From the NCBI GenBank assembly GCA_964019335.1, contig OZ025702.1:186001-250000 (forward strand): a DNA stretch of 64,000 nt, read 5' to 3'. The notes beneath the pieces are model-generated. The model was not told where the DNA came from. It saw nothing but the letters and a program-made list of their open reading frames with translations, and did no database searches. This document shows, piece by piece, positions 1 to 64,000 of the stretch (position 1 is its first letter; each line of letters starts with the position of its first letter). This stretch comes from Diplonema japonicum (taxonomy: Eukaryota > Protista > Euglenozoa: Diplonemea). Made by a program: the position numbers and the translations under genes.

Positions 1-1
1 G

Positions 2-904
2 CTAGATAGGTTGGTCGAGGCAGAGGGCGTGGAAGGGAGGATCTTGGCAAAGCTGGACATGCTGAACCCTGGGTTCAGCAAAAAGGACAGAGCGGCCTTG
101 CAGATCATAACCGACGCAGAGGAGCAAGGCTTGCTCAAGAAAGGAACACCTGTAGTAGAACTGACCAGTGGAAACATGGGAACAGGCCTGGCCATTGTGT
201 GCAGAAACAAAGGATACCGGTTCATAGCGGTTATGAGCAAAGGCAACAGTGAAGAAAGAAGGCGGATGATGAAGGCACTGGGGGCAGAGGTCATCATGGT
301 AGACCAGCTACGTGAATCCAAACCCGGTCACGTCTCTGGAGGTGACCTAGCACTCGTCGAAAAAGAAGCCACGCTCCTTACAGAAAAACTGCACGCTTTT
401 CGCGCCGATCAGTTCAACAGAGTCGGCAACCTTCGAGCCCACTACCTAACAACAGGCCCAGAGTACTGGGAACAAAGCAACGGCACAATCGATGCCTGGT
501 GTGATTTTGTAGGCTCCGGGGGTACGTATGCTGGTGTAACGAAATACCTCAAAGAGCAGAACTCCGAAATCAAGTGCTACATCATCGAGCCAGTCGGTGC
601 TGCTGCCATCAAGGGCGAGGCTATTGTGAATGTGGACCACCCCATACAGGGTGGTGGGTACGTGATCCCCGATCTTGCATTTTTGAGGCAAGTCCCGTGT
701 GATGGGCATTTAACGGTTTCGGGCAAGGAGGCCTCTCATTACACGAGACTCCTTGCTTACGAGGAAGGCATCTTTGCAGGGTTTTCTTCGGGTGCAAACC
801 TCGCTGGTGCGCTTGCCCTTCTCAGAGGACCTCTTCGGGGCAAGACTGTCGCGATCATGATCTGTGACTCGGGTTTGAAATACTTAAGCACTTCACTGTG
901 GTAA
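2..904 (+). CDS. PLP-dependent cysteine synthase family protein (5' end truncated by window edge)
   Basis: Motifs KLDMLNPGFSKKDR (PLP lysine), ELTSGNMG, VGSGGT and EGIFAGFSSGAN; frame is open from base 2; no introns in the visible part. Confidence 0.9.
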   Translation, partial: LDRLVEAEGVEGRILAKLDMLNPGFSKKDRAALQIITDAEEQGLLKKGTPVVELTSGNMGTGLAIVCRNKGYRFIAVMSKGNSEERRRMMKALGAEVIMVDQLRESKPGHVSGGDLALVEKEATLLTEKLHAFRADQFNRVGNLRAHYLTTGPEYWEQSNGTIDAWCDFVGSGGTYAGVTKYLKEQNSEIKCYIIEPVGAAAIKGEAIVNVDHPIQGGGYVIPDLAFLRQVPCDGHLTVSGKEASHYTRLLAYEEGIFAGFSSGANLAGALALLRGPLRGKTVAIMICDSGLKYLSTSLW

Positions 905-946
905 GGGAGGGGGAGTTGATAAACGTGTGTTTTAAAGTTTGCATTG

Positions 947-981
<35 letters not shown>

Positions 982-1046
982 CCCCTTCGGAAAATTTCCA
1001 ATATTCTTTTTATAATCAAAAAGGACACACCCGAAAAGAAAAAAAA

Positions 1047-1443
1047 ATGGTAAAATCAGCGTTGAAGGAAAAGGGGGCACCGAAGGGAGACGAAAAGGTT
1101 GTGAAGAAGGAAAGCAAAAAAGTTACCGTGGAAGGCGGAAAGAAGAAGAAAATCCAGAAGGAAAGGAGGGTGGTGAAGGACAAGAAAAATGGAGTGCTGT
1201 ATATCGGTCACATCCCCCACGGTTACTATGAGGGCCCGATGAGGACTTTTCTGAGCCAGTACGGGAAAATCAAGAGGTTGAGGCTGTCGAGGTCAAAGAA
1301 GTCGGGAGCGTCAAAGGGTATTAAATTACACGAAAACAAAAAAAAAAAAAAGGATACGGGTTTGTTCAGTTTGAAGATCCAGAAGTAGCTGCTGCAGTGG
1401 CGGAAGAACTCAACGGTCAATATGTAACAGGCAAGGTGTGTGT

Positions 1444-1488
<45 letters not shown>

Positions 1489-1951
1489 CCTCGAATTTTT
1501 TTCTCTTCCCCTCAGGTACTCAAAGTTGACCCTATGGACCCTGAGCAAGTGCACAAAAACCTTTGGAAAGGTCTTAAGGTCAAAACTCTTATGAGGAAGG
1601 ATGCCGACATCCGAATTAACGGGCACATACAGCATCATATTGAACTGGCCAAAAAGTCAATGGAACAAACATTGATGGAAAGTATTGCGACGGAAAGGCA
1701 GATAAACAAGAAACTGGGGGCAAAGGGCATCACATACAAATTCACCGGGTTCGAGGACCAGCTGAAGGTACTTGGAGTGGAGGTATGGAAATTGGGTTTA
1801 AAAAAAAAAAAAATTCTCATTTCAGTACGTCCCCAAAGCGAAAAAAACCGACGCCACCTCCGCAGGAAAACAGGCAAAGGCGGCTCCCATTGCTGCTGCG
1901 GTTGCAGCAGCAACACCCGCTCCCAAAAAAGCCAAAAAATCAAAGAAATAG
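1047..1951 (+). CDS. Nucleolar RRM protein, Nop15/NIFK(MKI67IP)-like; exons 1047-1317, 1353-1435, 1516-1782, 1826-1951
   Basis: [14 protein letters not shown]...[23 protein letters not shown] after splicing three GT-AG introns; Lys-rich termini. Confidence 0.85.
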
Positions 1952-2240
1952 TTTTTTATTTTTATTCCTTTTTCCGTTCTCCGCAAAACTCATTTTTTTT
2001 CCCCACCCCTTTCCATTATAGTTTGTCAAAACAGTGAAATAAAAAAAATAAAAAAAAGAGAAGATCATCATATCAAAGGTGTCCCGGCACTACCATTCCC
2101 CCCCTTTTTTTTTTCAATTTTCTTTCTTCCTTCGCCCCCTGCCTTTTGTTTTATATGTCAAGACCTATTATTATTATTTTTTTCCACTTCATGCCTCCAT
2201 GTGAGAAAGAAAAAAAAAAAGGAAGGGGGTTAAAAAAAAA

Positions 2241-3278
2241 ATGATGGAGTCAGACTCATTCAACGAACAGCCTCCCAAAGCGGAGGAAGAAGCGGAAGAA
2301 GTTAAAGAAGAGGAAAAGGAAGAACAAGAGGAAGCGACCCCGGTTACAGAGGAAACGTTGAAAGAAGCAGCGGCAATGGAGGTCCCGGAGGTCGAAACAA
2401 AACACAGCGACCCCGTACACAACGAAACGGTAGAGGACGAAAAAAGACAGATGATGCCCGAGGCAAATGCATTCTACACAGATAGCGCGTTGTTCCTTCC
2501 CCTGGAGAAAGACACGCTCAAATTTGAAATTTTGCGGACATTTTGCCAAGACAATGTGTGGTACTACGAGATTACAATTGTGTCAACCCTTCCTCTGTAC
2601 GTCTCGTCAGGCTGCAACACGGAAAAAATTGTTAAAAAATGCCCGTTTAGATACTCTCGAATGGAGTGGCTTCGCACTGCCATGGCCCACGTGTACCCCT
2701 CTGTTATAATCCCGCCTGTTCCTCCAAAGGACATTTCACACACAGCTGATAAACTTGTTGGGTTCATGGGAGGTGTCGAAGAAGAAGAATGCCCTCCACT
2801 CCTCGTCCTGGAACGAAAACGGGAGCTCGAGTATTTTTTGAACTACCTCGCGTCCCACCCTGCTCTCAGAGAGTCGACTCTCCTTCGCGATTTTTTGTAT
2901 TGTCAGGAAAGCGAGTTCCCCGCATTCAAAGACCGGGTCACCCAACAGTACCAATCACAAGCCTTGTCATTCTCCGACACCACCAGAAATATGTCATACA
3001 AAACTAAATCAGCGTTTGGGTGGTTGAAGGCTAAGGTGTCTAAGAAAGACACCACTAAAGAACAGGCTCAGATCGCAGAGTACCAGCCCCTCGTGGTGTG
3101 GATGAAGCAGATGCACAAGATGGTCGACGACATCCGGGCGAAGCTGGAGGTGCTCTACCTGCAGAAGATATCCAGAACGGACGAAAAGTTCCCCTTCCAT
3201 GGAACCCTTCCTGCCAGTGAATGGTCTGCTAGGCAGATGCGACCCGAATATGTTAAAAAAGGGACAAAGTATGTTTTG

Positions 3279-3311
<33 letters not shown>

Positions 3312-4090
3312 GTACAGTCAAGACAGGGCCATTTTGGTATGGCGATGTGGACTGGGAAGTTACCGAAAAGTGTATGTGAACAGAAAGAAAAAAGAAGAAA
3401 AAAAAAAAAAAGAAGAAAAAAAAAAAAAAACAGTCGGATGAGCTCACGGTTGGGGTAGAATGGGATGATGGTCTTCTTGGAAACTGCGACGGCGACCACA
3501 ACGGGGTGAAATATTTCCAGTGCAATAAGAAAAATTCCGGTGTGCTTTTTTTGTCCCCCTCCTCTATCACCCCTCCCCCTACAGGCAGCTTCATGAACGT
3601 GAAAGACCTTGTGATCCCCCTCCCAAGAGACAGTGTGGTGGACGCGCTCGACTCCACTCTTGTGGTGGTGAACAATATGCTGCGCACCTTGAGGATCGAT
3701 CAGGAGAGGAGACTGTTCTACATGCTAAGTGACCTTCAGATTGCCAGAGGGTGGCTGGAGGCACTGCAGAAGTGCATTGACCACCTCACTACAGAAAACC
3801 TCACCCAGCTCAGCATCAAGGAGGAGCTTAGGGCGGCCGAGAACTCCAAGAAAGAAGATGTGTCAGGGGAACTCGAACTCAAAGACAGGCTTGAAAAACT
3901 CTTGTCTCACATTGAGGCGGAGCGCAAGACCTTCAAAGCAGAAACCGACCGCTTGCGCTCGACTTACTCCGCCCTCTGGAGGGGCATCCTCTCTAACTAC
4001 TGCCACTACAACAAGTATTGCGAAATCCGGCCTGGGATCGACACCAGTATACTGAATGCGGCGAGCGGCATTGAAACGCCTTGGGAATGA
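2241..4090 (+). CDS. PX-domain (sorting nexin-like) protein with internal CAP-Gly domain and C-terminal coiled coil; exons 2241-3268, 3311-3371, 3434-4090
   Basis: PX motifs FRYS..EWLR..M...YP..IIPPVPPK and ERKRELEYFLNYLASHP.L; spliced frame gives GVEWDDGLLGNCDGDHNGVKYFQC (CAP-Gly). Confidence 0.8.
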
Positions 4091-4492
4091 AGGAGAGAGG
4101 AAGAACGGAAAATGAAAGTGTAATACCACCCCCTCTCCCTCTCCCCCCCTCTCCCGTGTGATTTTTTTTTTTTTTTTGTTTGTTTGTTTCTTTTTCAAAG
4201 CTTTCCTTCATTTCTTTCCCTACGACGAAATTAGCACACGGTGCCCGTGCAGGCCTCATTCCCAAAGTTCGCTCAATACTTTTGGTGCAGTTGGAGAGAG
4301 AGAGAGAGAGGAGGGGGGGGGGGGGGGGGGGGGGAAGGCAGAAGAGGAAACTGCTGTTTTCTCCCCCCGGGCACGATAGGATCGGTCCTCACGGAACGAC
4401 GATCACAAAAAAAAAAAAAATGGGGCTAAACCCAATTGGGCCGAGCGCAAAACGCATGGCTTAGTAAAAAAAAAAGGAGAGGGGTTGTTGGA

Positions 4493-4523
<31 letters not shown>

Positions 4524-4705
4524 AAAAAACCGAAGCAAAATTTTCTCCCCCCCCCCTTATTTGTTTGTGTGCCACTACCATATCCCCCATTTTTTTTTTT
4601 TTTTTTTCCTTGTTTGCCCCCTCAATTTTTTATAAAAGAAAGCAAGCAAAAAAAAGGGGGGGGGAAGAGGCGGGTAGAAACCCAACAAAAAAAAAAAAAA
4701 AAAAA

Positions 4706-5653
4706 ATGTTAAAAGTTCAAAACAACAGGCTGGACGCCCAGCGTGTGACAGCATTGATACAGGCTAATTGGCCGAAAAATGAGAGCGCGGCATTTGACGG
4801 GACGATGGAGGCTTGCGAGGATGTCGCGCTGCCGAAGCTGGCGAGCGAACCGAGCAAAGACCTCTCATTTTTATCCAAAAGCGACCTGTACCAGGGACCG
4901 TGCCCAGAGGGGGTGAACAGGGATGTAATGCGGTTGTTTAAAAAAAGCCATGTGAGGACACCACTTGTATGGCACTCTACTGAAATCCAAAGCAGTTCAT
5001 GGCACAAAATGTCTGACCTTGACGGCGAGCCCTATGACTCCATTAGAAAGTTAGCAGAACCCCTCGGCATCGAGATAGACTGGGTACGCCTGGGAACAAT
5101 AACAGAAGCTGTCCACGAGGAATGCTTGGCGAAGCTAAGCAGTGCTTTAAACGAAGGGAAGTGGCTCTACATTGTCGAAAAATCATTCCCCCACCAGGAG
5201 CTGTACCGAGAGATAGGTCGTAGGCTCATCACCCTTGAACCAGAAGCTTTGGAATACCCTTTTCGTGAGAGATTCCGTCTTTGGGTGAAGATGGAAACAG
5301 GGCCGGAAGAAGTCATCAACCTGAACGCGAACTCCGGAAACCACTTTCCCCGAATCTTCCTTCAAAACGTAATCGTGTCCAGCAAAAGAAAAACCCTCGT
5401 CAAAGGCGCCGGTACGCGGAAGATCGCCGTTCCAAAACCGAGCGACCCTTACGGCCACCCGGAGTTCCAAGACAGCTACAACACCGCCACGCAAAAGCAG
5501 CTGATCAGAACTATGAAGGGGAAGGACAGCGACGATGAATCGGACAACGACTGGCTTGAAGACCCAAACTGCCCGCACAACATTGACCATTTCATACGCG
5601 CAAACGACTTCGCACAGTCAGCCCAGAAATACAGCTTGCTTCATCCTGAGTGA
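4706..5653 (+). CDS. Protein with stand-alone dynein heavy chain AAA6 (D6 P-loop)-like domain
   Basis: ATG follows an A-run; RTPLV...EPYDSIRKLAE...VRLG...ALNEGKWLYI...FRLWV...FPRIFLQNVI parallels the dynein D6 pattern (PLIF..DP...LA..SLG..A..G.W..FRLWL..FP..ILQNS). Confidence 0.6.
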   Translation: MLKVQNNRLDAQRVTALIQANWPKNESAAFDGTMEACEDVALPKLASEPSKDLSFLSKSDLYQGPCPEGVNRDVMRLFKKSHVRTPLVWHSTEIQSSSWHKMSDLDGEPYDSIRKLAEPLGIEIDWVRLGTITEAVHEECLAKLSSALNEGKWLYIVEKSFPHQELYREIGRRLITLEPEALEYPFRERFRLWVKMETGPEEVINLNANSGNHFPRIFLQNVIVSSKRKTLVKGAGTRKIAVPKPSDPYGHPEFQDSYNTATQKQLIRTMKGKDSDDESDNDWLEDPNCPHNIDHFIRANDFAQSAQKYSLLHPE

Positions 5654-5843
5654 AGGGATGAAAAAAAAAAAAAAGAAAAGAAAAGAAGACCTTTCCAGGT
5701 TTTGTTTATTTTATTTTTTTTCATTTTTTTTTTTCATCCGATGTAGATACAGGAGAAGCGTCCTTTTTTTCCCCCCTTTTTTTCTTCTTTTTTTCCTTTT
5801 GTATATCCGAGCGGTCAACACACGAAAAGGGGGGAACCCCGCT

Positions 5844-5895
5844 CTGATTACGTCCCTGCCATTTGTACACACCGCCCGTCGTTGCTACCGATTGG
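5844..5895 (+). rRNA. Isolated ~50-bp fragment of 18S (SSU) rRNA 3' conserved region (pseudogenic fragment)
   Basis: GATTACGTCCCTGCCATTTGTACACACCGCCCGTCGTTGCTACCGATTGG matches the universal SSU segment just upstream of V9; flanks are not rDNA. Confidence 0.85.
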
Positions 5896-5947
5896 CTGTG
5901 GGATAGAGCTGGGGGGAGGGTGTCTCTCTGGGCTCCCTTAAAAAAAA

Positions 5948-8041
5948 ATGTTCGGGACATACGATTTCACTAAGAACTACCCCAACGGGGACAAATACAA
6001 AGGCGAGGCCATTGAGAATGGCATTCGGCACGGGAAGGGCGTCTTCGCATGGGGCGACACAGGGAACACTTACCAAGGGCAGTGGGTGAAGGGCGTAATG
6101 GACGGGGAAGGCATATACGTGAGCAAGAGCGACGGGTTCGAATACCACGGCGCGTTCAAAAAAGGACTGCGACACGGGAGGGGAAAATGCAAGTGGGAAG
6201 GGAAAACATATGAAGGCGACTGGCACCAAGGCGAACGAACCGGGACAGGAGAGGAAACCACAGACCACCTCACCTACAAAGGCGGGTTTTTCAAAGAAAA
6301 ATACCACGGCGAGGGAACCGCAACCTACAACACCGACGACTCCTACACCGGAAACTGGTCCGAAGGGAAGTGGTCGGGGAACGGCAAACTTTGGAAAAAC
6401 TCTGAAAAACTAACCTACACAGGAACCTTCACCAACGGCGAACCAACAGGGACAGGCGAGCTCACATACCCCTCGATTCTCAACTACACAGGACAGGTCC
6501 TGCAACTTACACCCCACGGCGTCGGGTGCATGAAATATCTATCAGGCGAACAGTTCAAAGGAACATTCTCCAACGGCCTCCGACACGGAAACGGCGAAGC
6601 TTGGGACGAAACCTGGAAGTACACAGGCAGATGGGAAAACGACAAAAAACACGGACCAGGCAGAATCGAAACCCAAACCCTGACCTACAAAGGCTCCTTC
6701 AAACACGATACCATGGACGGGGAAGGCGAGGCCTCTTCCACCGACGACACCTGGACATACAAAGGAAGATGGCTCAACGGCGCCTTCCACGGCCGTGGTA
6801 AAATATCCCGCAAAAAAACCGTCTTCAAAACGACAGATTTATCAACTGGTATTTTGAGTATTACAAACACCTCATATGAATACACCGGAGATTTTAAAGC
6901 CGGGCTCGAATCTGGGGAGGGGTCCGCGTCCTTCCCGATGTCGAATCAGTCCCACACCGGGCAGTGGGAAAACGGGAAGATGAACGGAAAAGGAACAATG
7001 CACCAAGGAAAACTATTTTACACCGGGGTGTTCGAGGACAACTACCTCCACGGCAAAGGCGAGGTCGAGAGGAGCAATCACAGCTATAAAGGCGACTTCA
7101 AAAAAGGGGTGTACCATGGCACCGGGGAACTTGTCATGACGAACAAAGACAGATACACCGGCGGCTTTGAAAATGGGATGTTTCACGGGATCGGAACCTG
7201 GTACCAAGAGGAAACCTCAGACAGCTACAAAGGAGAATGGACGAAAGGAATGAAATACGGTGAAGGCATTGAAATCAAGTACGGGGACTACCATTACTCA
7301 GGCAGGTTCAAGGACGGCCTTCGCGATGGCTACGGCACGATAAAATTCACCAACGGCGACACTTACGTCGGTGGGTTCCTCAACGGGTTGTACCACTCTG
7401 AAGGACACCTCACATTCTCGAACGGATCCAGCTACAAAGGTTTTTTCCACCTAGGCAAGCGACACGGCACCGGAGAAGAACAACTCCCGTCGGGTGCAAC
7501 CTACAAAGGCACTTACGAGGACGACATGTGGAAGGGCAAGGGCATCCTAACTCACACAAACAGCGACAGATACGAAGGAGAATTTTTAAACGGCAAGAAA
7601 AACGGGACCGGCATGCTGTACTTTGCAGAGGGTTCCAGGTTGTCGTGCAACTGGGTGGATGACGTGCTGCACGGGCAGGGTGAGTATCATTATGCTTACG
7701 AATCATCGCCCCCTACGATCCGAACCTACCACCAAGGCACCCTAGTCGAGGAAGGCTTGTCTGCATCTGTGTCTATATTAGACCCCCCTGTGGCTCCCTC
7801 TACCCTTTCTCCTGAGAAATCCGTGTCGCTAGGCAGCGTGCGCACAAAAACCGCAGTAGAGTCGGACCACAAGGAGGCTTTGCACACGCTTACCGAGCAG
7901 ATGAGCGATCTGCAGGAACAGTTGACGGACACGAATTTGACCCCCTCGCAAAGCTTTGCCCTGAAGAAAAAAATCGCGGTGGTGAGGTCGCAACTGCTCA
8001 AGGAGGAGCGGGGATACAAGAGCGCCATCAAAAGCTACTAG
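5948..8041 (+). CDS. MORN repeat-containing protein
   Basis: More than 20 YxGx(W/F)xxGxxxGxG repeats and a short C-terminal coiled coil. Confidence 0.95.
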   Translation: MFGTYDFTKNYPNGDKYKGEAIENGIRHGKGVFAWGDTGNTYQGQWVKGVMDGEGIYVSKSDGFEYHGAFKKGLRHGRGKCKWEGKTYEGDWHQGERTGTGEETTDHLTYKGGFFKEKYHGEGTATYNTDDSYTGNWSEGKWSGNGKLWKNSEKLTYTGTFTNGEPTGTGELTYPSILNYTGQVLQLTPHGVGCMKYLSGEQFKGTFSNGLRHGNGEAWDETWKYTGRWENDKKHGPGRIETQTLTYKGSFKHDTMDGEGEASSTDDTWTYKGRWLNGAFHGRGKISRKKTVFKTTDLSTGILSITNTSYEYTGDFKAGLESGEGSASFPMSNQSHTGQWENGKMNGKGTMHQGKLFYTGVFEDNYLHGKGEVERSNHSYKGDFKKGVYHGTGELVMTNKDRYTGGFENGMFHGIGTWYQEETSDSYKGEWTKGMKYGEGIEIKYGDYHYSGRFKDGLRDGYGTIKFTNGDTYVGGFLNGLYHSEGHLTFSNGSSYKGFFHLGKRHGTGEEQLPSGATYKGTYEDDMWKGKGILTHTNSDRYEGEFLNGKKNGTGMLYFAEGSRLSCNWVDDVLHGQGEYHYAYESSPPTIRTYHQGTLVEEGLSASVSILDPPVAPSTLSPEKSVSLGSVRTKTAVESDHKEALHTLTEQMSDLQEQLTDTNLTPSQSFALKKKIAVVRSQLLKEERGYKSAIKSY

Positions 8042-8208
8042 ATCTTTTTTTTTTTTTTTTTTCCTTCTCCACCTGTTATTTTCCTCTTTTTTTTTTCTTC
8101 TTTTTTTCTTTTCGGAAGACTTTCGCAATTTTAAAGAAGAAAAAAAAAAAAGAAAGGAAGGGAGAGGAGGAAACGGAGAAAGGGAGAAACGAAAAAGAAT
8201 TTAAAAAA

Positions 8209-8778
8209 ATGCAAAGAAATCTGATTAGAGGTGTGGTGTTGCGTGTGGCGAACGAACGGGGGTGCAGGTTGCTGCCTGCAAGACGGTGGTGCAGTAGCAA
8301 GGAGTCTTTTAGTAATGAGAACACCTCAGCCGATTTGAAAACAGACAGGGAGGTGACAAGAGACACCTCATTCATGGTATGGGGGAAAAGAGAACAAAAA
8401 ACCCCTATTCACCCCACTAGGTTCCCGTGAGGTTTTTTATGTACATGGCGGCGGCGGGTATTGGGGCTTGTGTTTTTGTGTTCTCCTATAGGTTTTACTA
8501 CACATATAGTGTTGTCTCGCCTATGAGGAAAAGAATGCTCACTGACCCTGAAATGGAGGTATTCCCCCTCTTTTTTTTTCCCCCTCTAAAATGACACCCA
8601 GGGTCTTGCAACGAGAGATTATGACGACGCCCAATCATCCCGAAGCAGGCAAAGGGTCAAAGACGAGGGTCTCATGCTTGTGTGGGTGCCATGGCCGCTA
8701 TCTATGTGGGGCTATCGGAAGATTCCCCCCCCGACCCCTGAGTCACGGCCTCAGGGCGGGTCAGGCGGTGGTGTTTAG
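8209..8778 (+). CDS. Small single-pass membrane protein with probable mitochondrial presequence (160 aa); exons 8209-8376, 8421-8558, 8602-8778
   Basis: Arg-rich N-terminus (MQRNLIRGVVLR...RRWCSS); two phase-0 GT-AG introns join a continuous frame with a hydrophobic segment. Confidence 0.65.
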
Positions 8779-8846
8779 TCATCAGTGTTGCAATTTGTTT
8801 CCCCAATCCCTCTTCTTCACCACAGTGTTTGTTCAAGGCAGCAACA

Positions 8847-8885
<39 letters not shown>

Positions 8886-8888
<3 letters not shown>

Positions 8889-10214
8889 TTTGCTGTCACA
8901 GTTTTGTTATGTGCTGCGGCGATTTCCGTGCCACCCCCGAATCCCATTATTCAAGCTGCACCCCTGATGAAGCTGGTTAATCAGACCACAACAGGGAAGC
9001 TGTACACAATTGACCAGGGCACTGTACACCTGAAGGTTCTCCACATATGGGGAAGGCCCGAGGAGCTCGGCTACGCGCAAGGGTACTTACTCGCGAAGGA
9101 CATCTACCAGTTCATGGTGGTGGAGCTCGACAAATTCTACGCCGAGCTCGCGGATCAAATCCCCCTGGGGGACCTTCCCGCGTGGCTGCAGAAAGACATC
9201 CAAAACGCTATTGGGAGCGAGCTGGTTCCTGTAATGCACAAGGCTTTGGCTTATGTGTACGATAGAGAGCTTTATCACATCCTGCTGTCGGAATCATCCC
9301 CGTCAACAGAGGCCGACACCATGGCACGCGGGATGTGCGACTCGGGTGTGATCTTCAACTGCAGTGTGAACGAGATCGCAAAAGTCATCAAGCACAGCAA
9401 CATGCTCCCGGAGCTCATCCGCATGACCTGCTCCATGATGGGCGCATGGGGCAAAGCCACCCCAACGGGTAAGCTCACCCAGCTCCGCACTCTTGACTTC
9501 GGTACAGGTCCGTTCGCTTCCTACTCAACGCTCACTGTGTACCACCCTTTGACAGGGTTTAACTGGGCGAACATCGGGTTCCCTGGGTTCGTGGGTTCGG
9601 TAACAGGTTTCTCTGAACATGTTGCTTTGTCTGAAAAAGTTTGGGAACACTACGGGCCAGGGAAAGACACCCAACCAGGGCACTACGACGGGCTACCAGT
9701 GACGGGGGTCATCAGGAATATTCTGCAGTACTCCGCAACGAAAGAACAAGCGCACAACTACGCGCTTGACCATAAAAGGACGTGGGGGGTGTTCATGGGA
9801 GTCGGCGACGATTCGAGCCAGCAGTTCAAAGCGATTGGGTACAGGGAGGCAGACTGCAAGTGGTACGGTGACAACAATATCACGATGATCACGAACTTTA
9901 CTACAGTTGAGGGTGTGACTTACATCGACAAGCACCCGCAGCCCTCTCACGACCGCACCACCATGCCAGGGCTTGTGAACACATGGTACGGCAACCTCAC
10001 TGCTGTTAACGTTGTGCAGAACTTCCCCAGATTCGAGAAGTCCGGCGACGTACATGCTGCCGTTTTCGACTACGGGAACAAAAAGACCTACATGGCTTTC
10101 GGTGTTGTGGATGCCAATGGTCAATACGGTCCTAATGACGAGGGTTTCGCCTGCTACCAGCCGTTCCTTGAGTTTGACCAAACTGCTCTTTGGAACGAGC
10201 CCAGGCCTTTGTAG
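8886..10214 (+). CDS. Secreted Ntn-hydrolase, acid ceramidase-like / peptidase C45 (Dcd1-like)
   Basis: Signal peptide MFAVTVLLCAAA; ELIRMT-CSMMGAWG nucleophile site; QLRTLDFG; GFPGFVGSVTG. Confidence 0.8.
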
Positions 10215-10468
10215 ACGAGTTTCTTTTGTACACGAGTTTTTTTTTCTCTCTTCAACCTTGCCTATCTCTTTGTGTGGCGTCAAATAACGTAACTATTTTT
10301 TGCTTCGGCTATTATTCCCCCCTTTTTTTTTGTTTCGTTGTAAAGCCGATAAGGTAAGGGAGGGGAAAAAAACGAAACAGGCTACACTTTTTTTAAGGGT
10401 GTTTAGTTGGCCTTCTTAGCCGCTTGAAAAAGGAAAAAAAAAAAAAAAACTTTTGAATTTGACATAAA

Positions 10469-11121
10469 ATGGGGCTTCTATCGTTATTGAGAAAAATGAA
10501 GAGGAGGTATGACACAAGAAGCGAACAAAGAAAAAAAAAAAAAAAAAAAAGTGACAAAGAGCCGAGGGTGCTTATCCTTGGTCTTGACAACGCGGGGAAG
10601 ACTACCATTGTGAAGAAGCTCTCACAGGAGGACATCACGCAGATCTGTCCCACCCAGGGTTTCAACATAAAATCCCTCGACCACGATGGTGTCAAGCTGA
10701 ACATGTGGGACATCGGTGGGCAGAAAACCATCAGGACATACTGGAGGAACTACTTTGACGAGACCGACTGCCTCATCTATGTTGTTGATTCCGCCGACAA
10801 AAACAGGTGTGTAAGACGAAGTTCCTCAACCCCCTTAGGATCATCGACACCGGCGATGAGCTCACCCGCCTCCTTGAGGAAGAGAAACTTGGTGGTGTCC
10901 CTGTCCTTGTTTTCGCCAACAAACAGGTTTGTAAGGGTGAAAAATAATTGCTCCCGGCGGGGTTTGAACCCGCGATCCCAGGCTCATAAGACCTGTGCCT
11001 TAACCACTAGGCCACGAGAGCTTCGCGTTTTCGCGGGGGTCCTATTCTTGTAAAATGTATAGCAACTCGTGCTTTGTTTTATTATTGCGTTATCGACGTG
11101 TGCAACTTCTCGTAGCCGCTT

Positions 11122-11170
<49 letters not shown>

Positions 11171-11786
11171 AATCCCAGGTGGTGGCATATTTTTTAGGTC
11201 GCAAACCAACCTTGACCTTCGCCTTATACACCACAACACTGTCATCCTCTGTCTCAGCCGTCTTGAGGAAGCGATCCCACAGGGCATTCCGTTCTTCGAA
11301 AGCGTCTTCGAGTTCGGCCGTCCACCAGGGGGTCGGGCCTCGTCGCACTCCGCAAAGCGGAATGTGGTCGTCAGCTGCAAGCAGAAGAGCCTCTGTTATG
11401 GAAGCGTCTTCGAGTTCGGCCACCAGGGCTTCGGCGCTTCAGTTCAACTCGAATTTATATATTTCTTTGACCCATTGACACATCAGCAGCTGCAAAAATT
11501 AACAGCACGTGTCGTCTAGTGGTTAGGACGCTCGCCCCACACGCGAGAGATCGTCGGTTCAATCCCGACCATGTGTATTTTTAACTTTTTCACCACAGGA
11601 CTTAGCTGGTGCACTTTCGCCTTCCGAGCTGTCAGAGCACCTTAACCTCAGCAGCATTCGGGACCGCAAGTGGCAAATACAAGGTTGCAGTGCCACAAAG
11701 GGCGAAGGACTCGAGGAAGGGCTGACCTGGGCGGTATGATAGTAGAAATTATGCATGTTCCACAGGTTAAAGCAAGCACCAACTGA
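10469..11786 (+). CDS. ARL3: ADP-ribosylation factor-like GTPase 3; exons 10469-10506, 10552-10806, 10839-10926, 11599-11733, 11766-11786
   Basis: [38 protein letters not shown]|DL and [13 protein letters not shown] reconstructed across four GT-AG introns. Confidence 0.92.
10949..11021 (-). tRNA. tRNA-Ile (anticodon TAT), inside ARL3 intron 3, antisense to ARL3
   Basis: 73-nt cloverleaf GCTCTCG...CGGGAGC-A; anticodon arm CAGGT-CTTATGA-GCCTG; GGTTCAAACCC T-arm; T-run downstream. Confidence 0.9.
11115..11187 (+). tRNA. tRNA-Phe (GAA), inside ARL3 intron 3
   Basis: 73-nt cloverleaf; anticodon arm TCAGA-CTGAAGA-TCTGA; followed by T6 terminator. Confidence 0.95.
11197..11440 (-). mobile_element. 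Non-LTR retrotransposon ORF2 fragment (endonuclease-RT linker region)
   Basis: Minus frame [34 protein letters not shown] has the LINE 'A...IP.....PWW..EL......R' pattern; internal 20-bp duplication AAGCGTCTTCGAGTTCGGCC. Confidence 0.6.
11505..11577 (+). tRNA. tRNA-Val (CAC) with C33, inside ARL3 intron 3
   Basis: 73-nt cloverleaf GCACGTG...CATGTGT-A; anticodon arm CTCGC-CCCACAC-GCGAG; T5 terminator. Confidence 0.9.
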
Positions 11787-12745
11787 AGCTGTAAAGATTC
11801 CCGCTCACTTCCTTTCCTGACCCCACCCTTTTTTTGCCATTCTAAAGCCCCCTGTCCCCTTTTTATGTTTTGAAATTTGCCCAGCCCGTTTTGAAGTAAG
11901 CAACACCGTGAAAGACGGTAGTAGAGGAGACAGAAAAAGAACCCCACTTTTTGTCAAAGGCATTGCTTTAGCAATCCTTTTGTCGAAAAAAAAGAATGGA
12001 GAATAAAGAAAAGAAGAAGAAAAATGTGGCTCCAGGTGTTGGTGTGCCAATCATTGCCCCCCTCCTCCCCGAGTGTGGAATGTAAGAGCAAAAAAGTGTA
12101 GAAATTGAAAACCGGGAAGCGGTAGGATTACACAAGAAGAGCGTCGCCCCTTGGTCTTGGGAAAGAAAAAGGAAGGGAAGAACAAAGCGAAGAAAGGGAG
12201 AAAAAAGAAAAAGAAGACGAAGAAGACGCCTCAGGTGCAACAGTGGCTGGGTTCTGTCGCGGCTTCTGATTTCTTTTGCTACTTTCCGCATGTCGTGCTT
12301 ACAAAGAAGTATTGACTGGAACTGCTGAACAAGAGGAATCTAACTGGGTGTGCTCTGATGCGTTTTTCCTCCCCCCCATCTTTATTTTCTTTTTTTTTGT
12401 TTCCCCATCCCTCCCTTAAATATTCTGGTCCTCTCCCCTTACATAATGCCCCTTCACTGCACTTTTTTTTTTCTTTCCCCCCTTCTCCCCCCCCTGACCT
12501 CCCCGTTGAACAACCCAACCACTCCATCCCCTTAAAGGCTTTATTCTTTTGAAACATCTTATTTGGATTTTTTTTCTCCTTATTATTTTATCCTTTTCCT
12601 TTTTTCTTTTTTCTTTTTTCTTTTTTTTCTCTTTTCATGAATTCTGCGAACCCAGCTTAATTTTGGCAGGCAAACAGAAATCACCACAAGATCGCGTCCG
12701 TGTGCACTGGGGAACTAACCGTAGGAAAATTCAAAAAAAATAAAA

Positions 12746-14005
12746 ATGTCAGAGTTGGGCTGTGACTATGCAGGAACGAAGTATGAGTTGAAGCTCGACG
12801 ATGAAGGAAAAGAACTACTGCAAAGGGCGATGGAGGGGGAGGCATGTGGAGAGGAGATCTCAGTGATCTATGTTGACGATGATATTGAAGACGAGGTTGA
12901 CGCGTGCTGGCTGGCCGGCGTGATGAAGGACTTCGACGCCTGCAGACGAATCCTCGCCCACGACAGAACAACCAGCAAGGAGATGATGCACGACCTCGTG
13001 GTGAAGGCCTTCGAGGCAAACGACACCGAACTCATGTCCCGAATCCTATCGTCCCTCCCGACCAAACACGCGGTTTACAAAATCGATCCTGAAATCCTCT
13101 TCGAGGACCGCTTCTCTGAAGATCTCATTGAATTCTGCATTGAGTCAGGCTTCCGCTGCGACTCTCTCCAAGGTGTTGCACCCTGCGCGAGCCGGAAATG
13201 CCTTCTATACTGCAAAGCGACCATGCACATCCCTGTGTCCCCTTACAGCACAGAACCCATTTCGGAAGGAACGACTCTATGCGAGGCCGATCTTTTCCTG
13301 ATGAGGATGCTTATTAATGGTGCGGTGTCTGTCCCGATCTACCAGGCTGCATTGGCTGTCAGGTCAAATCTCAAACCTGCAACGTCTCTGACGTGGGTTG
13401 GACACTTCATCTATGCAGCTTCATTGAACAAGAACGACGACTTCTGGCGGGCAACCGTCCGAACCACAGCATTCTGGGACTACGCGTCTGAGAGAGGGGT
13501 ATCGAAGAACGAACTGTTGACGGTGAAGAGTGGTAAACCGATCACTTACCCTAGCAGGCTTCGATGGATCATGGTGGAGATTTTCCCAACTGTCTCTGAG
13601 CTTCGCAAGGCACGCGTTATAGAGTTCGTCACCGAGGAACAGGCGAAGGTCACCACCACCGTTGCAGCCAGCGTGCTGATCGATCCTGTTGCGCAGGGCA
13701 TCGACATGATACTTGGCACACCAACAGCCAACAGCACCCCCAGCGCAGCCCAGAAAGCCCTCGACCTCGATCCCTTTGCTGCCGCTGTTGAAAAATCGTC
13801 GTCCTTGATCTCCGTTAGCACCTCTTCGAAGCTGCAGCTGTACTCTTATTACAAACAAGCCACCGAAGGGGACTGCACCATCCCCAAACCCGGAATGTTT
13901 GAAATGGAGAAGAAAGCAAAATGGGATGCGTGGACAGGCGTGACGGGTCTTTCCAAAGAAGATGCCAAGACGAAGTACATCAACCTCGTCAACAGCATGG
14001 TTTGA
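12746..14005 (+). CDS. Protein with C-terminal acyl-CoA-binding (ACBP) domain
   Basis: KLQLYSYYKQATEGDC..PKPGMFEMEKKAKWDAW...GLSKEDAKTKYINLV. Confidence 0.9.
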   Translation: MSELGCDYAGTKYELKLDDEGKELLQRAMEGEACGEEISVIYVDDDIEDEVDACWLAGVMKDFDACRRILAHDRTTSKEMMHDLVVKAFEANDTELMSRILSSLPTKHAVYKIDPEILFEDRFSEDLIEFCIESGFRCDSLQGVAPCASRKCLLYCKATMHIPVSPYSTEPISEGTTLCEADLFLMRMLINGAVSVPIYQAALAVRSNLKPATSLTWVGHFIYAASLNKNDDFWRATVRTTAFWDYASERGVSKNELLTVKSGKPITYPSRLRWIMVEIFPTVSELRKARVIEFVTEEQAKVTTTVAASVLIDPVAQGIDMILGTPTANSTPSAAQKALDLDPFAAAVEKSSSLISVSTSSKLQLYSYYKQATEGDCTIPKPGMFEMEKKAKWDAWTGVTGLSKEDAKTKYINLVNSMV

Positions 14006-14134
14006 AGAGAAAAAAAATTGAAGATGGGGGGAAGGGGGGGTGGGAGCGAAACAAAAACGATGCACGTCTTCTTTTTTTCTTCTCCCCCACCACATTTCAA
14101 AGAATAAAGGAGGGCGGGGGGGAGGGGGGAGAAA

Positions 14135-15123
14135 ATGCGAGCCACCACCCGATTACATATGAAGCTGTATAACAGATACCCATGGAAACAGCAACCGGTG
14201 ATGCAGGACAATGATTACTGGCCGCTTGACAAAAGGCTGAAAGCGTATTGGAACTCACTGTGGAACACGACATACGCCGCTGGAGCTTCGTGGGTGAAAC
14301 TGCGGAACTTGGTGGGGCAGAAGCGAGACCAGTCTGAGGGTGAGGATTTCAGCGACACAACTGGTCACCTTGTGGGCCAGGTGCCCCCGCCTTTGGTACT
14401 ATTGGAGCCACGGGGTTCACAAACTGTGGATCGATTCTCTATCACATCGGATCAACTCCTGGGAGGGCACAGCGAAGCGTTCCTTGATGTCACTGAAGGG
14501 GACAATCTGCTCTTCCACGGTACGCTGCGTGTCACGCGTGACCCTGTCAAGATGGCCACCCACATGGGTGAGGACGTCATCACAGACGACTACGTCGGCT
14601 ACGCCTCCTTCGAATGCTTCTTCAGTAAGCTTCACAACTACTACCTCCACAACGTTAGAGGGGTCGAAATTCGGTGCCGAGGTTCACAGACGCCTTTTAC
14701 TCTCAAATATCAAACCCGTATCATGCCTCCCTCACAGCACCTCGCGCACATGTTCGTCCCTACTGACGAGTGGCGGTGCTACGTTTTACGATTCGATCAC
14801 ATGCGGCTGCTGCACTTCGGTACCGAAATGCCCTCGAATAGGCAGTTGGGTATGGGATTTTGAAATGGGAAAAAAAAAAAAAAACTCTCAAAAAACAGCT
14901 GACAACGGGGATTGGCAAATGCCTGTGCGGAAATTTATGATAAGCGTTAATGTAGGGGAGGAAGGTTTGTTGCGGTGGGGAAGAAAAAAGTGGACGTTTT
15001 AACACTACAACAGATGACTTCTGGTTGGAAATTGACTACATCCGTTACGTAAATAGAACCGAAGGGATGACGGAAGGCAAGGGCGAGACGTTGATAAACA
15101 CCGAGCACGACAGATTCGGCTAG
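14135..15123 (+). CDS. CIA30/NDUFAF1-like complex I assembly factor domain protein; exons 14135-14849, 14899-14964, 15014-15123
   Basis: SDQLLGGHSEA...FHGTL...GYASF...GVEIRCRG...DEWR, with spliced C-terminal FWLEIDYIR. Confidence 0.75.
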
Positions 15124-15286
15124 TAGAAAAAAAAAAAGAAGAATACCCCCCCCCCCCCCCTTCTTCTTTTTGTGTTCTCTTCATTTGACATCATGTGCAC
15201 ATGTAGCGCCACTGTCTGCCTTCTTCGCCACCTTTTCTCGACAGAAAAAAAAAGATTTCACAAAAAAGAAGAAACAAAGAGAAAAA

Positions 15287-15877
15287 ATGACCGCCGTCAA
15301 CAACGTCGAGATGAAAACACCGCCTCCCGTTGTCCAGGTTGGGTTCCCACAGCCACAGGTAGTGGATACCCAACCTGTTGTCTACGATGTTGTCCCTGAC
15401 GACAACACCAACAACAACATCAACCCTGCATTGAGCTACGCGGCATTGGGTGTCATAGCTGTGGGGTATGCGCTCGTCTGGGCGGGTTTGTTTGTATGGG
15501 CATCTGGTGTGCAGAATAGTACAGGTTGGCGTTTCGTGCTAGCAGGCATGATTACGTGCGGTGTGGGGTGTGCCTTCCTTTTCGCAGTCATAAAGTACCA
15601 GCAAGAGGCTATGTGCAAGCGGGTGATGATCGCGTTCGGTGTTCTAGGTGTATTGCTCCTTGTCCCCTTCCTCATCGTGCTATTCACCACTTATTCGTAT
15701 GACAGCAGTGATAGTGATGACCATGACAAAGCTTGGGACGACTTCAGCGATGGTGTGGCTAGGACTGTCTACACTCTCTTTGGTATTGCAGTGCTTGCCG
15801 TGTCTGGGTGTGTCATGGGGTGCTTTTGCTGTGTTTTGTCTTGTAAGCGGCCTGCGAACTGCCCTATAGAAGTGTAA
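15287..15877 (+). CDS. Four-TM membrane protein of unknown function, paralog 1
   Basis: ATG after A-run; Pro/Gln/Val N-terminus, four hydrophobic segments, Cys-rich C-terminus. Confidence 0.8.
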   Translation: MTAVNNVEMKTPPPVVQVGFPQPQVVDTQPVVYDVVPDDNTNNNINPALSYAALGVIAVGYALVWAGLFVWASGVQNSTGWRFVLAGMITCGVGCAFLFAVIKYQQEAMCKRVMIAFGVLGVLLLVPFLIVLFTTYSYDSSDSDDHDKAWDDFSDGVARTVYTLFGIAVLAVSGCVMGCFCCVLSCKRPANCPIEV

Positions 15878-16811
15878 GGGGGTTATTGTTACTATGAAAA
15901 AAAAAAAAAAAAAAAAGAAGAAGAGCAGGGTGTTATTCCAGATGATCGGCGCAACAATGTAACAAGTTTTTTTTTCTTTTTTTTTCTTCTCTATTTTTAT
16001 ATTTTTGATTTAAAAAAAAAAAAAAGGTTGCAATTTCTTTTGATAAGGGACCCCCTTCGCCGAAAAGTATATGAAAATCACCTCTTTTCTTCCACCCCCC
16101 TTTTCTTCTTCTTTGAAGTTGTTTCTCTTGAGATGGTCTCACAGAGCTTCCGGTAATTTTTTCTTCCGGTAAGTTTTCCCCCTTCCCGGAGATTGAAACG
16201 TGACGATGTACCCCCCCTCTGTTTTTTCTCTTTTATTGTTCTTCCTTCTAAAACCACTCTTTCTATGTTAATTAGTGAGTCCCTTAAGCCCCTGGCTTTC
16301 GGGTAGTGAGGTTTTAGAGAGAAAAAGAAAAGAAATGAAGAAATCAAGTAGTTCTGGCTTCCCCCACGTAAGTTAAAAAAGTGGATTTTTTTTTTCCCCT
16401 TTCTTTCTTTTTTTAGGTAGGTGGTGGGGATAACATGAAAATATAAGAAGTACATCAGATGTGTTGTTCGCTGTTGACCTCCTCGTCGGTCATCACCGGT
16501 AGCGCCCGAGTGGAAGAACGTAACGCAGATGCTCAGGTGACGAACAGGCAGCAAACTGCACGAGCGCAGAATCTTGGTTACCCGGACGCCCCGGCTAGGG
16601 TTGAGCACACCGCACGCATTAAGGACACGACGCGGAACGCAGAAGAAGCTACTGCTCGGCCGAGGAGCGCCCCCTGTAATCAAGTAGGTAGTTCGTGCTT
16701 CATTGCACGCTTAACGCCACCTAGTGTTGCAATCAAAGCCCCATTTTTTTTCTTATTATTGTTATTGTTGTTGTCGCTCTTGATGAAAGAAAGCGAAAAA
16801 AAATAAACACT

Positions 16812-16850
<39 letters not shown>

Positions 16851-17459
16851 CGCATAAGCTCAAGTTTTGCTTCTTTTAGATTTGTCGGCTTCATGTTATG
16901 CATCGCCGCAAGAATGAAAGGTCATGGGAGGTTCTCTCCCTTCAAACACTTTACAACTAAGATATATTTTATTAATTGGGGAAGCAGGACCAAGGTTTTC
17001 GTACCTAGGTCTCAGGTGAGCGACGGTACCCCCCCCCCCCCCTTAAGCGAGTCAAAGCCAAGTGAGAGGGAACTGTGCATGTGTTCTTGCTTTTGGCAGA
17101 CTGAACAGCCAGGTACCTCGGTTCACGACTGTAACCTTTTGTCTTCTGAAGCTTCTGGCATCATATATTTGTAGACGCGGTACTAGCCACTTCGTTTTCT
17201 ATCTTTCAACAATTTCTGTTTCCATCATCTTCCAACTACTTCTTCTTTTTTGTTCCCTTCATTTGACATCATGTGCATCTGTAAATGCATCAAGCCTCCT
17301 GTGCAAGAATACGAGTGTTGTGTATGGAACACAGTTTTTGAATTCCAGTGCACTGTGAACTCAAGGCTGTGATGGCAAGATTTGCCAGCGCGTCGACTTC
17401 ATCCTTTTTCTCGACAAAAAAAAAAAAAAAGATTTCACACAAAAGAAAAAAAAAAAAAA

Positions 17460-18044
17460 ATGGCCGTCAACAACGCCGAGATGAAAATGCCGCCTCCTGT
17501 TGTGGGTCAGGTTGGGTACCCACAGCCACAGGTAGTGGTCTACGAAGCTGTCCCTGACGACAACACCAACAACAACATCAACCCTGCATTGAGCTACGCG
17601 GCATTGGGTGTCATAGCTGTGGGGTATGCGCTCGTCTGGGCGGGTTTGTTTGTATGGGCATCTGGTGTGCAGAATAGTACAGGTTGGCGTTTCGTGCTAG
17701 CAGGCATGATTACGTGCGGTGTGGGGTGTGCCTTCCTTTTCGCAGTCATAAAGTACCAGCAAGAGGCTATGTGCAAGCGGGTGATGATCGCGTTCGGTGT
17801 TCTAGGTGTATTGCTCCTTGTCCCCTTCCTCATCGTGCTATTCACCACTTATTCGTATGACAGTAGTGATAGTGATGACCATGACAAAGCTTGGGACGAC
17901 TTCGGCGTTGGTGTGGCTAGGACTGTCTACACTCTCTTTGGCATTGCAGTGCTTGCCGTGTCTGGGTGTGTCATGGGGTGCTTTTGCTGTGTTTTGTCTT
18001 GTAAGCGGCCTGCTGCAAACTTCCAAGTTGCACAAACGGTGTAA
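17460..18044 (+). CDS. Four-TM membrane protein of unknown function, paralog 2
   Basis: Core nearly identical to 15287-15877; the termini differ. Confidence 0.8.
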   Translation: MAVNNAEMKMPPPVVGQVGYPQPQVVVYEAVPDDNTNNNINPALSYAALGVIAVGYALVWAGLFVWASGVQNSTGWRFVLAGMITCGVGCAFLFAVIKYQQEAMCKRVMIAFGVLGVLLLVPFLIVLFTTYSYDSSDSDDHDKAWDDFGVGVARTVYTLFGIAVLAVSGCVMGCFCCVLSCKRPAANFQVAQTV

Positions 18045-18378
18045 GGGTACTATTTGTTTCTTCTTCTTTACTATAACATTTATTAATAAATTTCCGGAAG
18101 TAAAAACTTTACGGTCCAATATTTTCTTCCGGACATTTTTTTTTTTTTTTTTCCCAAGCACCGTTTGGGGCCCACCCTGCGAAGACGTCTAGCCATTAGG
18201 CGCGTCTAACTATTATGATTCTTTTTTTTTTTTCTCTGCATCACAAAATCATGATTGGGTGACGAAGTAAATTTCCCTTCCGGAGTTAATTGTTTTTTAC
18301 AGTATCCCCTACTGCACGCTTTACGCTAACTAGTGTTGCATCAATGCCCCATTTTTTTTTCCCCCCCTTCCCCCTTCC

Positions 18379-18418
<40 letters not shown>

Positions 18419-18997
18419 CCTTTTTTTTTTGGCGGGCCGTTGCTAACCACTTCGTTCCTATCATAGTGAATTTTTTTTTTCCCCTATGAAAAAATAAAAT
18501 AAAATTCCCCTCCCCCCCTTTTTTTTACATAAGGGTGTTTTCTCAAATGATTGGCGCAACAAGTTTTTTTTTCTTTTTTCTTATTTCTTTTTCTTTTTCC
18601 TTGTTCATAAATTTTAAAATTTTAAAAGTTGCAATTTTTTTTTATAGTGAGGGAGAATCTCCTTTCGCCGAAACTCATATGAAAACCACCTTCTTTCTCC
18701 CCCCCCCCTGTTTTTTCTCTTTTATTCTTTTTCCTCGTTTTCTTTTCCTTCTAAAACCACTCTTTCTATGTTAATTAGTGAGTCCCTTAAGCCCTTGGCT
18801 TTCGGGTAGTGAGGTTTTTAAAAAAAAAAAGAAAAGAAATGAAAAAAGAAATAAAAGATAAAGCAAATAGTTCTGGCTTCCCCACGTAAGTTAAAAAAGT
18901 GGATTTTTTTTTTTTTTCCCTTTCTTTCTTTTTTTTTCTTATTATTGTTATTGTTGTTGTCGCTCTTGATGAAAGAAAGCGAAAAAAAATAAACACT

Positions 18998-19041
<44 letters not shown>

Positions 19042-19489
19042 CGCATAAGCTCAAGTTTTGCTTCTTTTAGATTTGTCGGCTTCATGTTATGCATCGCCGC
19101 AAGAATGAAAGGTCATGGGAGGTTCTCTCCCTTCAAACACTTTACAACTAAGATATATTTTATTAATTGGGGAAGCAGGACCAAGGTTTTCGTACCTAGG
19201 TCTCAGGTGAGCGACGGTACCCCCCCCCCCCCCCCCCCCCCCTTAAGCGAGTCAAAGCCAAGTGAGAGGGAACTGTGCATGTGTTCTTGCTTTTGGCAGA
19301 CTGAACAGCCAGGTACCTCGGTTCACGACTGTAACCTTTTGTCTTCTGAAGCTTCTGGCATCATATATTTGTAGACACGGTACTAGCCACTTCGTTTTCT
19401 ATCTCAACGGTTTTTATTTCCTCACCATTTACGTAACTACTTCTTGAACCTAGTAATGTTGGCTGTACCCACAGGGTTGGAGGAATTTG

Positions 19490-19521
<32 letters not shown>

Positions 19522-22500
19522 ATGACAACGTCCACATCCCCCAAGAGAAAACACCGATCTAGCATAAGGTCCAGCAGTTCGGCAGTCAGGTCGGTTCTGT
19601 CAGCCGAACCGGAAAAAGTGTGTTCCCCAAGAAGTTCGAGCAGCAGCAGAGGCCGCTTCAAACCCGGATCTGACGATCTCACAACGAACTGGCACACAAA
19701 GGGACCGCCTAAAGAATCTTTGTACACCAGAAGCAACTCTGTGGGAAGGGTCGTGATGCCACCGAGGTACTTGATGTCAACAACGTCCTCTCAGCAAGGA
19801 TCATGGAAGGCAAGCAAGACCAGGGTGGATCCGGACAGGGAAGACCCAGTGAGATGGCCGGAGTGCAATCTACCAAACGCAGCACAGTTCACTTCATGGC
19901 ATGCTGCCCAACAGATAGACGAGAATCCTTCAAAACACATTGCCTTTCAAATTCAATCTACAGACAGCCAAGCTGAAGACGTCGACATGGCTGGCATGGC
20001 GTTGGAAGGCTACGCATGGGAGTCAGAGGACGCTCTCACTTACGCAGAGTTCCTCACAATGCTTGAAGACATTGAACCCGACACTGCAATTGGCGAATGG
20101 TTCACTCCCGACCTCTTTACCCTCGCTATCAATGGCCGTGGTGAAGACCCTTCCAAAGGCATGACTCACAGGATCTTGTCAGATGTTTTCTCTGAATGGT
20201 TCTTCCACGACATCCTGAAGCTCAACAGAGTCCGTGGTCTGCTCTCGAGCAAATCGGAAGATAGCAGAAGCTTGCGCAGCTTGAAAAGCTTGGAAGAAGA
20301 AGTTCCCGGCTTCATGAAACCAACCCAAAGCTTCATCGCGTCAAGCCCTAAGATGACCGAAGAACAAGAACGAAGAGACGAGACCACCAAACGCCGAGCG
20401 GAACGAGAACAAAGAAAGCGGGACGCCATGGAGAGACGGCACAAGAAAAGAACGAGAACACCCCCGCGTCGAGCAGAAGACTGGAAGCAAGGCGAAACCG
20501 TCATGGTGCGCGACTCGGAAGGCGAACCCTGGAAACAAGGGTCCATAATATCCATCACCGGCGGCAAGCCTTCCGTGATGCCGAAAGGTTTTACTAAACC
20601 ACACTTCTGGAAGCAGGTCAAAAGAATCAAAGCAGAGAGCGAAGGATCGATCTGTGTTACAGGGGCTTCAAAGGCACTATTTATAGGAATCGACTACATC
20701 GACACACCTGCTGAGATACAAGGCAGCATCCACGACACGAAGGACTTGGAGAGGATTCTCAAGAAGCACGGGTTCAATGTTACCAAAAGGGTGCTTACGG
20801 ACGATATTTTGTCAAAGTTGCCCACCAGAGCTAACATCCTCGACGGGCTGAGGTGGTTGGTGGAAGGGTGCTCTGAGGGAGACAGTTTGTTCCTATCATT
20901 CTGCGGGTTGAACACCGTCCGCTGCGACGAGACGACAACAGGGATCGTCCCGTGCGACTATACCACAGCCGGTGTGATCTCCAGTGATATTATCGCATCC
21001 ATCGTCCTTTGTGGCATACCCCCTGGTGCAAGACTCACCATTCTTGCAGACTGCAGGTACGGTGGATCGATTCTTTCCCTCCCCAACGAGATCTCCGTGA
21101 CTCCCAACGGCACTTACACTCTGAAGGAGGACAACCCCGCAACCCTCCCCTCCAACATTGGTGAAATCTTCTCGATATCTTCAAACCGCAAAAGGTTAAA
21201 GGCCTTAGACGACTCCTGCCTCGTCCAGGGCTTCTCAGCGTGCACAAACCGAACGGATCCTCTTGTCGGGTCGCTTCTGTCCGAGATGAAACAGGTCATA
21301 AGCGAGAAGCTGGGCAGCGACAACGTGCAGCTCCCTGTCCTGCAGTGCACCCATCGCATCGATCTGCACCACAGATGGTCCCTCGGGATCCCCCGCATGG
21401 CCGAAACAAGCACCGAACTCCAACCGCGCGACTCCCTTAGAACACTCAGCAGAGAGAACCTCCGTGTGGCAGCCCGCGACGCTGCGATCGCCCAAGCAAA
21501 GGCGCAGAAGAAGGGTGAAGGTTGCTTTAACTGGAAAGGTTTATTCGGCTGGCTTCCACCCCCGTTGTCAAGGAGAATGCCAGATTATCTGAAATCGGAC
21601 ACATGGGTCATGAACCCCATTCTAGGAACAGGCGAGGAGATTCAAAAGTTCATTCCCGAAGACTGCTTGAGCAGCCCAAGAAAATACCGCCCAGCACCTG
21701 CACGGCGCGAGGCTGATGTGTTCTTTGTACACCCGACCACCTCCGAGGTGGGCTGGGGCTGCGCCGACTGGGACGATGAGGCGGAGCTGACAGAAGATGT
21801 TGTGAGGGAGATGTCCAGCGTCTTTAACGGCTGCTGCCGTATCTTTGCCCCGAAGTACCGCCAAGCAAGGTTCCAGGCTTACAGTTCAGCAGGCAGCTGC
21901 GGCGATCAGTTCAACATTGCTTACGAGGATGTTAAGCGTGCTTTCCACACATATCTGGACGAATGGAACCCGCTGGGACCTAGCGGCAGGCGGCCTTTCT
22001 TCGTTGCAGGGCACGGGCAGGGCAGCCACCACTTGTGCAGACTGCTCCGTGAAGAGCCAGTTGACAGGGCGATGGTGTGCGCGTATCTCATCGGGTGGTT
22101 CGTGGGCGAAGACACCTTAGCACATCGCTTGCCGTTTGGAAAGTCCCCGACACAGACTAGATGTTGGGTGTCCTACGCATCGTCTGGCGAGCACCTGCGA
22201 AGGAGCAACCCTGCTGCGTACGGCAAGGCTGGTGGATATCCACTGGGCGCAAACGCCACGAACTCATGGACAACTGAGAAACCTAAAGTGGTAAACCCGT
22301 TGACCTTTAGATACGAGACACGCATGGTGGCCGCGGAGAAGCACGGCGGGTCGCTTCTTGCAAACGGCACGCTGTCAGGGCAGGGGTTGTTCGGGGCGTC
22401 GATTGACTTGGTAACGAACGAGCTCTTAATCGTGCCCGCAAAGAACGACGAGTTCCTGGACGTGACCGGGCACAGGGACCCAAGGAAGAGGTTCTTTTCA

Positions 22501-23209
22501 ACGAAGGTGGGCGACTACCACGAGTTGGATTATTCTCTGTTTTGGGTGAACCTACGGGAGAACATCGAACTGAGGGTGAAGTCGTACACCCCGCAATTCA
22601 TGCAACACATCAAGGACGGGAAGTGGTTCAGGTTGCATGCGATGCAAGGCGCGTTGGCGGTTACATCGGCAACCCCGTCAGCCTCGATTGCGGTTGTGAA
22701 AGAAGACAGAAAAAACCCGTTACAGATGTGGGCGTTCCAAGCAGTGGTCACAGAGACAGGGCCTGATGGGGACGTGGTGTACGGAAATCTGGTGTGCAAG
22801 GGGAATGATAATCTGATCATTGATGCTGGGAGCAAGGCTGCGTTTAGGAGGAGCTCGTCGCCTGTGTCCCCACAGAAGGGGTCCGAGAGACAACGAACGG
22901 CATCACCAAGGAGAGGAACTGGTGTATGTCTCTGGCCGAAAAACAGAGGGGTATCCGCTTCCAGGTGCGACACGTCGTTGTGGAAAGTCACCCGGTTGGA
23001 TGTATGCAACGCAAAAAAAAGGGGGGGAGGGGAACAAAACAAAAATAACACAGGCCGGGTTGCGACTCGTCGAAATCGAGCTCAAAGGCTTTTCGCAACA
23101 GCGTTTCCTCTCTGTTCTGCCCGACCGCACGACGCAGGCCCTCTCTCGAGGCTTGCCACACAGCACTCCTGGCACTACACATCGGTTCACTGTCAGCCTT
23201 GCTCTTTAA
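19522..23209 (+). CDS. Multidomain protein: Tudor/SH3-like module + metacaspase-like (C14) domain + DUF3089-like alpha/beta-hydrolase + possible ricin-B-like C-terminus; exons 19522-23001, 23054-23209
   Basis: KALFIGIDY...PTRANIL.GLRWLV...GDSLFLSF (metacaspase fold); ADVFFVHPTT...FAPKYRQA...AYEDVKRAF...RPFFVAGHGQGS (DUF3089); intron 23002-23053. Confidence 0.8.
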
Positions 23210-23749
23210 TTTTCTATTTTTTCTTCGCAACGTTTTTTTTTTTTTTTTTTTTTTTTTTCTTTTTCCTTTTTGTACCGCTTCCCTTTCCTTATCCCCTGCT
23301 CCGAAGAAACTCAATGGAGGAAGAAGAAAAAAAAGGGGGGACACTCCCTCGAAGCACGTGTCGTCCTTTTGTTGTACGCCCCCCCCCCCCCCCCCCCCTA
23401 CCGTTCTACCTTTTCCGAAAAAGTTTTTTAGTAAAAAAAAAAAAAAAAAAAAAAAAAAGGTGCAAAGCCCATATTCATAAGAAAGTGGAAGCGTTATCCG
23501 AAAGAAGAAGAAACAGTTACTCCCGTCTCCCCTCCCTCTCTTAATCCAAGAGCAGGTGGAAAAAAAAAAGAAAAAGTGATAAATCCTACTCCGTTGTTGT
23601 GTCTTTCTTTTTTTCTTTTTTCTTTTTTTTTTTTTTTTTTTTTTTTTTTTCCTTTTGAATTGGCTTTTTATTTTCTCTTTTTTTATATGTAAGCCCCAGT
23701 GATCACCATCTCAGGAGGGTCAGCAGGAAGCATGGAATAAGCAAAGGCG

Positions 23750-26625
23750 ATGGATGTCCAAGAAGTCGGAGTGGAAGTGGTCTCAAGAGAGGCTCTTGAA
23801 GGTGTCGTGATGGCACTGGAGTCGCTTCAGAGGGAGAGCGATGGAGCGAAGACGGATGTGGAACAACTGCGAGATGAGTTGGAAGAGGAGAGCCGAACTA
23901 TGTCTTCCTCAAGAGCCATCCGTGAACCTCTTATATGGCAGATAAAGAAGCTCCTCAACATTGATGATACGACGACGGAGTGCACCCGTACAGAGTCGTT
24001 ACTCTCACCGGAGTCCATCCACCCGCAGCCCAGCCCTGTCACACCGTTACTGGAAAGCCCCATCAAAGCAGTTCTCGAAATTTCCGAACCAACAGAAAAA
24101 CCAATGATGCGACAGGTCTCATCCATGGATCCTGTAAAACTCGAGATCAGCGACATCGACGAGACGGAGGCAAAAGAAGATGAGACTGACCCACGGGTGA
24201 GCGAGCCTAGCGACCTTGAACCCAGTGAGGAGCACAACGTAGAGAATAAACTAGATCACCTCTCGTTAGCCGCCTCGGAGGAAGAAGGGAAGAATGAAGC
24301 AACCCCAACCGAAGTAGAGGAGTGGGGAATGCCGAAGGCTGTTGAAGCAAATGAGGTAGATGTAGTAGAAGCACGGGAGGCAGACACAGTGCAAGAAGAG
24401 AGGCAGCAAGCCGTTCATGATGAACCAGCGGTGCTGACACCCACGCCTGTAGTAACGCTACCGCCCACGCCCACATCCACACCCACGCCTGTAGTAACGC
24501 CGACACCTACACCAACATCAACACCTGCAGCTACACCCCCATCCACAGCCAGAGCCTCACCCATGCAGACATCCTCATCTACGCCCACCCACGTTGCGGA
24601 GGCCGCACTGGTGACGAACGATGTGGTGGTGCAAAGGGTCACAGAGGTGCGAAATGAGGTTACGATAACAGAAGTCGCAAAGGTGAAAGAAGTGCTGCAG
24701 ACGGTAGAGAATGTTGCGAAGGAGCAGACGGTGGAGAAGGTGGTGAAAGAGCTGACGGTAGAGAAGGTAGTGCAGGAGCAGACGGTGGAGAAGGTTGCGA
24801 GGGAACAGACGGTGCGATCACCCACGCCCACGCCCACGCCCACGAAAAAGAGACAAGTAGAAGTCCCAGTATTCTCTCCGCAAGCAGAGGAAGTGATGAG
24901 GAAACATAAGCTGCGGCTGGAAAAAGCGAAGGCCAGAGAGAACAACAAAAATGTAGTGCAAGAGCCCGTGGTACTGGACGAGCTAAATAAAGGTGAGAAG
25001 CAGAACGAATATTTACGGCAGCTTCTCGAGCAGCAGAAACAACTGCAGCAAATGATACAGCAAAGGCAGTCGGCGAGGGAGCAAGTGATGCCGCCGCCGA
25101 CCCTACCTGTGAGAAGCACGTCTGAGGCGAGCCTTTCTTCTGTGCCTGTTCGGTTAGAGTTCATCGAGTCGCCCTCGCCACGCCCTGTTCGGATCATTCC
25201 GCCTGCAGCACCGCACCACCCTGTGCCGCAAGTGCGGCGTAACATGCTTAAAGCAGTAGACAGAGAAGGGAAGGCACCCGTCGTCGTTATGACCTCGCAC
25301 ACCCCTTCATCCTCCCCCTCACCCACCAGGGTCAACAGAGGTGTCACTGCACACCCTCGGCGTGTTCCCCAGACAAAGAAGCAGCTCTCGACCTCTCGGT
25401 CCCCTTCACCTCATCGTGCCTCCCCAAAAAGACGCACGTTGTCCACCAGTGCCAAGCCCGTCCCTGGCGCCCCCAACGACAGGCCTCCTTGGAAGGTGGT
25501 CGGAAGGTATGAAGCACATGGGAAAGGAAAAAGGGAGGGCAAACACCATCCTTTACTAATTGCAACTTGAGGTACATCCCCATCCTTGTGTGCGATACCA
25601 AGGGGATGGGAGATTACGCTGCGGGGTATTTTTTTTCAGGTTCCCTTCAAAGACATCTTTTTTTTTTATTGTTATTGTTGTTGTTGTTTCTCTTCTCTCA
25701 TGTTTAAACTATCCTTTACTAATTGCAACTTGAGGTACATCTCCATCCTTGTATGCGATACCAAGGGGATGGGAGATAACAATAGGAAGGGGTACTTGCT
25801 TTCTCCCCATAACCATTCTTTACTAATTGCAACTTGAGGTACATCTCCATCCTTGTGTGCGATACCAAGGGGATGGGAGATTACATGTAGAAACGAAGGG
25901 AACCAACGAAAGGGACAAGGTTATTTTATCTGTTTTTCAGAACGGAACGGAAGCGAGGCTCCAAAAAAGGGAGCATCAAAAGATAGACCCTACTCCCCCC
26001 TAAGGCTATGCATTTTTTGAAAAAAAGGGAAACGGATACGGAAACGGAAACGTTTCCTTATGTTTCCTTAAGAAGGAAGCCGTTTTCATAAGAATTTTGA
26101 AAAGTATGGAAACGGGAACGGAAACGGAAACGTTTCCACGTTTCCTGCCAGCATAGCCCTAAGGGTGGTCCTCAAGTTAAACATCGCCTTTTATTTCCAC
26201 GATTGAACTATCCTTTACTAATTGCAACTTAAGGCAACAGTCCCTCCCCAATGAACCACACCATCCTTTACTAATTGCAACTTGAGGTACATCTCCATCC
26301 TTGTGTGCGATACCAAGGGGATGGGAGATAACATGGCAGGGTACTCAACATAGTTCCCCCCCCCCCTCTCCCTAATGAAAATCACGACAACCACAGAGCG
26401 AGTAGTGCGGGCGAGTTCAGTGATATGGGGTCGGTGGCGAACAACACTTCCCCTGTTCAACGGTCACCAAGCCCAGTTAGAAAGTTTAAGGCAAAACACC
26501 ACCAGTATGCGGGGGGAGGGGAAGGGGAGGGAGAAGAAACTCCACACAGTAACGAGTCCGTAGCCATCACACGCGCAAAATCTCTGAAAAAGCTCTATGG
26601 TTCCCAAGTGCCTAGTTTTTTGTAA
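23750..26625 (+). CDS. Low-complexity Pro/Thr/Ser-rich coiled-coil protein; large intron 25507-26396 and probable intron 26505-26549
   Basis: 586-codon first exon; GT at 25507 and CAG at 26396 join in phase to the 26425-26625 ORF. Confidence 0.65.
25548..26329. repeat. Intronic array of a 67-bp hairpin-forming repeat (25548-25614, 25711-25777, 25815-25881, 26263-26329; partial 26210-26230)
   Basis: Consensus ATCCTTTACTAATTGCAACTTGAGGTACATCTCCATCCTTGTGTGCGATACCAAGGGGATGGGAGAT; each full copy differs from it at no more than one position; spacers are unrelated. Confidence 0.9.
26001..26161. mobile_element. Small MITE-like element in intron
   Basis: Imperfect terminal inverted repeats TAAGGCTATGC / GCATAGCCCTA; two internal GGAAACGGAAACGTTTCC motifs; no clear TSD. 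Confidence 0.5.
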
Positions 26626-26750
26626 AAAAGCAGGGGGAAAAAAAAAGGAGAGGGGAGAAAAAAAAAGGGGGGGGGGGGAATGGTAGAAAGAAAAAAAAAG
26701 TACCACTCCCGTTTTTTTTTTTTTTTTTTACCTCTGTTGTATGTTTACCC

Positions 26751-26781
<31 letters not shown>

Positions 26782-26826
26782 CAATCTCCAAATCTTTTTC
26801 AAAGAGGGGGGGGAGGGGAGGGGGGA

Positions 26827-27570
26827 ATGTTACGAAAAGCGCTGCAGACCAGGCGGCTAACGTCAACACTCGGCGCGCATAGGTCGCACGTTATAAAATT
26901 AGAAAGCACAGCGGATATAAGTTTACTCGACACATGCATCGCGGAAGGGGTTGCAGAGAATGATATTTTAAGCCAGTGGGTGTACGTTCCCATGGAATGC
27001 GGGGGTGTGCTCAGCGGCCTGAAGAAACAAGGCTTCGAATACCACCACGCGGAAAAGAGCACTGGTGTAGTGATGCGGTGGCTCGGGGCTGGCGCGAGCA
27101 AAGTTCCCGACTACGCCACCCACAGAGTAGGGGTGGCTGGTATGGTTGTCAGAGAAGACGGTAATGTCCTGCTTGTCAAAGAACGGAAAGGAAAATACTG
27201 GAAGCTCCCTGGCGGTCATGCTGACCTGGGGGAAACTATACCGCAGACAGCTGTTCGAGAAGTCTTTGAAGAAACCGGTATCAAAACTGAGTTCAAATCT
27301 ATTCTTGCCTTCCGTCACTCCCACGGGCTTTCACACGGTAGATCAGATCTCTACTTTGTCTGCCTTCTGTCCCCTCTCTCCACCACCATAGTTCGCTGTC
27401 CTCAGGAGCTCTCCGACGCAGCATGGTTGCCCCCTTCTACATTGTCAGAGAACCCATCTGAGTTGAACCGTGCCTTAGCACACGCGCACACCTTCCGAGA
27501 AGTAGACCTTTATGAGCAAACACATCTTATCACGGGCTTGCCTTCAAACTTGTACTATGCCAAGAAATGA
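26827..27570 (+). CDS. Nudix hydrolase, NUDT6/plant NUDT8-like, probably mitochondrial
   Basis: Nudix box GGHADLGETIPQTAVREVFEETG; GFEYHHA, PDYATHRVGV and SDLYFVC. Confidence 0.9.
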   Translation: MLRKALQTRRLTSTLGAHRSHVIKLESTADISLLDTCIAEGVAENDILSQWVYVPMECGGVLSGLKKQGFEYHHAEKSTGVVMRWLGAGASKVPDYATHRVGVAGMVVREDGNVLLVKERKGKYWKLPGGHADLGETIPQTAVREVFEETGIKTEFKSILAFRHSHGLSHGRSDLYFVCLLSPLSTTIVRCPQELSDAAWLPPSTLSENPSELNRALAHAHTFREVDLYEQTHLITGLPSNLYYAKK

Positions 27571-28080
27571 TTCGAGGAAGGAAGAGAGAAAAAAAGAAAA
27601 AAAAAAAAAGAAAAGGAGAATAATAAAAAGGGAGGGTGGGTTCAATTTTCTGTCATACCGACCCTTTCGTCATCTCCCCTTTGTATCATTAGGAGAAAGG
27701 TTTGTGTAAAGAAAGAAAAGAAAAAGGAAGAAAAAAAAAAGGGGGGAGGGAGGGGAGTGAATAGAAATTCATTTTTTATCTTGGAGGGGGGTGGTTGCAT
27801 TCCCCCCCCCTGTTCCTCCCCTCCCCCCGTTCTTTTTTTTTTCTTCTATTGGTTTGTTTCTCGTTGTTCCGATGGCACCTTTTGCAAGCGCTCATCGTCA
27901 CTGTGACCTTCTCGATGAAGCTCCGCCATGCCTTCCATCTGCTTCACTTGTGCTGATGCTCCTTCGGTATGTGGGGGCGTATCAGCCATGTCATCCGTCT
28001 GATGGTAAGGGCCAGCTCGGGGTGGTCCATCCGACGTTCAAGAAAAAAAAAAAAAAAAAAGAAAACAAAAAAAAAAAAAA

Positions 28081-29273
28081 ATGTCACGCGACTATAGCAG
28101 CATCCCCCCCCCGCCAATGGAGAAATTCGAGAGAGCAGAAAAATTCCGGTACGATACGACAATAAAAGAACCGAGGTATTTAGAAAACCCCACTTTTTTT
28201 TCTTCTTTTTTTTTCTTCTTTGTAACCCCCCCCCCCCCCCCCCCCTTCCCTCCTTTCCCTCTTACAGCAGGAGGTGGCAACGCGAAGACACGATAGTTTG
28301 CTGGACCCCGCAACCTGTGGGGAAGGGGGGCATGCGGGATTGCTACCTGGTATGGGAGGCTGACGAAAACCTCGGCCGGCCGACACAAATGATCGGGAAG
28401 GTGTTCCAGCAAGACGTGAAGGCCACGCTAGAAGACTACATGAACGAAGCCATCACACAGTGCGTGGCAGACACCTTCGCACAGGCCTACAACAAACAGG
28501 GCGTCGAGCATAAAGTCTCTTTCCTAGCCTGCTACGTGGTGATCATGTCGAAACGGGGGCCCAACGGTGAAAAAACGGTCTTCACGATGGAACCGATGCT
28601 GCGAGGCATCTACGAAAAGCACAACAACAACGTCGGGCAGACCTTCACAGATAACCCGACTGCTGATGCGTTCTCTCATTTCACATACGGGCACTCTGGG
28701 AACAAACTGTTAGTCTGCGATCTACAGGGTGTTGGGGGGATGTACACGGATCCTCAAATCCATTCCTTATCAAGTGGTGACGAATTCGGGCTGGGAAACC
28801 TTGGGGCAGAAGGGATTCGAAAATGGGTAGCTTCACATAAATGCGGGCCTCTTTGCACCGCAATGGACCTGCAGCCGTTTTCGCATACCCCCTCTCCTGC
28901 AAGGCGGGGTGCTGCTCCTAAGGCCCCACCACCACGCTCTGGTGGGCCCGTGCCTCCTCCCCAGCTTGGTCCTCAAATACCCATAAACCACAATCAGATG
29001 GTGCAAGAAATGGCTAACACGTTCAGACGGGCTTCGTCACACCATCACATTCAACGCCAGCCGACGGTCCCAGCGGGGCAGCAACACCAAGCCGAGAGAG
29101 TATCGTCTGAGCGGGACATCGACAAGGCTATAAAGGAATCGTTGATGCTTGAACAAAGGAGAAACCTGCTGGAACAGGTATGGAAGGGGGGGGGAAAGAA
29201 AAAAAGAAAAATGCAGCAACGTGAGCAGGAGCTTCTTAAAAAAGTCATGACGCTGTCGCTTCAAGAAACGTGA
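28081..29273 (+). CDS. Alpha-kinase (eEF2K/MHCK family) with C-terminal UIM-like motifs; exons 28081-28175, 28268-29177, 29217-29273
   Basis: GKGGMRDCY, YEKHNNN, AFSHFTY, LLVCDLQGVG.MYTDPQIH, GLGNLG.EGI..W...H.C..LC. Confidence 0.9.
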
Positions 29274-29822
29274 TGGGATGAGGGGGGATAAAAAAAAAAA
29301 GGATAAGACTAGGTAACAATAAAAAAAGGTTTTTTATTTTTTATTTTTTGCATCTTGGTGTGTGTTGTAATTTTGTTTTTTTTGTTTTTGTTTTCCCCAG
29401 AATAGATTTCTTTGAAGAGAAAAAAAAAAAGGAAAGAAAGAAAAAAAAAGTGGGGGAAACAGGCAGCCGGATATAAAACAGGGGGGGGGGGGGGGGGGGG
29501 GCGAAAGAAAGAAATCGTGAATAAGAAAGGAACAAAAGAGAATGCCCAACAAAGAAGAAAAAAATGAAACTGAAAAGAAAAAAGGAAACACTCTCCCATC
29601 ATGGCGCTATTTTGATTTTAAGTAACTCTACATATGCTCGCGAGCGTACCTTTGGAGATGGTGAAAAAAAAAAAAAAAAAAAAAAAAAAAAGGAAAAAAA
29701 AATGGATGAATCACGTGATGGCAGAGTTTTGATGAGTGGGGGTAAGTCAGAACATGCCAACCACAAAAGTGAAAATCAAGTTTTATATTAGCCAAGTGCG
29801 TTGCTTTAATTTGGAAAGAAGG

Positions 29823-29860
<38 letters not shown>

Positions 29861-31284
29861 CAAACGTCTGGCACTTGCATGTGCATGCGTAGGAGTGTGA
29901 ATTGCATTCATGTGGTCAATTATTCATAATTTGTCCATGGGTCTTGTGTACCAGAAAAAAATTTTTTTCTACTTCTTTAGAAGCGACCCCTTCTTTCGCT
30001 TCAGATCTACTACTCGATGGTTAATTTACACCATTCCTGTACTCCTAGGTGTTGAGGGGTCAGAATTTTCTCTAAAAGCCCTGGATAAATATAAAAGTAA
30101 AAAGTAAACATAACTGGCCATGTGTATAAACGTCGTTACAGAGCTGCGCAGCCCTGACACCCCCTTGACAATTCTTTTTTTTTTTAACTCTTGCCGAGGA
30201 ACTGGGGGAGAATGAAAAAAAAGGTGGGGAGCAAAGGAGAAGGGAAAAAAAAAAGAGGGGAAAAAAAAAAGAAAAGAGAATAGAGGACCGAACAACTCCC
30301 CTCCCTCCCCCGCTTTGTGGTTGTTTTCCTTTTCCTTTTCCTTTTCTTTTTACTTTTTTTTTCTTTTTTTTCTTTTTTCTTTTTTATATACACTCATTTT
30401 ATTTTGTCCGCCCCTTTTCTCTCCCTCCCTCCTCCCGTTCATGCTTTCCATCTCTTTTTTTTTTTTTTTTTTTTTTTTCTTCAAGATCTGTCATCCTGAA
30501 GAAAAGAAGGTGAAGGGAAAGAGAATAACAAGACTCGAAATTGTAAACCTCTTTAGCCAATATCTGAAGGATAAAAAAAAAAGAAAGAAGCAATAAGACA
30601 GGCATTAGAAGAAGAAAAAAAAAAGAAAAGGAAGAAGGGGGAAAGCTGGAGGGGGATTAAGAGGTGGCACAATAGACAAAGAATGACTTCAAAATTCTTC
30701 TTTTCTATTTATTTTGGGGAATGTTGGAATCGCGCCTTCCCCCCCCCTTTTTTTCTTCTTTTTTTTTCTTCCCTTCTTCTTTTAGCACACTACAGCCTAT
30801 TTTGGTCCTTATTTTACTTTTCTTTTGCAGAACTTAATAAGTAATCGAGAGAGGCTGAATGTGAGAAGTTTTTTAAAGGAGGAGTAGGAAAAAGAAAAGA
30901 AAATAGAAGGGGGGAAAGGAGTGTGCATTTTTTATTTTTCTTCCTTTCTTTTCTTTTTTTTTTTCCTTCTTTCTCGAAAACTTGCTCCCCTCCCCACCCT
31001 TCCCCATATTTCCATTATTGTAGTTCAGGTTTTAGTAGGTTTTTCTTTTTTTTTTCTTTTTCTTTTTTTTTTTTTCTTTTTTTCTTCCATTCAATCTCTA
31101 CCCTCCTCGCTTCCCACCCATTCGCTTTGTGGCAAGGAAAGATTCAATAAAAAAAAAAAATAAAAATTTTTTTAGGAAAAAAAAAGGAAGGAAAATATCT
31201 ATTGTTGTGCTTCTATCCTCTCAAACAAAACCTCTCCCTATTAAAAAAAAAAGAAAGGGGGTAAAAAAAAAAAAAAAAAAAAAA

Positions 31285-33774
31285 ATGGCACAAGCGATGC
31301 AGCTCAGCGACGCCCAGCAAGCTGTGAAGCAGCAGTGCCGGGATTTCTTCCGAAACGACGAAGAAGGGAGCAAAAAGTACGCGAAGAAAGTGGAGAATCT
31401 TCTAAACGGAAAAAACACAAGGCTGATAATGGACATCCAAGACCTCCATGCGTACGGCGGCGTCGAAGGCGAACCAGGATCGGATCTGGGACACCAAATC
31501 CTTTTATCCCCACAAGAGTACCTCCGCTTCCTCGACGAGGCGCTGCAAGAGGTCGTTGACCACAAGGACTACGTAAAACACGACATCAACACCAGCGCTC
31601 TACATGTTGGCCTGGAAGGCTATTTCGGGAGATTCCAAGTCAGCCCAAGAGAGCTTGGCGCATGGCATCTAAACAAATTAGTCTGCTTAGATGGAGTCGT
31701 GACACGAACGAGCGCAAACATCGCCAAAATCACAAAATCAGTTCATTGGAACGAATCGAAAAACTCCTTCATGGAGAGATCGTACCGGGACCAGCTTTCT
31801 GCTGAGATCGACGACACGCTCCTCCCCACTGTGAACATCATGCCGAAGAGAGACATTGACAACAATATTCTTCGAACCGAACATGGTCTCTGTACCTACA
31901 CCGATATGCAGACTCTTGTTTTGCAAGAACGACCAGAAAAGGCTCCTGTAGGTTCGCTTCCACGTTCTGTTGAGGTTCGTTTAGAAAACGATCTTGTTGA
32001 TAAGTGCAAACCCGGCGATCGTGCGAAGATCATCGGCATCTACATGCCGTACACGCAGAACGGGAAGGAGTTCTGCACGATCCTTGTCGCCAACCACATC
32101 ATCCTAATCGACCTCAAGGAGCAGCAGGATGAGGAGCTGCTCGAGGCAGACGTTGACGCGATTAAAATGTTCTCCAAAAAAGAAAACATCTTTGACATGC
32201 TGTCCTCCGCGGTCGCCCCGTCCATCTTCGGACACAGGCAGATCAAAGAAGCCATCGTCCTCATGATGCTCGGCGGTGTCGAGCACGACATCGACAACCA
32301 CCACCACATCAGGGGCGACATTCATCTACTCCTCGTCGGAGAACCCGCAACGGCAAAATCGCAATTATTAAGATTCGTCATGAAGCTGGCACCCTTCTCG
32401 TTAAGCACTACAGGAAAAGGAAGCAGCGGTGTCGGTTTAACAGGCGCGGTTGTCGTGGACCCTGACACAGGAGAGAAAAGCCTTGCAGCAGGTGCAATGG
32501 TTCTCGCCGATAGGGGAGTGCTGTGCATTGATGAGTTCGACAAGATGTCCGATGCAGACAGAGTCGCCATGCACGAAGCTATGGAGCAAGGCAGCGTCAC
32601 CATTGCCAAGGCAGGTATTCAAGCAACGTTGAACGGACGGTGTTCTGTGGTGGCTGCTGCCAATCCTGTCTACGGGTTCTACGCGGTGACGCACTCTGTT
32701 GCTTTTAACATTGGACTGCCCGAGTCGCTTCTCTCCCGTTTCGACCTTCTCTTCATCGTTCTTGACGACAAGTCCTCGCAGTGGACACGCAACGTCGCGG
32801 ACCACGTTCTTCAAAACCACCGCACGGGTCTTGGGATCACCATCGGAACAGATCTTGACAACGAATCCGCGATGGCCAACTCTTCCTCGACACAGCGTAG
32901 GGTGAAACAGGTCAAAGTGTACCACACCAACAACCCTTACGAAACGGGGAAAAAAGGGAAGGCGAAGAAGCTCATTACGGTCGAGTTCCTGCGGATGTAC
33001 CTTCAGTACGCCAAGAGGATGAAACCACAGCTTTCGGAGGAGGCGAGGGAAAAGATCGAGGAACACTGGCTGACGTTGCGAAAGGAACAAACGCTGCAGG
33101 AAAACGAAGGCACCTCTGCCATCTACATCAATCCCAGAACGTTGGAGTGCTTGGTAAGGCTGTCCACTGCACACGCAAAGGTATGTCTTGCAAGAAGAAA
33201 AACATGACAACAACACAGTGTCGGCTGAGTAAGATTGTAGAGGAGGACGATGTTGACGTGGCAATCAGGCTGCTGCGTCATGCGGTCAACGCGAGGACGG
33301 AGGCAGTGGAGTCGAGAAAGATGGAGAAAAAAGCTATGGAAGGAGGTGAAGAAGAAGATAAAGAACTTGCGAAGCCGACACCTGCTGAGCCCTCCGATCC
33401 GGAAGCAAAACGACGGAAGAAAGACACCGCTTCTGACGCACCCTCAAGTCAGCCTAAAGCCCCCAGCACCGAGCAGACTACCGAAGTCATTAAAGCAGCC
33501 ACAACTGTGGCAACCTCCGATCTCACCAAACAAGAAGGCCAGCTATCTCTCTCCTCGTTCCTCTCAAAGGTCAAAAGGCTTCTCCTAACGAACCAGCACC
33601 CTTCATGGCCAGGACGGGATCCCACAGAGCAAGAAATCCAAAAGACCATTCAGGTATCATCAAGAAAAAAAAAGGGGGGGGGGAAATCATTTTACGTTCA
33701 CCACCACCCCCTCACAGGTCATCCAAAACGAAGGCCTTATTATGGTAGTCGACGGTGTTGTGTTTATCCTATAG
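31285..33774 (+). CDS. MCM3: DNA replication licensing factor MCM3; exons 31285-33180, 33219-33653, 33718-33774
   Basis: IRGDIHLLLVGEPATAKSQLLR, TTGKGSSGVGLT, LADRGVLCIDEFDKMS, SLLSRFDL and RTLECLVRLSTAHAK; the Walker A variant fits MCM3. Confidence 0.9.
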
Positions 33775-33903
33775 AAACTAGAAACACCATCTTAGAGTTG
33801 TTATTCTTTTTTTTTTTTTTTTTTTCCCTTCTCCTTCATCCTTCTCGCAGTTGTATATCTATAGTCCAGGACGGGGGAAAGAAAAGGGGAGGCGGGGGGG
33901 AAA

Positions 33904-36261
33904 ATGAGCCTCCTAAAAAGATACATGAACTACACGGCACGGGAAGATGACGATGCAATCGTGCGAACAAGAAAGGAAATGTACATGGTAAAATACCCGG
34001 CCGTGCTGACAGGGGTCTGCGGGGTGGCAGCGCTGGGAGGTTCAGACTTGCTCGTGCACGCAACGTTTGCTTATCTTGGTGCACTGGCGCTGTCGTACCT
34101 GCACCTGATGGCGACGAAAACTTTCCCCATGTGGGCCTTGCAGTTCAACATTGCCACCACTGTGATGTACATCAGTCTCATGGACATCAATGCCTCCGCT
34201 TCGGGTACCGATCGTGTATGGCCCCTCTTTGTGGTTCTCTTGGACATTTTACTAGTGTGCCGTGTCCCCAAAACACAAAGCAAGGTCCTCGCCATCTTCG
34301 TGGTCGTGTGGCTCTTCTTCACCGCTATTGAAAAGGCATTCCGATTCGGATTATTTGACTTTCCTGGCACGCGGAGTTACACGTCTCGTGGAGAACTGTA
34401 TGACTGTGAAGAGCTCCCTTGTGCGAACCTACCGCTTGCCACCATGAGCTTTATGACGGTGACGTTGGTCTTTCTTCTTGATTATTATTTCACACGTGGA
34501 TTTGCTGATCAAGTCCTCGAGGAGAAGGAGAAGGTAGAGGTTGCCATCACCACCACGCAGAAGGTTGCCGCGTCGCTCGCCGCCTTCGACCTTGATACGG
34601 CCGAGGACGAGCTTTCTGAAGCCTCCCTCCCCGCTCCCCTCCAGCTGGCTCTCAGCAACATCATCGGTAATTTGAAACTCTACCGCCCTTTCCTTCCTGA
34701 TGCGCTTTTTGACGAGCTTCACGCTGACAGCGCTTCGCCTCTCAGAACCCATGCCGTCAACGTGCCACCAGGGTCCTCCACCTCCCGTGCCACACTTGTT
34801 TTCACCGACATCCAAAGCTCCACAGCCACATGGGAGGCCTCTCCTGGAGGGATGAAGAAGGCACTTAAAAAACACAACACCATCATTCGCGACCAGCTGG
34901 ACCTGTGCAGGGGTTACGAGGTCAAGACCATTGGCGACGCTTTCATGGCAGCGTTCGAGGACGAAACAGGAGCCGCTGAGTTTGCTTTCAACGTGCAGCG
35001 CGACTTGTGCAAGTCGTCGTGGCCACCAGAGCTGCTGGAACTCCCTCAATGCGCCAAAGTGGAAGGGCTATGGAACGGGCTGCGCATCAGGATCGGGATG
35101 CACACCGGAGAGGTGGAGCTGGAACTAAACAGCATCACAGGGAGGTTCGACTATTTCGGACCCACGGTGAACAAGGCATCACGTATCGAAGCAGCGGCAG
35201 TAGGAGGCGGCATCGCCGTCTCAGAGGAGGTGATGGAAGTCCTGAAGTCAACAGGCATGTTTTCAAAGGCCAACCCACCAGTCACAGTAGCACTGGGAGA
35301 CAAGGTACTGAAAGGCGTTCACGGAACGAGCAAGCTGACGTTGTTGATTCCATATGAGCTAGCGGGGAGAAAACTGCAAATCGATCAACAGTTGAAGTAC
35401 GGGCAGATGGCAGCTTTTACATCTTTAAACGACAGGCTGTCAAGCTCAGGGTCATCGAGACGAGACTCACGGGGCGACTCCCAAATCGGAAGCAGCCCAC
35501 AAGCATTCTCAGTACTGACATCAAAGTTCGAAAACTTGGGTTCTGTGACTGTGGGGAAGGCTGACCTTTTCAAACCTGACGCCGAAGAGACAAGCGTTGA
35601 CGCGGCCGTGGGTGTGAACGAGGACCTGTGCAGGATTCTACAATACTTGGAACGGAGCGGGGGGACCGTCCTGGTGCTGTTGGGGGGCGCTTTGAGCGTT
35701 GCCTGGAACGTGTCAAGAAAATGCATCACACACTTTGAATCCGCTATGAGGTGGACAAACCTGTCTCATAAACTGCGTAAAAAAGGCTTGGTCTTGGGAA
35801 TAGCGAGCGGCCAAGTTGTATCAGGCACTTTCGGCACTGCAAACCAAAGGTTCCTCTCGTCACTCGGGGGTTGTGTCACCCTGTGCGGAGTTGTCACTGC
35901 GGCTGCATCAGAATTCGGTGTCTTCTCTGTTTACGGATCATTCAGTGTGGACCCTTTCTTTGCCTCTTTTAAAGCTGATTTGAAGGCGTTCTTGCGTCCA
36001 ATGGACACTTGGTTCCTCTCTTCCACTCCGACAGCACCTATTACAATATATGAGATTGCCCCTTTGAGGTTCGAGACAGAAGGTTTCGCTGCCGGCGGTT
36101 CGAAGCCAGCCGAAACAGGTTTTCACTGGTCGGGTAAGTTCTGGACTGCCTTCACCAAGAAGGATTGGCAGACCATTCTGGACCACTCTGGAAACGATGC
36201 TGTCGCAGAAAGGATCGCGATGAAACTCTCTGAAGGGGGGAAACGGATTGTTCACTGCTGA
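33904..36261 (+). CDS. Membrane-bound class III adenylyl cyclase with a degenerate second cyclase-like domain
   Basis: N-terminal TM segments; FTDIQSST, YEVKTIGDAFM, RIRIGMHTG and DYFGPTVNKASR (Lys/Asp ATP-specifying residues). Confidence 0.9.
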   Translation: MSLLKRYMNYTAREDDDAIVRTRKEMYMVKYPAVLTGVCGVAALGGSDLLVHATFAYLGALALSYLHLMATKTFPMWALQFNIATTVMYISLMDINASASGTDRVWPLFVVLLDILLVCRVPKTQSKVLAIFVVVWLFFTAIEKAFRFGLFDFPGTRSYTSRGELYDCEELPCANLPLATMSFMTVTLVFLLDYYFTRGFADQVLEEKEKVEVAITTTQKVAASLAAFDLDTAEDELSEASLPAPLQLALSNIIGNLKLYRPFLPDALFDELHADSASPLRTHAVNVPPGSSTSRATLVFTDIQSSTATWEASPGGMKKALKKHNTIIRDQLDLCRGYEVKTIGDAFMAAFEDETGAAEFAFNVQRDLCKSSWPPELLELPQCAKVEGLWNGLRIRIGMHTGEVELELNSITGRFDYFGPTVNKASRIEAAAVGGGIAVSEEVMEVLKSTGMFSKANPPVTVALGDKVLKGVHGTSKLTLLIPYELAGRKLQIDQQLKYGQMAAFTSLNDRLSSSGSSRRDSRGDSQIGSSPQAFSVLTSKFENLGSVTVGKADLFKPDAEETSVDAAVGVNEDLCRILQYLERSGGTVLVLLGGALSVAWNVSRKCITHFESAMRWTNLSHKLRKKGLVLGIASGQVVSGTFGTANQRFLSSLGGCVTLCGVVTAAASEFGVFSVYGSFSVDPFFASFKADLKAFLRPMDTWFLSSTPTAPITIYEIAPLRFETEGFAAGGSKPAETGFHWSGKFWTAFTKKDWQTILDHSGNDAVAERIAMKLSEGGKRIVHC

Positions 36262-37393
36262 AGGGGGGGGGGGGGGGGGGGGGGGGAATTCAATAAAAAA
36301 CCAAACAAAACAAAAAAGAAAGGGGCCCTAGAACTATTTTTCTCCCGCTTCTTTTCTGCGCTCTCCCCTAAAACAATATGACCTACTCTATTCCATTTTT
36401 TCAAAAAAAAAAAAAAGCCGAGTTAAATGTTCAGCACAGACGGTGACTAGCAACTTCATTTCTTATAGACCTAACCCATAGGGAAGAAACACTCTATGGA
36501 AAAAAAAAAGGAATACATCAACACTCGATCGACTTTTTTATGTTGCCCTCTTCTCCCCCCCCCCCCCCCCCCCCTCTTTTTTTGAATCAAATAAAGGTCT
36601 CATTTTTTTTATGCTCATAACATTGTTATGGCATATTTTTTTGTTGTCTTTTCATCCCCCTTACGGCCAACTCAGCCAACTCAAAAAGTGGAAGAAAAAA
36701 AAAATAAAAAATAAGAAGAATGATGCCCTTTTGACATGCAAGAAGGAAAAAAAAAAAGAGAGAGAAAGAACAAGGAGCCTGTCCTCAGTTTTGGCTGCCT
36801 TTGAACCAGTTGTGCGGGGAAATTTTCCCCCCCAAACACCCGTCCTCTTTTTTTTTTTTTTTTTTTTGTTGTCCTTGATGCAAGCCTCTTCGGCAACTCG
36901 AGGAATTTGGTTAAATTGAGTTTTTTTTTTTTTTTTTCTCCCCCTTTTGTTCTTTTTCTTTTTTCCTCTATCGATATCTCTAAAAGTCTTTCCTTTATTT
37001 TTATTTTTTATAACTTTTTTTTCCCTCTTGGATCCAGGTATTATTTTATTAACGTTAAAGTTTCAAGTGTTTTCGAACTGACAAAGTTCCAAAGCAGATT
37101 TTACGAAAGAAAAGTTTCATTCGACGAACGAACGGAAAAAAGAAGGGGAAAAAGAAGAAGAAAACGAGTTTATTCCTGTTGGCAAACTGCAAAGTTTGGA
37201 TCAAATTACAAGCGCGAATTATTATTTTTTTTTTTTTATTGGGGTTGGCAGCATAACCTTTCAAGGGAATTTTCCAGTGGCACACTTATGAGGTGTGTCT
37301 CTCTTTTTCTCTGTGAATGACGAAAATGCATGCCTTACTATTTTCAGTTTTGTTTTCCTTAATTTTGTGTACCAAATGAGAAAAAAAGGAAAA

Positions 37394-37466
37394 TACACAT
37401 GGTCGGGATTGAACCGACGATCTCTCGCGTGTGGGGCGAGCGTCCTAACCACTAGACGACACGTGC
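37394..37466 (-). tRNA. tRNA-Val (CAC) with C33, second identical copy
   Basis: Reverse complement is identical to 11505-11577; followed by T4. Confidence 0.9.
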
Positions 37467-37477
37467 TGTTAATTTTT

Positions 37478-37728
37478 TTTGCAATAATAACCACTGGGGG
37501 GAAACCGGGGGGTGTGGGGTGTCCAGTCTTTTGTCTGAGAGGGCCACCACGTGGGCTGAACCTTCCCTTCGGTGCTCCGTTCCCCCTTCCTGGGACAGCC
37601 GACCTGGCTGATTGCATTCGGGGCGGTCCCCTCGAGGCTGAACGCAGGGGCGTTCTCTTGCTGCGCCCTGCGCCCTCCCGGCCTTCCCTGTGGCTGCCTC
37701 CCGGGAGGTTGTTTCTTGGCCCATTTGC

Positions 37729-37777
<49 letters not shown>

Positions 37778-38340
37778 GGGGGGACAAAGGGGTAGGGGGG
37801 GGGGGGTCTATAATGGGCTCACGATCACCCTTGTGCTGCGTCGGCCGGGGGGAAGATCCCACACTCAGACCATGATAAGAGCCCGGAGGCCTCGATGAAG
37901 GCGCAGACCTCGGCGGAGTGCTTGGAAAGCAGCGCGCGGAGCGGCAGCCCAGTGTCGTAGAAGGACTTAGCTGTGGGAGCCAGAGAATGACAGCCCCTCA
38001 GCAGGTGATCTTGAACGTTGCAGGCGGGGCAGGTGAGGTGATGACTCCCCTCAGCCCTCAGGGGTCCCTTGAGCTGGAGGTACCCCCTCATCAAAGGCGT
38101 GTGTCCGGTCCGGAGCCGAATGATCAGGACCTCTTCCCTCCTACTGAGTGGTGGGAGAGAGAGACATTCGCCACCGGTGACGAGGCGGTGATGGCCGGGG
38201 GAGTCGCTGTTAAGTTTAGAGGATACAGCACCAGGGCTTCCCACGTGATCACTCACCGCAGTACTAACCTGGCCTGCTGGTGCTTAACTTCCCAAATCAG
38301 GCGGGATGGGGTGCATTCACCAGAGTATGGCCGTATCCGA
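37478..38340 (-). mobile_element. 5S rRNA-headed retroposon (SINE3-like or 5S-LINE chimera) with LINE-derived 3' part, inserted at the tRNA-Val start
   Basis: 15-bp TSD GTGCTGTTAATTTTT at 37463-37477 and 38341-38355; 5S head 38220-38338; LINE C-terminal motif RREEVLIIRLRTGHT...CPAC....HLL..C; A-tail merges into the TSD. Confidence 0.85.
38220..38338 (-). rRNA. Full-length 5S rRNA sequence (119 nt) forming the head of the retroposon
   Basis: GGATACGGCCATACTC...GAAGTTAAGC...GTTAGTACTG...GGTGCTGTATCCT; helix I ends pair; no T-run terminator follows. Confidence 0.92.
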
Positions 38341-38439
38341 GTGCTGTTAATTTTTACAGCTGCTGATGTGTCAAAGGGTCAAAGAAATATATTCGAGTTG
38401 AACATGAACGTGCTGTTTTCTTGTTAACTTAATAATAAT

Positions 38440-38981
38440 TAACTATTTATTGCCAACAAATTATGAGTCATTATTTAACTCGAGTTCCCGAATCTTTTGC
38501 ACGAGGGCCCTGCGAAAAAAACGGGTAACGAGAGTTAAATAATGGCTCATTTGGCGGCAAGTAAGTCGTTTTATTTCACTCTTCTTCATTTGAGTCACTC
38601 ACTCTTCACTGCTTTCACTGCTGTTTTTTTTCACGCAGGTCAGCCTTTTTGGGGAGTTTCCTAAGGTAATATGGGGTTGCTATTTCGCCGTGGCATTTTA
38701 AGGGGAAGTAAGGCACTTATTCCCACTTTTAAGGGCTGGAATGGCCTCAGATGGCCAAAAATAGTCAAAATACGCCCACCCCAAAAAAAATTTTCAAGGG
38801 GTTGGGTGCATTTTTTTCCACGGCGAGACTCATTTTTCCACTCTGAAGGGCCATTATTTAACTGCAAAATCTCATTATTTAACTAGTTAAATAATGGCGA
38901 TTACGCGTTAAATAATGGCCATTTCGCGTTAAATAATGAGGCCCCTAGTGAGTGAAGAAAATGACGAAGAGTGAAATAAAA
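38440..38981 (-). mobile_element. Non-autonomous Helentron/Helitron2-like element, copy A
   Basis: Asymmetric inverted repeats TTTTATTTCACTCTTC (38569-38584) / GAAGAGTGAAATAAAA (38966-38981) plus a ~120-bp terminal hairpin at 38447-38564; internal sequence shared with 44366-44778. Confidence 0.6.
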
Positions 38982-39641
38982 TAATAATAATATATGTTCC
39001 ACTGCGGGGGGGGAAACAAAAGGTAAATTACTTGGACCCCTCACCACGCTCTTTTCATAATAAAATCAAAACCGATCCCACCCACCAGGCAGCACCTGGG
39101 TCTCGAGGCATTAGCCGCCTCTAGTAACAAGAGACGACCTCCCAGATTTTAAGAACCTTGGAGGAGTTTCAATTGTGAATAAATTAACCAGCTGACTGTG
39201 AAACTCCACCGTCTGCTGGACTTGTTGGGTTTTAGGGAGCCAAAATTGTGTTAACTTTTAATAATAATAATAATAATAATATCTGTTCCACTGCCGGGTC
39301 GGGAGCATCAGGGAAGGTTTGAAAAGGATAAAAGGAATGAGGAAAGGAAGAAAAAATCAACAAAGCTGAGTTGAAAAGCAGAGCTCGAGAAATCAAAAAT
39401 CAAAGTGAAGGTATCATGAGCCTTTCGCCCAAGAAGAGAACAAACAGCATAGGTAGGGTTTAGCACTCCCTCCTTCTGGTCTTTTTTTTTTCTTTAAAAA
39501 AAGCTTCTGTGTGGCCAATTACCAACAGAGAGGAGCGGTGAGTACTGGGATGCTGTCCTTCAAGATCCTTTTATCATTTCTTTTTTCGTCGAAATTTACT
39601 AGATTGGAATACAAGAAAATAGACGCCAGCTAAATTAACAG

Positions 39642-39709
39642 TAACTACCCTTTTCTCAGGTGTTGCTCTCCATGGCGGCCCTGCATTGGTATTTTGAAAA
39701 AAAAAAAAA
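39642..39709 (+). mobile_element. 68-bp poly(A)-tailed retro-insertion at the tRNA-Lys start
   Basis: Ends in A13; flanked by 12-bp direct repeat CTAAATTAACAG (39630-39641 and 39710-39721), whose last G is tRNA nucleotide 1. Confidence 0.7.
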
Positions 39710-39720
39710 CTAAATTAACA

Positions 39721-39793
39721 GCCTCCCTAGCTCAGTCGGTAGAGCGCAAGGCCCTTAACCTTGTGGTCGCGGGTTCGAGCCCCGCGGGAGGTG
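39721..39793 (+). tRNA. tRNA-Lys (CTT) with C33
   Basis: 73-nt cloverleaf GCCTCCC...GGGAGGT-G; anticodon arm CAAGG-CCCTTAA-CCTTG; T5 terminator. Confidence 0.92.
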
Positions 39794-40584
39794 TTTTTAT
39801 CGAGCGATTCTATAATTTTGTTGTCAAAGGTAACCTTGGAATGAAAAGTCAAGGCACAGCTCTGCTTTCAATCCTCTTTGTTCGAATTCTCCTCCCTTTC
39901 TGTGCCTTTTTTGGAATGGTTGATAAATAATTGTAATGTTGGAACAAGGTTTTGCAAAAAGAAAGAAAGAAAAAAGCACTTTTAGTGTTTTGGTACACAG
40001 TGAGGTTTTCTTCAAACCAGCTCCCCATTTTTTCTATCAAGCATTCGAGGGAAAAAAAAGAAAAAGAAGAAAGCGATCAACCTAAGCACTAAGGTGAAGA
40101 ACATTGTCACAAAGAGAGTGTATCTTTATCTTGGAGGTTGAAGTGCTCCTTTCATTTCTTCTTTATTATTTTTTTTTCAAATCTTCTCACCCTTAAAAGG
40201 GCGAGAAACCTACTTTAAAGAAAAAAAAATCGAAAAATCGAACATTTTGCGGAATCAAAATACAAACAACCTCAAACATGATTATGAAGAAGGTCAGCTG
40301 AGTCGACTCTGAAAAATGCATAAAGTAAGAGACACTTTGAGGTCAGCCTTGTTTGTTGATACCATGAGAAACCGGAAGGGCAGCAAGAGCATTATTGTCA
40401 GCCCTTCTGCTCCCCCCCCCCCCCCCCCCCTTATTTTCAGCGTTAAGTTCTTATTCTTCTTTTTAATTTTTTTTAGTTTCTTGCATAAAACAATCACACC
40501 ATAGGAGGAGGGCTTCTCTCGTTGAGAGAATACATAAAAAGAAAGGGGATAGAAGACGCCCCCTCCCCGGGAAAAAGAAAGAAG

Positions 40585-43149
40585 ATGAGCGGCGGAGATC
40601 GTACAACCAGCGCCTCGCCGCGGAACACAAGCTTCGCCCAAGAAAATTCGTTCCTGGGAGCAACGGGAAGCTTCAGGAAGATGAGTCCGTCATACGGGGC
40701 GAGTTTTCGAACAGGGGCGCAGGTATTTCCTTTTTCTTATTCCTTTTTTTTTTTTTTTTTTTATTTTATCAACATCAACAGCGGCGAATTGGAGTAGCAA
40801 AGACGGCAGCATTCAGCGATTTCCGGATGTCAGGTGAGAACGACGTCGACCAGGACGACGAAGGCAGCGAGATCCCAGTGACGACATCGGTGGCGAGCAA
40901 CAACCCGCCAAGCCCGTACCCGAACAACAGCGAGGATGGGGCCTTAATGGCGCAGTCCACCACAGACTACTCCGACATCGACCTGAACTCACAAGGAGGC
41001 CGGTCCATGACCCGTGGCAGGGGCCGTGCAGGGTACGGTTCTTTCGAGCTTTCTGTGGAACCGTACCGAAGCATGCGGGGACACGAGGACCTGTCCGACG
41101 TCGGCACCACCGCACGCAGGGTCACGTCACGTTTCAGCAACCCGTGGACTGCTTCGTTCGAATCCGCGTTCTTCTCCTTTATCATCATTTTATCCACTTC
41201 TGTTGCACGGGGGAACCTCAACGAGACAGCCGTGGCAGGCATTGTCTCTCTCACAGCGGTTCTCGGGTTCGGTTTCTGTGTTTCATACGGAACCTTCCTT
41301 GAAGCAGCACGTGGTGAGAAATGGTCGTCTCACTACTCAAATCTTGATGAACGGTTGGAGACTCAAGGGTGGTCTGTAGAGAGCATCGAAGCTTACAAAT
41401 CAGATATTCGACCCAAGATGCAACGGCCCACAGTCGGGGACCTTGTCTGGGCAAGCGTAGTTCATATATCAGGTGCTTTGCTACCTGTTATGCCTGTTGT
41501 GATAGGGGAACTTGCTGATTGGCGGTTGGTGGTATGTGTCATGATAAAAAAAAAAATATATATATATATATATATGGGTCGATTTCAAAAACCCCCCCCC
41601 AAAATGAGGCCAATTGACACTTTCGTTGCATCTTTGGGCATGCCGCCCCCTTTAAAAAAAATTCTCCATATTTCCCGGCCCATATTAGGAAAGAACCCGG
41701 GTCAGAAATCGCTCAAGGGTGCTATTTTGACCTATGAAAAATTCAGTCTTAGGGTAAAAATCGGGTTTTAGTGGTTTTGGTAAAGTCAGAGAGTATGCTT
41801 TCAATAGCAAGAAATAGCGGAACTCACTGCTAGAAGGTGGCTGAAATGATGTTGGAAGTGGAAACCTTCATTTCCTAGTCTTCTGCGGCTGAGATGTGCT
41901 GCTGCTGAGTGGGCGACCTCGTTTCTTTTTCATACTATTAGGCCTTCTACCGCATTTTGGGGGGTTTTAAGAGGCTCATTCGTAGGTGTACTTGGTGCTT
42001 TGGGCTTGTCATGGGGTGTCGAGTATTTTTGTAATTAGGTTACTATTCTTTCTCGTTTTTCAAGTCCGGGAAGGCTATCAGGAACGTCCTCATACTCATC
42101 ACAAGATTCATAGACTGGGGGCCTTTTCTCTGCCCTGTCTGCATCGAGTTCTTTGATGATGTACTTTAGTTCTTTCTAGCTCGTGGACGCACACGTAGCA
42201 AGTACACCCTCCGGTGTGCTCCTGAGCTCATATGCACCTGTAAAATCCGGAAACTCAAGAATTTTCTTTGTACGGGCCAAAGACATCAGTAACTACATGC
42301 ACGGCGCACCGTATCGTATTGGTGATGTTAGCTATTTGTTCCACAGTTTTAATTGTTGTGGAACGAGGCACCCAAAACCAAACACGAGAGAGCACACCAA
42401 AGTGGCTGTCCCTGTTGTTTTTGCCGTGTTTCTCCCCCAGAAACCACAGGGAAAACGTCCGATCGGGATATACATAACGAAGACCAAAAAGAACAAAGTA
42501 GCAAAATTCCTTTGCACGAAAGTGACGCCCACCGTCAGTCCAGAGTATCCACTCCATTTTTTTCTTTATTTTTTTCTGTGCCCATGCTACTGTGGAACAA
42601 GACTTTTCCAACAGTAAGGCCAGCTGCCCTTATTTCATCATGTGTGATGTGGTCAAGCCTCATGCCTCTGACCAATTGGCGCCGTGTGGTGTCTTGTTGG
42701 CTACTAAATCAACCAGAAAATGATAGCAGAAGTGCCGCTAGAAGTTCCCCTTTACACACTACGCCACAAACTAGTGCAGCACAGTCGTTGCCACTGAGCT
42801 TCTCAAAAACCTCTGTGGCGAGTGTCCTGATCGCCGTGGTGTTCCCATTTACCCTTTCTCGGTCCGAATACCATTTTTTTTTACCCCTAGCTTCTCAACA
42901 GCAAGTTTAAAAGCATCCATTTTTGTCACTCCCTCTTTTACTGAATTTGTGCAAAGTGAAAAAACCCATTTTTGCCCCTAGGACTGAATTTTCTGGGTAC
43001 TAGTAACACTCACTTTCCCATTTTCTGGGGTGTTTTCTTTCCTAACCTGGGCCGGGAAAGTTGTAGAATTTTTTTCTTTGGGAAAAAGTACTTAGAGAAA
43101 TATTGAAAGTGTCAATTGGCCTCATTTTGGGGGGGGGGGTTTTGAAACG

Positions 43150-43192
<43 letters not shown>

Positions 43193-43384
43193 ATCTCACA
43201 GCCCACCATGATCACCTCGTCGTCTTTTACACTATCGTACTGTATCCTCATCCGGTCGTATCAGGTGAGCTGTGCCCCGCAACATGCTTTCACCGGCGCC
43301 ACAGCCTTCATCTCTCTTGTTGGTGTTGCCTTCGTGAGTGGTATTATGGTTGCCGTGGGGCATTTTTTTCACGAGGTGAGATAG
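40585..43384 (+). CDS. VIT1/CCC1-like multi-pass membrane protein; exons 40585-40722, 40782-41531, 43202-43384
   Basis: Two N-terminal TMs ending YGTFLEA, a soluble loop, then ISGALLPVMP and two further TMs; phase-0 GT-AG introns restore the frame across the transposon. Confidence 0.65.
41576..43154 (-). mobile_element. Internally deleted DNA transposon with long TIRs, Sola2-like transposase remnant, in an intron
   Basis: TIR core TTTCAAAACCCCCCCC(C)AAAATGAGGCCAATTGACACTTTC at both ends, extending imperfectly ~195 bp; (TA)n on both sides; minus frame WTDGGRHFR..EF...FLGEKHGKNNRDSHFG (42255-42611). Confidence 0.8.
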
Positions 43385-44118
43385 AACGCTTTTCTCTTCT
43401 CTTCTCTTCTCTTCTCCCTTTTTTCTTCTTTTTCTTCTTCTTTTGTGTGGTGTTTTCTTTCGCGTGGCGTATTTCAAATTGGCCCTCATCCTTTTTTTCT
43501 TTCTTTTTTCTTTTTCTTTCTTTCTTTTTTTTTTTTTTTTCATTTTTTTCCTCGAGAGTAAAACGTATTTACCTTCTGTTTAACAAAAAAAGAAAGAAAG
43601 AAAAAGGTGGTGGGGGGCAAAAGCAGCATTTGCAGAGTGAAGTGTTCTGCATTTTATTATTAAACTTTTTTGTGCAATGAACATTGAGAAAACAAAACAA
43701 AAACAAAAAAAACGAAAACAAAAAAAGATTGGAAGTGCAAAACGAGGAAAGGAGAACTATATATCTTAATCTTTTGTACTGGAATAAAAACGTCTCGAAA
43801 AAAATAAGAAGAAAAAAAAATGAGGGAAAAAATCTGTATTTTACTTCAACACTTCCATCTCACCTGTGAAAAAAACCTGGGAAGTGTAATGTGGTATAAA
43901 AAGAAAGAAAAAAAAAAAAGAAAAAAAACCGAAGTACGAACCCCGTTCCTTAAGTTTTAAGAGACTTTCTTGAGTAAAAAATTATAAAGTGAAGAACAAC
44001 AAAATAAAGATCCATGCCCCGAGTATGGTGTTTACAGCTTTAAAATTCTGTTTTTTTTTTTTTTTTTTTGTCGCGGTAAAATGCCGCTCGTGCGCACAAA
44101 CAAATGGAGCGCCAAACT

Positions 44119-44158
<40 letters not shown>

Positions 44159-44365
44159 CTTTCTTTCTTTTTCTTTTTTTTTTGTTGGCGCGTAGCCCTC
44201 TTTATTTTCTTATTTTCCCTCCCCCCTTTTTTTTTCTCGCTCTGTCACCTGACAGGAGAAAGATAGCAACTTTGTAACAAAATGGAAGAGGGGGAAAAGA
44301 CAAAAAAGAAGAAGAAAAAAGACCGGCAAAACAGCTTTGGCCTCGTTTTTGCACGAACAATAAAA

Positions 44366-44425
44366 TAGCTATTTATAGCTATACAAAAAATGACTCATTT
44401 GAGTCACTCTTCACTGCTTTCACTG

Positions 44426-44465
<40 letters not shown>

Positions 44466-44778
44466 CCACGCAGGTCAGCTTTTTTAGAGATTTACCTAAG
44501 GTAATATGGGGTAGCTGTTTCGCCCGTAGCATTTTAAGGGGGAAATAAAGCACTTATTCCCACTTTTAAGGGCCGGAATGGCCTCAGATGGCTAAAGATA
44601 GTCACCTCCGCCCCATTTTTTTTTTTTTTTTTTTTTTTTTTCCAATGGGTGCATTTTTTTTTCCACGGCGAGACTCATTTTTTCAAAATCTTATAATTCT
44701 ATAAGTTAAATAATAGCCGTTTCGCGTTTAATAATGAGTCCCCTAGTGAGTGAAGAAAATGACGAAGAGTGAAATAAA
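44366..44778 (-). mobile_element. Helentron-like element, copy B (hairpin end deleted)
   Basis: Colinear with 38586-38980: CCTAAGGTAATATGGGGT..., CACTTATTCCCACTTTTAAGGG..., CCCCTAGTGAGTGAAGAAAATGACGAAGAGTGAAATAAA. Confidence 0.65.
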
Positions 44779-45086
44779 TTTAAAAAAAAAAAAAAGAAAG
44801 GCAGGTATTATGAGCAGATAACCGTTCGGACTTCTTCATTTCTCCCTCGCCTTCCTTCCCTGGAATTAGTTTTCTTTCTTATCCCCCCCAAGCCTCTCTT
44901 TCCCTTCAACCTCCCAGCGTATGTTCTTCTTTCCAGTTTTCTTCTTTTTCTTTTTTTTTAAAATTTTATTTTTCTATTTGTTTCTTCTGGTATACTTCTC
45001 TGTTCTTCTTCTTTTTTCTTCTTTTCCTCTTTTGAACAACAAAACAACAATAATAACAAAAAAAAGGGGGGGGGAGGGGAGAGAGC

Positions 45087-46130
45087 ATGTTAAGCAATCC
45101 AACCAGCCCGCGGACACCAAGGGTCAATAACCTGTTTACGCAGCTGCTTGCAAGCGACGTGCCTCTCGCGATTCTAAAAGGGTTGTGTCAAATAGTTGGG
45201 GTAGACAACGGGGTGATATGGGGGAAGAAGAACACAAGGGACAAGCTGGTAAAGACGGCCGAGATCGGGCGGCTAAGCAAACACGAACAGGCAAAGCACT
45301 GCGTGGAAAAGCAGGTCGTGTCACACGTCTCCACGCTAATGTCCGACACGAAGAGCGAGAACGGAAAGAAGCGGCAATCTGTCCTATCTGTGTACATCGC
45401 GACCACCCCAGGAGGCGTGGTTCAACTCCAGAAGGACACACCTTTTTCAAAAGAAGAAGAAGCCGTGGCTGTGGTCTGCGGGCGGTTGTTGTGCGCGGTC
45501 CAATCAGGCGACCCCGGGTCCTTCATCCAACCACAGGTGGTCCACAACGTTGACGTTGTTCAAGCAAACGAAGAGCAGCCCCAGGTAGCCATTCGCCTTG
45601 TGAACGACGCCCAACAGCATAGCGATATGCTAACAGTTCTTCTACATAAAAAAATAGCATTGCTGCAAAGCTGCGAGGTGAAGACGAAAGAGATCGAAGC
45701 CACCGTAGAACGGCTCATGGGAGAGAACGCTTTACTGAACGAGGGGCTGCAAAACCTACACAAAAAACTCAATGGGAGCACCAAGAGGGTCAGAGAGCTT
45801 GAAGACGATGTGAAATACTATAAAAGAAGGGTTGTGGAGACCCCAGCCGCAGCTACCCCTTCCCCTGCTCCGTCAGTGGCAAGAACACCATCGCCGATTC
45901 CCTTGGATCCCCGGCCAGTGCTTGCTTCGTCGGCTACACTTGGTTTCTTCACGCAACAACTTGGGTCCTCTCAACGATTCTCCGCCACGCTTCTCCAGCC
46001 GCCGTCTCCGCCCAGATTGGGAAACCCGCGGAAAAAAAGTACCATCCAGTACGCACATTGGAACGGGAAATCAGTCAGCCCAGCGAATCCGCCCCGTTAC
46101 GGCAAGAAAGTCTACGATCTGGATAGATAG
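45087..46130 (+). CDS. Hypothetical coiled-coil protein
   Basis: 347-aa ORF with coding-like composition, central heptad region and Pro/Ser-rich tail. Confidence 0.7.
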   Translation: MLSNPTSPRTPRVNNLFTQLLASDVPLAILKGLCQIVGVDNGVIWGKKNTRDKLVKTAEIGRLSKHEQAKHCVEKQVVSHVSTLMSDTKSENGKKRQSVLSVYIATTPGGVVQLQKDTPFSKEEEAVAVVCGRLLCAVQSGDPGSFIQPQVVHNVDVVQANEEQPQVAIRLVNDAQQHSDMLTVLLHKKIALLQSCEVKTKEIEATVERLMGENALLNEGLQNLHKKLNGSTKRVRELEDDVKYYKRRVVETPAAATPSPAPSVARTPSPIPLDPRPVLASSATLGFFTQQLGSSQRFSATLLQPPSPPRLGNPRKKSTIQYAHWNGKSVSPANPPRYGKKVYDLDR

Positions 46131-46250
46131 ATATCTTTTCCAGCCCGTTCTATTTTTTTTTTTTTTTCTCCCCCTCCTTGTCACCTGGAAAAAAAAAAAA
46201 AAAAATCAAAAAGAGGGAGGAGGGTGGCGACTCCGGTTCGCCCGGGTCAC

Positions 46251-47033
46251 ATGACCGAAATAGCAGAGCTGCAGACCGCCATCGCGGATCAAATACTGCA
46301 AAATGGAAAAGAAGAAGCTGCCATGGTGAAGCAACGGGCAAGGCGGCGGTCAACGGACGACACGGCCCCCATCGAGGGAAAAAGCTTCACGATATGGCTG
46401 ATACTGGTAGCGCTGCTGGTGTTGGTGGTGGGCGGGCTGGGGTGGAAAAAGATCAAAACATGGCGATGGGTCGGTAGCATGGTGTTCGTGCACTTGAATC
46501 TCATTCTGGGCAGACACCAGGTCGGGATGAGCTGGGTGGGGTTAAGACAAATCGGTCTCGGGTTTGCTGTCCTCTGCGGTGTGTTTTCCTACCCCAACGC
46601 TGTCCTCAGCGGTATAGGTCTCATGGGTGTGGTGTTGTCTGCCTTCCCTATCTCTTCACATGTGAACGGATCTGACGTGGCAGCGGCTGCAGCTGTACTG
46701 CTCGCATCTGGGTTCTCGCGAGTTTCATGGACTTTTTACCGGGATTTGTACACGGTCTTCTCAGCCCACTCCAACCACAACGTCCCATGGTGCTATGCAG
46801 CTGTGTCCCTCATCCTTTTCTTTCAGCTGTTCAGCACGGTTACCTTAGCGTACTTCCTTGCCACTGTCCTCTCGCACCAGCTTACCTACCCGTCTCTATC
46901 CCTCACGCATGCTACCGACAAGCTCTCAGGCCACCTCCCTTCTGCCCTGTTTACTGCTGTTGTGTGTTTCCTCGTCGTGGCCTCTAGCGCCTTGCACCAT
47001 AATTTCCCCGGTAACAACTCGTGGTTTTGGTGA
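46251..47033 (+). CDS. Hypothetical multi-pass membrane protein
   Basis: 260-aa ORF from the first ATG, with several hydrophobic segments. Confidence 0.7.
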   Translation: MTEIAELQTAIADQILQNGKEEAAMVKQRARRRSTDDTAPIEGKSFTIWLILVALLVLVVGGLGWKKIKTWRWVGSMVFVHLNLILGRHQVGMSWVGLRQIGLGFAVLCGVFSYPNAVLSGIGLMGVVLSAFPISSHVNGSDVAAAAAVLLASGFSRVSWTFYRDLYTVFSAHSNHNVPWCYAAVSLILFFQLFSTVTLAYFLATVLSHQLTYPSLSLTHATDKLSGHLPSALFTAVVCFLVVASSALHHNFPGNNSWFW

Positions 47034-47671
47034 AAAATTAGGGGGAAAAAAAAAAGGAAAAAAAAAAAAAAACCCTTCGATGTTTAAAAAAAAAAAAAAA
47101 AAAAAAGCGGGGGTACACCGAGAGGGAAAGAGAATTCCAAAAAGATGAAGAGACTTTGTTTTCCCTTCCGTTTCCCCCCCCCCCCTTTTTTTTCCAAGCG
47201 TCCTGCCACACACCGCAGGTACCCTTAAATGTCTCTCTCTCTCTTTTTTTTTTGTTTTTTTTTTTTTTTAAGCACCCACACACACGCACCACTTTTAGTT
47301 TCTCTTCGTCCTCTTCGACTTTATAAAGTCGCTTGGCCAATGAAGGAGGATGACCAAAGTCCAGATGCAAAAGTGAAAAAAGAAAAGGGACAGCACTCTA
47401 CAACAATAAGAAGAAAGGCCTCGGTTTATCTTCCCCTGGGGATGTGACTGACGAGGAGGTCTTTAAGCAACACAAGCTTCCCTCGGACTAAAGAGAGTAA
47501 TTTTTTTTTCTCTTATTCTCTCTCTTGTATTTTTTTTTCTTCCCTCCCTCATTCTTTATAATGGGTTGCCCACCAAGAAATGGTGTCTCCCTCTCTCTCT
47601 CTCTTTTCCCACACTCGCACCCCATCATTGCCGTGCCTGTCCCATTTATAAGGGCCAGACACCGATGTAAT

Positions 47672-47708
<37 letters not shown>

Positions 47709-48514
47709 CTTGCCCTCTTTTTTTCTACTTTTTTGGTTTGGTGCCACCGAGCAAGGAAAGTCGAAAAGAAGAATGCGGGGCCCGTGTTTTTAACTTCTTT
47801 TTTTCTCTTCTTCTTTTTTTTTTGCTGTACAAGAACAAGCCATTGACTGTTCGAGGAGGCATGATGGCTATGAGCACAAGCCCAGTTCCTCTTTTTTTTC
47901 CTCTTTTTTTTCTCTTTTTTTTCTCACTCCAAGAAAGAACACCTGTTGGGCGGCTCGTCCCATCTTTGATTCAAATCGATACGAGCAGTAGAGTACATAA
48001 AAAAAAAAGGGTGAGAGAGCAAAAGAAGGAAAGAAAGAAAAAAAAGAAAAAGGGTGTAACTCCTTGGAAAGAATAAGAGGACCTTAAACTGCTCTCTTGC
48101 CCCGCTGCTTTTTTATTATTTTTTTTTTTTTTATACTGCTGGCTTTGTCTCCTCTTTTTATTTTATTTTTTTTCCATGTCTGGCCGCCTTTATGTGTGAA
48201 AGAAAAGAAGAAGAAAAAAAAAAAAAAAAGAAAAGGTAAAAAAAAAAGGGGGGAAGGTGAATTTTATTGATCCTGGCAAATCGGTTCCGTGCTCCAGTAT
48301 TTTTATATATTGTACATGCATTAGTGCGAGCCTATTCAATGGAAAGTGTTGTGTGAAAGCCTCACTGGAACGTGTAATAAGTCTAGTCTTGTTGTTTTGT
48401 GTTGAAACAGATACTCATAGGCTGTTATGTGGTTACAGGGTCCAAAAAAAAAGAAAGTAGTGTAGGGTGGGGGGTTTTTTTTTCTTCACCAAAAAAAAAA
48501 AAATAAGAGAAAAC

Positions 48515-48628
48515 TGCTAACTAGATCCCCCAAGTTTGAGGGCGGACTTTAAGTATTTTGAAAACACTAGGGGTGGGGGGGGGGGATGGACTTTTGAGCA
48601 TTTCTGAAACTTAGGGGTCTAGTTAGCA
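48515..48628. mobile_element. ~114-bp MITE-like element
   Basis: Imperfect 22-bp inverted repeats TGCTAACTAGATCCCCCAAGTTT / AAACTTAGGGGTCTAGTTAGCA. Confidence 0.55.
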
Positions 48629-48677
48629 CTCCACCCAAAAATTAATTTTGCAAAAAAAAAAAAAAAAAAAAAAAAAA

Positions 48678-49215
48678 TAGCTATTTACTGCCAACAAGTA
48701 ATGACTTTACCGTTACCTCGAGGTCGGTAAAGCATTACTTGGCGGTAGGTAAGTGGTTTTATTTCACGACACTCTGAAATTACTTCACCACGAGGGGCAC
48801 AACAGGGTGACAAGGGGTACAACAAGAGAGGGGTTACAAAGGTTACAATACAAGTTGTTTTTCCTCCTTTTGTTGACTAAGAGCTGCCGCTGTCGCTAGC
48901 ATTGCCACTGTCACCATCTCTAATCAGGCCTTCCCATACCTAGCGCGGCCGCTGGCTCCTTTTTTTCTGCTGCTTCGGTTTTTTGAAGTCTTTTGGGGTG
49001 CTTGGGTAAGCTGACTAAGTTACCCTTACCCACAGAAGAGTTACCCACAGAAACTGGGAACAAGGCCTAGCCAAAAGTGGGCAAATTGGGAGGAAAAAGT
49101 AGCCCAACCCTATTACTTCACGGAAAACAGGCCATTATTTCACCGTGAAGTAATGAGATTTAGCGTGAAGTAATGCCCCCAGTGCGTGAAGTAATTTCTG
49201 AAGAGTGAAATAAAA
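48678..49215 (-). mobile_element. Helentron-like element, related family C
   Basis: Same terminus (TAGCTATTTACTGCCAACAA), ~70-bp hairpin and asymmetric TTTTATTTCAC / GTGAAATAAAA repeats as copy A, but a different interior; sits between A-runs. Confidence 0.6.
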
Positions 49216-49545
49216 AAAAAAGGGGGGGGGGGAAAACTACTACATGTGTTATTTTTTTAAAAAAAAATTTTTTTTTTGCTCTGTAAGAAGGAAAGAGAGC
49301 TGGGAGAGGGAGGAGAAAAAAAAAGAGGAAAAAGGGAAGATGAAAAAGGAAGGAAAAAAAGTGGAAACAGGAGGGGCCAAAAGGGGGAGAGATGGAGAAG
49401 AGGCAGAAGAATAAAAAAGGGAGTATAGCAACTCTTGAGATTCGAAAAGCAAATAGGAAGAAAATAGACCATTTGTCTAGTTTTCTCGTCAAGGCAAGAT
49501 AGAAGAAGGGGGGTAAAAAATCTCTTGATGTCTGTATATCTGTAC

Positions 49546-49578
<33 letters not shown>

Positions 49579-49908
49579 AAACTTCCCCCTCTTCCTCCCC
49601 TGTTTTCTCTCTTTGGTTTCTTCTCTTAATTCGGGGTGGTCCTCAAGTGGGCGGCCCTTAAACACTGCCTTTGTTTTCCTCGTCTCTGTGCACATTCTTT
49701 TTTTTCCTTTTTTTTCTTTTTCTTTTACGCTTCTTATGCACACAACGGGATTGGTTTCCTTTATTGTTTTCTTTGGGCAGTTACCCTTTCCCATTTTTTT
49801 AATAAAAAAAAAAAGAAGAAAAAAAAAATGTATCCTTTTTTTTTTTTTTTTGTGTTCTACCTTCCCCCCTTTTTAAAAAAAAAAGAAACCAGATTACACT
49901 CAATAAAA

Positions 49909-52900
49909 ATGGAATCACCGCGCACATGGTGGGTCAAGATGTGACACACAGCGAGCCCTATGAGGTATCCGGCCTCTTATCACTGGTAAAGTTGGTTATA
50001 GATATTTCTGAAGACGAAGGTCGATTGGTACGTGGTGAGGGACGACACATCCGTATTGTCGGTCCTGGAGCAAAGGGGTGTAAAGTGTGGAATAAGAACG
50101 CGGATGAAGTACCCTTGGACAACGCAGGAGATTTAGTGTACACGGTGACCTCTGAAGTGTTTTACTACAGCCTCCTTATTGAACAAAAAGGAGTTCATAA
50201 CTGTTCACTGCAAGCAGCAAGCACTCTCACCGGCCCTTGGGTTACCATACATGAGTCTAGAATATGTGCCCTCACAGCTTCTCCTTTCTTCACAGACCCT
50301 GTTCCCACATGGAAACAGCTCAAAAGAAAATCCAAATTGGAAGCGAGTTTCCCACACACCCGTGTATTCGTCACATCACACTCCACAGCGGAGATCATCA
50401 CCGAACGGCATCGAACGATAGACGTGATGGCCGCACTTTCCAACGACCTTGGAAGGAAGCTTGACTTCACCGAGACTGAGATGTTCCCTAACACCTGCCA
50501 GCTGCCTGTCCCGTTGAAGTTCACAGCGAAGGAGGGCAGCGTAGCAATGTACCCTAAAGTGGGGCTTAAATGGCACACCACAATGAACAAAATAAGCGGT
50601 GTCGAGGTAAGCAAGCACATGGTCGAGAAAGTGATGGGGTGGGTGTGGAGGAGCAAGGTCTTCTGCGGGGGAAGGGTGCCTCTACCAAGCGCTGAAACTG
50701 TATTCATCCCTGTCCCTTATATAGAAGAAATGCTTGTCGGTAGTATGACCCAAGTTCGGCACCACGCGCAGGTGCAGTGGTTGCTGGACTGCTGGTGGTC
50801 GCGCAGTAGGAAGAACATCGCCATCCTCGATGCCTCTATCACAGAGGTCGTTCCCAACGCCGTTCTCGCTGCGCAGCTGCGGCTCCTCAGAACTCTGGGC
50901 GTCACTGCCCCCCCGCTCCCAGCAGAACCCGTCACCTCCGCATTATTCAAGGACTGGGCGTGGTCTGCCCTGGTCAACTGGGGCCCTGAATCAGTGCGCT
51001 CCTACGTCATGATGCTGAAGTCCATCCTCCTCAACTTCTTCGGCGAGGCAGCGCTTGTCGACATCCTCAGCTTCGGGACTACTAACCCTCCGGAGGCCCT
51101 CGAAAAAATGCCTTTCAAACATGTTGTCATCACGAAACTGCTCAACCACACTGAGATAGAGTGGAAGTGCAAGACGTGCAGTGCCTCCATATCACAAGGT
51201 GCATGGGTTCGAGGGGACGAGTTGTTGTGCGAAGCGTGCCACCACGAAGTGATGCTGCACGCACCTGGGCACACAGACTATGATGTGGACACCCCGGAGA
51301 CGCTGCAGGAAGTGGACACCGGCACTGCTGAGAAGGTCAAGAAGGTTATGGATGAGGACAACCTGTTCTCGCTCCTGCTGCAAGATGAGCCACCCATTGA
51401 CAACTTGTTGGAGAATGAAATACCCGCAGACACTCTGATAGAAGAACCAACGCTGTCGACGGCTTCCGAACCAGACGCAGAGGACGACACAAGGGCGATG
51501 GACACAATCATGAAACAAGTCAAGGAAGAGGAACGGGTGGTGAGGAAGAAGAAGTTGGCAGGTATCGCAGAACGGACCCAGGAGCTGCGCAAGGAAGTAG
51601 CGCGAAAAAAGAGCGAAAAAGTAAAGGACCAAGAGGAGTGGGACGAGCTTACCACCCGCTACGAAAAGATGATAGAAGAACAGGCAGAAGAACGGAAGGT
51701 ACAACAGGAAAAACTCAAAAAAGAAAAGGCCCTCGTAGAAAAGAACATAACAAAGTTGGTAGAAGAAGCTGAAGAAGAGTTTAATGAAAACCGTCTGCGT
51801 ATCAAACGTGCACAACGGGAGTACGCTGACCTGCAATGCGAGATACAGAAGTTAAAGGGGCAGCCTAGCGACCCTGTCAAGGAGCTTTTTGTAGAGGAGG
51901 AACCGAAACAACGGCCAAAAAAAACGAAGGTGAAACGTTTGCCATCGACTCCACCCCCGCCCCCTCCACCTCCTCTAAGCAACTTGGAATTAATCAAGAA
52001 TCAGTTGAATGCCGTCAAAAAAAGTATATTGTCGCAGAATGGTGTACCGTCACCACGACAACTCAAAGCTGTGCTCCTGGATGTCTCGGCGAAGACTTCC
52101 TCAACCGAACAACACGAGAAGCTCAAAAGGAAAAGCAACATGGTCAACAACGACGGGCCGCACCTCGGCATCTGCTCCACCCAAGAACGGAGGAGAGGGC
52201 CTTCGATGTTCTGCGAGGCAGCACCGCCGGTGTTTGCAACGCCTCCTGAAAACTCAACAACGGACAGCAAGAAGGAAAGCCAACAAGAAGAACAAGAGAA
52301 CATAAACGGGGAGCAGGTGGGCGGTCACAACCCGTTCAACTTAAGCACTTCATCTGACAGCTCGCCCCCACCACCTGCAGCGTCAACGTCTCCCCAGCAG
52401 GGAGAGTCCAAAGTGTTGAGTTCTAAAGAGGTGTCTTCCTCACCGATGCCTGATGTCAAGCTAGTGAATGTATCAAAAACGTGTCTCACAGTGACAGTCC
52501 CTGACGCTGTGACTAATAAGGAAAAGAAGTGCATCTATTCGATCAAAGTGGAGATGGTGGAAGACGAGCAACAGGAAAATGTTGAAAACGTTGCAACCGA
52601 AAACCCAGACACGCTGAAAGAGTACTGCATGCTGAGCCAGGCGATGAACCTGGCCCTGCGACTCGATGACGGTGCGTGCGACACCGAGGAAGGGAAGAAG
52701 GCTGTGCTGCGCATGATTGATACAGTGATGAGGGGCATCGACCCAAGCGAGACTCACAGCAGCTCAGACACTGACGGTTCGGAGTCCGGATCCATGTCCC
52801 GAGCAGCACCAAAGGGACGGAGGATGAGCAAACAGGTCAACCTCACGAAACGGTGGAAAAAATGCATCAACGGTGCAAAAGAGAAACGGTTCAACAAAAC

Positions 52901-53474
52901 CCCCACAAAAAAGCCATCACTCCGCCAGATCACTACCGACGCCTTTTCAAAACGAGCAGAAGAGGTGATGTATGCCGCACTGGAGGAGAAGATTGCAAAA
53001 AGAAAAACGAATCCTGTTCCAGATCATGATGTAAGACTGCAAAAGCCTCGTATAGAAGCGGGCGTTGCAAGCAGTGGTGGGACCATGGCTGCCACACAAC
53101 CTAAAAAGCTCCCACCCATAAAGACAGCTCTCGCTAAGGTTGCACCTGAAAAGGTTGCCGCAGAGCGTGCCGGGACGGTGCTGCAAGACCTCCCTGTTCT
53201 CACGAAACCGACGCACTGCCTCAAATCTGTTGCCAAGATGTTGAGTGCCGTGTTGCCGAAGCTCGCTGCGAAGCCTGACCCGACACCGCTGCCACCGCCA
53301 TCTGCACCGCCGCCACGAGCAGCAGATGCTCTGCTCCAAAACTGGACAGTGCCCCAAAAAACACTTCTTTCGCATTCAGCTGACATCCAAGCGACTCTGC
53401 AGTCCATCCTGGCGAAAAAACAAAAACGCGAGTTCAACGTACACAAGAAGCTGCAGAGCTTGCGGCCTCACTGA
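49909..53474 (+). CDS. Large hypothetical protein with CxxC...CxxC zinc-finger-like motif and coiled coil; start at 49909 via a 23-nt intron (49929-49951) or at 49926
   Basis: 1182-aa ORF; CKTC...CEACHH; Glu/Lys-rich heptads. Confidence 0.75.
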
Positions 53475-53581
53475 AAGAATGTGGTTTTCCAACCAAACAA
53501 AGGGAGAAAAAAAAAAGAAAAAAAAAAGAAATCCATTTGCCTTGCCCGTATCTTTTCCTCCGACACGCCACAGAAGGCAAC

Positions 53582-54103
53582 ATGTCTGTGTCAGACGCAC
53601 CGCCCTCAACGGTGGTGTTCTCGAAGCCGTTGGACATTGCCCAGTATTTGAAGGGAGCGTGGAAGAGGTGTATGGAAGAAAAGGACTTTGGGGGTACGTT
53701 TCAGTTCAGGCGGACAAGTAATGTAGTAATAGTGATTTCGAGCGAAGTGGCAAGCGATGGGGGTGTCGAGGTGTTGCGCTGGGTGGTAGCGCAGTCTGGG
53801 AAGAAAGACGAGGTTATACCTATGTACGAGATGAAACTAGTTGGCGTCGACGACAAGGAAGCTACCATCAGCTACGACTACCAAGGCATCCCATGCCAGG
53901 GGCGCTTTATCAGCGGGCCCAACGCTTTACTCCTCACGCACATCGACAACACCGAGCGCACCGCTGTTGTCAGCATCACATACCGCATCCTTGATGACAA
54001 CACGATGGCAGTGGTGGTCGCAGAGTGCGATTCTAAAGGGCCTTCGAGACTGCTGACTGGAACAATGCACAAAATCGAGTCTGCGGATTACCCTCCTTGC
54101 TGA
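53582..54103 (+). CDS. Hypothetical protein (possible beta-barrel)
   Basis: 173-aa ORF with coding-like composition between homopolymer spacers. Confidence 0.65.
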   Translation: MSVSDAPPSTVVFSKPLDIAQYLKGAWKRCMEEKDFGGTFQFRRTSNVVIVISSEVASDGGVEVLRWVVAQSGKKDEVIPMYEMKLVGVDDKEATISYDYQGIPCQGRFISGPNALLLTHIDNTERTAVVSITYRILDDNTMAVVVAECDSKGPSRLLTGTMHKIESADYPPC

Positions 54104-54192
54104 TTTTTTTTTTCTCCCCCCCTTTTTTTTTTCCCACACCAATCAAAAAAAAAAAATTTTTTTTTTTCTTCAGGGGAAAAAAAAAAGTGAAA

Positions 54193-54978
54193 ATGCGAAG
54201 GGTGTTGAATAAGTGTGCTGTGTTGCCTTTTCACCGGGGGTTATCGACGGCGGTCGCCAAGGTGCATCTTCCCGTTCAGCTCTCGAAACAGCTGGTTCAG
54301 TCCGGAAGCGATGAGGTGGAGGAAATCATGTCGGTAAAAGGACCCATCTTCTCGACAAGCGTAGTGGGCGGCACGATGGCCGTTAAGCGGACTGCCGAGC
54401 TGATACCTCTGTTCACCCCAGCGGGGATGCTGGAAAAGTGCGATTTTTCGATTACATTGAACACCGAAAAGACAATGGCAACCATCTCCTGCACAACGGC
54501 AGTTAAATATGGTAGAGTCACAAAAAAAAAAAAAAAAAAAAAAAAAAAAACAGGTAACGGAGACATGGAAGCGATGACAGGAGCCACCACCGCCGCGCTG
54601 ACAGTTTATGATATGTGCAAGAGTGTGTCTAAGGACGGGCTTTTTATAAGTGAAATTAAGTTGATCAGAGACTCTAAAGCAAGACCAAAACCTGAACAAC
54701 CAACACCACCAAACCCCGATAAGGAATCCACTGAGAGAAAGAGAACACCCCGGGATCCACCCACCGAAGAAATGCCAGAACCGAAGGACCGAACCCCTAA
54801 AGACGCCCCACGACCCGAACCTGCTAAAGACGCCCCACGACCCGAACCTGCTAAAGACGCCCCACGACCCGAACCTGCAAAACACGCCCCTAAAAAGGAA
54901 ATCAAAGATAGCCTGGCCCTTCTCATCGAAAGGATCCAGAAGGAAGAGGCGGAAGCGAGGAACAAAAACGTCAGGTAA
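54193..54978 (+). CDS. moaC: MoaC-family (cyclic pyranopterin monophosphate synthase-like) protein, divergent, probable mitochondrial presequence; intron 54512-54553
   Basis: KGPIF....VGGTMAVKRTAELIPL and DMEAMTGATTAALTVYDMCKSV. Confidence 0.8.
   Translation: MRRVLNKCAVLPFHRGLSTAVAKVHLPVQLSKQLVQSGSDEVEEIMSVKGPIFSTSVVGGTMAVKRTAELIPLFTPAGMLEKCDFSITLNTEKTMATISCTTAVKYGRVTKKKKKKKKKTGNGDMEAMTGATTAALTVYDMCKSVSKDGLFISEIKLIRDSKARPKPEQPTPPNPDKESTERKRTPRDPPTEEMPEPKDRTPKDAPRPEPAKDAPRPEPAKDAPRPEPAKHAPKKEIKDSLALLIERIQKEEAEARNKNVR
54799..54890 (+). repeat. 27-bp coding tandem repeat (KDAPRPEPA x3 plus partial)
   Basis: AAAGACGCCCCACGACCCGAACCTGCT repeated. Confidence 0.9.
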
Positions 54979-55147
54979 GAACACCTCACCTAAAAAGAAA
55001 GGAAGCAAATGCTAAGACATTTCCCACCCCCCCTCCGCCCCCTCCTTCCCTCTACATTGGATCACGCCGTGGACTTTTTTTTATTCGAAAAGTAAAGAAA
55101 GAAAGAAAAAAGAGAATCTTATCTTCAGGAGAGTGAAATGAAAGCAG

Positions 55148-57606
55148 ATGGAGGTCTTGAAGCAAGGTGACCTGGTAGTAGCCAATGGGCTGCTAGACAC
55201 AGTGGACTTAAATGGCATGCAGGGGACGTTGGTGGGATGGACAAAGGATGGGGAGCGTGCTATAGTGGAGTACGGAGACGGAGAGAGGTTCGTGACTAAG
55301 GAAAACCTGTCTGTGGTGAAGACAAAAATGAGACACCTGCCATCTATCACGTGTGCCCTGAGCATCAGTGCGGCCTGTGTCTACTACATCGCATTGAATA
55401 AAGCGCTGCTGAAGCTCAAAAAGGGTGATGGTGTCGTTGTGTCTCGTCTTATCCAGCTCAGCAACAAGATAATGATAGTGAAGGGCTCCTTTGGTATAGT
55501 GTCTCGTGTCCCTGGCGGCAAGCCCAGCACCATTGGTGTCACGGTCAATGGGACCTATTTCGATGCGACATCTGCCGACGTGGTGCCTTCTCATGACCCG
55601 ATGAACCCACTGGCAGAACCTTCTTGGCGGCAGGAGTCCCCAAGCATAGCATCTCCCGCCCCTGTCATCGAGCCGAACAGAAGTAAAAAAAGAAGTAGCA
55701 ATCAACCAGCTCAAAAGAAGAGCTGGTTTTGCTGCTTTTCACCCAACAGCGCTGTTGACGACGAAGGGGACAGATCTCCTCGAAGCCCGCCTGCGCAGCA
55801 CTCTACCAACTTCAACGAGGCTTCAAGAACACTTCCTCGTATCACAACATCTTCCGTGTCTTCGTCGCAGAACCCGCACCCGCCTTCGGTAATGTCCTAC
55901 AACTCTATCAAGTCCCCGCCGCAACGTCCACTTGCAGGTCCCATCAAGAGCCCTGACAAGCCCCTTGCGAAGTCACCACCCACCCAGCCTATTGAATGTG
56001 TTGTCAAAAGCCCCCCCAAGGCGTTAGACTCCGTGCGAAGCACACGGAGCGTGTCAGGCGAGCAGTTTGCGAACTCCTCCACACGATCTCTGTCGCTTAT
56101 ACCAGTTGCACAAGTGAGTTTGAAGAGTGCACCTAAAAGCCCACACAGCCCACACTCGCGCAGCTCCGTGGGGTGGGGACACAGCCCGACCAGCCCGTTG
56201 AGTGCGGGGAATGAAGGATTTAAGCTAGAGGATGACGAGGAAGAAGAAAAAAAAGATGACAAAGAGGAAGATGAAAAAAGAGAAGCGGGCAAAGAAGATG
56301 AAGAAGAAGAGACGGGCATGGAGAGGAGGAGAACGCTCCCTGTGGGAAGTCTTGTGATGGAAAAGCCATTGGGGATAGATGACATAGAGAAGCTATATGG
56401 TCTCATGATCGGGAAGGGCAAGGTCCTGACACACTCAGGAGCTGTGCTGGCTTGTACGAAGGGTGTCGTACTCGAAGAGCTGCACGTGCTAAAGGTAGTG
56501 CGTGATCCTGGCGACCCAGTGTTTACGGAACAAGACACAGAACGGTTTCTCTCCGCCCTCCCCAAGGACTCCCAAGGGATATCTCAACATGTTGTAATGC
56601 CAACAGACTTGCACCTTGCTGTGCTTGTCTCCACCCATGCACCACTGGCAGTTCCTTCTTCCTCGTCGTCATCTTCGAATGAGCTGCCAGATGTGGAAGA
56701 GGTAGAGGTGTCCACCGAGACCACCCAACAACCAAAAAAATCGCGCAAGGAAAAGAAATCGAAGAAGAAGAAGAGAAAGGAAAAAAAGGCGAAAAAAAAT
56801 AAGCGTGGGAAAAAGGAGAAGAAACAGGTGGAAAAGAGCAGCGACGATGCAGACGCTGTCGACGTCATGTCAACAGGCTCCTCGCTGAAGCCCTGCGAGG
56901 TGTTCAGCTCGCCTGAATTTGTAAAGAACGATGATGAAGTAGAAGCAACACCCATGGTGCCCCTCCCGCCTGCCTCGTGGGATGCAAAGACGGTGTCCCC
57001 GGAAAAGGTCTCACCGCCACCGAGTCTTGTGAAGAGTCCTGAAAAACCTTCTCCGAAGCTGGTTTTGAACGCTTCCATAGCCAAAGCAGAAGGGGAACCG
57101 TTGGGGCTTGACATCACTGACGATCTGGTGGTCACTTCGGTGGTGCAAAACGGCGCAGCGCAGAGGTCCGGGCTCGATTTCAGGTGCGTTGGAATGCAGC
57201 TGTTCAAGGTGAATGGCGAGGATGTGACGGAGGCGGAGGAGGCTGCAAAATCCGTTTTTAGCAGTGTGCTGGAGTTGCAATTTTGTCTTCCAAGAGATGC
57301 GCCCAACCCCGGGTCCCCAGTGGACATGATGTCATCGCCGCAGGTATGTAGCCACATTGTCACCGATTCACACCTACATAGGTTGCCGCGCCCCCCTGCA
57401 CTCCAACATCACCCGCTGCCGTTTGTGTGCCATGTGATCCTACTTCACGTTTCGTGTCTCCTGTTGCCAAGCGGTCCAGGTCCAGGTCACCTGTCTACCG
57501 AAAAAATGAGGGCCTCATGGGACAGAACAGAATACGATGGGTTCGCAGCCCAATCCAAGCAGACGCTTTGTGGATCGAGTCGCTCCGGACCCGTGCCGGG
57601 CTTTGA
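55148..57606 (+). CDS. Low-complexity protein with N-terminal SH3-like modules and a PDZ-like domain; probable intron 57344-57381
   Basis: EPLGLDITDDLVVTSVVQNGAAQRSGL..VG.QLFKVNGEDV (PDZ-like); splicing gives a stop at 57604-57606. Confidence 0.7.
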
Positions 57607-57804
57607 AACTCTTCAGTTCCCTCCTTCCTTCCTTCCCCCCAGTCAAAAGTAAGAAGAAAAAAAAAATTGTAAGAAAAAAAAAAAAATAATGATATGTTCC
57701 TTCCCTCCCCCCGTTAACACAGTCTTGCGAGACGGAACAAAAATGGTTATGGTTTTTTTTTATTATCTCTCGCACTTTTCAACTTTATCTTTCAAAGGCA
57801 CTCG

Positions 57805-60507
57805 ATGGATGCCACTGAGCGGTTGAACAACTTCCTTGCGGGAGAGGCGACGTGCTTGATTAATGCTTTCGATAAAATGCAGTCGCAGGAGGAGGAAAAC
57901 TTTGTTTTCTCCTGCGGGAAACTCCAGCAAGAAGCGATAGGAGTACCCGCAAGGATGAAATTCAACGAGAGGCGGAAACAATCTTTGAAAGAAGGGGTCA
58001 ACCTGACAAAAGAGGAAGAAGAGTTCGTGGCGGAAGGGAAGGGAAAGCTCCCCGTAGGGTCGAAGAAAATACTACACGGGGAAAAGCCTCCCGAGGAACC
58101 GCAGCAAAACCGTGTTCCGCTGTGGCAGCGCACGATGGTGGACAAACGTGTTGCAAACATCGTGAAGGAAGAAAACACAAAACTCATCAAACGCATAAAT
58201 GCGAAGGAGGAGAACGTGTGTCTAACTCCCTGCGGGGAATGCAACGTGGAAGCTTTTGTACCAAAACCACCTCCTGCAAAAGTAGAAGGAGAGAAGCCCC
58301 CTTGCGACAACAGACAACAAATTCTGAAACTCAACCAACAGGCATCACGGGAGATCCGTCTCTTAGTCCGCAAGCTTGCCATTGAAGCCAACGACACACA
58401 CCCCGCTTCTGAGGGACTCGCCCCTCTTATCTCCGCTGTTTCTAAAAAAATCACTTCGAAGGTGGAATCCCTTCCAACACGGCATGAGGATTCCCTTGGG
58501 TTCCTTCTCAACGACGGCCACGCCCTCCCCGTCCTGGGATACCTCCCCATTCTGTCACGCTCGGGCAAACCGCTTAAAAAACCCCTCAAGGCCGCACGAG
58601 GGGTCGTCGTCAATGTCTATGTTGACAAGAAATACCTCGGATCGTACCGGCCGTGCCTTAGAGTCATGCGGTACTACATTCTTTGCCACAGCGTGTACTC
58701 CTTGGTCAAGGTGAAGCGTCTACCTAGCAAGATGACAGCAGAGGTATCGCGGCCGTTGCCTTTCACAGGCGAATACCAATTGGAAGACCTGTTGGCAGCC
58801 ACAATGCCGCTCATCAAAAGGGAAGTGTTGCAAAGCCTGTTTGTGTCTAGTAAAATCCGCACCTCAGGAATGCAGATTTACGAACACGTGGCCGCGGTCT
58901 CTGAGACGCCTTCCCCGCATGTCAATGACGTGATGCAGCTCCTTTTGAACCTGCAGACAGTCATCATGCCTTGCTACGACATGGCGCATAATATCGATAC
59001 TGCCAAAGAAGATGTCAAGAGGATGACTCCTTGTGAATCGGTAGTGGAATGGGAACCCTTCTTTCGGTCTTTGTTTGAGTACGCGCTGATTGTGCACTCC
59101 CGTGCGCTGCCTCCCACCGAGGAGACCATCAACGACTTCTTCGTGGCCGTGTTGGAGTGGGTCGGAAAAGGATCTGAGAAGAAGTACACCGACATAATAG
59201 AGAACACACGCGTAGCAAAACTGAAAGCCTTCAAAGACAAGATGATGACCACCGATAGCAACGAAGCCTTCACCTCGTCAGGGTACCCGCCGCCACAAAA
59301 GCACAAGCCCAACAAGTTCGGCTATGGCAAGGTGGGTCTGTTCCTGCGAACATTAGGATCCGATCTCACAACAATGCTGCTCAACCAGTGGGACTTCACA
59401 AAGCTAACAGACGCCGATTTCGAGCACCCCCAACAAGAAGAAGGCGAGGACGGCCAAGAAGAAGACGACGAAGACGAGTGGCAAGAAAAGGACAACCTCG
59501 ACGGGCTGCTAGAACATCTTGCTGAGGAGTCCGATGCCAGCGAAGAGACCATGAAGGAGTGCAAGGTAACCTTCGAGAAGCGATACGAGGGCCAGTACTT
59601 ACAACAGCTTCTAAGGAGCGTGCAGGATGCTGAAGCGGACTCCGAACCTGAAACTACTTTAACGCTGGAGTCCAGTCTGAAGGAACCACCACGCGTCTCT
59701 CAGCCCCCACATGTCAATGAAGCACGTATCAAAGTACGAGCGAAGGATCTTCTAGAAGAAGCAGCACGGCGGAAAAAACTTCGCAGTGCCCCCGTGCGAC
59801 CCGCACCGCAGCCACCGAAGTACCGGGTGTCTTCTGCGCTAGGGTCGCATTTGAAATCCATCAAGCCGACAAATTTCAGAATAACACCGAAGATACCATC
59901 ATCACCGTTCAAAAACGCGCTGAAGACAGCGTCTGTCCTTGAGGCACAGATTAAATCCCTGCGCAGGAGTGAGGGGGTGACGTACAGAAACGTGGAAGAA
60001 ATGGAAAATGTGGTGTGTGATGAAGTACTCGACATGCAGTTGGATGGAAGGAGCCGCGAGGCACTCGAGCTTCAAACCGCCTTTCGAAGTCTTAAAGCCT
60101 TACCATTAAGGTACATTCAAGCAGTCGAAGAAGGGATGAGAAGGACGGCGGTGAGGGGACAACGGAGGCGTCCCCAGACAGGGAAACCTCGTATCATGTT
60201 GCTGCCCGATGTGCGAGAGTACGAGACACCACGGGCGGGCAAGTACAGAGCACCGACAGCGAGAATCAGCAGCGATGACGGGAGGCTGGAGCGGGCTGTT
60301 ATGGCTGTGTCAGGGAACAATAACGAGACACCGAAATCGTACCAGAAAATGCTCACTGTTATCGAGAACCTCCCCCCTGAAAAGCTAGAACGGCAGAACA
60401 GCGGGTACTCCGTTCTGCGGGAGAGACTCGTTTCCGTCAAAGCAGTCCGGCGTGCTTCTGTAGTGGCGTCCTTGTGTTCCGTAACCTTGGTTTCTATAGT
60501 ACACTGA
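57805..60507 (+). CDS. Hypothetical protein (900 aa)
   Basis: Long uninterrupted ORF; no family recognised. Confidence 0.75.
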   Translation: MDATERLNNFLAGEATCLINAFDKMQSQEEENFVFSCGKLQQEAIGVPARMKFNERRKQSLKEGVNLTKEEEEFVAEGKGKLPVGSKKILHGEKPPEEPQQNRVPLWQRTMVDKRVANIVKEENTKLIKRINAKEENVCLTPCGECNVEAFVPKPPPAKVEGEKPPCDNRQQILKLNQQASREIRLLVRKLAIEANDTHPASEGLAPLISAVSKKITSKVESLPTRHEDSLGFLLNDGHALPVLGYLPILSRSGKPLKKPLKAARGVVVNVYVDKKYLGSYRPCLRVMRYYILCHSVYSLVKVKRLPSKMTAEVSRPLPFTGEYQLEDLLAATMPLIKREVLQSLFVSSKIRTSGMQIYEHVAAVSETPSPHVNDVMQLLLNLQTVIMPCYDMAHNIDTAKEDVKRMTPCESVVEWEPFFRSLFEYALIVHSRALPPTEETINDFFVAVLEWVGKGSEKKYTDIIENTRVAKLKAFKDKMMTTDSNEAFTSSGYPPPQKHKPNKFGYGKVGLFLRTLGSDLTTMLLNQWDFTKLTDADFEHPQQEEGEDGQEEDDEDEWQEKDNLDGLLEHLAEESDASEETMKECKVTFEKRYEGQYLQQLLRSVQDAEADSEPETTLTLESSLKEPPRVSQPPHVNEARIKVRAKDLLEEAARRKKLRSAPVRPAPQPPKYRVSSALGSHLKSIKPTNFRITPKIPSSPFKNALKTASVLEAQIKSLRRSEGVTYRNVEEMENVVCDEVLDMQLDGRSREALELQTAFRSLKALPLRYIQAVEEGMRRTAVRGQRRRPQTGKPRIMLLPDVREYETPRAGKYRAPTARISSDDGRLERAVMAVSGNNNETPKSYQKMLTVIENLPPEKLERQNSGYSVLRERLVSVKAVRRASVVASLCSVTLVSIVH

Positions 60508-60619
60508 TGACACTTCTATCGAAGATGTCAGTTTTTTATTTTATTTATTTATTTATTTTTTTTTTTTTGTCGTTGCTCGCGATACCTGTTGGCAGGCCAA
60601 GCAATATGCTTTACACGAA

Positions 60620-61171
60620 ATGGCCGACTTTTCAACCTTGGTGACCTTTCTAAAGGAACTTCGGTACTTTGCTTCGTGCGGCAGTGAAGACTGTCCTTAC
60701 CAGTGGGACCCTTGTGGGGTTCGAGCAGGGGGGTTCAGTGCGTTTCGAAAGATTTTATGTTATGTGTTGCATTGTTATGATAGAAGGTTGGCTTTCGAGT
60801 TTCGGAAGGATTTCGGTTTGAACTGCAGCGATCTTGAGTTTGTTGCGGGGCTTAAGAAGGTCGTTCTGCCCTTGGTGGACCCGGAGCCTTTGCTGTATTG
60901 TGGGTTCCCTGCGAGGGAGAAAATAAGGATAGTCATCGAGACGTGTAAAGAGATTCTTGAGTTGCTGCACCGGTTGCCTTTCCCTCCGGGGGCTTTTGAC
61001 TTTAACCTGCACCTGACAAGAGTCAACCTCAAATTCATTAAACTCTGCAGGGCACGGGAACCAATGCCCCTGCACGACATTTTACCCCAGCCGTTAAAAC
61101 AACCGTATGCTGTGGCTTTAGCGAGCGGCATAGATCTTGCTGTTCTGGAGAAATACAGCGCAAAAAGATAA
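60620..61171 (+). CDS. CEP44 N-terminal domain-like protein
   Basis: ILCYVLHCYD..LA......L..SD.EFV..L.KV......P.....GF...KI.IV resembles the CEP44 domain pattern (from memory). Confidence 0.5.
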   Translation: MADFSTLVTFLKELRYFASCGSEDCPYQWDPCGVRAGGFSAFRKILCYVLHCYDRRLAFEFRKDFGLNCSDLEFVAGLKKVVLPLVDPEPLLYCGFPAREKIRIVIETCKEILELLHRLPFPPGAFDFNLHLTRVNLKFIKLCRAREPMPLHDILPQPLKQPYAVALASGIDLAVLEKYSAKR

Positions 61172-61242
61172 CGGTCCTCTCTCTCTTTTTCTCTCTTTTT
61201 TTTTTTTTTCCCGCCACTATTTTTTTTTCTCTACCGTATGCT

Positions 61243-61275
<33 letters not shown>

Positions 61276-61336
61276 CTTCCACTGGTTGAAAATTTTTGAA
61301 AAGAGTGGGGGGGAGAAAAAAGAAAAAAGAAAAAAA

Positions 61337-61640
61337 ATGACTATTGGCATCAACGTCTCTCAGTTCTGGTTTGGGTGCGTCTCTCCAATGCTGCCCATTA
61401 TGTACTACTTGACTATGGTGAGGCCCTCGGTCCCTTATGCGCGGGCGAGGTTGAGCCTTCCCCTTCCTCCTCTTTACAAGCAGGCATTGTTCGTCCTTTC
61501 GTTTGCGTCAATAATGTTGAAACGTGAGGTGTGTTAAGAAACAAGGGTGGGGGGGGGGGGGGGGGGGGGGGATTACACTTACACAGGGCGATTTTGGTTT
61601 CATCCATCCTTCGCTCAAGGTGGACAGGGAGGAAGAATAG
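61337..61640 (+). CDS. 59-aa hydrophobic microprotein; exons 61337-61417, 61484-61528, 61587-61640
   Basis: ATG after A-run; two phase-0 GT-AG introns give MTIGINVSQFWFGCVSPMLPIMYYLTMALFVLSFASIMLKREGDFGFIHPSLKVDREEE. Confidence 0.55.
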
Positions 61641-62090
61641 GATGAAGTGATAGTAGAGAGGAAAAAAAAAAAAAAGAAAAAAAAAAGACCCTCCCTTTCC
61701 CCTTCCCATCAGTTATGTTAATACGGAAAAAAAAAAGGAAAAAAAAAAAAAAAAAGAGTGGGTGGGTGGGTTTAAATTAAGCACAATAAAACGGCTCATA
61801 TCTCTTAAACGGGGGGGTTTTTTTTTTTTGCACCTGCTCGGGGAACGCTGAAAATTTGCTGTTTTTTCAAAACAAATACTACTAATGATTGAAAGGGTTC
61901 TTGTACCCTGAATTATGTATACTCTCCCCCCCCTCCCAAAAAAAGAAAATACTACCACGGCCTTTTTTTTTTGAATAGTGTTTTTTTTAGGGGGTGTATT
62001 AGTGTTTTTTTTTCCCTTCTTTTTATTTTCACCCCCCCCCCCCCCCCCGGTCAATCGGCACAACCCAACACACAAAGGAGGGGTAAAAGG

Positions 62091-62908
62091 ATGGTGTCCA
62101 TACCCACCTGCAAGGATGTGTCTGACGAACATCTAGACACCATTGGGAATTACTTTGCAATGTTTCTAAAGCGGTTGGTAGTGGTGGCCTGCATAATAGC
62201 GATAATAGGTTTTTTGGGGTGCATTGCGACCACCGTGTCCCCCCCTGCAGGGAGCGCAGCGAAGCTCGACGTCTCCCCAGTGGACGTAGAAAGCAAGCTG
62301 GTCCCGGTGGAGAAGGCCCCTTCGACAGCACCCCAGGAAAACGCAGTGTGGGTCACCTCCTTCACAGACGTTGATGTCAAAACCCACCGATGCAGGGAAA
62401 TGTCAACAGGGATCCAAGCCAGGTGTGTGCATACTGACACCGGCCTCAGCGTTTCCATAATCCCAACTTCAGGGAAGTGGTTGACCTGGCAATGTGAAGC
62501 ATGCGACTGTAGAGGATGCCCTGATGACGCACCGTGCAACGGGACCAAAGTAGCACCTTCATGTTTCTGCCAAGAAGGTTGTATTTGCAATGAACAAGAC
62601 CCAGGCGTGGTCATACGGGTCTGCACGCAGACACTGGATGGTTCCTACACCGACTACCCACCTAAGGACACTGCGCTCACCACTGAGTACCAGCTGTTCG
62701 CCACGCTGACCAACATGGGGTACCTGTTCTTCCTTGTCTTGATATTTGTGGCGGAGCTTGAAATGAGCAAGTTTGCTGCTGCTGCAAAACTTATCACATT
62801 CTGGCCTGTCCGGGCGTCGTTGCAGCTCTTTCTTGGGGTGCAGTTGGTGAACACAACTACCACACAAGCCACGTCAGGGTATGTTTTGTGGGGAAAGGGT
62901 GGGGGGGA

Positions 62909-62943
<35 letters not shown>

Positions 62944-63220
62944 CCCCCAATCCTACAGCCACAACAATGACGTAGTTCACAATATTTCCCTTGTTGGAGG
63001 TTGGTTTCTTGTGTTTAGCGGTCTGGCGCACCTTATTTTTTACGGTATCTATGTGCGGCCCATACGCCCAGCGAAGGTGTGAAAAAAAAAGAAGAAAAAA
63101 AAAAAAAGAAAATCACAGTTTTGCGGAATTTTATGCATTGTGATTCTACTCATTATCGTTCCTATCGGGGCTGCCATTGGTACTACTGCTAGCAAGGATG
63201 GTGGAGGAAGTGATGACTGA
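62091..63220 (+). CDS. TVP15/COPI-associated-like membrane protein with Cys-rich lumenal insert; exons 62091-62878, 62959-63076, 63119-63220
   Basis: YLFFLVLIFVAEL......A.LITFWPVRASLQLFLGV; two GT-AG introns keep the hydrophobic frame. Confidence 0.6.
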
Positions 63221-63796
63221 AAAGGCAGGCTTTTTTTTTTTTTTATTTCCTTCGATCTCAGTCTTTTGTTGTATCAGTTTAGAAGGATTGTGAGTGAGGT
63301 GAGTGAATGGGGTATTTTTTTATTTTTTATTTTTTTTCTTCTTTTTCGTTTCTTGAAATCTCAATTTTTATTTTATGAGAAAACTTTCGGGGAAGGGGGG
63401 TAAAAAACAAAATAAAAAAAAAACCGAATAAACAAGTATAGGACAGAATGTCCTTCAGGAAGGGGGGAAGAAAATATTTATAAAAAAAAAAGAGAGGGGA
63501 GGGGGTCGTGCCCTTGCCCTGTTTCTCCTCTGCTCGTCCTTTTCGAAAAAAAAAAGTATTTGAAATAAGTTTCCAACTCTTTCTTCTCTTATGTGATTCA
63601 CTCTCACCCCCCCCCCCCCCCCCCCCTGCCCTACCCCGCTTTTTTCTTTCTTCTTTTCTTTGTTCTCTGTCCCCGCCCCTTTCCTACGTACTTTTTTTTC
63701 TCTTTTTTTTTTCTTTCCGCACATCAACAAAGAACATTTAAGAAGGGAGAATAATATAAAAAAAAGAAGAAAACAAAAACAAAAAAAAAAAAAAAA

Positions 63797-64000
63797 ATGG
63801 CTGAAGAAGAGCGAAGAACGCTGTTGCTGCCAAAGGGTGTGAAGCACAGCAACTGCCCGTATTGTGCTAAACCGGAAGGGTTTGTAACGCAAGGTGTACA
63901 GGCAAAGAAGATCACACCGGAAGCGTTCCTTGACCTGCTGAACAACGGGTGGAGGAGGTTTGGGGACTACCTGTGGGTGCAAGAAGAAGGGATCTGCTGC
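63797..64000 (+). CDS. ATE1: Arginyl-tRNA--protein transferase, N-terminal part (runs off the window)
   Basis: MAEEERR...NCPYC...FLDLLNNGWRRFGDYLW.....CC matches the ATE N-terminal domain. Confidence 0.85.
   Translation, partial: MAEEERRTLLLPKGVKHSNCPYCAKPEGFVTQGVQAKKITPEAFLDLLNNGWRRFGDYLWVQEEGICC

Follow-up and report, generated by a model that had tools for sequence, protein, structure and literature searches.

The 64,000-nt stretch of DNA analysed here (hereafter the window; C55:186001-250000 in an assembly of 132 contigs totalling 62.5 Mb) comes from Diplonema japonicum, in line with the euglenozoan host proposed in a preliminary description made from the sequence alone. It carries on its minus strand, at the start of a tRNA-Val gene, a complete 5S rRNA joined to the truncated 3' part of a LINE. 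This composite is most probably a single recent chimeric retrocopy, generated by an active LINE that integrates at tRNA starts (LINE-A), to whose RNA a nascent 5S transcript was added by template jump or by RNA ligation. The part-by-part description of the element given previously proved correct at every base, and the parts are the following.

38341 to 38355, minus strand: 5' copy of the TSD, AAAAATTAACAGCAC, 15/15 identical to 37463-37477; its last 4 nt duplicate positions +1 to +4 of tRNA-Val
38339 to 38340, minus strand: TC dinucleotide from the TSD to 5S +1, equal to positions -2 and -1 of native 5S genes (CTC followed by GGATACGG; C59:511924, C15:778588)
38220 to 38338, minus strand: complete 5S rRNA, 119 nt (Rfam RF00001, 102.6 bits, full model 1-120)
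38212 to 38219, minus strand: 5S trailer CTAAACTT, CTAAAC followed by two T's from the Pol III terminator (native genes read ...CCT/CTAAAC+T14)
37825 to 38211, minus strand: 5'-truncated LINE-A, starting with AACAGCGACT and holding the last 128 ORF2 codons plus the stop; CCHC-type C-terminus (translation ...IIRLRTGH...CPAC...H...C...)
37481 to 37824, minus strand: LINE-A 3' UTR, which contains a C-run as well as (CA)n and terminates in TTATTATTGC; ~99% identity to young LINE-A copies over aligned columns
37473 to 37480, minus strand: poly(A), A8, with the final five A shared with the TSD
37463 to 37477, minus strand: 3' copy of the TSD, AAAAATTAACAGCAC, 15/15 identical to the 5' copy
37394 to 37466, minus strand: intact tRNA-Val(CAC), the target gene (ARAGORN; Rfam, 57.5 bits), identical to the paralogue at 11505-11577
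11494 to 11508, plus strand: empty paralogous target site, where AAAAATTAACAGCAC runs straight into the tRNA-Val at 11505-11577 (from the alignment; 15-mer present once)

The composite is a genuine retroposition unit, in which a single TSD surrounds the 5S head, the LINE tail and the poly(A), and for which an empty paralogous site exists. The duplicated TSD and the empty paralogue had both been claimed in the preliminary description, and both hold: the two copies agree at all 15 positions, the first 4 nt of tRNA-Val (GCAC) lie inside the 3' copy, and the same 15-mer occurs once at the paralogous tRNA-Val (11505-11577, plus strand), which aligns with the target locus along the entire tRNA and ~65 nt of the flank before it and carries no insert. 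The stretch TTAACAGC is present twice, within the TSD and across the trailer/LINE junction, a recurrence that may be due to chance and that underlies the two-step reading considered below. That the element was wrongly assembled from separate 5S, LINE and tRNA loci is a next to negligible prospect. Logan contigs from public runs do bridge none of the junctions (over 37100-38700, those of four runs cross neither the TSD/5S nor the 5S/LINE nor the LINE/tRNA junction), but this is because they break at every repeat boundary. On the other hand, a mis-join would not yield a perfect 15-nt TSD matching an empty paralogous site, the assembly is PacBio-based and was built with Hifiasm at QV 59.4 (PMC13598402), and the form of trailer and junction is seen again in an independent chimera on contig C52, described below.

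The 5S head is 100% identical to 5S copies at C59, C15, C17 and C52. Native 5S genes (C59:511924, C15:778588) are preceded by CTC and followed by CTAAAC and T14, and a genome search with the full element matched query positions 15-144 to the native loci at 100%. Indeed, the 5S plus its trailer are identical to the native genes at 127/127 positions, and the match to these loci is confined to the 5S, its 8-nt trailer and 2-3 nt before the 5S, the farther flanks being different. Because the TC, the 5S and CTAAACTT are all identical to native genes, the head is a copied primary Pol III transcript that kept its trailer and two terminator U's. The match pattern marks the 5S part as copied from RNA and not from its gene context. 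The TC before the 5S was probably templated by the 5S RNA or else reflects chance (1/16); Logan contigs that end loosely at 38341 continue into the native 5S upstream flank and confirm the CTC before the native 5S. The insertion is recent, as evidenced by the 127/127 identity of the 5S, the perfect TSD and the nearly unmutated tail. The internal promoter of the head is intact and Pol III may well transcribe it, and read-through from the head to the tRNA terminator followed by RNase P release would be possible.

Retention of just two terminator T's, which would weaken termination, could speak for a retroposed read-through Pol III transcript originating from a 5S gene with a LINE-A fragment inside its terminator, and elements of this genome do insert beside Pol III genes. 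We nevertheless hold this origin to be extremely doubtful: the assembly contains no such source locus, and LINE-A enters Pol III genes at their start, not at their end. As to terminators within the element itself, the preliminary description had noted the absence of TTTT. The absence stands, with 0 occurrences in 872 nt, but its weight as an argument does not, as the probability of finding no TTTT is 0.55 upon shuffling and 0.49 under a first-order Markov model; base composition alone predicts it (P ~0.5). Absence of TTTT is common to other LINE-A tails.

The LINE origin proposed for the tail was borne out by the identification of the autonomous element, LINE-A, whose ORF2 combines APE, RT and RNase H. 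The longest copy examined (L057) spans at least 6.4 kb and has an open ORF1 of 558 aa and an ORF2 of 1319 aa, in which Pfam domains locate at 16-220 (Exo_endo_phos, APE), 498-724 (RVT_1) and 1019-1158 (RNase_H); the C-terminal Cys/His motif is CPAC...H...C. Judged from domain order alone, the APE-RT-RNase H arrangement and this C-terminal motif would fit LINE-A into the I/Ingi group. The 893-nt element returned at least 43 other matches in the whole genome. More than 30 LINE-A copies align with its LINE-derived part, which is 739 nt long (query 145-883), and most of them extend upstream into the full element; that most LINE matches begin at the LINE start of the window is due solely to their extending upstream as the longer element (...GCGTGCGAGATAC/AACAGCGACTCC). 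The remaining copies have lost their 5' part at various positions (query 212, 271, 397, 573, 612 and 623, among others). Many copies are 99-100% identical to each other over a 600-nt probe, so LINE-A is active now or was until very recently. The tail of the chimera is itself ~99% identical to the young copies, from which it is set apart by 5-6 private substitutions in ~735 aligned nt and three private deletions. The later genome censuses rest on match tables.

Tabulation of insertion sites upheld the proposal that tRNA genes are targeted. Among 25 LINE-A 3' ends examined with flanking sequence, 10 sit 3-11 nt upstream of position +1 of a same-sense tRNA (Val, Tyr twice, Glu, Cys, Leu, Asp, Thr, Ile and Pro), and most of the others adjoin the ends of other retroelements piled up at such sites. 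In the window, the poly(A) ends 6 nt upstream of tRNA-Val +1 and the second nick falls at +4, giving the 15-nt TSD. LINE-A TSDs extend into the genes themselves, up to +4 of tRNA-Val in the window, +5 of a tRNA-Cys, where the TSD CATGGGTA is present three times after serial insertions, and +7 of a tRNA-Lys, where the TSD TTCCGAGCCCACC of a further truncated copy (L011) includes positions +1 to +7. An automatic TSD finder run on the other truncated LINE-A copies returned no TSD, because most of them lie in nested insertions. LINE-A is not alone in using the tRNA start, which is the site of at least one further family, element B: a short poly(A) element B lies at the tRNA-Lys(CTT) at 39721 in the window, with a TSD, CTAAATTAACAG, reaching +1. 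LINE-A may recognise the Pol III transcription complex (TFIIIB/TFIIIC). Text searches of the literature returned no paper describing tRNA-start-targeting LINEs in diplonemids, and the D. japonicum assembly paper contains no transposable-element analysis (PMC13598402).

The preliminary description had assigned the composite to a SINE3-like family and had set a genome search with the 5S/LINE junction beforehand as the test; that search yielded a single copy, and the family was thereby contradicted. A 26-mer over the junction, allowed up to 3 mismatches, has one exact match in 62.5 Mb, and the sole sequence close to it, at 3 mismatches, belongs to a different chimera, a fusion of 5S to another LINE on C52. 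No other genome match from the full-element search carries both 5S and LINE parts, and a 20-mer over the junction has 0 matches in JGI metagenome contigs. Because the 5S/LINE junction is unique, the outcome that the preliminary description had itself named as the mark of a one-off template-switch chimera, the element is a one-off chimera that has not propagated, and not a SINE family. A young SINE could have its master as the single copy, and one copy fits "not yet propagated" and "cannot propagate" alike.

We then placed this junction among the other 5S sequences of the genome, which number 22 according to Rfam and were all inspected with their flanks. A few resemble native genes with a T-run terminator, while in ~15 of the 22 a 5S with a trailer whose length varies (CTAAA, CTAAAC, CCAAACC, CTAAACTTTT and others) is joined to other repeats. 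Five copies are joined to the 5' end of a ~335-nt retroposon, X, with different trailers and junctions; both native trailer types and both X subtypes occur in all combinations, which makes the five fusions independent. Retroposon X has ~1400 candidate copies, and none of the best 40 of these carries a 5S head, the query copy aside, so the 5S heads are sporadic additions and not part of X. With ~15 independent fusions between 5S-trailer and retroelements, D. japonicum appears to favour nascent 5S RNA as the partner.

A sister of the window element within this set is the C52 chimera (C52:246942), in which 5S plus CTAAACTT is joined to a second LINE family, LINE-C, itself represented by at least 20 copies at 98-100% identity over a 600-nt probe. 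Its 5S head holds a 366-nt copy of element B, flanked by a TSD, TCAAGGAAGGATACG, that spans 5S positions -8 to +7, and the geometry of this insertion is that of element B at the tRNA-Lys of the window. This strike suggests that a retroposed 5S head can pass for a Pol III gene and, given that the 5S has a different promoter type, that a factor common to Pol III genes is involved. A LINE-A poly(A) ends 8 nt upstream of the C52 5S, and the order of arrival is ambiguous.

These observations bear on whether the window element might still belong to a propagating SINE3-like family, with the 5S head serving Pol III and the LINE-A tail serving recognition by the RT. All the ingredients of a SINE are there, namely a 5S head whose internal promoter is intact, a tail from the 3' end of a LINE, a poly(A) and a path free of TTTT up to the tRNA terminator, and the C52 sister, a retroposed 5S head later struck by element B with tRNA-site geometry, suggests that Pol III factors assemble on such heads. 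However, the junction is single in 62.5 Mb and missing from the metagenome contigs, the remaining 5S fusions differ in partner or junction, the lack of TTTT is predicted by composition, and typical SINEs are shorter than the 863 nt of this element. Membership of such a family is therefore very unlikely in our view.

Three independent events start their LINE part at AAC(A/C)GCGACT, and these starts make up 3 of the ~8 truncation points recovered with 600-nt probes. The first is that of the window, with its 5S head; the second, L011 (C38:47972), is a headless LINE-A truncated at the same base and provided with its own TSD; and the third is the C52 chimera, with a LINE-C start, AACCGCGACT, a 5S head and the same CTAAACTT trailer. 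Positional homology of the LINE-A and LINE-C breakpoints was considered and discarded, given that a protein alignment sets them ~6-9 codons apart, the 10-nt motif being common and the codon not. Similarly, a tRNA 3' fragment as the head of L011 was rejected, as the 21 nt before AACAGCG are the TSD TTCCGAGCCCACC. A ribozyme at the LINE start was likewise dismissed: an Rfam E-value scan of 37380-38400 returned the 5S and the tRNA only and no ribozyme, MFE folds around the breakpoint in LINE-A, its 80% relative and LINE-C revealed no common structure, and no complement of AACAGCG able to form an HDV-type P1 helix lies nearby. From the recurrence of the motif we infer that the LINE RNA has a discrete, sequence-dependent 5' end, which could be a cleavage site or a strong stop.

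The headless copy also lends itself to a reading in nested events, whereby a LINE-A truncated at AACAGCG would have inserted at tRNA-Val first and a 5S retro-pseudogene would have landed afterwards exactly at its 5' junction. Not only does a headless LINE-A truncated at the identical base exist (L011), but AACAGC also occurs on both sides of the 5S (...TTAACAGCAC-TC-5S-CTAAACTT-AACAGCGAC) and can be read as a second TSD of 6 nt. We consider this sequence of events highly improbable, however. The 5S segment is not followed by its own poly(A), a perfect 15/15 match of the outer TSD requires that AC be counted in it, the CTAAACTT/AAC junction is also that of the C52 chimera, where no repeat flanks it, and the five 5S-X fusions show that RNA-level joining of 5S to element 5' ends is routine. 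The two-step reading is also less parsimonious than a single event.

In the single-event origin that we prefer, the sequence shows three steps. The template of the 3' part was a LINE-A RNA with its 5' end at AACAGCGACU, 739 nt from the poly(A); that of the 5' part was a whole 5S primary transcript from a gene of the C59/C15 type, including the trailer CUAAAC and two terminator U's; and integration at tRNA-Val followed the usual target geometry of LINE-A. For the joining step, two routes to such chimeras are on record, RT template switching and, for U6 and L1 RNA, ligation by RtcB ahead of reverse transcription (PMC6789731). In the first, the RT would jump from the shortened 5' end of the LINE RNA to the 3' end of a nascent 5S RNA and copy it to its 5' end, a jump that could be helped by non-templated A's of the cDNA pairing with the terminal UU of the 5S. 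Alternatively, the 5S and LINE RNAs may have been ligated before reverse transcription, as with U6/L1. We favour an end-to-end jump onto nascent 5S RNA, although the DNA sequence would fit jump and prior ligation equally well.

A more far-reaching and rather doubtful reading is that the window element and its C52 sister are SINEs at birth. Their heads would assemble Pol III complexes, the recurrent LINE start at AAC(A/C)GCGACU would be that of a specifically processed 3' RNA module, the minimal unit recognised by the RT, and nascent 5S RNA would be joined to this module either by cleavage leaving a 5'-OH and ligation or by an end-to-end jump. If true, this would be a natural system that repeatedly makes Pol III-promoted non-autonomous elements, observable before amplification.

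Collectively, these data correct an appealing over-reading, since what the window holds is a singleton chimera and no new euglenozoan SINE family. They also bring to light an active LINE-A that inserts within ~10 nt of tRNA +1 and duplicates the first bases of the gene, a system that is apparently undescribed, as is its wider context of retroelements that target the starts of Pol III genes and recurrently capture 5S. Several retroelements in this genome have repeatedly captured nascent 5S transcripts, and fusions of this kind, which are thought to be the source material of SINEs, could give rise to new elements. The recurrent LINE breakpoint, in turn, hints at a specific and testable RNA-processing step.

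Among known systems, the D. japonicum element is a LINE-mediated small-RNA chimera, akin to the U6/L1 or 5S/L1 type. Like the mammalian LINE-1 chimeras (U6/L1, 5S/L1, U3/L1), it combines a small Pol III RNA with the 3' end of a 5'-truncated LINE, with one TSD around the composite, poly(A) and a unique junction (10.1101/2025.02.02.635956; PMC6789731). However, mammalian 5S/L1 chimeras are often antisense and truncated (10.1101/2025.02.02.635956), whereas the D. japonicum 5S is full-length, in sense orientation and provided with its terminator trailer. The LINE involved also differs, LINE-A being an RNase H-bearing diplonemid element that targets tRNA starts, and so does the LINE breakpoint, which here recurs at one motif. 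A second likeness is to SINE3 and other 5S-derived SINEs (zebrafish, fruit bats, Aspergillus AfuSINE3, insects), which share the 5S head with internal Pol III promoter, the LINE tail and the A-rich end. Those families comprise many copies with one head-body junction, in contrast to the singleton described here, which in addition carries 387 nt of ORF2 coding sequence (stop included) in a total of 863 nt. Outside animals, the template-jump chimeric retrogenes of Magnaporthe (MGL LINE with WEIRD RNA) likewise arose when a LINE RT joined an abundant non-coding RNA of the cell to the 3' part of a LINE (PMC2104539), although with another partner RNA, another LINE clade and no targeting of Pol III genes.

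As for the targeting itself, the closest published behaviour is that of NLTR-A from Dictyostelium purpureum, an RNase H-bearing non-LTR element that inserts 2-6 bp upstream of tRNA +1 (PMC5006619), compared with 3-11 nt upstream, and in the same orientation, for the LINE-A poly(A). The two hosts belong to different supergroups (Discoba and Amoebozoa), and the tRNA targeting is thus presumably convergent. TRE5-A, on the other hand, inserts ~50 bp upstream of tRNA genes. What distinguishes D. japonicum from NLTR-A, TRE5-A and Ty3 alike is that its TSDs reach into the gene (+1 to +7) and that at least one further family, element B, inserts at the same site.

Integration at tRNA gene starts extends to element B, a short poly(A) retroelement, a copy of which the window carries next to tRNA-Lys(CTT):

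39630-39721, plus strand: short, 5'-truncated element B copy with poly(A), upstream of tRNA-Lys(CTT) (39721-39793)

The 3' end of this copy reads ...GGCGGCCCTGCATTGGTATTTTGA followed by A13, and the target site duplication (TSD) CTAAATTAACAG borders it on both sides, extending to position +1 of the tRNA. Element B is a second family with the target geometry of LINE-A, the autonomous LINE family that integrates at tRNA gene starts. Immediately before and into +1, both tRNA-Val paralogues and tRNA-Lys(CTT) share the string AAATTAACAG, which matches the window five times against 0.26 expected:

11496-11505
37466-37475
38344-38353
39632-39641
39712-39721

This string may be an upstream or start-site motif common to a subset of tRNA genes. 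The junction of the 5S trailer (the 3' extension of the primary transcript) and the LINE in the window chimera creates CTAAACTTAACAG, which resembles it.

A further retroelement family, with the 3' end ...GGCAGTGGAA(C/T)A...(ATT)n, was observed in the window (38420-38460, minus strand) and at many loci (L011, L019, L024, L025). It is recurrently stacked with LINE-A close to tRNA genes, and in the window the tRNA-Val target has a tail resembling this 3' end some 100 nt upstream. A third tRNA-Val-type site, on the same contig, has probably undergone serial insertion:

C55:301169-301176 of the D. japonicum assembly (G000): long LINE-A copy (L002), 76 kb from the window chimera

This LINE-A copy ends in A8 plus TTAACAGC, the latter being the flank also present at the tRNA-Val sites; next comes one more element, beginning with its 5' end (CGTGTTGTGTTTTCC...).

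As to the 5S moiety, two native-looking source genes have identical flanks, with contig ends 1-2 kb away; genuine 5S genes may be located in repeats at which contigs end. Furthermore, 5S heads with differing trailers are joined to the 5' end of X, a roughly 335-nt retroposon, at five loci:

C59:511924 and C15:778588: native-looking 5S genes (L033, L034)
C23:616749, C24:138938, C86:158144, C91:25522 and C73:124645: 5S-X fusions (L041-L045)

Because the trailers differ and the 40 best-scored of about 1400 candidate X copies, the query copy aside, carry no 5S head, 5S-headed X appears to be a sporadic chimera derived from a high-copy, headless element. X shows a weak HDV_ribozyme match, below threshold (18.4 bits, E=3), some 40 nt in from its 5' end.

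A second 5S chimera involves LINE-C, another LINE family:

C52:246500-248100: 5S, CTAAACTT and LINE-C ORF2 C-terminus (L053)

At least 20 LINE-C copies show 98-100% identity across 600 nt (for example L056:4268-4867, C23:688767); LINE-C was therefore active very recently. In three independent insertions, from two LINE families, the LINE part begins at AAC(A/C)GCGACT (window 38211, C38:47972 and C52:246933), a pattern suggesting that LINE RNA is processed to a discrete 5' end. Eight nucleotides upstream of the C52 chimera lies the end of a LINE-A tail, and a 366-nt element B copy later inserted at its 5S head, the TSD TCAAGGAAGGATACG corresponding to positions -8 to +7 of 5S. It seems that retroposed 5S heads are treated like Pol III genes.
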